Source: Candidatus Nomurabacteria bacterium RIFCSPHIGHO2_01_FULL_39_10
Lineage (GTDB): Bacteria > Patescibacteriota > Minisyncoccia > Phycocordibacterales > UBA9973
Length of the DNA stretch: 32,298 bases
Direction: 5' to 3'
NCBI GenBank assembly: GCA_001786805.1
Contig: MFTJ01000009.1
Coordinates: 13,263 to 45,560, forward strand
Shown: positions 1 to 32,298 of the stretch, one piece after another
Layout of the letters: each line of letters starts with the position of its first letter
Position numbering within the stretch: position 1 is the first letter of the stretch
Translations under genes and position numbers: made by a program
Notes under the pieces: generated by a model
The model's input: only the letters and a program-made list of their open reading frames with translations
Databases searched by the model: none
What the model was told of the DNA's origin: nothing

Positions 1-1703
1 TATTCCACGACAACTTTTCCAGAATTTGTGAATTTGCCTATGACCGCCCTTTCCACTCCCCGGCTTTCCATTAATTTTTGAAATGTTTTCCATTTACTTT
101 TCGGCACGGACAAAGTCATTCGTTCTTGTGATTCTGAAATCCAAATTTCCCAAGGCGCAAGACCAGGATATTTAAGCGGAACTTTTTCTAGGTGTACTTT
201 TACTCCTCCACACTCTTTTGCCATTTCTGCCACCGATGAAGACAGTCCGCCTGCGCCATTGTCGGTGATGCTGTTGTATAAATTCAAATCGCGCGCTTCT
301 TTGACTATGGCATCACTTAATTTTTTCTGAGTGATAGGGTCGCCGATTTGCACCGCAGTAGCAGGTGAAGTGGAATCTATTTTGACTGAAGAAAACGTTG
401 CGCCATGAATTCCGTCCAGCCCCACTCTTCCGCCAACCATGACTACGTAATCGCCCGGCTCTGCCTCTTTTTCGTGCGAGGGTCGTTTATTCCCTCCACT
501 GGCGGGCAAGTTCCTAGGAATTAATCCGACAGTTCCGGCGAACACCAAAGGTTTTCCTCTAAATCTGCTGTCGTATTTTACGAATCCGGAAAGAGTCGGA
601 ATTCCCGAACAATTTCCGCCAGCATTTATACCCTGAATCACTCCGTCCATAATTCTTTTGGAAGAGAGCATTGGTTCCCTTAAATTTTTATCTCGGAATA
701 ATTCTTTTTTATCTTCGGGCTCGCTCAAGCAAAATCCATAAGTATTCGCCACGGGCTTGGCGCCCAGCCCAAAGCCAATAGCGTCTCGATTTACTCCGAC
801 AACGCCGGTAATTGCTCCGCCGAATGGGTCAAGCGCCGAGGGGCTGTTGTGTGTTTCTACCTTGTGGCTTATTAAATAGTCTTTGTCAAAAATTATTCCA
901 CCGGCATTGTCGCTGAAAACAGAAACGCAGAAATCGTCTTTGCCTTTTCTCTTCCGTATTAAATTTGTCGCTCCTTTTATGTAAGTTTTATACAAACCAT
1001 CTTTTATATCGTCAATTGGATTGGCAAAAATGGTGTGTTTGCAATGTTCCGACCATGTTTGCGCAAGTGATTCCAATTCTATATCTGTCGGGTCTCTTTT
1101 TAATTTTGCAAAATACGTTTTGATGACCTGCATTGAAGATAAATCCAGCGCGAGCGGACCTCTGCGTTTATTATCCTCGCCCATTATTCCTTCTGTGCCT
1201 ATTTTTATGAGCTCTTCATCGGAAATCCCAAGCGAGATATTTATGACAGGAGAACTTTTCTTTAAAATTACCTCTGGAATTTCATTTGGCAAACTTACTT
1301 TGCCGTTTTTTATCTGCGCAATATGAGTTCTCTCAATGAGCGGATTGTATAAAGTAGAAGCAAATTTTTTCACCTCTTCTGTATTTTTTTTACCCGAAAT
1401 AAAAAAGATTTTAGAAGTGTAAACATAAAAGCTAGAATTATTTTTTAAGTGAAGCAAATCTGTCGCTATTTCTTTGACTGTATGTCCGACATTATCGGTT
1501 ACCCCCGGTAGAAAACCTATCTCTATGGCATACGAGAATCCCTTTATTTGGAGGGGTTTATTAATGAGATATTTTTCTAAAATAGGATTAGTCAGAGCTT
1601 CCGCGAGTCTCACTAGTTCTTTTGAGGATAATTTAGAATCAATAAGGTAAGAATCTGCTCTCATACTCCCCTTATTCGGCATAACGTATATGCGTGAAAT
1701 CAT
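1..1703 (-). CDS. purL: phosphoribosylformylglycinamidine synthase PurL, N-terminal part (C-terminus runs off the window start)
   Basis: Absent from the ORF track because it is open to position 1. Manual translation of the minus strand from the ATG at 1703-1701 gives MISRIYVMPNKG...TWSEHCKHTIFANPI...HKVETHNSPSALDPFGGAITGVVGVNRD...DNGAGGLSSSVAEMA...WEIWISESQERMTLSV, with no stop down to position 1. These are FGAM synthase signature blocks. About 170 aa precede the SEHCKH block. Confidence 0.85.
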   Translation of the reverse strand, partial: MISRIYVMPNKGSMRADSYLIDSKLSSKELVRLAEALTNPILEKYLINKPLQIKGFSYAIEIGFLPGVTDNVGHTVKEIATDLLHLKNNSSFYVYTSKIFFISGKKNTEEVKKFASTLYNPLIERTHIAQIKNGKVSLPNEIPEVILKKSSPVINISLGISDEELIKIGTEGIMGEDNKRRGPLALDLSSMQVIKTYFAKLKRDPTDIELESLAQTWSEHCKHTIFANPIDDIKDGLYKTYIKGATNLIRKRKGKDDFCVSVFSDNAGGIIFDKDYLISHKVETHNSPSALDPFGGAITGVVGVNRDAIGFGLGAKPVANTYGFCLSEPEDKKELFRDKNLREPMLSSKRIMDGVIQGINAGGNCSGIPTLSGFVKYDSRFRGKPLVFAGTVGLIPRNLPASGGNKRPSHEKEAEPGDYVVMVGGRVGLDGIHGATFSSVKIDSTSPATAVQIGDPITQKKLSDAIVKEARDLNLYNSITDNGAGGLSSSVAEMAKECGGVKVHLEKVPLKYPGLAPWEIWISESQERMTLSVPKSKWKTFQKLMESRGVERAVIGKFTNSGKVVVE

Positions 1704-1763
1704 ACATATATACTATATTATTTTCATTTCTTTGCCAATCTCATGTATTATTTGGAATACATA

Positions 1764-2099
1764 TTATGTCAAATTTATTCTAAATTCCTTGCCATGATCT
1801 TTGAAGCCAAGTTTCATATATAGGTCATGCACTTTAGCGCTTGTATATCGGCTTGTGCAAATAATTTTATAACATTTTTGCTTTTTTGCTTCCGCAATAA
1901 CTGCATTAACCAATTTTGTGCCTATGCCTTCCCCTCGATTTTTTTCTTCAACAAAAACATCTTCTAAAAATCCAAAAGGTTCTTCGTGCAAGCCATTAAA
2001 CATAACATAAAGATAAGCCCGCCCTAAAATTTCACCATTTTCTTCTGCGATGATTTTTATAGCATAACTTTTGTTTTCTTTATTAAATTTTATATTCAT
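1764..2099 (-). CDS. small GNAT-family N-acetyltransferase (111 aa)
   Basis: Acetyl-CoA binding motif A (VEEKNRGEGIGTKLV) followed by a KLGF motif. It lies co-directionally just downstream of xfp. Substrate unknown. Confidence 0.7.
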   Translation of the reverse strand: MNIKFNKENKSYAIKIIAEENGEILGRAYLYVMFNGLHEEPFGFLEDVFVEEKNRGEGIGTKLVNAVIAEAKKQKCYKIICTSRYTSAKVHDLYMKLGFKDHGKEFRINLT

Positions 2100-2126
2100 G
2101 TGATTTAGCGTGGCGCGTTGTTAATT

Positions 2127-4529
2127 TTAAAAATAATTAGTCCATCTCCAATTTCGCACTTCGGGCATATCGTTACCGTGTACGACGACGTGCCGGCGAT
2201 GTTCGTCAAGCTTTTCTTCCATCAGTTTGAGCAAGCGCGTTTCTTTATCACCCTTCTTGTTACCTTTATTCGGCAGAGAATTAATGACGTATTCCACAAT
2301 ATGATAGCGATCTATCGCGTTCAAGACTGTCATGTCAAAGGGAGTGGTGGTTGTTCCTTCCTCCTTATATCCGTACACATGCATGTTGTTGTGGTTAGGA
2401 CGGCTATAGGTAAGGCGATGAATGAGCGACGAATATCCATGAAAGATGAATGTGATTGGTTTATCTTTCGTAAAGAGAGCTTCAAATTCCGTATCATCAA
2501 TGCCATGAGGATGGTTTTTGTGTGGCCGAAGAGTCATAAGGTCTAGCACATTGATAACCCGAAGCTTCAACTTCGGAATGTGTTCTCTCATTATGGAAAC
2601 CGCCGCGAGTACCTCTAAAGTCGGCACATCTCCGGCGCATGCAATAACGGCGTCCGGGTCTCCGTCTTTGTCATTGCTTGCCCAATCCAAAACGCCTATT
2701 CCCTTGAATGTGTGGCGAATCGCCTCATCTATGGAGAACCATTGAGGCATTGTATGTTTGCCGGCTATGACCACGTTAATTTGATGCATACTCTTCATGC
2801 ACCTATCCATAACAGCGAGTAGACAATTCGCATCAGGCGGTAAATAGACCTGGATAATATCGGCTTTCTTTTGATACACATGGTCAATAAACCCGGGATC
2901 TTGGTGAGTAAAACCATTATGTCCCTGTCTCCATACATGAGAGGAAATAAGATAATTCAAAGATGCTATTTTTTTTCTCCATGGAATACGCGTGACAACA
3001 TTCAGCCACTTGGCATGCTGGTTGAACATAGAGCTTACAATGTTAATAAAGGCTTCGTAACTATTGAATAGTCCGTGCCGGCCGGTTAAGAGATACCCCT
3101 CAAGCCATCCTTGGCAAGTATGCTCACTCAAAACCTCCATCACGCGCCCGGACGGTGATGTAAATTCATCTTCACCCGGCTGGTTCGTCATCATTTGCCG
3201 ATTGGTAACTTCAAAAACTGCGCCGAGACCGTTAGACATAGTCTCGTCAGGGCCAAACAAGCGAAAATTCTGCTCCTTTTTATTTGCTTTAATTATATCA
3301 CGGAGGAACTGAGCGAATACTCTCATCGCTCCCTCACCTTCTTCTCCCCGCTTTTTAATTTCTACCGCATACTTCTTGAAGTCCAGCACGTGAAGTTTAC
3401 GTAATAATAAACCGCCGTTCGTATGCGGATTTGCTCCCATGCGCCTATTGCCTTTTGGCGCGAGTTCGGCGAGTTCGGGTTTTAATCTGCCTGCGCTATC
3501 AAATAGTTCTTCCGGTTTGTAGCTTTTGAGCCACTTGGTGAATTCCGCAAAATGCGTTTTGTTTGTTTTGAGGTCGGCAAAGATAACTTGATGCGAACGG
3601 AAGGTGCCTTCGTTTGGCTTTCCATCGATTATTTTTGGTCCAGTCCAACCTTTAGGCGTTATGAGAACTATCATCGGCCAGCGCGGCCGGGTGGTTACAT
3701 TCCGCTCTCGAGCATCTGCCTGTATGCGCTTTATTTCAACAACGACTTCGTCCAATTTTTTTGCCATAGCTTGATGCATTATTTCTGGGTCTTCTCCTTC
3801 AATAATGTGCGGTGTCCAGCCATACCCGCGGAACAACTGGTCTAATTCTTCTTTTGAAATTCGCGCAAAAATCGTCGGGTTTGAGATTTTATACCCATTC
3901 AAGTGAAAAATAGGCAGAACCGCGCCATCGGTTTTCGGATTTAAGAATTTATTTGAATGCCACGAGGTCGCCAAGGGTCCCGTCTCCGCTTCTCCGTCTC
4001 CCACAACGCATGCGGTAATTAAGTCGGGATTATCAAACACCGCTCCGAACGCATGGGAAAGCGAGTAGCCCAGCTCTCCCCCCTCATGAATAGACCCGGG
4101 GCATTCGGGAGAGACATGGCTAGGCACGCCGCCAGGAAAAGAAAATTGGGTAAATAATTTCTTCATTCCCTTTTCGTTCTGACTTATTTCGGGATAAACT
4201 TCGCTATAGGTGCCTTCAAGATAGGTATTAGCGAGCAAGGACGGACCGCCGTGGCCGGGACCTGAAATGTAGAACATATCCAGATCGTACTTTTTTATTA
4301 TCCTATTTAGATGTACATAGATAAAATTTTGCCCTGGCGAAGTTCCCCAATGACCCATTAAAAGGGGCTTGATATCATTTTGAGAAAGCGGGCACTTCCC
4401 GAGCGGGTTATCGTATAAATAAATTTGTCCGATGGATAAGTAATTAGCCGCGCGCCAGTAAGCATTAATTTTTGCAACAATGTCTTTAGATAAATAATTA
4501 TTTTTTTTCATGGGATTGAGATGCAACAA
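2127..4529 (-). CDS. xfp: xylulose-5-phosphate/fructose-6-phosphate phosphoketolase
   Basis: The 800-aa ORF has phosphoketolase hallmark blocks ([54 protein letters not shown]). The real start may be the second ATG at 4511 (MKKNNYL). The ORF overlaps the pta stop. Confidence 0.93.
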
Positions 4530-5505
4530 TACTTACGATATTGACGATATCATCAACCTTCGCTCCGCGGGATAAATCACTAATTGGTTTTTTTAATCCC
4601 TGCAAGATGGGACCGAGCGTTTGTGTTCCCGGAGATAGACAGGTCACGAGCTTGTAGGCGATGTTTGCCGCGTCAAGCGAAGGGAAAATTAATACATTCG
4701 CTCTGCCGCCGATTAAATTTCCCGGCGCCTTCCGCTCCGAAATAGATTTGACAAGCGCTACATCCGCTTGAATTTCGCCGTCAATAATTAGCTTCGGTCT
4801 CCGAGCGCGTACCAATTCAAGAGCCTCTTTAACAATGGCGATTGACTGACCACTGCCTCCCGAACCCTTCGTGCTGTACGAAAGAAGGGCGACTCTGGAT
4901 TCGTCCCCGACAATATGAGAACGCGCGTCCGAAGCCGCAATGGCAATGTCTGCGAGTTGTTCTGAAGTTGGTTGTGGCACAACGGCGCAATCAGAAAAAG
5001 TCAGAATCTCTTCATTATCTCCGCGAAAAGCCGGGACAATCATATAAAATGAACTTGAGACTGTCTGTATTTCAGGAGCTTTTCCGACTAGCCAAAGTCC
5101 TGCTCGCAAAACGTCCGCGCTCGGGCATCCTGCTCCGGCAACTAACCCATCACCTTCTCCTTCGCGCAATAAGTACATACCGTACATCAATGGATGGCGC
5201 GCAAGGCTGCGCGCCATCTCCGGAGTCAATTCATCCTTTGTACCGAGCTTTGACGACCGCAGTTCAATGAGTAATTTAGCAAGAGCATCTGCTCGCTTCT
5301 CCTCTATCTCAACATATTCAAAACCAAGCGATTTAATCTTTGTAGCATCCTCTTTGCTACAAACAAAAATAGGCGCAGCAATTTTTTCTTTCACGAGGAT
5401 TTTTGCGGCTTCAAGCACTCTCTCATCTTCTGATTCCGGAAGAATTACTTTTCGTATATATCCTTCGGTAGCGCGGGTGCGAAGATTTTGAAGAAAAGTA
5501 TTCAT
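4498..5505 (-). CDS. pta: phosphate acetyltransferase
   Basis: The 335-aa PTA_PTB-type protein carries the blocks [36 protein letters not shown] and [14 protein letters not shown]. It is adjacent to and overlaps xfp. Confidence 0.88.
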
Positions 5506-5515
5506 AAAATATGTT

Positions 5516-7378
5516 TTATTCTACAGTTACACTTTTTGCTAAGTTTCTAGGCTTATCTACGTCATTGCCACGCTCTACCGCTATATAATATGCTAAAAGC
5601 TGCATGGGTACAAAAGCTAAAATCGGATAAAGCATTTCCAGTGTTTTGGGAATGTAAATCACATCGTCTGCCATTTTTTCTAGTTCTTTATTGCCTTCTG
5701 TTGTAAGCGCTATCACGAGCCCCCCGCGGGCTTTTATTTCCTGTATAGAACTTTTGCTTTTTTCATATATGCTGTCTGTGGGCGTGATGACAAGCGTAGG
5801 AAAATTTTTATCAATCAGGGAAAGAGGTCCGTGTTTTAATTCTGTTGAATTGCATCCTTCGGCGTGAATATAGGAACATTCTTTTAGTTTAAGCGCTCCT
5901 TCTAGTGCCGCCGCCGCATTATATTTTCGTCCAAGAAAAAAGAAATTATTGTAATTTTTATACTTTTTCGCCAATTTTTTTATAGTATTTGCATTTTTTA
6001 GAATTTTTTCAACTAAATTTGGGAGGACAAGTATTTCTTTTAAAATTTCCTGCCCTTTCTTTTTTGAAAGACCCCGCATTCTGCCTAAATAAATCGCAAG
6101 CATTATTTGGAGCAAGACCTGCGAAGTAGACGCTTTAGTGGAAGCTACAGCGGTTTCCGGTCCGACATGATTGTATATACCGGCATCCACTTCTCGCGCT
6201 ATGCTTGAGCCGATGACATTTACAATTCCTAAAGTCAGCATTCTCTCACTCTTTGCCTTTTTGATGGCATTTAGCGTATCCAAAGTTTCTCCAGACTGAG
6301 AAATAGCTAATAGCCCAGTATTTTTGTGAGCGACAGTCTCCCGATAAGTAAATTCTGAACCGTATTCTACTTTCGTCGGGATACCCGCAAGTTCTTCAAA
6401 AGCGTATTCGCCAACCAGTCCGGTAAAGCGCGCCGTACCCATTCCCGCTATCGTAATGCGCCGCAAACTTTTTAATTCCTTTTTGAATTTCTCCAGCCCG
6501 CCGAATTTAACATTGCCTTTTTCTAAAACAATTCTGCCACGCATTGTGTTGCGCAAAGATTCCGGCTGTTCAAAAATTTCTTTGAGCATGAAGTGTGGAT
6601 AGCCTCCTTTTTCAAGTTCCTCGATTTTTGTTTTCAGCGTATGAACATATGGATTTTTTATTACTTTATTTCCTACTGTTTTTATTTTTAAGGTAAGTTT
6701 TCCATTTTTTGCTGTATTTATTACGGCCATCTCACCATCGCCTAAATAAATAACTTTTTTAGTATGGTCTACAATCGGAGTGGCGTCAGAAGCGACAAAA
6801 AATTCACCCTTGCCTACACCGATAATTGCCGGAGAGCCGACTTTTGCCACTACCATTACGCCGGGTTCGTCTTTGGATAAGACTAAAACAGCATAAGCTC
6901 CGACTATCTGCGCGAGCGCTAGACGGACAGCCTCATCAATGGCGACTTTTGCGTTCTTTTTTATATCCTCAATCAAGTTTGCTAAAACTTCAGTGTCTGT
7001 GTCGCTTTTAAACTTGTATCCTTTTCCAATCAAAACTTTTTTTATGGAAAGATAATTTTCTATAATGCCGTTGTGTACAATCACAATATCTCCGCCGTTT
7101 GATAAATGCGGATGCGCGTTTCTGTCTGATGGTACGCCATGAGTCGCCCAGCGGGTGTGCGCGATGCCCACTCCGCCTGAAAGTTCATTATCCTTTTTTT
7201 CTTTTTCAAATTTAGCCAATTCCGCCACTCTGCCCTTTTTTTTATAAACGGAAAAAGTACCTTTGTCTAACAAAGCAATTCCTGCGGAATCATATCCGCG
7301 GTATTCCAGCCGTTCCAATCCCTTATACAAAACCGGCCAAGCCTCTTTTTTCCCAATGTATCCGATAATTCCGCACAT
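5516..7378 (-). CDS. glmS: glutamine--fructose-6-phosphate aminotransferase (isomerizing)
   Basis: N-terminal MCGIIGY nucleophile motif, two SIS domains (ISQSGETLDT), and the C-terminal DKPRNLAKSVTVE ending typical of GlmS. Confidence 0.95.
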   Translation of the reverse strand: MCGIIGYIGKKEAWPVLYKGLERLEYRGYDSAGIALLDKGTFSVYKKKGRVAELAKFEKEKKDNELSGGVGIAHTRWATHGVPSDRNAHPHLSNGGDIVIVHNGIIENYLSIKKVLIGKGYKFKSDTDTEVLANLIEDIKKNAKVAIDEAVRLALAQIVGAYAVLVLSKDEPGVMVVAKVGSPAIIGVGKGEFFVASDATPIVDHTKKVIYLGDGEMAVINTAKNGKLTLKIKTVGNKVIKNPYVHTLKTKIEELEKGGYPHFMLKEIFEQPESLRNTMRGRIVLEKGNVKFGGLEKFKKELKSLRRITIAGMGTARFTGLVGEYAFEELAGIPTKVEYGSEFTYRETVAHKNTGLLAISQSGETLDTLNAIKKAKSERMLTLGIVNVIGSSIAREVDAGIYNHVGPETAVASTKASTSQVLLQIMLAIYLGRMRGLSKKKGQEILKEILVLPNLVEKILKNANTIKKLAKKYKNYNNFFFLGRKYNAAAALEGALKLKECSYIHAEGCNSTELKHGPLSLIDKNFPTLVITPTDSIYEKSKSSIQEIKARGGLVIALTTEGNKELEKMADDVIYIPKTLEMLYPILAFVPMQLLAYYIAVERGNDVDKPRNLAKSVTVE

Positions 7379-7423
7379 GGAAAAAGCATAGCAAATTTTG
7401 TAAATTTAGGCTATTATTTACGA

Positions 7424-8404
7424 ATGAAAAACATTGTGACTATAGGCGGAGGCACTGGTAGCTATACTGTCTTATCAGGGCTAAAAAATATCCCAGGTAT
7501 TTCTATTTCGGCACTCGTTTCCATGGCGGATGATGGCGGTTCTGGAGGAGCGTTAAGAAATGAGCTTGGCGTTCTCCCTCCGGGAGATGTAAGGCTGTGT
7601 CTTGTCGCCCTTTCTGAACATAGTAATGTAATGCGTGAATTAATGAATTATAGATTTAAGGAAGGAACCTTGGTAGGGCATAACTTCGGCAATATTTTTT
7701 TAGCGGCATTTGAAAAAGTTACTGGAGATTTTACAAAGGGTCTGGAAATAGCTTCAGAAATTTTAAAAATTAAAGGCACTGTGATACCAATAACAAAAAA
7801 TAAAGCGGAGTTGGCAGTGTCGCTTTTAGATGGAAAAGTATTTGAAGGAGAAAACAATATACAAAATGCTGATTTGCAGTCAGTGGGCATAAAAGAAGTT
7901 TTTTATAAAAATAAAGTTTTGTTAAATGAATATGCCAAAGTTGCAATATTGAAAGCGGATTATGTAATCTTAGGTCCCGGAAATTATTTCTGTTCTATTG
8001 TGCCCAATTTAATAGTCAAAGGTTTTAAGGAAACTATTCTTGAAAGTAAAGCTAAGATTATTTTACCTATAAATTTAACCAATAAATCAGGGCATACGAC
8101 AAATTGGAAAGCCAGCACTTATCTAAAAGATGTAGAAAAATATCTAGAAAAACCTGTTGATTTTATTTTAGTAAATAAAGACACGCTATCTAAAGAGCAA
8201 ATTGAATGTTATAAGATAGAGGAAGGAGAAGGAGTGCTCGTTGAAGATGATTTCAACGATAGTCGTGTTATCAGAACCCATCTGCTTTCTCATATTATAT
8301 TTGAAAAGCCAAAAGAAGATGTAATTCCTAGCACGAAAGGATTTATTCGTCATGATTCGGAAAAATTAGCGGAGTGTATAGAGAAAATAATAAATAAAAA
8401 ATAA
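7424..8404 (+). CDS. yvcK: YvcK/GlmR-like (CofD-fold, UPF0052) protein
   Basis: TIGGGTGSYTVLSGLK ... SMADDGGSGGALRNELGVLPPGDVR ... GHNFGNIFLAA ... ILGPGNYFCSIVPNL matches the YvcK/CofD family pattern. It is divergent from glmS. Confidence 0.8.
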   Translation: MKNIVTIGGGTGSYTVLSGLKNIPGISISALVSMADDGGSGGALRNELGVLPPGDVRLCLVALSEHSNVMRELMNYRFKEGTLVGHNFGNIFLAAFEKVTGDFTKGLEIASEILKIKGTVIPITKNKAELAVSLLDGKVFEGENNIQNADLQSVGIKEVFYKNKVLLNEYAKVAILKADYVILGPGNYFCSIVPNLIVKGFKETILESKAKIILPINLTNKSGHTTNWKASTYLKDVEKYLEKPVDFILVNKDTLSKEQIECYKIEEGEGVLVEDDFNDSRVIRTHLLSHIIFEKPKEDVIPSTKGFIRHDSEKLAECIEKIINKK

Positions 8405-8946
8405 TGAAATTCATTTTTGATTTTGATGATGTGCTGTTTCATACAACTAAAAAATTTAGAGAGCACGAAAACGCCATCTTAGAAAAAGCGGGGATATCGC
8501 GGGAAACAAGCATGGAATATTCTAAAAAAGAGAGATGGAATCTATTTTCATTAAGAAAAATGCTGGCGCATTTTTCTGTCCCTCCTGAACTTTACGAAAA
8601 AATAATGGAAAAAAGCAAGAACCATGTAAATGAAGAACTGCGGGAAATAATAGAAAAATTAGGCAAACCAAACTGCTATTTAGTTACTTATGGCGATGAA
8701 GAATTTCAGCTGGATAAAATAAAAAGATCTGGCATAATGCCGTTATTCTCAGAAGTTATTGTAGTGATTGGCAGCAAGAAAGAAGCAATAGAAAAAATAT
8801 GCGCTAAATACAAAAACGAAAAAGTAATATTTGTTGACGACAAAGCCAAACATTTTGAAGACTTGGATTTTATAAAATATCCAAATTTAAAAACAATTCT
8901 TTATGACGAGCGGGGTTTAGAGAAACTCACTTCAATTTTATCATAG
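8404..8946 (+). CDS. HAD-superfamily hydrolase/phosphatase
   Basis: HAD motif I (FIFDFDDVLF) lies at the N-terminus and a late VDDK motif follows. Its ATG overlaps the yvcK stop (TAATG), suggesting translational coupling. Confidence 0.65.
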   Translation: MKFIFDFDDVLFHTTKKFREHENAILEKAGISRETSMEYSKKERWNLFSLRKMLAHFSVPPELYEKIMEKSKNHVNEELREIIEKLGKPNCYLVTYGDEEFQLDKIKRSGIMPLFSEVIVVIGSKKEAIEKICAKYKNEKVIFVDDKAKHFEDLDFIKYPNLKTILYDERGLEKLTSILS

Positions 8947-10045
8947 TCGTAAGCGCTGGTTCGGTATAAACCGGCACGATGGTAAACCGCAGACGGCCTA
9001 TTAATTGCCCTTGTTCGGTTTTGACATTCACCTGCCATCTTCCGGGAGCCAGATTTGAAAGCTTGGAGTATGTGCGAAAGCCTCCATCTCGTCCGCCCAC
9101 CACGGATAAGTCCACAACGCTTTTAGTTGCCCATTCATCTTTTGTCTCATTATAGTACTGCCACTCATGCTGTACTGAAAGATCAAGTCCTTTGGGAGAA
9201 AAAATAGAGCTAAATGCATACACCGGCTTGCCCGTTACTTTTTTAAAATCAGGATATAAATTGAAATAATCTCTCCAGCCATGCTTTTCGTACGCAACGA
9301 CCAGATTCCCCTTTTCGTTTCTATACACAGAATGATAAACACCGCCCTCCTTGATTGAAAGCGGAATCGGCGGAATTACATTGGTGAAATACAGTATATT
9401 AACCAAAATAAAAATAATTGTAATTAGCCAGTATATTAAATTTTTGCTTTTAGCAAATTTACCTTTTGTAAAGTAGAATAAAACTTTAATAAAAAGCGCG
9501 ATTAAAATTATGCTGACTAATCCCGAAAATAAAAATATTTCCGCGCCGATTTTACGCAAAAGAACAGGTATGACAAAAATTGAAAACCAGTAAATTGAGA
9601 GGAAGAACAGGCTTATCTGAAAACCAAGCCTGATGTAATGTTTTTTTAAAAATTCATTTCCGATAAAAATTAAAACAAGAAGAGCAATGAAAGGCCACGC
9701 CACCATTATGTCCGCGCTTCGGAAATATAAAACCAAGAAAGCGGAAAAAACTCCGCCAAAAGCGAATTGAAGAATGTTCACATACCAGAAATGCGCTTTG
9801 CTTAAGTTTTCTTTACCCCGCCCTTCTGGGCGAGGCAGGTCGCTAGATTCAGTTTCTTTCAGATGAATTAAGATAATAAAAACCGCGATTATAAAAAGAT
9901 AGCCGGAAATCCAAACATTTTCCCAAAGCGCATCCACACGTCTTAGTGTGAAAGCGTCAAAAATAAACCCAAGAAGAAGGGAAAAAGAAGAAATCGGGCG
10001 TTCAAAACGGGTGTAAAAATTATGAACGGGATGCAGGAAACGCAT
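8927..10045 (-). CDS. multi-pass membrane protein with C-terminal soluble beta-rich domain (DUF2914-like)
   Basis: The 372-aa ORF has about 7 hydrophobic segments followed by a GGRDGGFRTY...GRWQVNVKTEQGQLIGRLRF tail. The family assignment is from memory only. It ends with a TGA stop. Confidence 0.6.
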   Translation of the reverse strand: MRFLHPVHNFYTRFERPISSFSLLLGFIFDAFTLRRVDALWENVWISGYLFIIAVFIILIHLKETESSDLPRPEGRGKENLSKAHFWYVNILQFAFGGVFSAFLVLYFRSADIMVAWPFIALLVLIFIGNEFLKKHYIRLGFQISLFFLSIYWFSIFVIPVLLRKIGAEIFLFSGLVSIILIALFIKVLFYFTKGKFAKSKNLIYWLITIIFILVNILYFTNVIPPIPLSIKEGGVYHSVYRNEKGNLVVAYEKHGWRDYFNLYPDFKKVTGKPVYAFSSIFSPKGLDLSVQHEWQYYNETKDEWATKSVVDLSVVGGRDGGFRTYSKLSNLAPGRWQVNVKTEQGQLIGRLRFTIVPVYTEPALTTMIKLK

Positions 10046-10321
10046 AATTTAAGTATAACATCATCTAGAAATTTCATCTTTATATCAGTAATCTCCCAAT
10101 AACTACGGGATAAAAACCCAATTCTTTGTTTATTTTTTCAGCCAATAATTTTATTGAATTTATATAATCTCGAATAAACATATCTCTTTGGTATTCAGAT
10201 CTCTGTTCTTCATAATCTCTCACTTTCATATATAATCGTTTCTTTTAAATTTATTTTTATTGATGATTTTAGCTTTGTCATTTTCATTTTAATATTTTCA
10301 TCTGACTTTCTGCCTACATCT

Positions 10322-10353
10322 ACACCCTTACAAACTCCAGTTTGTAAGGGTGT
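10322..10353 (-). terminator. perfect 14-bp stem / 4-nt loop hairpin directly after the ArsR-type gene stop; terminator and/or operator
   Basis: ACACCCTTACAAAC-TCCA-GTTTGTAAGGGTGT lies 4 nt from the stop at 10358. No U-tract follows on the minus strand, so an intrinsic-terminator role is uncertain. It is homologous to the palindrome at 10659-10690. Confidence 0.4.
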
Positions 10354-10357
10354 GTTA

Positions 10358-10660
10358 TTAAATCTTTTGAAATGACTGCAGGAATTTGACGAAGGTCTTG
10401 CCATACGGAGAAAGCGCGTGTTCCACAAATTTACCGCGATATTTTTTATTCACCAACCCCGCCACAGACAGTCTCCGCGTATGCTCGCCAAGAGTTTTTT
10501 CGTTCGCATCGAGAGCTGTAACAATATCATCCAGTGTTGCCCCATCATTGCCAGCAATAAATAACAAAATTCTGATCCGATGATGATTAGCCATCCCCTT
10601 CAAGTGCCGCTCCATTTGTTTCGCTGTTTTTATTTTTGCCATAGTTCTATTATACGCCAT
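10358..10660 (-). CDS. ArsR/SmtB-type winged-helix transcriptional regulator (100 aa)
   Basis: HHRIRILLFIAGNDGATLDDIVTALDANEKTLGEHTRRLSVAGLVNKKYRGKFVEHALSPYG is a typical ArsR HTH plus wing. Confidence 0.75.
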   Translation of the reverse strand: MAYNRTMAKIKTAKQMERHLKGMANHHRIRILLFIAGNDGATLDDIVTALDANEKTLGEHTRRLSVAGLVNKKYRGKFVEHALSPYGKTFVKFLQSFQKI

Positions 10661-10690
10661 ATCCTTACATTCTCAAGTTTATAAGGATGT
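10659..10690. promoter_or_regulatory. imperfect palindrome abutting the ArsR-type start codon; candidate operator
   Basis: ATATCCTTACATTCTCAAGTTTATAAGGATGT matches the 10322-10353 hairpin at 25 of 32 positions in the same orientation. It lies between the predicted -10 (10717-10722) and the ATG. Confidence 0.35.
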
Positions 10691-10716
10691 TATTGTGTTG
10701 GTCTACCTCTTTCTAT

Positions 10717-10746
10717 ATTATATCAAAAATCTAGTTTTTTAGTAAA
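10717..10746 (-). promoter_or_regulatory. candidate sigma70-type promoter for the ArsR-type gene
   Basis: The minus strand reads TTTACT - 18 nt - TGaTATAAT (extended -10), about 55 nt upstream of the ATG. Confidence 0.4.
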
Positions 10747-10778
10747 ATTTATGCTATAAATTAAGTGTTTTCAGATAT

Positions 10779-10852
10779 TGGGAGGTCGTCTAACGGTAGG
10801 ACCGTAGCCTTTGAAGCTATTAATTTTGGTTCGATTCCAAACCTCCCAGCCA
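10779..10852 (+). tRNA. tRNA-Gln (anticodon UUG), CCA encoded
   Basis: Manual cloverleaf: acceptor TGGGAGG/CCTCCCA with U1-A72 and discriminator G73 (as in bacterial tRNA-Gln), anticodon arm GTAGC-CTTTGAA-GCTAT, T arm TTTGG-TTCGATT-CCAAA, and a 3' CCA. Confidence 0.9.
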
Positions 10853-10868
10853 AATACACAATACAAAA

Positions 10869-11939
10869 CTATTTTTTGCCGAGAATTTTTACCAGCGCAA
10901 GTTCTAGCGGCAGTTCGGAGATGAAGGCATTATCTATGTTTTGATAGGCTTCAAGAAGGATGGCGAGCGCGGGAGAGCGGAGCATTCCTGCGGTGTCGGC
11001 TTTAACTAAGCCTTGCAGAAATTCTAAATCAGCTTCTGATAAATCCCCTGCCATGGATTCTTTTAATTTTGGCGCGTAGCGCAAGATTATTGCCATGCGG
11101 AATTTAGTGACTATTAGTTTCAGATACAATTTCATATCCAGATTTTCTTCGGATGCTTTACGAACAGCAGAAATTCCTTTCTCTATATTTTTTTCGGCGA
11201 TGGCGGAAATAAAATCATTCACCAAAATTGTTTTCGGCGCGCCGGTGATTTTTTCTACATCTTCTCTAGTGATTTTTTTAGACTTCTCCCCAACCCTCCC
11301 CTTACTAAGGGGAGGGTGAAAGAAGTTCAAAACTTTTTGCAGTTCACCCAGCGCGTCGCGGAATGAACCATCAGCCAAAATGGCCAGAAGTTCCGCCGAA
11401 CCGCCGTCTAAATCAAAACCTTCTTCCTTGGCGACGTCAATCAGCATTTTTCGGCAGACTGCGTCGGAAGCTTTTTTAAATGTGAAAACTTGGCAGCGGG
11501 AAATTATTGTTTCTGGAACTTTTTGCAGCTCGGTCGTAGCTAAAATAAAGATGACATGCTTCGGCGGCTCTTCAAGAGTTTTTAAGAGCGCTCCCCAAGC
11601 GTCCTTTGAAAGCATATGCACTTCGTCTATTATGTATGTTTTAAACTTAGAGTCGAACGGTAGAACTCTCACTGCCTCTCGCAACTCTTTTATATTTTCA
11701 ATTCCTCTGTTTGACGCGGCATCTATCTCATACATGTCGTTTGCCGATACGCCGATACTGGCGGCGAAAATACGCGCCACAGAAGTCTTGCCTGTCCCCC
11801 GCGAGCCGACAAAAAGGTAAGCGTGGGAGACTTTATTTGTCTTTACAGAACTCTCCAAAACATCCACAATATGGTCCTGTCCCAAGACTTCCTTGAATGT
11901 TTTCGGGCGGTATTTTCTATATAATGCTAAATCGTGCAT
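10869..11939 (-). CDS. dnaX: DNA polymerase III gamma/tau subunit, short form (356 aa)
   Basis: AAA+ clamp-loader motifs are present: HAYLFVGSRGTGKTS (Walker A), IIDEVHML (Walker B) and SRCQ (sensor). There are no tau C-terminal domains, and a tRNA follows the stop. Confidence 0.9.
   Translation of the reverse strand: MHDLALYRKYRPKTFKEVLGQDHIVDVLESSVKTNKVSHAYLFVGSRGTGKTSVARIFAASIGVSANDMYEIDAASNRGIENIKELREAVRVLPFDSKFKTYIIDEVHMLSKDAWGALLKTLEEPPKHVIFILATTELQKVPETIISRCQVFTFKKASDAVCRKMLIDVAKEEGFDLDGGSAELLAILADGSFRDALGELQKVLNFFHPPLSKGRVGEKSKKITREDVEKITGAPKTILVNDFISAIAEKNIEKGISAVRKASEENLDMKLYLKLIVTKFRMAIILRYAPKLKESMAGDLSEADLEFLQGLVKADTAGMLRSPALAILLEAYQNIDNAFISELPLELALVKILGKK
11286..11318. repeat. 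family-A GC-rich hairpin repeat, in frame inside dnaX
   Basis: CTCCCCAACCCTCCCCTTACTAAGGGGAGGGTG contains 11-bp perfect arms (11294-11304 / 11306-11316). It is translated as HPPLSKGRVGE. Confidence 0.8.
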
Positions 11940-11978
11940 GCGGGCATTTTACCATAAAACTCTTTCTTGGCATACTTT

Positions 11979-13013
11979 TTATAAAGCAATAAATTCTCTA
12001 ACAATTTCTTCTACTTGGCTAGCGTTTTCTGTTTCCATTAATTTCATTCGTAACTCTTTTGCTCCATCAAAGCCGTTCACATACGCTTTGTAATGCTTTT
12101 TCATTGTGGCAAAATTCTTTCCGCCGGCTGGCGGACCACCGAGCATTTTTTCAAAAAGCTTTGTGTGTTCTACCATGACTTCCAGTTTGTGTTTTACCCC
12201 CTCTCCTTTATAAGGAGAGGGCTGGGGTGAGGTGTGTTTAGCGAATAGCCAAGGATTCCCAAAAATTGCTCTGCCCAGCATCACTCCATCGCAGCCAGTT
12301 TCAAGACACTTCCTCCTTGCGTCGTCAGTGCTTACAATATCTCCATTTCCTAAAATTAAAGTATCTACCCCCATCTCATCGCGAATTTCCACAATTCTTT
12401 TCATTAAGTCCCAATGGGCAGGTACATCAGACATTTCTTTTCGAGTGCGTAAATGGACGGTAAGAGCCGCTAAATTTTCTCCAAGTAAAGTTTTTATCCA
12501 CTCTTCATCTAATAAATAATTTTCATTTTTACTTGCCCGTCCGAAGCTTTTGGGCGTAGGTGGGTTGTATCCAATACGAGTTTTCACCGAAATAGGCAAT
12601 CCGCCTCCGCTTTCTATCGCTGCTCGAATCACTTCTCGTGCCAGTTTTGGATTTTTTATCATTGCCGCGCCGGAGCATTGTTTTTCTACCGCCTTGTCCG
12701 GACAGCCCATATTTATATCTATGCCATCGAAACCAAACTCACGGCAGAGGGCGGATGCTGTCCTAATATTTTCTACATTTGAACCGAATACTTGCGCCAC
12801 TATCGGTCTTTCGTTTTCGCCGTACTTGAGGTCAATTAAAAGTTTCTCTCGCGCTATAGAATGAGCAAGTCCATCGGCAGACACAAATTCCGTCCAAAAA
12901 ATATCCGGTTTTCCATATTTTGCGATGATTTGCCGAAAAGCGCAGTCGGTGACATCAGCCATCGGCGCCAGACAGAGAATTGGTTTTTTAAGTTTTTGCC
13001 AAAAGTTTTTCAT
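11979..13013 (-). CDS. dus: tRNA-dihydrouridine synthase
   Basis: LAPMADVTDCAFRQI, GFDGIDINMGCP and TVHLRTR are Dus family blocks. Confidence 0.88.
   Translation of the reverse strand: MKNFWQKLKKPILCLAPMADVTDCAFRQIIAKYGKPDIFWTEFVSADGLAHSIAREKLLIDLKYGENERPIVAQVFGSNVENIRTASALCREFGFDGIDINMGCPDKAVEKQCSGAAMIKNPKLAREVIRAAIESGGGLPISVKTRIGYNPPTPKSFGRASKNENYLLDEEWIKTLLGENLAALTVHLRTRKEMSDVPAHWDLMKRIVEIRDEMGVDTLILGNGDIVSTDDARRKCLETGCDGVMLGRAIFGNPWLFAKHTSPQPSPYKGEGVKHKLEVMVEHTKLFEKMLGGPPAGGKNFATMKKHYKAYVNGFDGAKELRMKLMETENASQVEEIVREFIAL
12120..12135. repeat. family-C 16-nt near-palindrome, in frame inside dus (encodes PPAGG)
   Basis: The plus strand reads TCCGCCGGCTGGCGGA. Its reverse complement TCCGCCAGCCGGCGGA matches the miaA copy at 23481-23496 at 15 of 16 positions. 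Confidence 0.7.
12197..12234. repeat. family-A GC-rich hairpin repeat, in frame inside dus
   Basis: The minus strand reads CACCTCACCCCAGCCCTCTCCTTATAAAGGAGAGGGGG, nearly identical to the copy at 27612-27650. It has a 10-bp stem and is translated as TSPQPSPYKGEGV. Confidence 0.85.
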
Positions 13014-13018
13014 AATTC

Positions 13019-13112
13019 AAGACAAGACGCAAAGAATTTCTTGAAACTGCGCCCTCGAAGTCTTAAGGACAGGGGACCCACACGTTTCTTAAAATTCTTT
13101 GCGTCTTGTCTT
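13019..13112. repeat. 21-bp perfect inverted repeat with 52-nt spacer, filling the ftsQ-dus intergenic region
   Basis: AAGACAAGACGCAAAGAATTT (13019-13039) pairs with AAATTCTTTGCGTCTTGTCTT (13092-13112). There is extra GAAAC/GTTTC pairing inside. The repeat starts 5 nt from the dus ATG and ends 2 nt from the ftsQ-like stop. Confidence 0.85.
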
Positions 13113-13114
13113 TC

Positions 13115-13954
13115 TTAGCGGAATTTAAAATATACCTTATTCCCAAACCTTAGGTCAATGTATTCCAAAGACGCGTATTTATTTTTGAAATTTGATTTCA
13201 TAGGTTCGGTGGAAAGCGCCACTTGTAGATTTTCCGCCACCGTTTCAAAATCAGCATCAGCTTTAAAAACTATCTCCGGTTTTGTTGACAACGAATTTTC
13301 CGGAGAAAGCAACATCTTGATATTTTTATTCTCTCCTATAAAAAAAGCCGCCGGTTTTAATCCCATAACTTCCGATGTTTTTTTAAATGAAATTAATTTA
13401 TCAAAATTCACTTGAGACAAATCGGCTCCATAGAATTTAAAATAAACTTCTCCGGAAAAATAAGGAGATTCGTCAAACATATAACCGGAGCTGTCCAGAA
13501 AATTGCATTTTGGTTTCTCCTCGCTTTCTCCCTCCGGCGGAGTATTTCCGCACCATACATATGATGCCACTCTTTCAGTCACGGCAATTTCCAAAGTTTT
13601 TGTGTCTTTTAAAGAAAGATTTATATCTTTTAGCCTCTTCAATTCCTTCCTTAATTCATTCTCTATGTCGCTTTTCGGATAAAGCAGTATGTTTGTCTTT
13701 GGAAAGAACCAAAGATATTTTTCCGCAATCTTTTTTTCCGCAATCTTTTTTATTGCTTCGGCTTCCAGAAATTTATTGCCGGTTATTGTTACCGTATTGA
13801 TATTCAAACTAAAAATGCGCGAAATATAAACTAGTCCTCCAAAAACAAGGGCAATTACTGTAAGAGAAAGGAAAATTTTTAACAAGACAACTCTTTGTCT
13901 TTGCTTTTTTAGCCCTAAAAGACGCGGAGAATTTAAAACGTCTCGTTTTTTCAT
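13115..13954 (-). CDS. ftsQ: FtsQ/DivIB-like cell division protein (N-terminal TM plus POTRA)
   Basis: A basic N-terminus is followed by one TM segment (LLKIFLSLTVIALVFGGLVYI) and then a POTRA-like block (INTVTITGNKFLEAEAIKK). Sequence similarity is weak, so the assignment rests on architecture. Confidence 0.55.
   Translation of the reverse strand: MKKRDVLNSPRLLGLKKQRQRVVLLKIFLSLTVIALVFGGLVYISRIFSLNINTVTITGNKFLEAEAIKKIAEKKIAEKYLWFFPKTNILLYPKSDIENELRKELKRLKDINLSLKDTKTLEIAVTERVASYVWCGNTPPEGESEEKPKCNFLDSSGYMFDESPYFSGEVYFKFYGADLSQVNFDKLISFKKTSEVMGLKPAAFFIGENKNIKMLLSPENSLSTKPEIVFKADADFETVAENLQVALSTEPMKSNFKNKYASLEYIDLRFGNKVYFKFR
13721..13750. repeat. perfect 15-bp tandem duplication inside the ftsQ-like gene
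   Basis: TTCCGCAATCTTTTT occurs twice in tandem and gives the peptide KKIAEKKIAEK. Confidence 0.9.
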
Positions 13955-13959
13955 CTTAT

Positions 13960-15270
13960 TTATTTTATGAATTCTTTCCCTCCCATGTATTTTTTAAGAA
14001 CTTCGGGAATTTTTATGGAACCGTCTGCTTGCTGATAGTTTTCAATGATGGCAATCAACATTCTGCCTATGGCGACAACTGTGGCATCGTTCATATGCAC
14101 AGGCTCAATTTTCCCGTCGGCTCTGCGCACTCGAGTATTTAGTCGACGAGACTGAAATCCGCCGGTGGAATCCGAACTGTGAGTTTCCCTGTATTTATTT
14201 TGTCCGGGCATCCATGTTTCCACATCAATTTGCCTATTATCCGGAAAACCCATGTCCCCAGTAGAGACAGCCACGATTTGATACGGAAGTTTTAAAAGCT
14301 GTAGGACATATTCTTGAATTGCCACCAAGAAATTTTGCTCCTGCATGGAATTTTCTGGCAGAGAGAAAACTTCCATTTCCAGCTTATCAAACTGATGCTG
14401 GCGCAGAATTCCGTTTGTGTCCTTGCCGGCCGCTCCGGCTTCCCTTCTAAAAGCGGTTGAATATCCCGCGTAGCGTATCGGCAGGTCTTTCTCTTCAAAA
14501 ATTTTATTCATATGCATTGAACCCAAAGTGTGTTCGGCGCTGCCGATGAGCATCAGGTCATCGTTTGGAAACATATAATGATCTTCGGGAGTCATATAGC
14601 GCGCCATTTTTACCTGCACCAGCGGGCGGATAAAAACCGGAGGTATCACGGGCAAGAAAACCGAAGGGTTTACGGAAATATTCGCGTCTTTTGCGATTTT
14701 CTCCAGTGTTTCCTTGTTTGTTAAAATTTCCAAACACATTTGTATTAAAGCAAACTGCATTATCACCAAGTCGCCTTTTAGGTATGAATATCTTGCTCCA
14801 GAAATTTCGCCGGCTGTATCTGTGTCAATTATCCCCAAAGCTTTTCCAATTTCGTAATGTTCTTTTGGGGTAAAAGAAAATTGCGGTTTGTCTCCGGAGC
14901 TTCGCAGTACTTTGTTTGCGGTTTCATCGTTACCTTCGGGCGTGTCTACAGACGGGATGTTTGGTATTTTGAGCATCATCTTCTGCCATTCTTCTATTAC
15001 TTTCTTCAAGTTTTCTTCTTTTGATTTTATTTCTTCCTTGACCACCCGCATCTCTTCAATTAGCTGAATTTTCAGCGCAGGATTTTGGTCGCGGACTATG
15101 TTATTGGAAACTTTGTTTACCTCCGCGCGCAGAGCCTCTATTTCTTTGAGAAGCCTCAGGCGCTCATCATCAAGAATAATCAGCTTCTCTATATCAATCT
15201 TCACGCGCTTCTTTTCCGCCCCCGCCTGCACGATGTCTTTGTTTTCACGAATGAATTTTATGTCTAGCAT
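13960..15270 (-). CDS. serS: seryl-tRNA synthetase
   Basis: MLDIKFIRENKD opens an N-terminal coiled-coil arm. Class II motifs follow (FRREAGAAGKDTNGILRQHQF, GDMGF). Confidence 0.93.
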   Translation of the reverse strand: MLDIKFIRENKDIVQAGAEKKRVKIDIEKLIILDDERLRLLKEIEALRAEVNKVSNNIVRDQNPALKIQLIEEMRVVKEEIKSKEENLKKVIEEWQKMMLKIPNIPSVDTPEGNDETANKVLRSSGDKPQFSFTPKEHYEIGKALGIIDTDTAGEISGARYSYLKGDLVIMQFALIQMCLEILTNKETLEKIAKDANISVNPSVFLPVIPPVFIRPLVQVKMARYMTPEDHYMFPNDDLMLIGSAEHTLGSMHMNKIFEEKDLPIRYAGYSTAFRREAGAAGKDTNGILRQHQFDKLEMEVFSLPENSMQEQNFLVAIQEYVLQLLKLPYQIVAVSTGDMGFPDNRQIDVETWMPGQNKYRETHSSDSTGGFQSRRLNTRVRRADGKIEPVHMNDATVVAIGRMLIAIIENYQQADGSIKIPEVLKKYMGGKEFIK

Positions 15271-15308
15271 ATTTATATTATATATGAAAGTTGTTATAAT
15301 TACAAAAG

Positions 15309-15364
15309 AACCTCACCCTAGCCCTCTCCTTGTCAAGGAGAGGGTGCCAAAGGCGGGTGAGGTG
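15309..15364. repeat. family-A repeat, full-length nested-hairpin copy (intergenic, serS/dprA divergent region)
   Basis: AACCTCACCC-TAG-CCCTCTCCTT-GTC-AAGGAGAGGG-TGCCAAAGGC-GGGTGAGGTG. The outer arms are CCTCACCC/GGGTGAGG and the inner arms are a 10-bp perfect stem. Confidence 0.85.
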
Positions 15365-15370
15365 AATTTT

Positions 15371-16234
15371 ATGAAAATAAAAAAATTATCAAATGACAAA
15401 TTTCCCAAAGCGCTTTTAGAAATTCCGCAGCCTCCCCAAAATCTTTGGATAATCGGCGAATTACCGAAAGAAGAAAATTTAATATATTTGTCTGTTGTCG
15501 GTTCGCGCAAATTCACATCATACGGACGCGAAGCTTGTGAAAAAATTATTGCGGGTTTGAAAGGTTATCCGATAGTAATTGTTTCAGGCTTTGCTATGGG
15601 CATAGACACTATAGCGCATAAAAAAGCGATGCAAGTCGGACTCACTACAATAGTTTTCCCCGGTTCGGGTCTTTCTGACGAAGCAATTTATCCGAAAACA
15701 AATGTGCGGCTTATGAATGAAGTGGTTGAATCAGGCGGGTGTTTAATTTCAGAATTTGAGCCTGATTTCAAGGCAACTCAATGGGGTTTTCCAATGCGCA
15801 ATCGTCTCATGGCTGGAATTTCAAAAGCTGTCTTAATAATAGAAGCAGAAGAAAGGTCTGGCACTCTTATTACCGCGAGGCTGACAACAGAATACAACAG
15901 AGATTTGTTGGTTGTGCCAGGTTCTATTTTCTCTTCTAATTCAAAAGGAACAAACAGACTGCTCAAGGCTGGCGCAACTCCTGTCACCTGTTCAGAAGAT
16001 GTTCTTGAAGCACTAGGTTTTGAATTACCTAAAGACGAAGAAAAACAAAAAAGACTTTTTGAAAATTTGTCACCCGAAGAAAAAAAAGTTACAGATTTAC
16101 TTCATGAGCCGATAGGGAGAGACGATTTGATTCGCGCTATGAAGATGCCGATTCCGACAGCTAACGCGATACTTTCCGTCATGGAAATAAAAGGGCTTAT
16201 TAAGGAAGAAATGGGAGAAATAAGATTAGCGTAA
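15371..16234 (+). CDS. dprA: DNA processing protein DprA/Smf
   Basis: The conserved core is SGFAMGIDTIAHKKAM...ERSGTLITAR, with a C-terminal winged-helix tail. I chose the ATG at 15371 (MKIKKLS), preceded by GAGGTG at SD distance. The track ORF from 15098 is an antisense-to-serS extension. Confidence 0.85.
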   Translation: MKIKKLSNDKFPKALLEIPQPPQNLWIIGELPKEENLIYLSVVGSRKFTSYGREACEKIIAGLKGYPIVIVSGFAMGIDTIAHKKAMQVGLTTIVFPGSGLSDEAIYPKTNVRLMNEVVESGGCLISEFEPDFKATQWGFPMRNRLMAGISKAVLIIEAEERSGTLITARLTTEYNRDLLVVPGSIFSSNSKGTNRLLKAGATPVTCSEDVLEALGFELPKDEEKQKRLFENLSPEEKKVTDLLHEPIGRDDLIRAMKMPIPTANAILSVMEIKGLIKEEMGEIRLA

Positions 16235-16274
16235 TTTGCTAAAAAATTATGTTTCGTGTAATACTTAGCCTTGC

Positions 16275-18548
16275 ATGAAATTATTAATTGTTGAGTCGCC
16301 GTCAAAAGCAAAGACTATAGAGAAGTATTTGGAAGGCGTTTTCACTGTGCGCGCTTCTGTCGGCCACATCCGCGATTTGCCGAAATCAAACAAGACAGCG
16401 ATTGATATAGACGCGGGTTTTGTTCCTCATTACGAAATTTCCAAAGGCAAGGAAAAAATCGTACACGAGTTACAGGGTTTGGCAGAGAAAGCTAGCGAAA
16501 TAGTGCTTGCGACCGACCCTGACCGCGAAGGAGAAGCAATCGCGTGGCATATAGAAACACTTCTTAAACAGGACAAAAAGGTGAAAGCGCCTATTGAGCG
16601 AGTGATTTTTCATGAAATCACAAAAGAAGCGGTAGAAGAAGCATTAAAGAATCCACGTAAAATTGATACAGCTCTGCGCAAGGCGCAGGAAGCGCGAAGA
16701 GTCTTGGATAGATTGGTTGGCTACGACCTCTCCGGATTAATTTGGAAAAAAGTGCGATATGGGCTTTCGGCAGGGCGCGTGCAATCCCCTGCGCTTCGGA
16801 TAATTATGGAACGCGAGCGAGAAATTCGCGCTTTTGTGCCAGAAAAGTATTGGAGGATTTTTGGACTTTTTGAGACTCCCAAAAAAGCAAAACTGACTCT
16901 GGAATGTTCCGAAGAGCCTCGTGATGAAAAGTTGGTGGAAAAGATAATGACGGAGGGTAGAAAAGGAACTTGGATAGTAAGCGGAGTAAAAGAATCAGAA
17001 CAAAAACGTGCTCCTCGCGCGCCGTTTACCACTTCCACACTGCAACAGACGGCAAGTTCTCGTCTTGGCTATTCCCCTTCCCGCACTATGCAAATCGCGC
17101 AAAAGCTTTACGAAGCCGGACACATTACTTATATGCGAACAGACAGCACAAATTTAGGAACCGCCGCCCAAGGGCAAATTTTATCGTTCATAGAAAAAAA
17201 ATACGGAAAAGAATATGCCGAAGGGAGAATTTACAAAACCAAATCAAAAAACGCGCAGGAAGCGCACGAAGCTATTCGCCCAACACATGTAGAACATATG
17301 ATTGTAGGCAGTGGCGAAGGAGAAAGACTTTACAGATTAATTTGGGAGAGGGCTGTTTCTTCACAAATGACTGACGCGAAGTTGCTAAAAACAAAAATTA
17401 CAGCAAAAATTACTTCAGCGGTTGAACCGCTGGGTATACCCAGCGGTTCAACCGCTGATTCTTTGCCGGATTTTTTCGCCAACGGCTCCCGCTTGCTTTT
17501 CCCCGGCTGGCTCAAAGTGGACAACGATGCTATAAGCGACGACGTGGAACTGCCTTTATGCAAAGAGGGCGAAGAATTAAAACTGCTTGATTTGCAGAAT
17601 GAAGAAAAATTTACTCTTCCACCGGACAGATATAGTGAAGCGGGACTTATTAAAGAACTGGAAGCGCGGGGTATCGGCAGACCTTCCACTTATGCTTCCA
17701 CCATGCGGACGATTGAAGAACGGGGATATGTGAATAAAGAAGGCAAAACATTGTTCCCTACTGATGTCGGCGAAGTCGTGTCAGATTTTCTAGAGAAGCA
17801 TTTTATGAATTATATTTCCGATAGTTTTACGGCAGAAATGGAAGATGAACTTGATGAAATTTCCCGGGGCGAACGGGATTATGAAAAAACTCTGAAAGAT
17901 TTTTATGAGCCGTTTTTAAAAGATGTAAAATCTAAAGAAAAATTAGAAAAGGCTACCAATTTGGGCGAAGCGCCGGAAGATATAAAATGTCCGAAATGCG
18001 GAAGTTCCATGATTATCAAACTCTCTCGCGGAGGTAAATTTTATTCCTGCTCAAAATATCCGGATTGCGACGGAGCTTTGATGCTTGATGGTATGGAACT
18101 CAAAGGTCCGAAAGAAACCGGTGAAATGTGCCCTGAATGCGGCGTTGATAAAAAAGGCTTGCCCCGCGAAGCTTCAGCGAAGTGGGGCGGAGAGCTGGTA
18201 GTCCGCGAACGCCGAGACGGCACAGGCACATTTATTTCCTGTTCCCGTTACCCTAAATGTAAATTCATAAAAAGCGATGAAGCGGATGAGGCAAAAAAGA
18301 GGACCGGTATACTCTGCCCTATTTGTAAAACAGGAGATATTAGTGAGCGTCGCGGAAGATTCGGAATTTTTTATTCTTGTTCCAACTACCCAAAATGCAA
18401 ATTTGCCATCAAGGCAAAGCCAACAGGGAATATCTGTAAAGAATGCGGAAGTTTGATGATGGAAGGCACAAAAACCATTCCCGAACGTTGTTCCAGTAAG
18501 GCTTGCAAAATGCATAACCCGCACAAGATATCAAAAATTGAAGCATAA
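16275..18548 (+). CDS. topA: DNA topoisomerase I with C-terminal zinc ribbons
   Basis: TOPRIM (MKLLIVESPSKAKTIEKYL, ATDPDREGEAIAWH), an active-site region (ITYMRTDS) and four CxxC...CxxC zinc-ribbon repeats. The dprA-topA adjacency is widely conserved. Confidence 0.95.
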   Translation: MKLLIVESPSKAKTIEKYLEGVFTVRASVGHIRDLPKSNKTAIDIDAGFVPHYEISKGKEKIVHELQGLAEKASEIVLATDPDREGEAIAWHIETLLKQDKKVKAPIERVIFHEITKEAVEEALKNPRKIDTALRKAQEARRVLDRLVGYDLSGLIWKKVRYGLSAGRVQSPALRIIMEREREIRAFVPEKYWRIFGLFETPKKAKLTLECSEEPRDEKLVEKIMTEGRKGTWIVSGVKESEQKRAPRAPFTTSTLQQTASSRLGYSPSRTMQIAQKLYEAGHITYMRTDSTNLGTAAQGQILSFIEKKYGKEYAEGRIYKTKSKNAQEAHEAIRPTHVEHMIVGSGEGERLYRLIWERAVSSQMTDAKLLKTKITAKITSAVEPLGIPSGSTADSLPDFFANGSRLLFPGWLKVDNDAISDDVELPLCKEGEELKLLDLQNEEKFTLPPDRYSEAGLIKELEARGIGRPSTYASTMRTIEERGYVNKEGKTLFPTDVGEVVSDFLEKHFMNYISDSFTAEMEDELDEISRGERDYEKTLKDFYEPFLKDVKSKEKLEKATNLGEAPEDIKCPKCGSSMIIKLSRGGKFYSCSKYPDCDGALMLDGMELKGPKETGEMCPECGVDKKGLPREASAKWGGELVVRERRDGTGTFISCSRYPKCKFIKSDEADEAKKRTGILCPICKTGDISERRGRFGIFYSCSNYPKCKFAIKAKPTGNICKECGSLMMEGTKTIPERCSSKACKMHNPHKISKIEA
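17415..17458. repeat. perfect 44-bp palindrome in frame inside topA (two inverted 17-nt hairpin units)
   Basis: TCAGCGGTTGAACCGCTGGGTA|TACCCAGCGGTTCAACCGCTGA. Each half contains its own hairpin, CAGCGGTT-N-AACCGCTG. It is translated as SAVEPLGIPSGSTA on both strands (compare the antisense track ORF 17330..17689). Confidence 0.95.
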
Positions 18549-18553
18549 ATAAA

Positions 18554-20038
18554 ATGGAGTATAATAGTTTTATGCCTAATGTTCGCGAAATAATAGACAT
18601 AGCATCTGGATTGAATGAAAAGGATAAGGAGCTTATAGAAAAAGCCTACAAATTTGCCGAAAATATCCACGAAGGACAAAAAAGGATGAGCGGGGAGGTG
18701 TATTTTACTCATGTCTTTGAAACTGCAAAAACTTTAGCAACTCTCGGAATGGACGCGCAAACTATCTCTGCTGGTCTTTTGCACGATGTTTTAGAAGATA
18801 CAAAAATTACTGAAAAGGAATTGGGAGAAGAATTCGGCTCCGAAGTTCTTTTTTTAGTAAACGGTGTTACCCAATTAGGAACTTTAAAATATAGAGGACA
18901 CGAAAGGCATGTTGAGAGTTTGCGGAAATTTTTTGTCGCGGTAGCTAGCGATCTGCGTGTGGTTGTGATTAAATTTGCTGACAGATTGCACAACTTAAAG
19001 ACCCTGCAGTTTTTACCGGAAGAAAAAAGACGCATAATCGCTATGGAATCTCTGGAGGTTTACGCTCAACTTGCCAATAGGCTCGGTATGGGAAGATTGA
19101 AAAGCGAAATGGAAGATGCCGCTTTCCCTTTCGCTTTTCCGGAGGAATCTGCGCAGATAGAAGAAATTATTAAAACAAAAAAAGAGCTATATAAAAAAAA
19201 TTTATCCGAGGTTAAAAAAGAGCTGGAAAAAGAGCTGAGCAAGAATAAACACAAAGTGCTTAACATTACCTACCGGGTAAAGCACAAGTACAGTTTATGG
19301 AAAAAACTTATCAAGCGCGAAATGGATATTGAAAAAATATATGACATAGTTGCTCTGCGAATTCTCGTGGCAGATGTGGAAGAATGCTATAGAATTCTGG
19401 GACTGGTTCATTCTATCTGGAAGCCGCTACCCGGGAGAATCAAAGATTATATAGCAATACCAAAACCGAACGGTTACCGTTCTATACACACTACCATCTT
19501 TACCGGATTGGGCGGAATCGCGGAAATTCAAATTAGGACCAAAGAAATGCACGCCGAAGCGGCTTATGGAGTGGCAGCATATTTCGCTTATAAAGAGCAA
19601 AGTGGAAGAAAAAATGTTGATGAAAAATTGAAATTTAAGTGGCTTGAAGAGCTGAAGGGACTCAATTACTCGCCGGAAGAATCAAGCAAGTATATTGAAC
19701 ATTTAAGAATGGATTTCTTCAATGACCGTATTTTTATTTTTACCCCCGAGGGCGACATCGTGGATTTACCAGAAGACTCAAGTCCTATCGATTTCGCCTA
19801 TTCTATCCACTCCGATATTGGAGATCATATTTCCGGCGCGAAAATCAATGGTAAAATGTCAGACATTTTTTCAAAATTAAAAAGCAAAGATATTGTGGAA
19901 ATAATTAAAAAGGATAATTCGCATCCTTCCGGTAAGTGGCTAGTCCATGTGAAAACTACTGTCGCAAAAAAACACATAAGGTCCTATCTGGAAAAGCACA
20001 GCTTGCTCTCCAGACTCAAATCTTTTCGCCGGCGTTAG
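18554..20038 (+). CDS. RelA/SpoT-family (p)ppGpp synthetase/hydrolase, C-terminally short (494 aa)
   Basis: HD hydrolase motif (HDVLEDT), synthetase block (YRSIHTT...EIQIRT) and TGS domain (IFIFTPEGDIVDLPEDSSPIDFAYSIHSDIG). The protein ends about 60 aa after the TGS domain. The start could be the ATG at 18572. Confidence 0.88.
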   Translation: MEYNSFMPNVREIIDIASGLNEKDKELIEKAYKFAENIHEGQKRMSGEVYFTHVFETAKTLATLGMDAQTISAGLLHDVLEDTKITEKELGEEFGSEVLFLVNGVTQLGTLKYRGHERHVESLRKFFVAVASDLRVVVIKFADRLHNLKTLQFLPEEKRRIIAMESLEVYAQLANRLGMGRLKSEMEDAAFPFAFPEESAQIEEIIKTKKELYKKNLSEVKKELEKELSKNKHKVLNITYRVKHKYSLWKKLIKREMDIEKIYDIVALRILVADVEECYRILGLVHSIWKPLPGRIKDYIAIPKPNGYRSIHTTIFTGLGGIAEIQIRTKEMHAEAAYGVAAYFAYKEQSGRKNVDEKLKFKWLEELKGLNYSPEESSKYIEHLRMDFFNDRIFIFTPEGDIVDLPEDSSPIDFAYSIHSDIGDHISGAKINGKMSDIFSKLKSKDIVEIIKKDNSHPSGKWLVHVKTTVAKKHIRSYLEKHSLLSRLKSFRRR

Positions 20039-20044
20039 GAAGCT

Positions 20045-21070
20045 CTAGACGCTAAAATTAGAAATATTATATAAATCAGTGTCGTCTTGTTTAACTTCTT
20101 CTTTTGACCTATCGTCTATGGGTATATCATTCTCTACTGGTTCTCCAGAGGTTGAACCGCTGAGAGTTTCTTCAGATAGCGCTTTAGGCGCTATCTCGGT
20201 TTGCGCTATATGTTTTTCCATCATTTCATCCGGTTTTTTCTCCACAGTTGATTTATTTATGGAATCCAAAATGGCTCGGAGGTCTTCGGTGGAAAAATAA
20301 TCAATTTTAATCTGTCCGCCGAGTTCTTTCCGGTCTATATGCACTCTCGTACCCAGCTTTTCCTGAAATTCTTCTTCCAATTCTGTTATCTCAGGGTCTG
20401 GCATAAATTCTTTCTTGCGTACCCGATCATAAGCTATCTTTCTCGCCAATCGTTCCGCTTCGCGGACAGTGATTTTTTTGTAAACAATCTCTTTAAACAA
20501 CACGAGCTGCTCTTCGGGATGATCCGTAAGCATGAGGAGTGGTCGTGTGTGGCCGTCGGTGATTTTTCCCTCTGATAGTCCAGTAATAATTTCTTCTGGC
20601 AAAGTCAGAATTCGTAGTGAGTTAGAGACATACTCTCGGCTCTTGCCCATTTTCTTTGCGACTTCATTGTGAGTGAATTTAAATTCATTTACTAGACGGA
20701 AAAATGCCCGCGCGCGGTCTACGACATTCAAATCCTCGCGCTGCAGGTTTTCAATAATCGCCAGTTCCAGCTTCATAATAGCGGTATCGCCGGTGCGAAT
20801 GATAACCGGCACTTGCGAAACTCCGGCTTTAATGGCGGCGCGCAGTCTGCGTTCTCCGGCGATGAGTTCATATTCAGTCACGATGCCACCGTCATCTTTG
20901 GTTAACTCCACGCGGGAAACTGTAAGCGGCTGAAGCACCCCGTATTGTTTTATAGAGTCGGCTAAATCCGCGAGGCGCGTTTCGTCAAAGTCTCGCCTTG
21001 GCTGATACGGGTTCGGCTTGATTTTATTGGTATCAATCCAAAAAATTGAATTTGAATAAATGTTGGACAT
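20045..21070 (-). CDS. parB: ParB/Spo0J-family partition protein with acidic C-terminal extension
   Basis: ParB box (LQPLTV...GERRLRAA), an HTH (THNEVAKKMGKSREYVSNSLRIL), and about 60 extra acidic or low-complexity residues at the C-terminus. Confidence 0.88.
   Translation of the reverse strand: MSNIYSNSIFWIDTNKIKPNPYQPRRDFDETRLADLADSIKQYGVLQPLTVSRVELTKDDGGIVTEYELIAGERRLRAAIKAGVSQVPVIIRTGDTAIMKLELAIIENLQREDLNVVDRARAFFRLVNEFKFTHNEVAKKMGKSREYVSNSLRILTLPEEIITGLSEGKITDGHTRPLLMLTDHPEEQLVLFKEIVYKKITVREAERLARKIAYDRVRKKEFMPDPEITELEEEFQEKLGTRVHIDRKELGGQIKIDYFSTEDLRAILDSINKSTVEKKPDEMMEKHIAQTEIAPKALSEETLSGSTSGEPVENDIPIDDRSKEEVKQDDTDLYNISNFSV
20146..20162. repeat. single 17-nt unit of the topA palindrome family, in frame in the parB tail
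   Basis: The minus strand reads CAGCGGTTCAACCTCTG, matching the topA unit CAGCGGTTCAACCGCTG at 16 of 17 positions. It is translated as SGSTSG. Confidence 0.6.
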
Positions 21071-21104
21071 GGATACATTCTAGCATACCGTCAAATTTAA
21101 AAAA

Positions 21105-21133
21105 TTGATTTCAAGGCACTTTTTGTGTAAAAT
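21105..21133 (+). promoter_or_regulatory. sigma70-type promoter for tRNA-Leu
   Basis: TTGATT (21105-21110) - 17 nt - TAAAAT (21128-21133), with the tRNA 5' end 9 nt downstream. Confidence 0.6.
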
Positions 21134-21142
21134 GTGTGGATT

Positions 21143-21226
21143 GCCGGGATGGCGGAATTGGTAGACGCGATAGACTCAAAATCTATTGATGGCAACATCA
21201 TGAGAGTTCGATTCTCTCTCCCGGCA
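21143..21226 (+). tRNA. tRNA-Leu (anticodon CAA), class II with long variable arm
   Basis: Acceptor GCCGGGA/TCCCGGC, anticodon arm ATAGA-CTCAAAA-TCTAT, variable stem GATG/CATC, T arm GAGAG-TTCGATT-CTCTC, discriminator A. No CCA is encoded. Confidence 0.9.
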
Positions 21227-21236
21227 CAAAAACATA

Positions 21237-21266
21237 CCCCATACTAAGCTTCGCTCTAGTATGGGG
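21237..21266. promoter_or_regulatory. 10-bp-stem hairpin/palindrome between tRNA-Leu and the HTH-MurA gene (terminator or operator)
   Basis: CCCCATACTA - 10 nt - TAGTATGGGG, with an extra AGC/GCT pairing in the loop. No T-tract follows. Confidence 0.4.
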
Positions 21267-21282
21267 CTATCCACACTTGCAT

Positions 21283-21300
21283 TATCTCATATATGAGATA
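21283..21300. promoter_or_regulatory. perfect 18-bp AT-rich palindrome overlapping the first ATG of the HTH-MurA ORF; candidate operator
   Basis: TATCTCATA|TATGAGATA covers the ATG at 21293. A second in-frame ATG lies at 21311. Confidence 0.35.
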
Positions 21301-22840
21301 TACTGTTTATATGATAAAACAAGTAAAAGAAACCGAACAAGAGAAGATAGGATTTTTTATAAAGGAATTACGGGAACACCGAGGCATGACTCAGGAAGAG
21401 TTTGCTAAAGCGCTTGGTACTTCCCAGAGTTCTGTTCCCCGTATGGAAAAGGGCGAACAGAATTTTACAACCGAACTGCTCCTGAAAATCAGCGATGTTC
21501 TTAACCACAAGATAGTTTCGGTGAATGATTCCATTGATTTTCAAGTTAATGGCGGAAAAAAACTAAGCGGAACTATCAAAACAAATTTCTCAAAGAATGG
21601 TTCCGTCGGGCTTCTTTGCGCTTCGCTCTTAAATAGCGGGACGACGACGCTTCATGGTATCGCCCGGATAGAAGAAGTGTATAGAGTGATAGAAATTTTA
21701 GAAAGCATAGGAGTAATAGTAAAATGGCTGAGCCAGAATACAGTGCAAATTATGCCGCCGGAAAAGTTTACACTAGATAAAATAAATATTGTTTCGGCGA
21801 TTAAAACTCGCTCAATAATTATGCTGGCGGGTCCACTCATACACAAATTATCTTCTTTCTCTATCCCCCACGCTTATGGCTGTAATTTGGGCAAAAGAAC
21901 AATATCGGCGCACACTTACGCGCTTGAAGAAGTAGGCATAAAAATAAAAACAACAAACAAGAGTTACGAAGTTAGCGCAAAAAAATTAAAGTCAGCAAAA
22001 AATATAGTGATGTATGAGACAGGAGAAACTGCTTGTGAAAATATTCTGTTTGCCGCCACTTTGATTCCGGGCGAAACCACCATCAGCTTCATGAGCAACA
22101 ATTATATGGTGCAGGAAATCTGTTTCTTCTTGGAAGCATTAGGCGTGAAAATAGACGGCATAGGCACTTCCACCTTGACTGTGCACGGAGTTGAAGAAAT
22201 AAATAAAGATGTGGAGTATTCAAATAGTGAGGACCCGATAGAATCCATGATGTTTATTTCTGCCGGAATCGTGACTGATTCGCATATCACTATCACCCGA
22301 GCGCCAATAGACTTTCTTTCTCTAGAGATGGAAAAACTGAAAAGGATGGGTCTGAAATATAAAATTTCTAAAATTTATTGTTCATATAATGGCAGAACGA
22401 AGCTGGCTGACATAGAAATTTTCCCGAGCAGATTAAAAGCTTTACAGGATAAAATACACGCAAATATATATCCGGGAATAAATATAGATAACCTTCCTTT
22501 CTTTGTGCCGATTGCTATAAAAGCAAAAGGTCAGACGATGATTCACGATTGGTATTATGAAAACCGCGCTATATATTTGACAGAATTAAACCGTCTAGGA
22601 GCGGAAATCACTCTAGCCGACCCGCATCGGCTCTATATTCAGGGCGGTACTCCGCTCAAGCCCGCGCAGGTCGTCTGCCCGCCCGCCCTGCGTCCTTCGA
22701 TGGTGATACTCATTTCCATGCTGGGAGCAAGCGGTACCTCTATTCTACGCAATGTGTATATGATAAACCGCGGATATGAAGAAATTGCAGAGCGCTTAAA
22801 CTCTATCGGCGCGGATATTAAAATAATAAAGGGAAACTAA
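21293..22840 (+). CDS. murA: XRE-family HTH domain fused to a MurA-like UDP-GlcNAc 1-carboxyvinyltransferase domain
   Basis: The N-terminal ~70 aa are FIKELREHRGMTQEEFAKALGTSQSSVPRMEKGEQNFTTELLLKISDVL (XRE/Cro HTH). The remainder aligns by eye to MurA, with Lys22 (FSKNG), Arg91 (KTRS), Cys115-Arg120 (YGCNLGKRT), Asp305 (NIDN), Arg371 (ENRA), Arg397 (ALRPS) and the terminal NRGYE..I..L..GA block retained. The likely start is 21311. Confidence 0.8.
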   Translation: MRYTVYMIKQVKETEQEKIGFFIKELREHRGMTQEEFAKALGTSQSSVPRMEKGEQNFTTELLLKISDVLNHKIVSVNDSIDFQVNGGKKLSGTIKTNFSKNGSVGLLCASLLNSGTTTLHGIARIEEVYRVIEILESIGVIVKWLSQNTVQIMPPEKFTLDKINIVSAIKTRSIIMLAGPLIHKLSSFSIPHAYGCNLGKRTISAHTYALEEVGIKIKTTNKSYEVSAKKLKSAKNIVMYETGETACENILFAATLIPGETTISFMSNNYMVQEICFFLEALGVKIDGIGTSTLTVHGVEEINKDVEYSNSEDPIESMMFISAGIVTDSHITITRAPIDFLSLEMEKLKRMGLKYKISKIYCSYNGRTKLADIEIFPSRLKALQDKIHANIYPGINIDNLPFFVPIAIKAKGQTMIHDWYYENRAIYLTELNRLGAEITLADPHRLYIQGGTPLKPAQVVCPPALRPSMVILISMLGASGTSILRNVYMINRGYEEIAERLNSIGADIKIIKGN

Positions 22841-23706
22841 TGTCAAAGAGACACTTTGACAAGCCTAAAGTTATCGTAATTATGGGGCAGACTGCTACGG
22901 GTAAAAGCGCGCTGGCTGTAAAAATTGCCAAAAAAATTGGCGGAGAAATAATTTCGGCTGATTCAAGGCAGGTTTATAAGGGGCTTGATATCGGTACTGG
23001 AAAAATATTTACAAAAGAGATGAAGGGAATTTCCCATTATTTAATTGATATAGAAAGTCCAAAAAATAAATTTACGGCGGCTCAATTTAAAGAACTCGCT
23101 GAAGAAAAAATTAAAGAAATAATAGCTCGCGGTAAAACTCCAATCATCTGCGGAGGCACGGGATTTTATATTGATGCTATAACTAAAGGCGTTGTCTTCC
23201 CAGAAGTTCCGCCAAACTATCCACTTCGCAAGAAATTAGCATTAGCAAACGACCGCGCACTAATGCTGAAACTCAAAAAAATTGACCCCGAACGCGCAAA
23301 AAACATAGACCCAAAAAACAAAGTGAGGCTTATTCGCGCGATTGAGATAGCGAAAGCTTTAGGTAAAGTCCCCCACTTGGCGGTTAAACCGCCAAGTTAT
23401 AAATTTATTAAGATAGGCCTCTATTTGCCCGCCGAAAAGCTCAAAAAGAAAGTAGCAAAAAGAGTGAAAAAAATGTTTAATCCGCCAGCTGGCGGAGGCT
23501 TGCTGGATGAAATCAAAAAATTAAAAAAATCTGGTGTGTCAGACAAAAGACTAAAAGAACTGGGTTTTGAATACTACAAACCTACGCAAGAAAAAGTGAT
23601 TAATGGAACCATGCAATATGCCAAGCGGCAAATGACGTGGTTCAAGCGCGACAAAGAAATAAAATGGCTTAATGCGTCAAAAATTACAAAGGATTACCCT
23701 CTGTAA
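22840..23706 (+). CDS. miaA: tRNA dimethylallyltransferase
   Basis: P-loop GQTATGKSALAV followed by IISADSRQVYKGLDIGTGK. The start overlaps the murA-like stop (TAATG). Confidence 0.92.
   Translation: MSKRHFDKPKVIVIMGQTATGKSALAVKIAKKIGGEIISADSRQVYKGLDIGTGKIFTKEMKGISHYLIDIESPKNKFTAAQFKELAEEKIKEIIARGKTPIICGGTGFYIDAITKGVVFPEVPPNYPLRKKLALANDRALMLKLKKIDPERAKNIDPKNKVRLIRAIEIAKALGKVPHLAVKPPSYKFIKIGLYLPAEKLKKKVAKRVKKMFNPPAGGGLLDEIKKLKKSGVSDKRLKELGFEYYKPTQEKVINGTMQYAKRQMTWFKRDKEIKWLNASKITKDYPL
23375..23397. repeat. perfect 23-bp palindrome in frame inside miaA
   Basis: ACTTGGCGGTT-A-AACCGCCAAGT shares the core GCGGTTNAACCGC with the topA/parB units. It is translated as HLAVKPPS. Confidence 0.85.
23481..23496. 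repeat. family-C perfect 16-bp palindrome in frame inside miaA (encodes PPAGG)
   Basis: TCCGCCAGCTGGCGGA matches the dus copy at 15 of 16 positions, and both are read as CCG CCA GCN GGC GGA. Confidence 0.8.
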
Positions 23707-23708
23707 TT

Positions 23709-25073
23709 TTACCCGAACCACACATTTTTTATGTTTACGAATTCTTTGATGCCGTAGGTGCCGAGTTCTCTGCCGTAGCCGGATTTTTTAATGCCGCCGA
23801 AAGGCGCGCGCGGGTCGGATTTGACCATGTCATTCACGCAGACATTTCCCGCTTCGATTTGTGGGATAATGCGTTTCGCTTTTATCATATCGGAAGTAAA
23901 AATAGATGCGCCGAGGCCATACCTTGTGTCATTTGCCATCTGTATTGCTTCTGACTCTGTTTTGAACGAAATTATTGGCATAACCGGACCAAAGACTTCT
24001 TCGTCATAAACTGGCATACCCTTTTTTACATTAGTCAAAACTGTGGGCAGATAGAAAAAACCTTTTTTTCCTTTCCGAGCGCCTCCATAGGCGACTTTGG
24101 CGCCGAGTGAGACCGATTTTTTTACTTGCATCGTGACTTCTTCTAGAATTTTTTCCGTAGCTAAAGGTCCGATATCTGTTTCTTTATTGCTAGGATCGCC
24201 AACGGATAATTTTGAAAATTCTTCTATAACAAGTTTTGTAAATTTGCTTTTTACAGATTCTTCCACAATAAATCTTTTTGCGGAAATACAGCTTTGTCCG
24301 ACATTACCCTGCATTCTAGCTAGGACAGCGACTCTTGCCGCCTCAGTAATGTCTGCATCGGCAAAAACAATAAATGGGTCGCTGCCACCCAATTCCAGCA
24401 CCACCTTTTTTATTTCTTCTCCGGAGACTCGCGCTACCGCAATGCCTGCTTTTTCACTGCCTGTCAGAGTGACCGCGGCTATTCTAGGGTCGCGAATTAA
24501 ACCTTCAACCCGCGACACAGAGAGAAATAAATTTTGAAAAATGCCTTTCGGAAAACCGGCGGCGATAAAAGATTTTTCAATCGCCTTCGCGCACTGCGGC
24601 ACATTTGAAGCGTGTTTCAAAATTCCGACATTTCCCGCCATAATGGCTGGCACGGCAAAACGATAAACTTGCCAAAACGGAAAGTTCCATGGCATAACAG
24701 CAAGCACTACTCCCAGCGGGTCAAATTCCGCATATTGCTCTTTTTTGTCTGTATTTAATATTTCATTAGCTAAAATATTTTCTGTATTATCTGCATAATA
24801 ATCACAAAGTAACGCGCACTTTGCGATGCCTATTGGACCGGACTTCATCGTTTTACCCATTTCCAGCATTTGCAATTTGGAAAATTCTTCGGCGTGAACG
24901 CGCAGATATTCTCCAAGCTTGAGCATCAAGACCGCCCGCTCTTTAAAAGAAGTTTTCTTCCACAACTTGAAAGCTTTGTCTGCAAGCGCGAGTTTCTTTT
25001 CCAGTTCTTTGTCTGAAATTTCTTCAAATGTTTTTAAAACTTCTTCTGTTGTTGGATTTTTTGATTGAATCAT
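23709..25073 (-). CDS. NAD(P)-dependent aldehyde dehydrogenase, succinate-semialdehyde dehydrogenase-like
   Basis: The 454-aa ALDH carries the catalytic blocks LELGGSDP and GQSCISAKR plus EEVFGPV. Confidence 0.8.
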   Translation of the reverse strand: MIQSKNPTTEEVLKTFEEISDKELEKKLALADKAFKLWKKTSFKERAVLMLKLGEYLRVHAEEFSKLQMLEMGKTMKSGPIGIAKCALLCDYYADNTENILANEILNTDKKEQYAEFDPLGVVLAVMPWNFPFWQVYRFAVPAIMAGNVGILKHASNVPQCAKAIEKSFIAAGFPKGIFQNLFLSVSRVEGLIRDPRIAAVTLTGSEKAGIAVARVSGEEIKKVVLELGGSDPFIVFADADITEAARVAVLARMQGNVGQSCISAKRFIVEESVKSKFTKLVIEEFSKLSVGDPSNKETDIGPLATEKILEEVTMQVKKSVSLGAKVAYGGARKGKKGFFYLPTVLTNVKKGMPVYDEEVFGPVMPIISFKTESEAIQMANDTRYGLGASIFTSDMIKAKRIIPQIEAGNVCVNDMVKSDPRAPFGGIKKSGYGRELGTYGIKEFVNIKNVWFG

Positions 25074-25091
25074 AAAATTAGTTTCTAGGGG

Positions 25092-26765
25092 CTAGTAGCT
25101 AGCTTCTAGGTTTTTAATAGAACCCAAAATCTTGTTAGCTTCTTGGTAATTTATTGGGCAAGCTATGATATGCACGCCTTTACTATTTAAGGCTTTTTTA
25201 AGAAGTGGCGCGAGGTCTTGTGCTTTATCTACTTTATGTCCAACAGCTCCGAAACTCTCTGCGAGCATTATAAAATCTGGATTGTTAAAAGAAAGTCCAA
25301 ATGAAGCCATGTTTAACTTTTTCTGTTTCCATGCAATCATCCCAAAACCGGAATCGTCTAAAATAAGCACTGTTAAGTTTACTTTTAGGCGCACGGCTGT
25401 TTCCAAGTCCGGAATACTCATCATAATTCCCCCGTCGCCGGCAACGACGAGAACCTTCTTTTTCAGATAAAGAATTTTTAGCGCGATACCGGAAGGAAGT
25501 CCGGCGCCCATGGTCGCGAGAGCATTGTCCAAAAGAAGCCCGTTGCGTTCTCTTGTGACAAAACTGCGGGTGATATATATCTTGTACATGCCGTTATCAA
25601 GCGCGAGTATGTCGCTTTTTGACAGAACTTTGCCTATGTCGGCGACAACTTTTTCCGGTCGAAGCGGAAAATCCGCTGATTGTCCAAACTTGAGAACATC
25701 TTTTTTGGAAGCTTCCCGAACTTTGTAAAAATAATTAAAGTCCCAAGATTCACTCTTTTTTATTTTTTCTGTAAGCGCAGAAAGAGAAATTTTAATATCT
25801 CCAATGATTTCGTGTGTCGGTATATATACATCTTTGGCGACAGAAGAAAAGAAATTGATGTGAATAACTTTACATTTCGGGAGACTCTCGGGAGTCAAGA
25901 TAATAGGCGGAGTATTGATTACATCGTGTCCAATTAAAATAATCGCATCTGCGTGTTTAAAAGCAAGATGCGCGAAATCCCCCTGCGCTATTCCCGTCCC
26001 GCCGATATAAAGCGGGGAATTTTCATCAAATCCACCCTTGCCCATTTGGGTTGAAACAAAGGGAATGCCGGTTTTTTGAAAAAAGGTCTTGAGTTCTTTT
26101 TGAATGGGTTGCCTGTTTGCGCCCGCGCCTAGGATAACTAGCGGGTGCTTTGCTTTTTCAATTTCTTTTACGGCTTCGGTTATTGATTCTGCGCTAGCGG
26201 TTTCAGGAATAATTTTTTTAATGGGAATAGGTTTCGCGTTGCAAACTTCACCTGCTATGTCTTCCGGAAGCTCCAGATGCGCCACGCCCGGACGCTCAGC
26301 CTCAGCTAGGCTCACAGCTTCGGAAAACATTTGCGGAACATCATCGCCATTTACCACAGATGCGGAGAATTTTGTGACTGGCTTCATCATTGATACGATA
26401 TCCACAATTTGGAACTTTCCCTGCTTACTTTTTCTGATGGGCTTTTGTCCGGTAATTACCAAAAGCGGGAAACCCCCAAGTTGCGCGTATGCAACGCCCG
26501 TCATTAAATTGGTCGCTCCAGGACCGAGAGTAGACAACGCCACGCCTACTTTGCCAGTAATTCTACCGAATGTTGCCGCCATAAACACCGCCGTCTGCTC
26601 ATGGCGAGTGGTTATAAAAGTGATTTTGGAATTCCTCTGTGATTTTCTTATGGCTTCCAAAAAATCCAAAGTTTCTTCGCCTGGCACGCCAAAAATATAC
26701 TTCACTCCGTGAGCTTCAAGGCATTCCACCAGCACTTCAGCTGTATTTTTCTGCGACTTTGACAT
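25092..26765 (-). CDS. thiamine-diphosphate-dependent acetolactate synthase-family enzyme (large subunit type)
   Basis: The 557-aa protein has the N-terminal pyrimidine-binding block GVKYIFGVPGEE and the ThDP motif GDGGIMMSIPDLETAV...LDDSGFGMI. No small-subunit gene is adjacent. Confidence 0.8.
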   Translation of the reverse strand: MSKSQKNTAEVLVECLEAHGVKYIFGVPGEETLDFLEAIRKSQRNSKITFITTRHEQTAVFMAATFGRITGKVGVALSTLGPGATNLMTGVAYAQLGGFPLLVITGQKPIRKSKQGKFQIVDIVSMMKPVTKFSASVVNGDDVPQMFSEAVSLAEAERPGVAHLELPEDIAGEVCNAKPIPIKKIIPETASAESITEAVKEIEKAKHPLVILGAGANRQPIQKELKTFFQKTGIPFVSTQMGKGGFDENSPLYIGGTGIAQGDFAHLAFKHADAIILIGHDVINTPPIILTPESLPKCKVIHINFFSSVAKDVYIPTHEIIGDIKISLSALTEKIKKSESWDFNYFYKVREASKKDVLKFGQSADFPLRPEKVVADIGKVLSKSDILALDNGMYKIYITRSFVTRERNGLLLDNALATMGAGLPSGIALKILYLKKKVLVVAGDGGIMMSIPDLETAVRLKVNLTVLILDDSGFGMIAWKQKKLNMASFGLSFNNPDFIMLAESFGAVGHKVDKAQDLAPLLKKALNSKGVHIIACPINYQEANKILGSIKNLEASY

Positions 26766-26781
26766 AATGACTTATTGATTT

Positions 26782-27075
26782 TTAATCATAATAATCGGGA
26801 AATTTATGCAAAGCTCTAGTAGCTTTGCTATCCCTGTTGTAATGTTTAAATTCTTCTATATTCTCAAAAAGAATTAAATTCCCACTCGGTGTTCCATCAT
26901 TTAAAAAAACTTTAACGAATTCCGGCTTTCCGTTTTTATCTTCTCCCCATTCAACACGCGCCTCGCCTTTTTCAACCATATCAGCAATGGTATATTCTCT
27001 TTTTAAGAAATTTTCCTTGTAAACTTCCCATTTTTTGTCTTTTGCGGGTTCAATCCCCCTTTGTTCTGTAGACAT
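26782..27075 (-). CDS. hypothetical soluble protein (97 aa)
   Basis: The ORF is clean and co-directional between tRNA-Trp and the ALS-family gene. I recognise no motif. Confidence 0.45.
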   Translation of the reverse strand: MSTEQRGIEPAKDKKWEVYKENFLKREYTIADMVEKGEARVEWGEDKNGKPEFVKVFLNDGTPSGNLILFENIEEFKHYNRDSKATRALHKFPDYYD

Positions 27076-27113
27076 ATGTTTATATTAGCACATTGTTAAA
27101 AATTTCTTGAGGG

Positions 27114-27184
27114 CGGGCCCACGAGGGCTCGAACCTCGGTCTTTCCTTTTGGAGAGGAAAATTCTACCACTGAACTATGGACCC
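27114..27184 (-). tRNA. tRNA-Trp (anticodon CCA)
   Basis: The reverse complement is GGGTCCA-TA-GTTC..GAAT-T-TTCCT-CTCCAAA-AGGAA-AGAC-CGAGG-TTCGAGC-CCTCG-TGGGCCC-G, 71 nt in total. It lies downstream of rpmG, as in many bacteria. Confidence 0.9.
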
Positions 27185-27192
27185 TTGGCTTA

Positions 27193-27221
27193 TTTATACC
27201 TTTTCATAAGGCTTTTTGCAA
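27193..27221 (-). promoter_or_regulatory. sigma70-type promoter for tRNA-Trp
   Basis: The minus strand reads TTGCAA - 17 nt - TATAAA, with the tRNA 5' end 8 nt downstream. The architecture matches the tRNA-Leu promoter. Confidence 0.55.
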
Positions 27222-27269
27222 TAAAAAGAGTTGCCCCCACAACAATTGTTCAGATTGTCGTGGGGGCAA
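27222..27269 (-). terminator. rho-independent terminator downstream of rpmG
   Basis: The minus strand reads TTGCCCCCACGACAATCTGAACAATTGTTGTGGGGGCAA followed by CTCTTTTTAT. The stem is GC-rich, about 14-16 bp with one mismatch, and is followed by a T-tract. Confidence 0.65.
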
Positions 27270-27409
27270 GTGTTCATCTTCCTCCTCTTCTTTTTCCTCC
27301 CACAAAACTGATAACCACTCGTGTAGGAGGACTAATACAATGACCACCGAAAGAACAACAATAATTTTCATATCGTTTTTATTTTAACACGTATTATGTT
27401 TAGATTTTC

Positions 27410-27568
27410 CTACTTCTTCGCCTCTTTATGCTTAGTTTGCTTTCGGCACCAGTTGCAATACTTTTTGAGCTCTATCTTTTTTGTGACGAGTTTCTTGTTT
27501 TTGCTGGACCAATAATTCACCCGTTTGCAGATGGCGCAGGCAAGTTTTATAAGTCTATCTTGTGACAT
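27410..27568 (-). CDS. rpmG: 50S ribosomal protein L33 (52 aa)
   Basis: It falls below the ORF-track size cutoff. Manual translation gives MSQDRLIKLACAICKRVNYWSSKNKKLVTKKIELKKYCNWCRKQTKHKEAKK, with two CxxC pairs and a basic composition. The rpmG/tRNA-Trp synteny supports the call. Confidence 0.85.
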   Translation of the reverse strand: MSQDRLIKLACAICKRVNYWSSKNKKLVTKKIELKKYCNWCRKQTKHKEAKK

Positions 27569-27611
27569 ATTTAAATACTAGTATAAAAAACATAAAAAAG
27601 CAACCCTAATG

Positions 27612-27650
27612 CACCTCACCCCGACCCTCTCCTTATTAAGGAGAGGGGGA
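27612..27650. repeat. family-A GC-rich hairpin repeat (intergenic, just downstream of alr)
   Basis: CACCTCACCCCGACCCTCTCCTTATTAAGGAGAGGGGGA has 11-bp perfect arms. It starts 6 nt after the alr stop on the minus strand. Confidence 0.85.
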
Positions 27651-27655
27651 AATTC

Positions 27656-28813
27656 TTACACAACAACCCTCGGCAATAGCGAACTTATCCGCGTGACAAT
27701 CTCATAGTTGATGGTATTGAGCTTTCTTGCGATTTCTTCGGCAGTAATTTGTTTTCTATGCTGTGTTCCGATAATGACGACTTCGTCTTCAGCCTTGACG
27801 TTTGATAAATGAGACACGTCAGCCGTAAACTTATTCATTGATACCCTGCCGATAATCTTGCATCTAGTTCCTCCAATCAGGACCTGACCCCTATTGGAAA
27901 GTCCGCGGTCTATCCCATCCGCGTATCCCTGCGGAATCACGGCAACCTTCATCCTTTTTTTAGTAACGTATGTGAGCCCATAACCCACAGTAAAACCTTT
28001 TGGTAAAATTTTTACTTGCGCAACTCTTGTTTTCCAAGCCAATACGGGCTTTAGTTTAAATTGAGAATCTTTGTAAATAAATTTTAGATGTTTAGAAGGC
28101 CACAGACCGTATATACCGATGCCGAGACGTACCAGCGGATTAATGCCCTTTTTTTTCATGCCCACTGGCAGGCAATTTTCATAAGCCAAAATTCCCGAAG
28201 TGGCGGAAATGTGCGTTTGTAATTTTTTAAAACCGAGAGCGGCAGCCAGTTTCAGAGCCTTGTTGTATTCCCTGATTTGCTTGCGCGCGTGGATAAAATT
28301 CGAGATGTCTTCCATATTTGCAAAATGGGCGTAAATTCCCGTGGCTTTTATATATCTACACCTTCTGACTTCTTTTAAAAACCCGCCTAAATCACCAAGC
28401 AAAAAACCTTCCCGTCCCAGATAAGCGTCTACTGGTATATGTATCTCTTGTTTTATTTTTAATTCTTTAGATATTGCGTTCACTTCCTTCAACTCTTTGA
28501 TTGAGAAAATAGACAAAATACAGCCGAGTTTTATTGCCTGGGGCAAGTCTGCCAGCTGGACGTATCCCAGAACCAAAGTTTTCTTTTTACTGACTTGTCT
28601 TAAGGACTCCAGTTCTTCCAAGTCATCAACCTGAAAATAATCCATATAAGGTTCAAGAATTTTAGCGACTTCATTCTGTCCATGTCCGTAAGCGTTGCCC
28701 TTTATCGCTACTGAAAATTTCGTGCCGATATTTGCAAGATTTTTAAACTGTTTTGTGTTGTAAATTAAATTCGCCGCTGATAACTCAACGAAGGAAAGAG
28801 GCTTTTTATTCAT
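27656..28813 (-). CDS. alr: alanine racemase
   Basis: PLP-lysine motif AIKGNAYGHG near the N-terminus, 385 aa in length, located immediately downstream of ddl. Confidence 0.88.
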   Translation of the reverse strand: MNKKPLSFVELSAANLIYNTKQFKNLANIGTKFSVAIKGNAYGHGQNEVAKILEPYMDYFQVDDLEELESLRQVSKKKTLVLGYVQLADLPQAIKLGCILSIFSIKELKEVNAISKELKIKQEIHIPVDAYLGREGFLLGDLGGFLKEVRRCRYIKATGIYAHFANMEDISNFIHARKQIREYNKALKLAAALGFKKLQTHISATSGILAYENCLPVGMKKKGINPLVRLGIGIYGLWPSKHLKFIYKDSQFKLKPVLAWKTRVAQVKILPKGFTVGYGLTYVTKKRMKVAVIPQGYADGIDRGLSNRGQVLIGGTRCKIIGRVSMNKFTADVSHLSNVKAEDEVVIIGTQHRKQITAEEIARKLNTINYEIVTRISSLLPRVVV

Positions 28814-28816
28814 CGT

Positions 28817-31234
28817 TCAGTATCCTTTATTTTTAATCAGCAATTCTAAAAACTTCGTTGGAAATAAAGGGTGTGGTTCCGCTAATGCCTGATGGAAAAT
28901 GACTGTTGAGGGTGTAAGTCCGGGAAGAGTGTTTATTTCAATAACTTTAATGCTGCCGGTTTTGACGTGAGCGAAGATGTCAATTCTGGCGTATCCGCTA
29001 ATTCCAACTTTTTTCGCAACCGTTTCAACTAAACTTTTCACACGTTGAAGATTTTTTTTAGAAATAATTTCGCTCGGAGGCGGAGTAATGTTTACACCCG
29101 TGCCTCCCTGAAATTTCTCTTCCACGCTCAAGATGGTCATTTCTGCAACAGTAATGGAGGGAGAAAGGGCCTTTATGCGTCCATTTTCTTCTACAACACC
29201 AACAGTCATTTCCACATATCCGCTTTTCGGAGTATAGGAAATATTTCCTTCTCTGGCTTTTAATTTATCTGTTTCTATAAATGACTCAAAAATAATGTCC
29301 TGCAGGCGCCCTTCAGGCATATCAATAGCGTTTATCTGGGCTGTAAAAGTGTGGGGCTCGGCTGTGAGAATTCTATTTTTAATCAAAGAAATATAGGTGG
29401 ATAAATCTTTTTTATTAAAAAGTCTCACCACTCCCGCAGAACATCCGTCGCCCCGGGGTTTGGCGATGATTGTTTTTGTGCTGAGTCTTTCCCTTAACAT
29501 TCTCCAATGGGCATCTGTCAGGTCGTTATCTATATTTTGGGGAACATCTTTTATTTTAAACAAAACATGCTGGGCCACGCTCACCCCCTTTATCTTAGCT
29601 TTTGCTATTTCTTCATTAGTTTCCCATTTATCCATACATAATTTAGAAGTGATGCTGCACGACCCGTTGAATTTTATTTTTCTTTCTTCCAATATTTTTT
29701 GCAAAGTTCCGTTTTCGCCTATTCCGCCATGTAAAGCTAAAAAAATAAAAGGGTATTTTTGTAAGATCTGGCTGAAAGAATGTTTTTTGGGGATAAAAAA
29801 ATTTTCGGTTGTGTCATTATTACTCAAACGCAGTTTTATTCTTGTCTTTTCTATTAGGAAAAAAAGCCTTGCTATATCTTTTTGGGCATTCCGGGCGTTT
29901 TCCACTATCTCTTCTACTGTGTGATTAAGAGTATATGTATAGGGAAGCTCCCAAACGACTCCTTTTTTGTCCAGCAAATAAGGAAAAGGCTTGTAAATCT
30001 TTGAGCCCCGCAATTTAAGCCAAACATTTGTGCCGCTCATAAGCGAAACTTGTTTCTCGGCCGTTTGTCCACCAAAAAGCACCGCCACCGGCTTGCGTTT
30101 TAGGTCAATATCTTTACTGATAAAAACATTTTCAACTAAGCTGGATATGCCGCGGTTTCTGCAGGCATTATTGATAATATAGCGAAAAAAATCTTGGTGG
30201 GAAAAACCAATTCTGGAACTTTGTTGAAACAAAAAACTATTTTGCTCCATGCCAGAAATCGGATTAAAATCCGAAAACCAGATATTTCCGTCAGGCAGTA
30301 AAAAACCGTCAAAACGCGCAAAATCCCGCATTCCGAAGATGGAAAACAACTGTTCCGCTTCTATCTGAATTTTTTCAATGATTTGGTTGCTGAATCTGGG
30401 AGGACAGTAATAAGACACTTGGCGGGTGGGTAAATATTTCTTGCGAAAATCGAAAAATTGATTTTTACTGTACTCCACCTCTATCTCTGTAGGCAGTATC
30501 GCAACTGGAATATTTAGCTTGTTTGCGAGCATAATGACAGTAAATTCCTGGCCTTCCATGAAAGGTTCAATCACTATGCGAGTGTCTATGCGCCGGCTGA
30601 AAAGATTTTTCACGCTTTTTACTGCGCCTTCTATGCTGTTTACAGAAAATACGCCAATGCTAGAACCTCCTGAGGCCGGCTTCACGATCGCGCGGGTGAT
30701 AGACTCATTTTTCCAGAATTCTTTTACTTTACGAATAACTTCCTTGTTTGTATCCGTAATTTTGACAACAATGGAATTAGGCGTATAGAACCCCAGCTTG
30801 CGGATATGGACGTTCGCTTTACATTTGTCAAAAGCCATCTTGCATGATTTTGCGGAAGAACCGATAAAAGGAATTTTATTTTTCTCCAGAAAACTTTGTA
30901 TTTCTCCATCCTCGCCGAAACTGCCGTGGATGCAGGGAAAAACTATTGTGACCTTTTTTAAAATAGCCGCCAACTTGGAATTAGAAAGTTCTTTGGCGGA
31001 TTTATTCAATTTAAAATCAAAATCGCTTGGAGTGTTTGAATAAAGCTGCGCAGTTGATATTTTGTAAGGTTTTTTCTTTTCGTTAAAATAAATAGGAATA
31101 ATATCCACGCCCTGACTGCCCAAATGGTCAAGCACACTGCGAGCGGAATTCAAGGATATTCCTCGCTCAAGCGATGGTCCGCCGCAAAGTATCGCCACAC
31201 TAATTTTTTTCTTTAGTTCGTTTTTTTTACGCAT
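28817..31234 (-). CDS. ddl: tandem (double) D-alanine--D-alanine ligase-family ATP-grasp protein
   Basis: There are two complete Ddl-like modules. Module 1 has ISVAILCGGPSLERGISLNSA, HGSFGEDGEIQSFLE and SDFNPISGM. Module 2 has VAVLFGGQTAEKQVSLMSG, HGGIGENGTLQKILE and VIEINTLPGLT. The start is set at ATG 31234 (MRKKNELKKK). The track ORF extends to 31327 through an implausible leader. Confidence 0.85.
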   Translation of the reverse strand: MRKKNELKKKISVAILCGGPSLERGISLNSARSVLDHLGSQGVDIIPIYFNEKKKPYKISTAQLYSNTPSDFDFKLNKSAKELSNSKLAAILKKVTIVFPCIHGSFGEDGEIQSFLEKNKIPFIGSSAKSCKMAFDKCKANVHIRKLGFYTPNSIVVKITDTNKEVIRKVKEFWKNESITRAIVKPASGGSSIGVFSVNSIEGAVKSVKNLFSRRIDTRIVIEPFMEGQEFTVIMLANKLNIPVAILPTEIEVEYSKNQFFDFRKKYLPTRQVSYYCPPRFSNQIIEKIQIEAEQLFSIFGMRDFARFDGFLLPDGNIWFSDFNPISGMEQNSFLFQQSSRIGFSHQDFFRYIINNACRNRGISSLVENVFISKDIDLKRKPVAVLFGGQTAEKQVSLMSGTNVWLKLRGSKIYKPFPYLLDKKGVVWELPYTYTLNHTVEEIVENARNAQKDIARLFFLIEKTRIKLRLSNNDTTENFFIPKKHSFSQILQKYPFIFLALHGGIGENGTLQKILEERKIKFNGSCSITSKLCMDKWETNEEIAKAKIKGVSVAQHVLFKIKDVPQNIDNDLTDAHWRMLRERLSTKTIIAKPRGDGCSAGVVRLFNKKDLSTYISLIKNRILTAEPHTFTAQINAIDMPEGRLQDIIFESFIETDKLKAREGNISYTPKSGYVEMTVGVVEENGRIKALSPSITVAEMTILSVEEKFQGGTGVNITPPPSEIISKKNLQRVKSLVETVAKKVGISGYARIDIFAHVKTGSIKVIEINTLPGLTPSTVIFHQALAEPHPLFPTKFLELLIKNKGY

Positions 31235-31331
31235 TTTTACAAAAAATAGTTTTCTAATTACCCTTAATATATAAGAATAGAAAGAAAAAGTCCAAGAAAA
31301 CTGTGGATAACTTGGCTCTCTTTGCAAAAAT

Positions 31332-32084
31332 TTATTTAGATTCTAGTACTGCGCTTTTTAGATTTTTTTGAATGTTTGTCAGGTTTTTGTAGCCATTTTG
31401 GGTGATTAAGACCATATCTTCTATACGCACTCCGCCAAAGCCCTTGAAATAAAGCCCGGGTTCTACAGTCATCACACACCCTGCTGGTAGAATATCGGGG
31501 CTTTTTGGCTTGAAATTCGGCCATTCGTGGATAACTGTGCCGACTCCGTGACCGAGTCCGTGCTTGAAATTATTTTTATATTTTTTCGCCAAAAATTTTC
31601 TGGCCGCGTTGTCTATTATTTTTGCTCGCTTTTCCCCTTTGCTAATTTTATTCATAGCCAAATTCATTGCCTGTAAAACACTCTTATATATTTTCTTTTG
31701 CTTTTTACTAGGCTCGCCCCAGAAAAAAGTGCGTGTCATATCCGAACAATAGTGGTTTACCGTGCATCCGAAATCAAACATGATGGTATCCGCCCCGCCA
31801 CGGCGGGTAAATTTTTTCAATCTTGTTTTGCCGGGTTCGTGATGGATGTTCGCGGTATTTTTACCGAAAGCAACGATGGGTGAAAAAGACAAAATAGGCG
31901 CGCCGTATTTTATGAATCTTTTTGTTATAAACTCTGCGATAGCAAATTCTGTAACATTTGTTTTTAGTTGTTTCAGCACATCCTGCAATACCCTCTCGCT
32001 TATTCTTTGCGCCTTGATTATATTCGCGAGTTCTTTCTTGCCCTTCACCGCCCGCACTTCATGGATTAGTTTTATCTGTTGCAT
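31332..32084 (-). CDS. M24-family metallopeptidase (Xaa-Pro peptidase-like catalytic domain only)
   Basis: Metal-ligand blocks DFGCTVNHYCSDMTRTF, HGLGHGVGTVIHEWP and EPGLY...GGVRIED. At 250 aa, it has no N-terminal creatinase-like domain. Confidence 0.8.
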   Translation of the reverse strand: MQQIKLIHEVRAVKGKKELANIIKAQRISERVLQDVLKQLKTNVTEFAIAEFITKRFIKYGAPILSFSPIVAFGKNTANIHHEPGKTRLKKFTRRGGADTIMFDFGCTVNHYCSDMTRTFFWGEPSKKQKKIYKSVLQAMNLAMNKISKGEKRAKIIDNAARKFLAKKYKNNFKHGLGHGVGTVIHEWPNFKPKSPDILPAGCVMTVEPGLYFKGFGGVRIEDMVLITQNGYKNLTNIQKNLKSAVLESK

Positions 32085-32100
32085 ACGAAAAAGTAGTTAA

Positions 32101-32212
32101 TTAAAACAATTTCACCACATCATGAAATGTAACGACAACCATCAGTAATATCAAAATGCTAAAACCGATCATATTGACGGTATTAGCAAATTTTGGGTTC
32201 AGACGCGAGCCT
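32101..32212 (-). other. 3' fragment of an ORF ending in a transmembrane helix, truncated upstream by the fold-back
   Basis: The minus-strand frame reads ...GSRLNPKFANTVNMIGFSILILLMVVVTFHDVVKLF*, with the stop at 32103-32101. Upstream the frame runs into the inverted copy and hits stops. Confidence 0.4.
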
Positions 32213-32298
32213 AAAATTTGCTAATACCGTCAATATGATCGGTTTTAGCATTTTGATATTACTGATGGTTGTCGTTACATTTCATGATGTGGTGAAAT
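32109..32298. repeat. terminal fold-back: two perfect 86-bp inverted arms around an 18-nt centre, ending exactly at the window end
   Basis: 32109-32194 is the exact reverse complement of 32213-32298. The centre 32195-32212 (GGGTTCAGACGCGAGCCT) is not palindromic. Confidence 0.95.

Follow-up and report, generated by a model that had tools for sequence, protein, structure and literature searches.

The closest described counterparts of the element analyzed here are the REP/REPIN-RAYT systems, or 'REPtrons', of E. coli, Pseudomonas, and Stenotrophomonas, which combine short GC-rich hairpins, often organized as inverted doublets, with a Y1/HUH transposase gene flanked by its cognate hairpins, several such transposase/hairpin pairs being found per genome. 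We know of no direct in vivo observation of REPIN mobility. REP dimers within genes have been described before from other phyla: in-frame REP singlets and dimers encode 20–30 aa, many of them in replication and repair genes, and related species sometimes have different REPs at one and the same position of a gene (Di Nocera et al., 2013; PMC3733652). These cases come from Proteobacteria, Opitutus, and Rickettsia and are an exception per genome, the Patescibacteria lying outside the coverage of that study (PMC3733652). The Rickettsia palindromic elements (RPE) are selfish palindromic repeats tolerated in frame at surface-exposed sites of essential proteins and kept in the ORF. Of these, RPE-1 is an imperfect palindrome of ~100–150 bp with its own sequence families and, to our knowledge, no dedicated transposase. 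The IS200/IS605 elements and the cargo-less PATEs rely on subterminal hairpins recognized on single-stranded DNA and leave no target duplications. Finally, perfect inverted repeats occur in translated essential genes of Nematomorpha mitochondria, where gain and loss are dynamic and the perfect identity of the arms suggests active homogenization; they reach 284 bp, both arms encode conserved regions, and neither dispersed families nor a transposase are known for them (PMC6649704). As for the host phyla, the CPR show the highest inverted-repeat density among 118,019 genomes (PMC13155455), and our literature search returned no paper tying RAYT/REPIN or RPE to Patescibacteria.

We analyzed a window of 32,298 nt (the whole stretch of DNA under study) from Candidatus Nomurabacteria bacterium RIFCSPHIGHO2_01_FULL_39_10, in which a short palindrome lies in frame within topA. 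Like REPtrons, the CPR system features short GC-rich hairpins, inverted doublets, and flanked Y1 transposase genes, with more than one transposase/hairpin pair to a genome; it differs in that its units are shorter (17–25 nt) and usually perfect, the doublet spacers measure only 0–8 nt so that the whole becomes one perfect palindrome of 43–48 nt, there is no consistent GTAG tag, and the copies lie largely within genes, in frame. Unlike in the cases surveyed by Di Nocera et al., such in-gene copies look like the rule, with the essential topA, atpD, atpG, holB, parB, and miaA all struck within 42 kb. The earlier note on this locus saw in it a CPR counterpart of the RPE; this holds for the selfish hairpin tolerated in frame at surface sites of essential proteins, but the likeness is functional only, the 44-nt length and the host phylum making homology unlikely, and the topA element is perfect, of REP/REPIN type, and has a candidate RAYT-like transposase partner. 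With IS200/IS605 and the PATEs it shares the transposase superfamily, the presumed single-stranded hairpin substrate, and the lack of target duplications, whereas the topA element itself carries no gene. We propose that the palindrome is probably a non-autonomous REP/REPIN-type doublet that selection has let through in a permissive loop and in a reading frame that can be tolerated.

The topA palindrome and its loop

The features of the locus are as follows (window coordinates):
16275..18548, + strand: topA, DNA topoisomerase I, 757 aa, with Toprim, Topoisom_bac, and Zn ribbons
17415..17458, no strand: two REP-type hairpins in inverted orientation forming a REPIN-like doublet, in frame as topA residues 381-395 (SAVEPLGIPSGSTA-D)
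17416..17432, no strand: unit 1, CAGCGGTT-G-AACCGCTG, centre G, in the frame giving A-V-E-P-L
17433..17440, no strand: palindromic 8-nt spacer GGTATACC between the units (25-nt period)
17441..17457, no strand: unit 2, CAGCGGTT-C-AACCGCTG, centre C, in the frame giving S-G-S-T-A

The perfect 44-bp palindrome, TCAGCGGTTGAACCGCTGGGTA|TACCCAGCGGTTCAACCGCTGA, is its own reverse complement and starts at a topA codon boundary, encoding SAVEPLGIPSGSTA(D), and it pairs a 17-nt hairpin unit with an inverted copy of itself, all as in the earlier description of the element. The unit is GC-rich and has an 8-bp stem (consensus CAGCGGTT-S-AACCGCTG, also written CAGCGGTTSAACCGCTG). The 8-nt spacer, by setting a 25-nt period, places unit 2 in the other tolerated frame. 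The same description also made much of one peptide being encoded on both strands: the antisense ORF 17330-17689 does contain it, but as a trivial consequence of palindromy and frame, and the supposed equivalence of the two insertion orientations is likewise mathematical rather than a biological feature; the translation of this ORF is of low complexity, with no evidence of a gene.

In a window of the same composition ~3.7e-9 such palindromes are expected, and at least three unit matches were seen in 0 of 100 shuffles. The palindrome has a GC fraction of 0.59, as against 0.44 in topA, and folds into a 20-bp stem (RNA −45.5 kcal/mol, z −10.2; DNA −29.7 kcal/mol, z −9.9), the short GC-rich unit with a stable stem-loop being a defining trait of REPs and REPINs. 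A gathering-threshold Rfam search of the window recovered three tRNAs only. Structural selection at the RNA level was considered and rejected, as G.T mismatches showed no excess over A.C on the sense strand (20 vs 29), a weak test in that the two-mismatch class is mostly background.

An assembly or amplification artefact in the form of a chimeric fold-back might be suspected, as the same contig closes with an artefactual 92-nt fold-back (32109-32298). However, the independent ENA k141 assembly L283 shows no difference over 3274 nt (100% identity), 44-mer included, different projects (NCBI, JGI, ENA) contribute five near-identical clusters of TopA proteins that all have the insert, the sister doublets elsewhere in the genome are identical in three assemblies, and the reading frame of the 757-aa essential protein runs intact across the palindrome. 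The agreement of independent assemblies settles a doubt raised in the earlier note, and we consider the probability of an artefact practically negligible. Since 44 is not a multiple of three, excising exactly the palindrome would put the conserved C-terminal half of TopA out of frame; by this logic of the sequence, it must be translated through.

The modal loop of TopA orthologs is ITAVIEGHEDLPEF, and the closest relatives (P0006, P0007, and L001; 88–89% identity over the whole protein, with P0007 at 92.6% outside the loop) read ITAVIKDH(K/E)(E/D)LPDF with no insert; the best TopA match in the genome-contig collection stands at 89%. Relative to these, the query shows a net gain of 12 aa (+36 nt), other codons having taken the place of those of the original loop. 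The expected precise absence of ~15 aa from orthologs is thus seen in part, the segment being absent but the exchange not clean, and no homologous non-palindromic segment occupies the site in orthologs. The topA copy is a recent, lineage-specific 12-aa gain at a β-hairpin turn. This turn lies between model strands 368-380 and 400-409, aligns with the GAGD turn of E. coli TopA, and is the only coil of pLDDT<50 between two confident strands, which bears out the anticipated surface-loop insertion and parallels the RPE habit of in-frame insertion at a tolerated surface site.

Selection of the loop SAVEPLGIPSGSTA for TopA protein function, with the DNA palindromy being incidental, might be read from the use of only two of the three frames within genes, which indicates that the peptide matters at least negatively. 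Nevertheless, the peptides at this site are unrelated across lineages, the inserted segment is predicted to be disordered, the same peptide module is common to unrelated proteins, and the perfect 44-nt symmetry is left unexplained, making an adaptive peptide a very improbable account.

The loop is a site of repeated turnover: 34 of 121 TopA orthologs bear inserts there, comprising at least 20 unrelated ones, and nearly all 34 are closest, when the loop is disregarded, to an 'empty' TopA. At the DNA level, the inserts in the GTDB loci that were examined are mostly long, perfect or near-perfect palindromes with each arm a hairpin (e.g., a 48-nt palindrome centred on TCCGCCAGCTGGCGGA in L015 and L048), and of the nine longest palindromes in coding sequence across 1.39 Mb, eight lie in this loop. 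Single- and double-hairpin versions occur at the same site (L004 vs L015; L016 vs L063). In the closest filled/empty pair (P0024/P0075, with 98% aa identity once the loop is discounted), 63 nt stand in place of 21 nt, with no readable clean boundaries or target-site duplication. The tolerance of the loop alone may not fully explain this concentration of the longest doublets, for which targeted integration or some interplay with DNA topology might be a further cause.

These observations bear on the alternative that the palindrome is a functional nucleic-acid element tuning expression, i.e., a supercoiling-sensitive cruciform, a gyrase- or protein-binding site, an attenuator/terminator, or an RNase III site. 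Its stem is very stable, a consensus scan scores it as terminator-like on both strands (albeit mid-gene in an essential ORF and with a weak tail, TTCTTTG), long palindromes recur at this loop in many lineages, and E. coli REPs have been reported as gyrase targets, going by a citation in PMC3733652. On the other hand, the element is missing from the closest relatives and a hairpin at this position from most orthologs, different lineages share no related sequence at the site, the identical module is also found in atpD, parB, and a TrxB-like gene, no covariation tolerant of G.U is seen, and nothing ties the element specifically to DNA topology. We hence regard such a function as quite improbable; an effect on topA expression is possible as a side effect rather than as the reason for the element.

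The Y1 transposase genes and their hairpins

In related Nomurabacteria, a gene coding for a Y1 protein of ~220 aa is accompanied by the exact unit on both its 5' and 3' sides (L203, L204, L284-L289, L127, L134, L155, and L184), as in a REPtron. The copies are systematically placed ~19 nt before the start, inside the gene, and 2–10 nt past the stop; unit 1 of topA is identical to the hairpin flanking the genes of L203, L127, L288, and L284. The transposase scores 33.3 bits against Pfam Y1_Tnp (cut-off 23), and the HUH and tyrosine residues H81, H83, and Y141 are invariant in 91 sequences. The AF2 model (pLDDT 84) retrieves as its top PDB match in Foldseek 4ER8_A (E 8e-6, prob 1.0, TM 0.61 on target), the E. 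coli REP-associated tyrosine transposase (TnpA-REP) bound to a REP hairpin, followed by IS200/IS605 structures (2A6M, 2XO6, and others). The name given to homologs by JGI is 'REP element-mobilizing transposase RayT'. Searching PDB sequences with a profile of the transposase gave no match, the structural link having come from fold comparison alone, and against the curated RAYT model NCBIfam NF047646 it reaches 28.4 bits, below the cut-off of 80. It is a divergent branch and not a canonical RAYT, differing from those of REPtrons also in its ~220-aa length and in carrying its own hairpin in frame at two conserved positions. In contrast to multi-copy ISs with distinct left and right ends, these genes look single, resident, and flanked by simple hairpins.

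At least 552 tblastn-confirmed homologs are present in GTDB genomes and, among the matches listed, nearly all are from Patescibacteria. Cognate GC-rich hairpins lie in or beside the gene at 84 of 93 loci and differ between lineages. Some of these loci hold 42–44-nt doublets of the same design as that in topA (L265), and several in-gene palindromes match the hairpins of RAYT-like genes: the one in miaA of the window that of L266, those of L016 and L063 that of L213, and the TopA doublet of L035 the unit of L236, a stem that is also that of the RAYT in the L035 genome (L261). Certain transposase-proximal copies are followed by GTAG or GTAA (CCGCTGTAGG in L203 and L288), and most ACTTGG-type copies, as well as those in topA and atpD, lack the GTAG/CGTC tag. 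No transposase gene was found in the 42 kb from the window's own genome, and the link accordingly rests on the relatives, of which L291 shares only ~76% DNA identity. With that scope, the 17-nt hairpin would, from sequence comparison, be best explained as the cognate partner of a RAYT-like Y1/HUH transposase family widespread in Patescibacteria.

By analogy to IS200/IS605 and RAYT biochemistry, such a transposase would recognize the folded hairpin on single-stranded DNA, cut, and rejoin it, whereby singlets and doublets could spread round the genome. As these genomes have almost no intergenic space, the survivors would mainly be in-frame copies in permissive surface loops, in the AVEPL or the SGSTA frame, both of small, flexible residues, and with a stop-free centre base.

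Copies across coding sequence

Our census of the own genome covers 42 kb (the window and 10 kb more) and comprises four exact units (two each in topA and atpD), a near-exact one (parB), and three with the same core (one in miaA, two in atpG). Those in the window outside topA, with further in-frame palindromes in parB and miaA, are:
20146..20162, no strand: degenerate unit CAGAGGTTGAACCGCTG with 1 mismatch, parB linker, in frame as 'LSGSTSG'
20174..20196, no strand: palindrome AGATAGCGCTTTAGGCGCTATCT, parB linker, in frame
23374..23398, no strand: CACTTGGCGGTTAAACCGCCAAGTT in frame in miaA ('HLAVKPPS'), CGGTT-N-AACCG core
23481..23496, no strand: TCCGCCAGCTGGCGGA in frame in miaA, +4 aa relative to orthologs

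The atpD doublet, CCCAGCGGTTGAACCGCTG-AAAAC-CAGCGGTTCAACCGCTGGG, is near-identical to that of topA, encodes 'PAVEPLKTSGSTAG', and amounts to a 10-aa insertion relative to solved F1-beta structures; atpG and holB bear related doublets, and all long doublets in the 42 kb are within genes. The inverted pairing typical of REPINs is thus found in topA, atpD, atpG, and holB, and it recurs in relatives and at the RAYT loci L265, L264, and L278. In relatives, the parB linker has full units or doublets (doublets in L202 and L141, and a parB-like one with A/T centres in L371), and a doublet lies in a TrxB-like gene of L129; miaA of other Patescibacteria has copies too. The spacers vary (AAAAC in atpD, GAAAC in parB of L202, AAAGCTTT in L265). 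Relatives have several unit loci per genome, and in L282 the genome's own unit occurs 6 times within 5.3 kb. The hairpin forms in play are CAGCGGTTNAACCGCTG and ACTTGG...CCAAGT. Further copies of the motif, as the earlier note had foreseen, thus exist both in this genome and beyond it. The canonical parS TGTTTCACGTGAAACA has no match within 3 mismatches in the whole window.

The first miaA palindrome agrees with the 3' hairpin of the L266 RAYT-like gene at every one of its central 23 nt (ACTTGGCGGTTAAACCGCCAAGT). All its 25 nt are covered by 13-mers of the RAYT-associated hairpin catalogue, such matches being meaningful only at 15–17 nt or more, as the 13-mers common to RAYT hairpins and housekeeping loci are at chance level (46 observed vs ~53 expected). 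This palindrome swaps 8 codons for 8 with no added length, which we count against an insertion reading.

That observation is one of several that favor a local mutational origin, in which template-switching during replication, by snap-back synthesis or the 'perfecting' of a quasi-palindrome, would both create the palindrome in a tolerant loop and keep it symmetric, without a mobile element or transposase. The symmetry is perfect down to the complementary G/C centres and the GGTA|TACC spacer; one and two hairpins alternate at the same TopA site in L004/L015 and L016/L063; one arm resembles native coding sequence in L019/L004; both arms of the miaA hairpins change in concert at constant length; the replacement of 21 nt by 63 nt is messy and without target-site duplication; the mismatch counts fit a constraint at the DNA rather than the RNA level; and for the palindromes in Nematomorpha mitochondrial genes the same mechanism has been put forward (PMC6649704). 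Template-switching nonetheless explains neither the identical 17–25-nt units at many unrelated loci and genomes nor their systematic 5', 3', and internal placement at RAYT-like genes with lineage-specific covariation, and is an unlikely origin of the element. It probably contributes to doublet formation and to the homogenization of arms, not to the origin of the unit. Within the preferred reading as a REP/REPIN-type doublet, the perfect symmetry, including the G versus C centres and the spacer, leads us to infer that one unit plus 4 nt was copied in inverted orientation, which either gave rise to the doublet or keeps its halves identical.

Among 92 distinct unit sites in low-GC DNA, 50 are inside ORFs of at least 200 codons, and the predominantly extragenic location of classical REPs is not observed for these sites. 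The 50 in-ORF sites use the frames SG(S/L)TA (28), AV(E/K/Q)PL (19), and QR(L/F)NR (3), a distribution with P = 4e-6.

Given this organization, we tentatively suggest, as a possibility still on the doubtful side, that in Patescibacteria a divergent REPIN-RAYT system has moved from the intergenic niche to coding sequence, where, because there is almost no spacer DNA, doublets persist as translated loop inserts (TopA, F1 beta/gamma, clamp-loader subunits, ParB, MiaA) with rapid turnover at a few hotspots per gene. The transposase genes, with their own hairpins in frame and at promoters, may then police the doublets. If true, such a move would explain the top inverted-repeat density of the CPR, published but unexplained (PMC13155455), and the elements would drive the diversification of loops in minimal proteomes; 'extragenic' palindromic replicators could then live almost entirely within essential genes where a genome has no spare DNA. 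The inserts make CPR proteins longer and more varied in length, can mislead the alignment of orthologs and the prediction of structures, and mark loop hotspots tolerating 10–60 extra residues. The large natural set of transposases and hairpins, from hundreds of lineages each with its own cognate stem, is also a resource for the study of hairpin reading by Y1 enzymes.

A separate repeat family

A second family of repeats, which we term family B, is represented in the window by the following:
12199..12221, no strand: copy in frame in dus, CCCTCTCCTT-NNN-AAGGAGAGGG, the CCTCACCC flank being conserved
15322-15344 and 27625-27647: other copies
11293-11317: variant in dnaX

Its sites are in dus, dnaX, 5' of dprA, and intergenic, and the 93 RAYT-like loci include no transposase partner for it. 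Palindromes related to that of topA had been listed in the earlier note for parB, miaA, dus, and dnaX; the first two belong with the topA element, but those of dus and dnaX are of family B, which is the same phenomenon in a different repeat family.

A palindrome in a variable loop of TopA

As the earlier note had described, the topoisomerase I gene contains a perfect palindrome that starts on a codon boundary and reads in frame as the peptide SAVEPLGIPSGSTA:

16275-18548, + strand: topA, with Toprim, Topoisom_bac, and three Zn ribbons

Window positions 17415-17458 comprise TCAGCGGTTGAACCGCTGGGTA followed by its own exact reverse complement, namely the 17-nt hairpins CAGCGGTT-G-AACCGCTG and CAGCGGTT-C-AACCGCTG with GGTATACC in between (chance expectation for palindromes of this size in the window, ~4e-9). 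The note's further point that both strands encode the same peptide is correct insofar as the antisense ORF 17330-17689 includes it; this is without biological weight, since any perfect palindrome in a mirrored frame yields it and the translation of that ORF is of low complexity. An assembly artefact was rejected: L283, an independent ENA assembly, matches at 100% identity across 3.3 kb, the 44-mer included, and the insert is present in five clusters of TopA proteins (NCBI, JGI, and ENA), with the source records of these carriers being Candidatus Nomurabacteria MAGs from the Rifle aquifer.

The element was gained recently, in a loop that tolerates insertions. The anticipated lack of the insert in orthologs was recovered by alignment: the window TopA has a net 12 additional aa (36 nt) relative to its nearest relatives (88-89% identity overall; cluster P0007, 92.6% outside the loop), whose loop reads ITAVIKDH(K/E)(E/D)LPDF, and the modal loop among 120 close homologs is ITAVIEGHEDLPEF. 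In E. coli TopA (4RUL) the aligned site is the GAGD turn that joins two strands, in what we take to be domain D2. The AlphaFold model of the window TopA, poor overall (mean pLDDT 61), predicts two strands with confidence (368-380 and 400-409), and the coil between them (382-395, pLDDT<50) is exactly the insert, consistent with the proposed surface loop. The same loop bears 20 or more unrelated inserts in 34 of 121 TopA sequences; outside the loop the closest relative of nearly all 34 is an empty TopA, indicating that the gains are many and recent. Comparison of filled sites points to a messy rather than a clean replacement of the original sequence. In the GTDB loci examined, these inserts are at the DNA level mostly palindromes 40-51 nt long, perfect or nearly so, as seen in:

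L014, L015, L035, L048, L049, L056, L063, L076: long TopA-loop palindromes, each arm a small hairpin

In 1.39 Mb of Nomurabacteria DNA, there are 141 perfect hairpins with a stem of at least 11 as against 7 after shuffling, and 8 of the 9 longest coding palindromes lie at this one TopA loop, an extreme pile-up. Separately, one locus (L058) has a local cluster of cognate hairpins, three copies of GCGGAAGTCSGACTTCCGC within 1.4 kb downstream of topA (positions 12258, 12888, and 13607).

In-frame copies in other genes

The element has to be translated, because its 44 nt are not divisible by 3 and the reading frame of the conserved C-terminal half of TopA is kept. Of the three reading frames of the unit, two alone survive inside genes (AV(E/K/Q)PL, 19; SG(S/L)TA, 28; QR(L/F)NR, 3; P = 4e-6). 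The centre base must likewise avoid stops, so that a perfect doublet at this spacing can only have G/C or A/T centre pairs, both of which are seen.

The window has three copies of the core GCGGTTNAACCGC (two in topA, one in miaA), and parB has a unit with one mismatch. Further copies, which the note had expected, were found in 10 kb more of the same genome past the right end of the window (L408-L410), where the palindromes are identical across three assemblies:

L409 3073-3118, 3745-3787, 8057-8100: in-frame hairpin doublets of 43-46 nt, perfect or near-perfect, in atpG, atpD, and holB, respectively
L409 7945-7969: 25-nt palindrome in holB

The atpD doublet (CCCAGCGGTTGAACCGCTG-AAAAC-CAGCGGTTCAACCGCTGGG, peptide 'PAVEPLKTSGSTAG') is nearly identical to that of topA, belongs to its family, and inserts 10 aa compared with Bacillus F1-beta (2QE7); the atpG doublet is built from the miaA-type unit and is 46 nt long, and that of holB is 44 nt long. 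In other Patescibacteria, topA-type doublets are found in parB (L202, L141, and L371, the last with A/T centres) and a TrxB-like gene (L129); parB, miaA, and several large ORFs have single units. Of the 80 genome matches listed for the 17-mer, at least 11 are from Patescibacteria, a tiny share of the collection searched.

Two features would agree with a selected regulatory hairpin in topA: the mRNA stem is strong (-45 kcal/mol), and a consensus scan scores 17415-17458, well inside an essential gene, as intrinsic-terminator-like on either strand, with a 20-bp stem and T-rich tails. However, the element is missing from the closest relatives, and its module recurs in unrelated genes; regulation may be a side effect. 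An adaptive role of the inserted peptide was rejected.

A RAYT-like transposase associated with the unit

The hairpin doubled in the topA element is one associated with a transposase. The exact unit occurs just upstream of, inside, and just downstream of a gene for a ~220-aa protein in metagenome contigs and GTDB Nomurabacteria (L203, L204, L284-L289). This protein passes Pfam Y1_Tnp (33 bits; cut-off 23), its homologs are annotated as RayT by JGI, and two HUH histidines and one tyrosine are invariant. Its AlphaFold model (pLDDT 84, pTM 0.83) best matches 4ER8, the REP-associated tyrosine transposase of E. coli in complex with a REP hairpin, followed by the IS608 and ISDra2 transposases. It falls below the curated NCBIfam RAYT threshold (28 vs 80 bits) and has no sequence-level match in the PDB, and hence represents a divergent branch. 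The family is widespread, with at least 552 confirmed loci, almost all from Patescibacteria.

Lineage-specific GC-rich hairpins, commonly of the form ACTTGG-xxxxx-loop-xxxxx-CCAAGT, accompany the gene at 84 of 93 loci, and several correspond to in-gene elements: the L266 hairpin is identical to the core of the window miaA element, the L016 and L063 TopA inserts match the L213 hairpin, and the doublet in L035 TopA is made up of the L236 hairpin and has the same stem as the RAYT of that genome (L261). RAYT loci themselves bear 42-44-nt doublets with palindromic spacers (L265). The RAYT-like genes (L203-L289) have their own cognate hairpin in frame at two conserved positions, ~nt 180 and, immediately following the conserved tyrosine, ~nt 450, and a 5' copy directly abutting a TATAAT-like box, a juxtaposition that suggests autoregulation through hairpin binding. 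Around one such gene, six copies of ACTTGGACATCGGATGTCCAAGT form a local cluster of cognate hairpins in 5.3 kb (L282 546-4193). The 42 kb available from the window's genome showed no transposase gene.

We propose that the Y1 transposase would, by analogy to IS200/IS605 and RAYT biochemistry, act on folded single-stranded DNA to spread the unit, that inverted copying or template switching would form doublets with identical arms, and that scarce intergenic space would favor survival of copies in genes. Template switching probably contributes to doublet formation; as a purely local origin it accounts for the symmetry, but leaves the family structure and the transposase association unexplained.

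REP/REPIN-RAYT systems and 'REPtrons' are already well described. Di Nocera et al. (2013; PMC3733652) reported REP singlets and dimers within genes, frequently those of replication or repair, where they encode 20-30 aa, and linked Rickettsia RPE-4/-6 to one REP class. The present elements differ in their divergent transposase, in very short, perfect units fused into single 43-48-nt palindromes, in lacking the GTAG tag (absent at the topA element), and in residing mainly in frame inside essential genes. In the literature searched, we found no published link of RAYT/REPIN or RPE to Patescibacteria; a 2026 survey (PMC13155455) places CPR phyla above all genomes in inverted-repeat density, with no explanation offered.

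A second repeat family and other features

The earlier note had grouped the topA palindrome with in-frame palindromes in parB, miaA, dus, and dnaX; this holds for parB and miaA, whereas those in dus and dnaX belong to a second family, CCTCACCC..C-CCCTCTCCTT-NNN-AAGGAGAGGG:

12199-12221, 15322-15344, 27625-27647, 11293-11317; L409 3387-3411; L004, L006, L032, L043, L056: second-family copies

The family lies in frame in dus and, in variant form, in dnaX; copies are also located upstream of dprA, in spacers, and at the TopA loop of other genomes (peptide 'SPSPxQGEGRGEV'). The repeat contains an SD/anti-SD-like pair. A search for its transposase partner found none. Comparison of the window dus (11979-13013), dnaX (10869-11939), parB (20045-21070), and miaA (22840-23706) with L001-L080 recovered one insertion hotspot per gene. 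The dus loop after FGNPWLF has 0 to ~60 extra residues among relatives. At miaA site 1 most orthologs have a hairpin whose arms co-vary at constant length, and the miaA copy in the window adds no length. Other repeats in the window are:

5193-5218: GATGGCGCGCAAGGCTGCGCGCCATC, in frame in pta
10322-10353: perfect 15-bp hairpin after an ArsR-like gene
13019-13112: 29-nt inverted repeat with 36-nt spacer, between dus and ftsQ
27226-27274: hairpin beside the tRNA at 27114-27184

The inverted repeat that closes the window (32109-32298; 92 nt, 6-nt centre) is a contig-end assembly artefact, as three other assemblies of the same genome continue straight into an M50 peptidase gene. Beyond repeats, 21293-22840 encodes a MurA (EPSP_synthase fold) with an N-terminal Cro/C1-type HTH domain, and 28817-31327, adjoining alanine racemase, an 836-aa tandem double D-Ala-D-Ala ligase.

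Follow-up and report, generated by a model that had tools for sequence, protein, structure and literature searches.

An XRE-type helix-turn-helix domain joined to MurA in Patescibacteria and a candidate operator at its own promoter

We analyzed a window of 32,298 nucleotides from Candidatus Nomurabacteria bacterium RIFCSPHIGHO2_01_FULL_39_10 (assembly GCA_001786805.1, contig MFTJ01000009.1, positions 13,263 to 45,560); all coordinates below are those of the window. An open reading frame at 21293..22840 (+; 515 aa) joins an XRE-type helix-turn-helix (HTH) to a full MurA body. The active site of this protein, HTH-MurA, is intact, no other MurA accompanies it, and its HTH co-occurs with a promoter palindrome across lineages and phyla. 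Our best reading, to which we give a probability of roughly 70%, is that HTH-MurA works as a MurA enzyme and also, in dimeric form, as the repressor of its own promoter.

The first-pass annotation had described this frame as an HTH followed by a MurA-like body, and the ORF list and profile searches found it as described. The first ~70 residues had been read as a Cro/C1-type HTH; the profile search agreed, with a Pfam HTH_3 match (PF01381) at residues 23-71 (E 3e-14; 53.2 bits vs. a cut-off of 23). This XRE/Cro-C1 type domain, with the recognition-helix region TSQSSVPRMEKGEQN, occupies 21359..21505 (+; residues 23-71 of the 515-aa frame). The AF2 model of the protein (pLDDT 91.6, pTM 0.83) predicts a compact helical bundle with a helix-turn-helix, as in XRE domains, and places helices at residues 9-23, 28-35, 41-46, and 54-64 (509-aa numbering) with pLDDT of 87-92. 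The recognition-helix motif TSQSA..R.E is almost invariant among the orthologues although overall identity is 50%. The linker that follows (21506..21538, +) was modeled at a pLDDT of about 72, falling below 50 at residues 70-72, and is probably a flexible tether.

The upstream neighbor of the fusion gene is tRNA-Leu(CAA) (21143..21227, +, by ARAGORN). Between the tRNA and the murA promoter lies a hairpin with a 12-bp stem (21236..21267), which has a terminator-like score on the minus strand only. By sequence reading, a -35-like hexamer TTGCAT is found at 21277..21282 (+; 3/6 consensus matches), where most orthologue upstream regions have TTGACA, and a -10 hexamer TATACT at 21299..21304 (+). 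The weak -35 explains why a consensus promoter scan missed the latter. The promoter spacer contains a perfect palindrome of 18 bp, TATCTCATATATGAGATA (21283..21300), that extends into the -10 box; its 16-bp core is ATCTCA-TATA-TGAGAT (21284-21299). Since ATG 21293 sits within this candidate operator, 5' of the -10 box, ATG 21311 is the likelier start, and it is also the pick of the gene callers. The coding sequence from this start is 21311..22840 (+; 509 aa, stop included), and the open frame reaches back to ATG 21293. The -10 box ends 6 nt before ATG 21311, which implies a leaderless or nearly leaderless mRNA. A true start 3' of the HTH, which the first-pass annotation had considered, does not hold. 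The HTH is conserved in frame in dozens of genomes.

At its 3' end the murA stop overlaps the start of miaA (tRNA dimethylallyltransferase; 22840..23706, +; Pfam PF01715 IPPT, E 4e-58) in TAATG, and the two genes are probably co-transcribed, judging from this arrangement. The translational coupling claimed earlier is correct, as the overlap is real, but it is confined to the genus, with synteny only in G284 and G256. Linkage to miaA or to parB was therefore rejected as part of the system, the synteny being within-genus only.

The distance from the end of the operator to the start codon is 9-14 nt in most orthologues, and the right arm of the site is an extended -10 element, TGATATAAT. The XRE-type HTH would bind the 16-bp dyad as a dimer at 21283-21300, and a protein sitting there, across the spacer and the -10 box, would repress its own gene; it is this position of the operator that points to repression as the direction of control. 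It is common for XRE regulators to control their own genes and to bind palindromic sites as dimers (PMC12565409). The exact site occurs once in the 870-kb genome, and all near-matches lie within long ORFs. Exact-site scans of five genomes gave 1-3 sites each, and one-mismatch scans of 39 genomes gave counts near those of a reversed-pattern control. These scans bear on what we regard as the strongest alternative, itself unlikely, in which the HTH binds the palindrome but activates, or serves a wider regulon, and the protein would act as a pathway-wide or global regulator instead of a simple autorepressor. Exact or one-mismatch sites are indeed also present at murB in four genomes of four families (G028, G329, G263, and G265). 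One site is common to divergent murA and murB in G265, and the murB-linked site in G329 sits 5' of the -35, a placement from which repression does not follow. In two genera, exact sites are also found over the start of rplL. However, no operator was found near murB in the genome studied here, where the only exact site is that of murA, the one-mismatch counts leave little above the control pattern, and the usual position of the site is that of a repressor. As in trigger enzymes, the targets predicted by computation belong to the pathway of the enzyme itself: murA in most genomes and murB in four.

The MurA (enolpyruvyl transferase) body at 21539..22828 (+) was delimited by NCBIfam, PDB sequence matches, the E. 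coli alignment, AF2, and Foldseek. Pfam placed PF00275 at residues 85-502 (E 8e-41), and residues 83-512 matched NCBIfam MurA models. The subfamily model NF006873 was passed narrowly (304.8 vs. a cut-off of 297), and the equivalog model TIGR01072 gave 296.5 bits (296.7 in the search of the whole genome), under its cut-off of 392.7. The best 43 Foldseek matches were all MurA entries (TM by target 0.85-0.92), and together with the AF2 model they indicate the two-domain inside-out alpha/beta barrel fold of enolpyruvyl transferases. The low pLDDT of the catalytic loop fits the mobility of this loop in MurA; the codon of its Cys, equivalent to E. coli Cys115, is at 21881..21883 (+). Alignment with E. 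coli MurA (L071:4236-5495, minus strand) indicated that K22, N23, R91, C115, R120, D231, D305, E329, R331, R371, and R397 (E. coli numbering) are kept here and in 68/68 clade members. They correspond to K101, N102, R173, C197, R202, D314, D399, E423, R425, R467, and R493 of the 515-aa frame. All but N23, D231, E329, and R331 had been named by eye as retained MurA residues, and the alignment confirmed them. The same alignment revealed clade-specific changes near the UDP-GlcNAc site (V163D, E188N, D369P, P121T, and S162G). From the sequence we infer that the C-terminal part, 430 residues long, functions as a MurA (UDP-GlcNAc enolpyruvyl transferase).

TIGR01072 matched only two proteins of this genome, HTH-MurA and AroA (74 bits). 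The second PF00275 gene was rejected as a second murA, as it encodes an AroA-AroK fusion in a shikimate cluster; a second canonical murA, the presence of which the first-pass annotation had left to be checked, was looked for and not found. MurB and the Mur ligases are encoded in the genome. The assembly is 92% complete, and a missing second murA is possible for this assembly alone. The two same-genus genomes, with a listed completeness of 100%, likewise gave no other murA, and no ordinary MurA was found in the 67 other clade genomes. Among the extra MurA-like matches in these 67, one was a degenerate copy, one a fragment, and the rest AroA, as judged by the PGSKS..R motif; the additional PF00275 genes of family f24 were rejected as MurA since they are also AroA. 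MurB was found in 65/67 of these genomes. The clade MurA of this genome and of the 67 relatives is thus placed at the MurA step of the pathway.

A second alternative, which we consider quite improbable, is that the protein acts only in transcription control, its MurA-derived domain serving as ligand sensor with no MurA activity, similar to BzdR. Its HTH does resemble the N-terminal domain of the BzdR type (NF006015, E 2e-6), its MurA part scores under the equivalog cut-off, and the substitutions noted above surround the UDP-sugar site; BzdR itself is a precedent for an enzyme that evolved into an effector domain (PMC3602430). Against this, the catalytic and PEP-binding residues are invariant in the 68 genomes, no other MurA was found in any of these while nearly all encode MurB, and clade members lacking the HTH are ordinary stand-alone enzymes with the same residues. 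The first-pass annotation had offered both an autoregulating enzyme and a pure sensor with the MurA fold. The former is favored by the co-occurrence of the HTH with a dyad at its own promoter, the kept catalytic residues, and the status of sole MurA; the latter is disfavored on account of the intact catalytic residues and the lack of another MurA homologue.

HTH-MurA belongs to a distinct MurA clade present in 68/401 sampled Patescibacteria. The HTH is found in 44/68 members, and about ten apparent losses were seen on the tree. Besides these 44 sampled Patescibacteria, the in-frame fusion is present in >100 database clusters and in 12/301 Actinomycetota. About ten losses of the HTH have occurred with no apparent harm, so the control is dispensable. 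With up to 2 mismatches allowed within 150 nt upstream, the site ATATCA-N4-TGATAT was found at 35/44 HTH-bearing loci, 1/24 HTH-less loci, and 33/1292 background windows (2.6%); a good site is lacking at 9/44 HTH-bearing loci. In 9 phylogenetically independent contrasts the operator follows the HTH in ∼7.4 and opposes it in 0.5, with a median p of about 0.03 in a sign test. The promoter palindrome is gone as well in close relatives that lost the HTH. In G284, a genome of the same genus, alignment indicated the loss of one block of ∼270 nt comprising the hairpin, promoter, operator, and HTH codons, and murA begins 7 nt after tRNA-Leu. A close stand-alone copy of the HTH (a split form) was not found in five HTH-less genomes. 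An XRE gene upstream of murA in G261 was rejected as a split HTH because it is part of a toxin-antitoxin-like pair.

The fusion in Actinomycetota carries the variant of the site seen in this genome: ATCTCA-N4-TGAGAT was found in 11/12 actinobacterial HTH-MurA loci, 8-12 nt before the ATG. The Actinomycetota with HTH-MurA and the operator, Streptomyces rimosus included, have genomes of 65-71% GC, in which the AT-rich dyad is kept. We did not equate the Streptomyces copy with S. coelicolor SCO5998 (MurA2), given differences in promoter and synteny: the published SigB-dependent SCO5998 promoter is without the operator (PMC8346170), and the S. rimosus synteny is unlike SCO5998-SCO5999.

We considered whether the HTH could be a passenger that makes a protein-protein contact or is a neutral remnant, the palindrome being an unusually symmetric promoter. 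The repeated HTH loss fits this explanation, as does the double use of the right arm: since this half-site is the extended -10 element, part of its conservation is that of the promoter, which leaves the left arm and the dyad symmetry as the only independent features. However, the left arm, which has no promoter role, is kept with the HTH at 35/44 loci and gone at 23/24 HTH-less loci; the recognition-helix motif is nearly invariant; the dyad is preserved at high GC; and no consensus site was found at the four loci with a recognition helix diverged from TSQSA..R.E. We consider this explanation very improbable. A strict covariation of operator position 3 (A/C) with recognition-helix residues was also sought, and no such rule emerged. 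The dyad-symmetric operator at the gene's own promoter, seen in co-occurrence, contrasts, and conservation across phyla, is what is expected of an XRE regulator, and the HTH probably binds it. Least probable of all is that the MurA-like body moves enolpyruvate to another acceptor, as NikO does with UMP, and is not a peptidoglycan enzyme: the clade is well apart from ordinary MurA (30-37% identity), changes occur at V163, E188, and D369, and NikO is a detectable relative (E 1e-16), but HTH-MurA is far nearer MurA than NikO (177 vs. 64 bits), is the sole candidate to feed MurB in the clade genomes, and is tied to murB by the operator in some of them.

The autorepressor reading assumes a dimer, and the modeling suggests one. 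The homodimer model scored 0.58 vs. 0.01 for the best control. In a benchmark, the 0.58 mark was reached by 20/30 proteins solved as one-chain pairs and by 1/23 solved as single chains, counts that hold only roughly here, because a custom alignment was used. Contact agreement between the dimer runs was at least 92% and partner pLDDT at least 86. Multi-chain MurA crystal entries exist, so the result may reflect memory of crystal packing. The predicted interface, which includes W414, H439, R440, and E341 (509-aa numbering), is in the MurA body, with conservation equal in HTH-less members, and it touches residues beside the substrate cleft; this proximity is only suggestive of ligand-modulated DNA binding. 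One might speculate that UDP-GlcNAc, PEP, or UDP-MurNAc (a product of the pathway) bound to the MurA body modulates DNA binding. A more far-reaching proposal, which is possible though doubtful as a whole, combines a one-protein homeostat with passage of the module from Saccharibacteria to Streptomyces and other Actinomycetota. The ligand-driven open/closed transition of the MurA body would alter the dimer geometry and hence operator occupancy, and transcription of murA (in some lineages murB) would track the cell-wall precursor pools without a separate sensor. In Actinomycetota the module would persist as a second, self-regulated MurA. Saccharibacteria are epibionts on Actinobacteria.

Compared with canonical MurA (E. 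coli and Enterobacter cloacae; e.g., PDB 1UAE and 1NAW), HTH-MurA shares the two-domain fold (TM of 0.90-0.92 with solved MurA structures), keeps K22, R91, C115, R120, D305, R331, R371, and R397, and appears in the same place of the pathway, as the only MurA beside MurB. It differs by the extra 75-residue N-terminal XRE HTH and linker, by D49E, V163D, E188N, and D369P, by an 11-residue insert (residues 356-366 of the 509-aa form), and by an identity of about 25-37% to ordinary MurA. In Firmicutes, MurAA and MurAB are regulated through PASTA-kinase signaling, and partner proteins inhibit or degrade them (PMC12077105). That control acts on the protein, whereas HTH-MurA is proposed to act on its own promoter.

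BirA represses a biosynthetic operon rather than its own gene, and its dimerization depends on a reaction intermediate. HTH-MurA resembles BirA-like trigger enzymes in having a catalytic and a DNA-binding domain in one polypeptide, with the fusion conserved; BirA, a bifunctional biotin protein ligase and bio-operon repressor (PMC6391492), has a winged HTH and not an XRE HTH. PutA, NadR, and archaeal RbkR (riboflavin kinase/regulator; PMC5397151) likewise combine an enzyme with a DNA-binding domain for its own pathway, but they differ from HTH-MurA in DNA-binding fold, pathway, and enzyme fold, and none acts in peptidoglycan synthesis. BzdR of Azoarcus sp. CIB has the same order of XRE-type N-terminal HTH, linker, and enzyme-family domain (PMC3602430). 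Its shikimate-kinase-like domain has lost catalysis, binds effector only, and senses benzoyl-CoA, whereas the enzyme domain of HTH-MurA looks fully catalytic, which sets it outside the BzdR subfamily. HTH-MurA is closer to the bifunctional synthetic 'Q1' intermediate of the same work than to BzdR itself and, as far as its residues indicate, works like a BzdR precursor, not a BzdR member. HTH_3 has been tabulated as a 'promiscuous' domain associated with PF00275 in 218 proteins, with nothing further (PMC9394408). A literature search, with subscription journals outside its scope, found no description of an HTH-MurA regulator.

MurA catalyzes the first committed step of cell-wall synthesis, and the known MurA controls act on the protein via partner proteins. 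HTH-MurA also provides a natural case of the enzyme-plus-DNA-binding-domain stage through which regulators have been proposed to evolve from enzymes (PMC3602430). Both fusion and operator also occur in Streptomyces that are in culture and open to genetic work, as well as in Nanosynbacter-type Saccharibacteria, which makes the idea directly testable, and the repeated joint loss of HTH and operator provides natural controls. If the autorepressor reading is true, cell-wall synthesis would have a new and highly compact control, in which an enzyme reports at its own promoter how much of it is present and perhaps also its ligand state. Such compact self-control would suit the minimal genomes of Patescibacteria, in which regulators are scarce.

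The fusion of an XRE-type HTH to MurA in the window is real. The single open frame at 21293-22840 (+) spans 515 codons, and Pfam matched both halves of the architecture that the first-pass annotation had proposed: in this frame, residues 23-71 hit HTH_3 (E 3e-14) and residues 85-502 hit PF00275, the enolpyruvyl-transferase family. Residues 83-512 match NCBIfam MurA models over their full length; the MurA subfamily model was passed (304.8 vs. 297 bits) and the strict equivalog failed (296.5 vs. 392.7 bits). Every one of the closest solved structures is a MurA, with E-values as low as 6e-51; the matches to NikO and AroA are far weaker. The AlphaFold model, built on an alignment of 43 orthologues (pLDDT 91.6, pTM 0.83), shows the HTH as a bundle of four helices and gives the linker with low confidence; its MurA body agrees with solved MurA structures at TM 0.90-0.92. 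Alignment to E. coli MurA (MG1655) confirmed all catalytic or ligand residues previously listed as retained (K22, R91, C115, R120, D305, R371, and R397; E. coli numbering) and showed that N23, D231, E329, and R331 are kept here as well; these eleven are invariant in 68/68 members of the distinct MurA clade to which the protein belongs. The murA stop codon overlaps the miaA start as TAATG, again as first reported, and the original observation proved correct on every checkable point. We conclude that the N-terminus is of the XRE family and that the protein, though divergent and below the strict equivalog score, is a MurA in its fold, in its active site and in the place it takes in the pathway, with predicted activity.

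A PF00275 profile search covered the whole 870-kb assembly, which is 92% complete, and found two genes. Besides HTH-MurA there is an AroA-AroK (EPSP synthase and shikimate kinase) fusion of 605 aa on contig C7, outside the window (locus L001, 943..2760 (-)), which scores only 74 bits on the murA model and lies among aroE, aroQ and anthranilate/PABA-synthase-like genes. The second, canonical murA whose presence was to be checked was not found in this assembly. MurB and Mur ligases are present, and both same-genus genomes, listed as 100% complete, likewise carry only the HTH-MurA clade type. As judged from gene content, HTH-MurA is the only MurA of the genome. Shikimate-pathway genes are unexpected at such a small genome size; with an assembly contamination estimate of 4%, contig C7 may be foreign.

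To the proposal of surveying the architecture across Patescibacteria, a sample of 401 genomes of the phylum gave a bimodal answer. The clade type occurs in 68 genomes (46-100% identity, at least 415 bits), 44 of them with the HTH fusion, and the remaining genomes carry ordinary MurA (30-37% identity, at most 250 bits). No ordinary MurA was found besides the clade type in the other 67 clade genomes. Where these gave additional PF00275 matches, five genomes had AroA, and the rest were one degenerate MurA-like copy and one fragment. MurB was detected in 65 of these 67 genomes. With ordinary MurA as the root, the tree recovers the clade as monophyletic (support 100); its basal lineages lack the HTH, which is present in 44 and absent in 12 of the 56 crown-group members. 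At least 9-11 changes are required to explain this distribution, and the simplest history is a single gain with about ten losses. One loss lies inside the window's own genus, in genome G284, where synteny is identical (relA/spoT, parB, tRNA-Leu, murA, miaA) and murA starts 7 nt past the tRNA because one ~270-nt block is missing, which takes with it a hairpin, the promoter palindrome and the stretch that codes for the HTH. Five HTH-less genomes were searched for the HTH as a separate gene, and no close copy was found.

Some further features stood out. The hairpin (12-bp stem, window 21236-21267), between tRNA-Leu and the murA promoter, belongs to the block missing from G284, along with operator and HTH; it is terminator-like by score on the minus strand only, where no gene requires one, and a tRNA terminator, an insulator or a second protein site are candidate roles. 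In genome G261, the region directly upstream of an HTH-less murA holds a toxin-antitoxin-like pair (L019, 1-1048): a small ORF resembling RelE/HigB, and an XRE-HTH protein of 225 aa whose C-terminal domain is long; this HTH protein was considered as a relative of the fused HTH and rejected as unrelated (33% identity). A second, very divergent MurA-like ORF in G028 (L084, C4:58093-59886; 104 bits on PF00275) may be a pseudo-enzyme, since it lacks equivalents of K22, N23, R91, C115, R120, R331, R371, and R397. A 33% GC contig in a record titled Bdellovibrionales bacterium (L180) holds an HTH-less clade member that groups with the Patescibacteria sequences of G261 and G167, and is probably mis-binned.

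The dyad ATATCA-N4-TGATAT, a candidate operator, recurs upstream of HTH-bearing orthologues, usually 3' of TTGACA and with its right arm forming the extended -10 (TGATATAAT). With at most two mismatches and within 150 nt upstream, it was found in 35/44 HTH-bearing loci, in 1/24 HTH-less loci (an apparent remnant) and in 33/1292 background windows drawn from the same loci, of which one had an exact site. Because relatives are not independent, we counted phylogenetically independent contrasts. Well-supported branches gave nine such pairs; operator and HTH go together in about 7.4 of these and disagree in 0.5 (sign-test median p about 0.03). The recognition-helix motif TSQSA..R.E is nearly invariant, and the four loci that deviate are all among those without a consensus site. 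In the window, the core ATCTCA-TATA-TGAGAT (21284-21299) carries a mirror-image change from consensus in both arms and is enclosed in an 18-bp perfect palindrome (21283-21300); TATACT follows at 21299-21304, with ATG 21311 6 nt beyond. The frame given in the first-pass annotation stands, but its start probably does not: ATG 21293 falls in mid-palindrome and is probably not the codon used, and the likelier start is the gene callers' choice, 21311 (a 509-aa form). The exact window site has one copy in the genome, and all one-mismatch sites fall within long ORFs. As far as computation alone can go, the evidence for the operator is strong.

In most loci the operator ends 9-14 nt upstream of the start codon, which places the -10 box 6-11 nt before the ATG, so the murA mRNA should be leaderless or nearly so. 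HTH-less clade loci (L056, L057, L063, and others) share a TATAAT-like box only 7-10 nt upstream of the ATG; leaderless expression thus seems general in the clade and not bound to the operator.

Further support came from murB, the next pathway enzyme, where the operator was also found in four genomes of four families: an exact site overlapping the murB ATG (G028), an exact site upstream of the -35 (G329), a one-mismatch site over the extended -10, 9 nt before the ATG (G263), and one site that divergent murA and murB share, in the ~40 nt that separate them (G265). None was found at the window genome's own murB. In two genera the exact operator-like sequence ATATCAGCCATGATAT lies across the start codon of rplL (MADI...; L088 at about 1501-1516, G263:C1:189060; and G383:C1:990249), and may be a coding-sequence by-product or a real site.

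Autoregulation is typical of XRE regulators, as is dimeric binding to palindromes (PMC12565409). A repressor role is proposed because the dyad sits in the spacer and over the -10; HTH-MurA bound there would repress its own promoter. We infer that the enzyme is active, that it binds DNA and that its control is negative, and put the probability of an active MurA repressing its own promoter at about 70%. Homodimer prediction for residues 10-509 passed (score 0.58 vs. 0.01 for the best control); this mark was reached by 20/30 proteins solved as a pair of the same chain and by 1/23 solved as a single chain, counts that are rough because the alignment was our own. At least 92% of contacts are shared between runs, with partner pLDDT of at least 86. 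The predicted interface is symmetric and lies in the MurA body (residues 199, 203, 233-237, 259-260, 286-288, 337-345, 378-389, 412, 414, and 436-440 of the 509-aa form), and its residues, e.g., W414, H439, and R440, are conserved in HTH-less members as well. Many MurA crystal entries contain multiple chains, so the pass may partly reproduce crystal packing. If real, the dimer would be older than the fusion, and an added HTH would at once have been able to read a dyad. The interface spans both lobes and contacts residues bordering the substrate cleft, which correspond to E. coli 123, 157-161, and 324-326, and solved MurA structures hold UDP-MurNAc with a PEP adduct, according to their titles; ligand-dependent DNA binding is therefore conceivable.

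A scan of named genomes returned at least 597 relatives, in Nomurabacteria, Paceibacterota, Zambryskibacteria, Taylorbacteria, Uhrbacteria, Doudnabacteria, and Saccharibacteria (including Nanosynbacter, L187/L192), and unexpectedly in Actinomycetota: Streptomyces rimosus (L203/L208), S. bohaiensis, S. lonarensis, and Knoellia subterranea (L204; named loci fall within L128-L219). The fusion is present in 12/301 sampled Actinomycetota, and 11 of these 12 loci have ATCTCA-N4-TGAGAT, the window's own variant, 8-12 nt before the ATG. Retention of an AT-rich dyad in genomes of 65-71% GC is hard to explain without a function and further supports the operator. In the Streptomyces carriers the fusion is a second copy, since an ordinary MurA scoring about 433 bits on TIGR01072 is present too; in Knoellia ordinary MurA was not found, only the fused type. 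The actinobacterial sequences form one clade (support 99) nested inside a Saccharibacteria subclade (support 100) in a FastTree tree flagged for composition bias in its high-GC rows, and this nesting suggests gene transfer, provisionally from Saccharibacteria epibionts to their host phylum.

Known control of MurA acts on the protein, via partner proteins (e.g., PMC12077105). A Pfam-based survey listed HTH_3 as a "promiscuous" partner of PF00275, uninterpreted (PMC9394408), and the literature searched, with subscription journals outside its scope, gave no description of an HTH-MurA regulator. BirA, PutA, NadR, and archaeal RbkR follow similar logic, an enzyme with its own DNA-binding domain (PMC6391492, PMC5397151). 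The nearest in kind of domains is BzdR, an XRE HTH with an enzyme-derived domain, for which a bifunctional intermediate has been proposed in the evolution of such regulators (PMC3602430). HTH-MurA is an enzyme-repressor fusion, its repression predicted; because it has kept catalysis, as predicted from sequence and unlike BzdR, it can be likened to that intermediate (PMC3602430).
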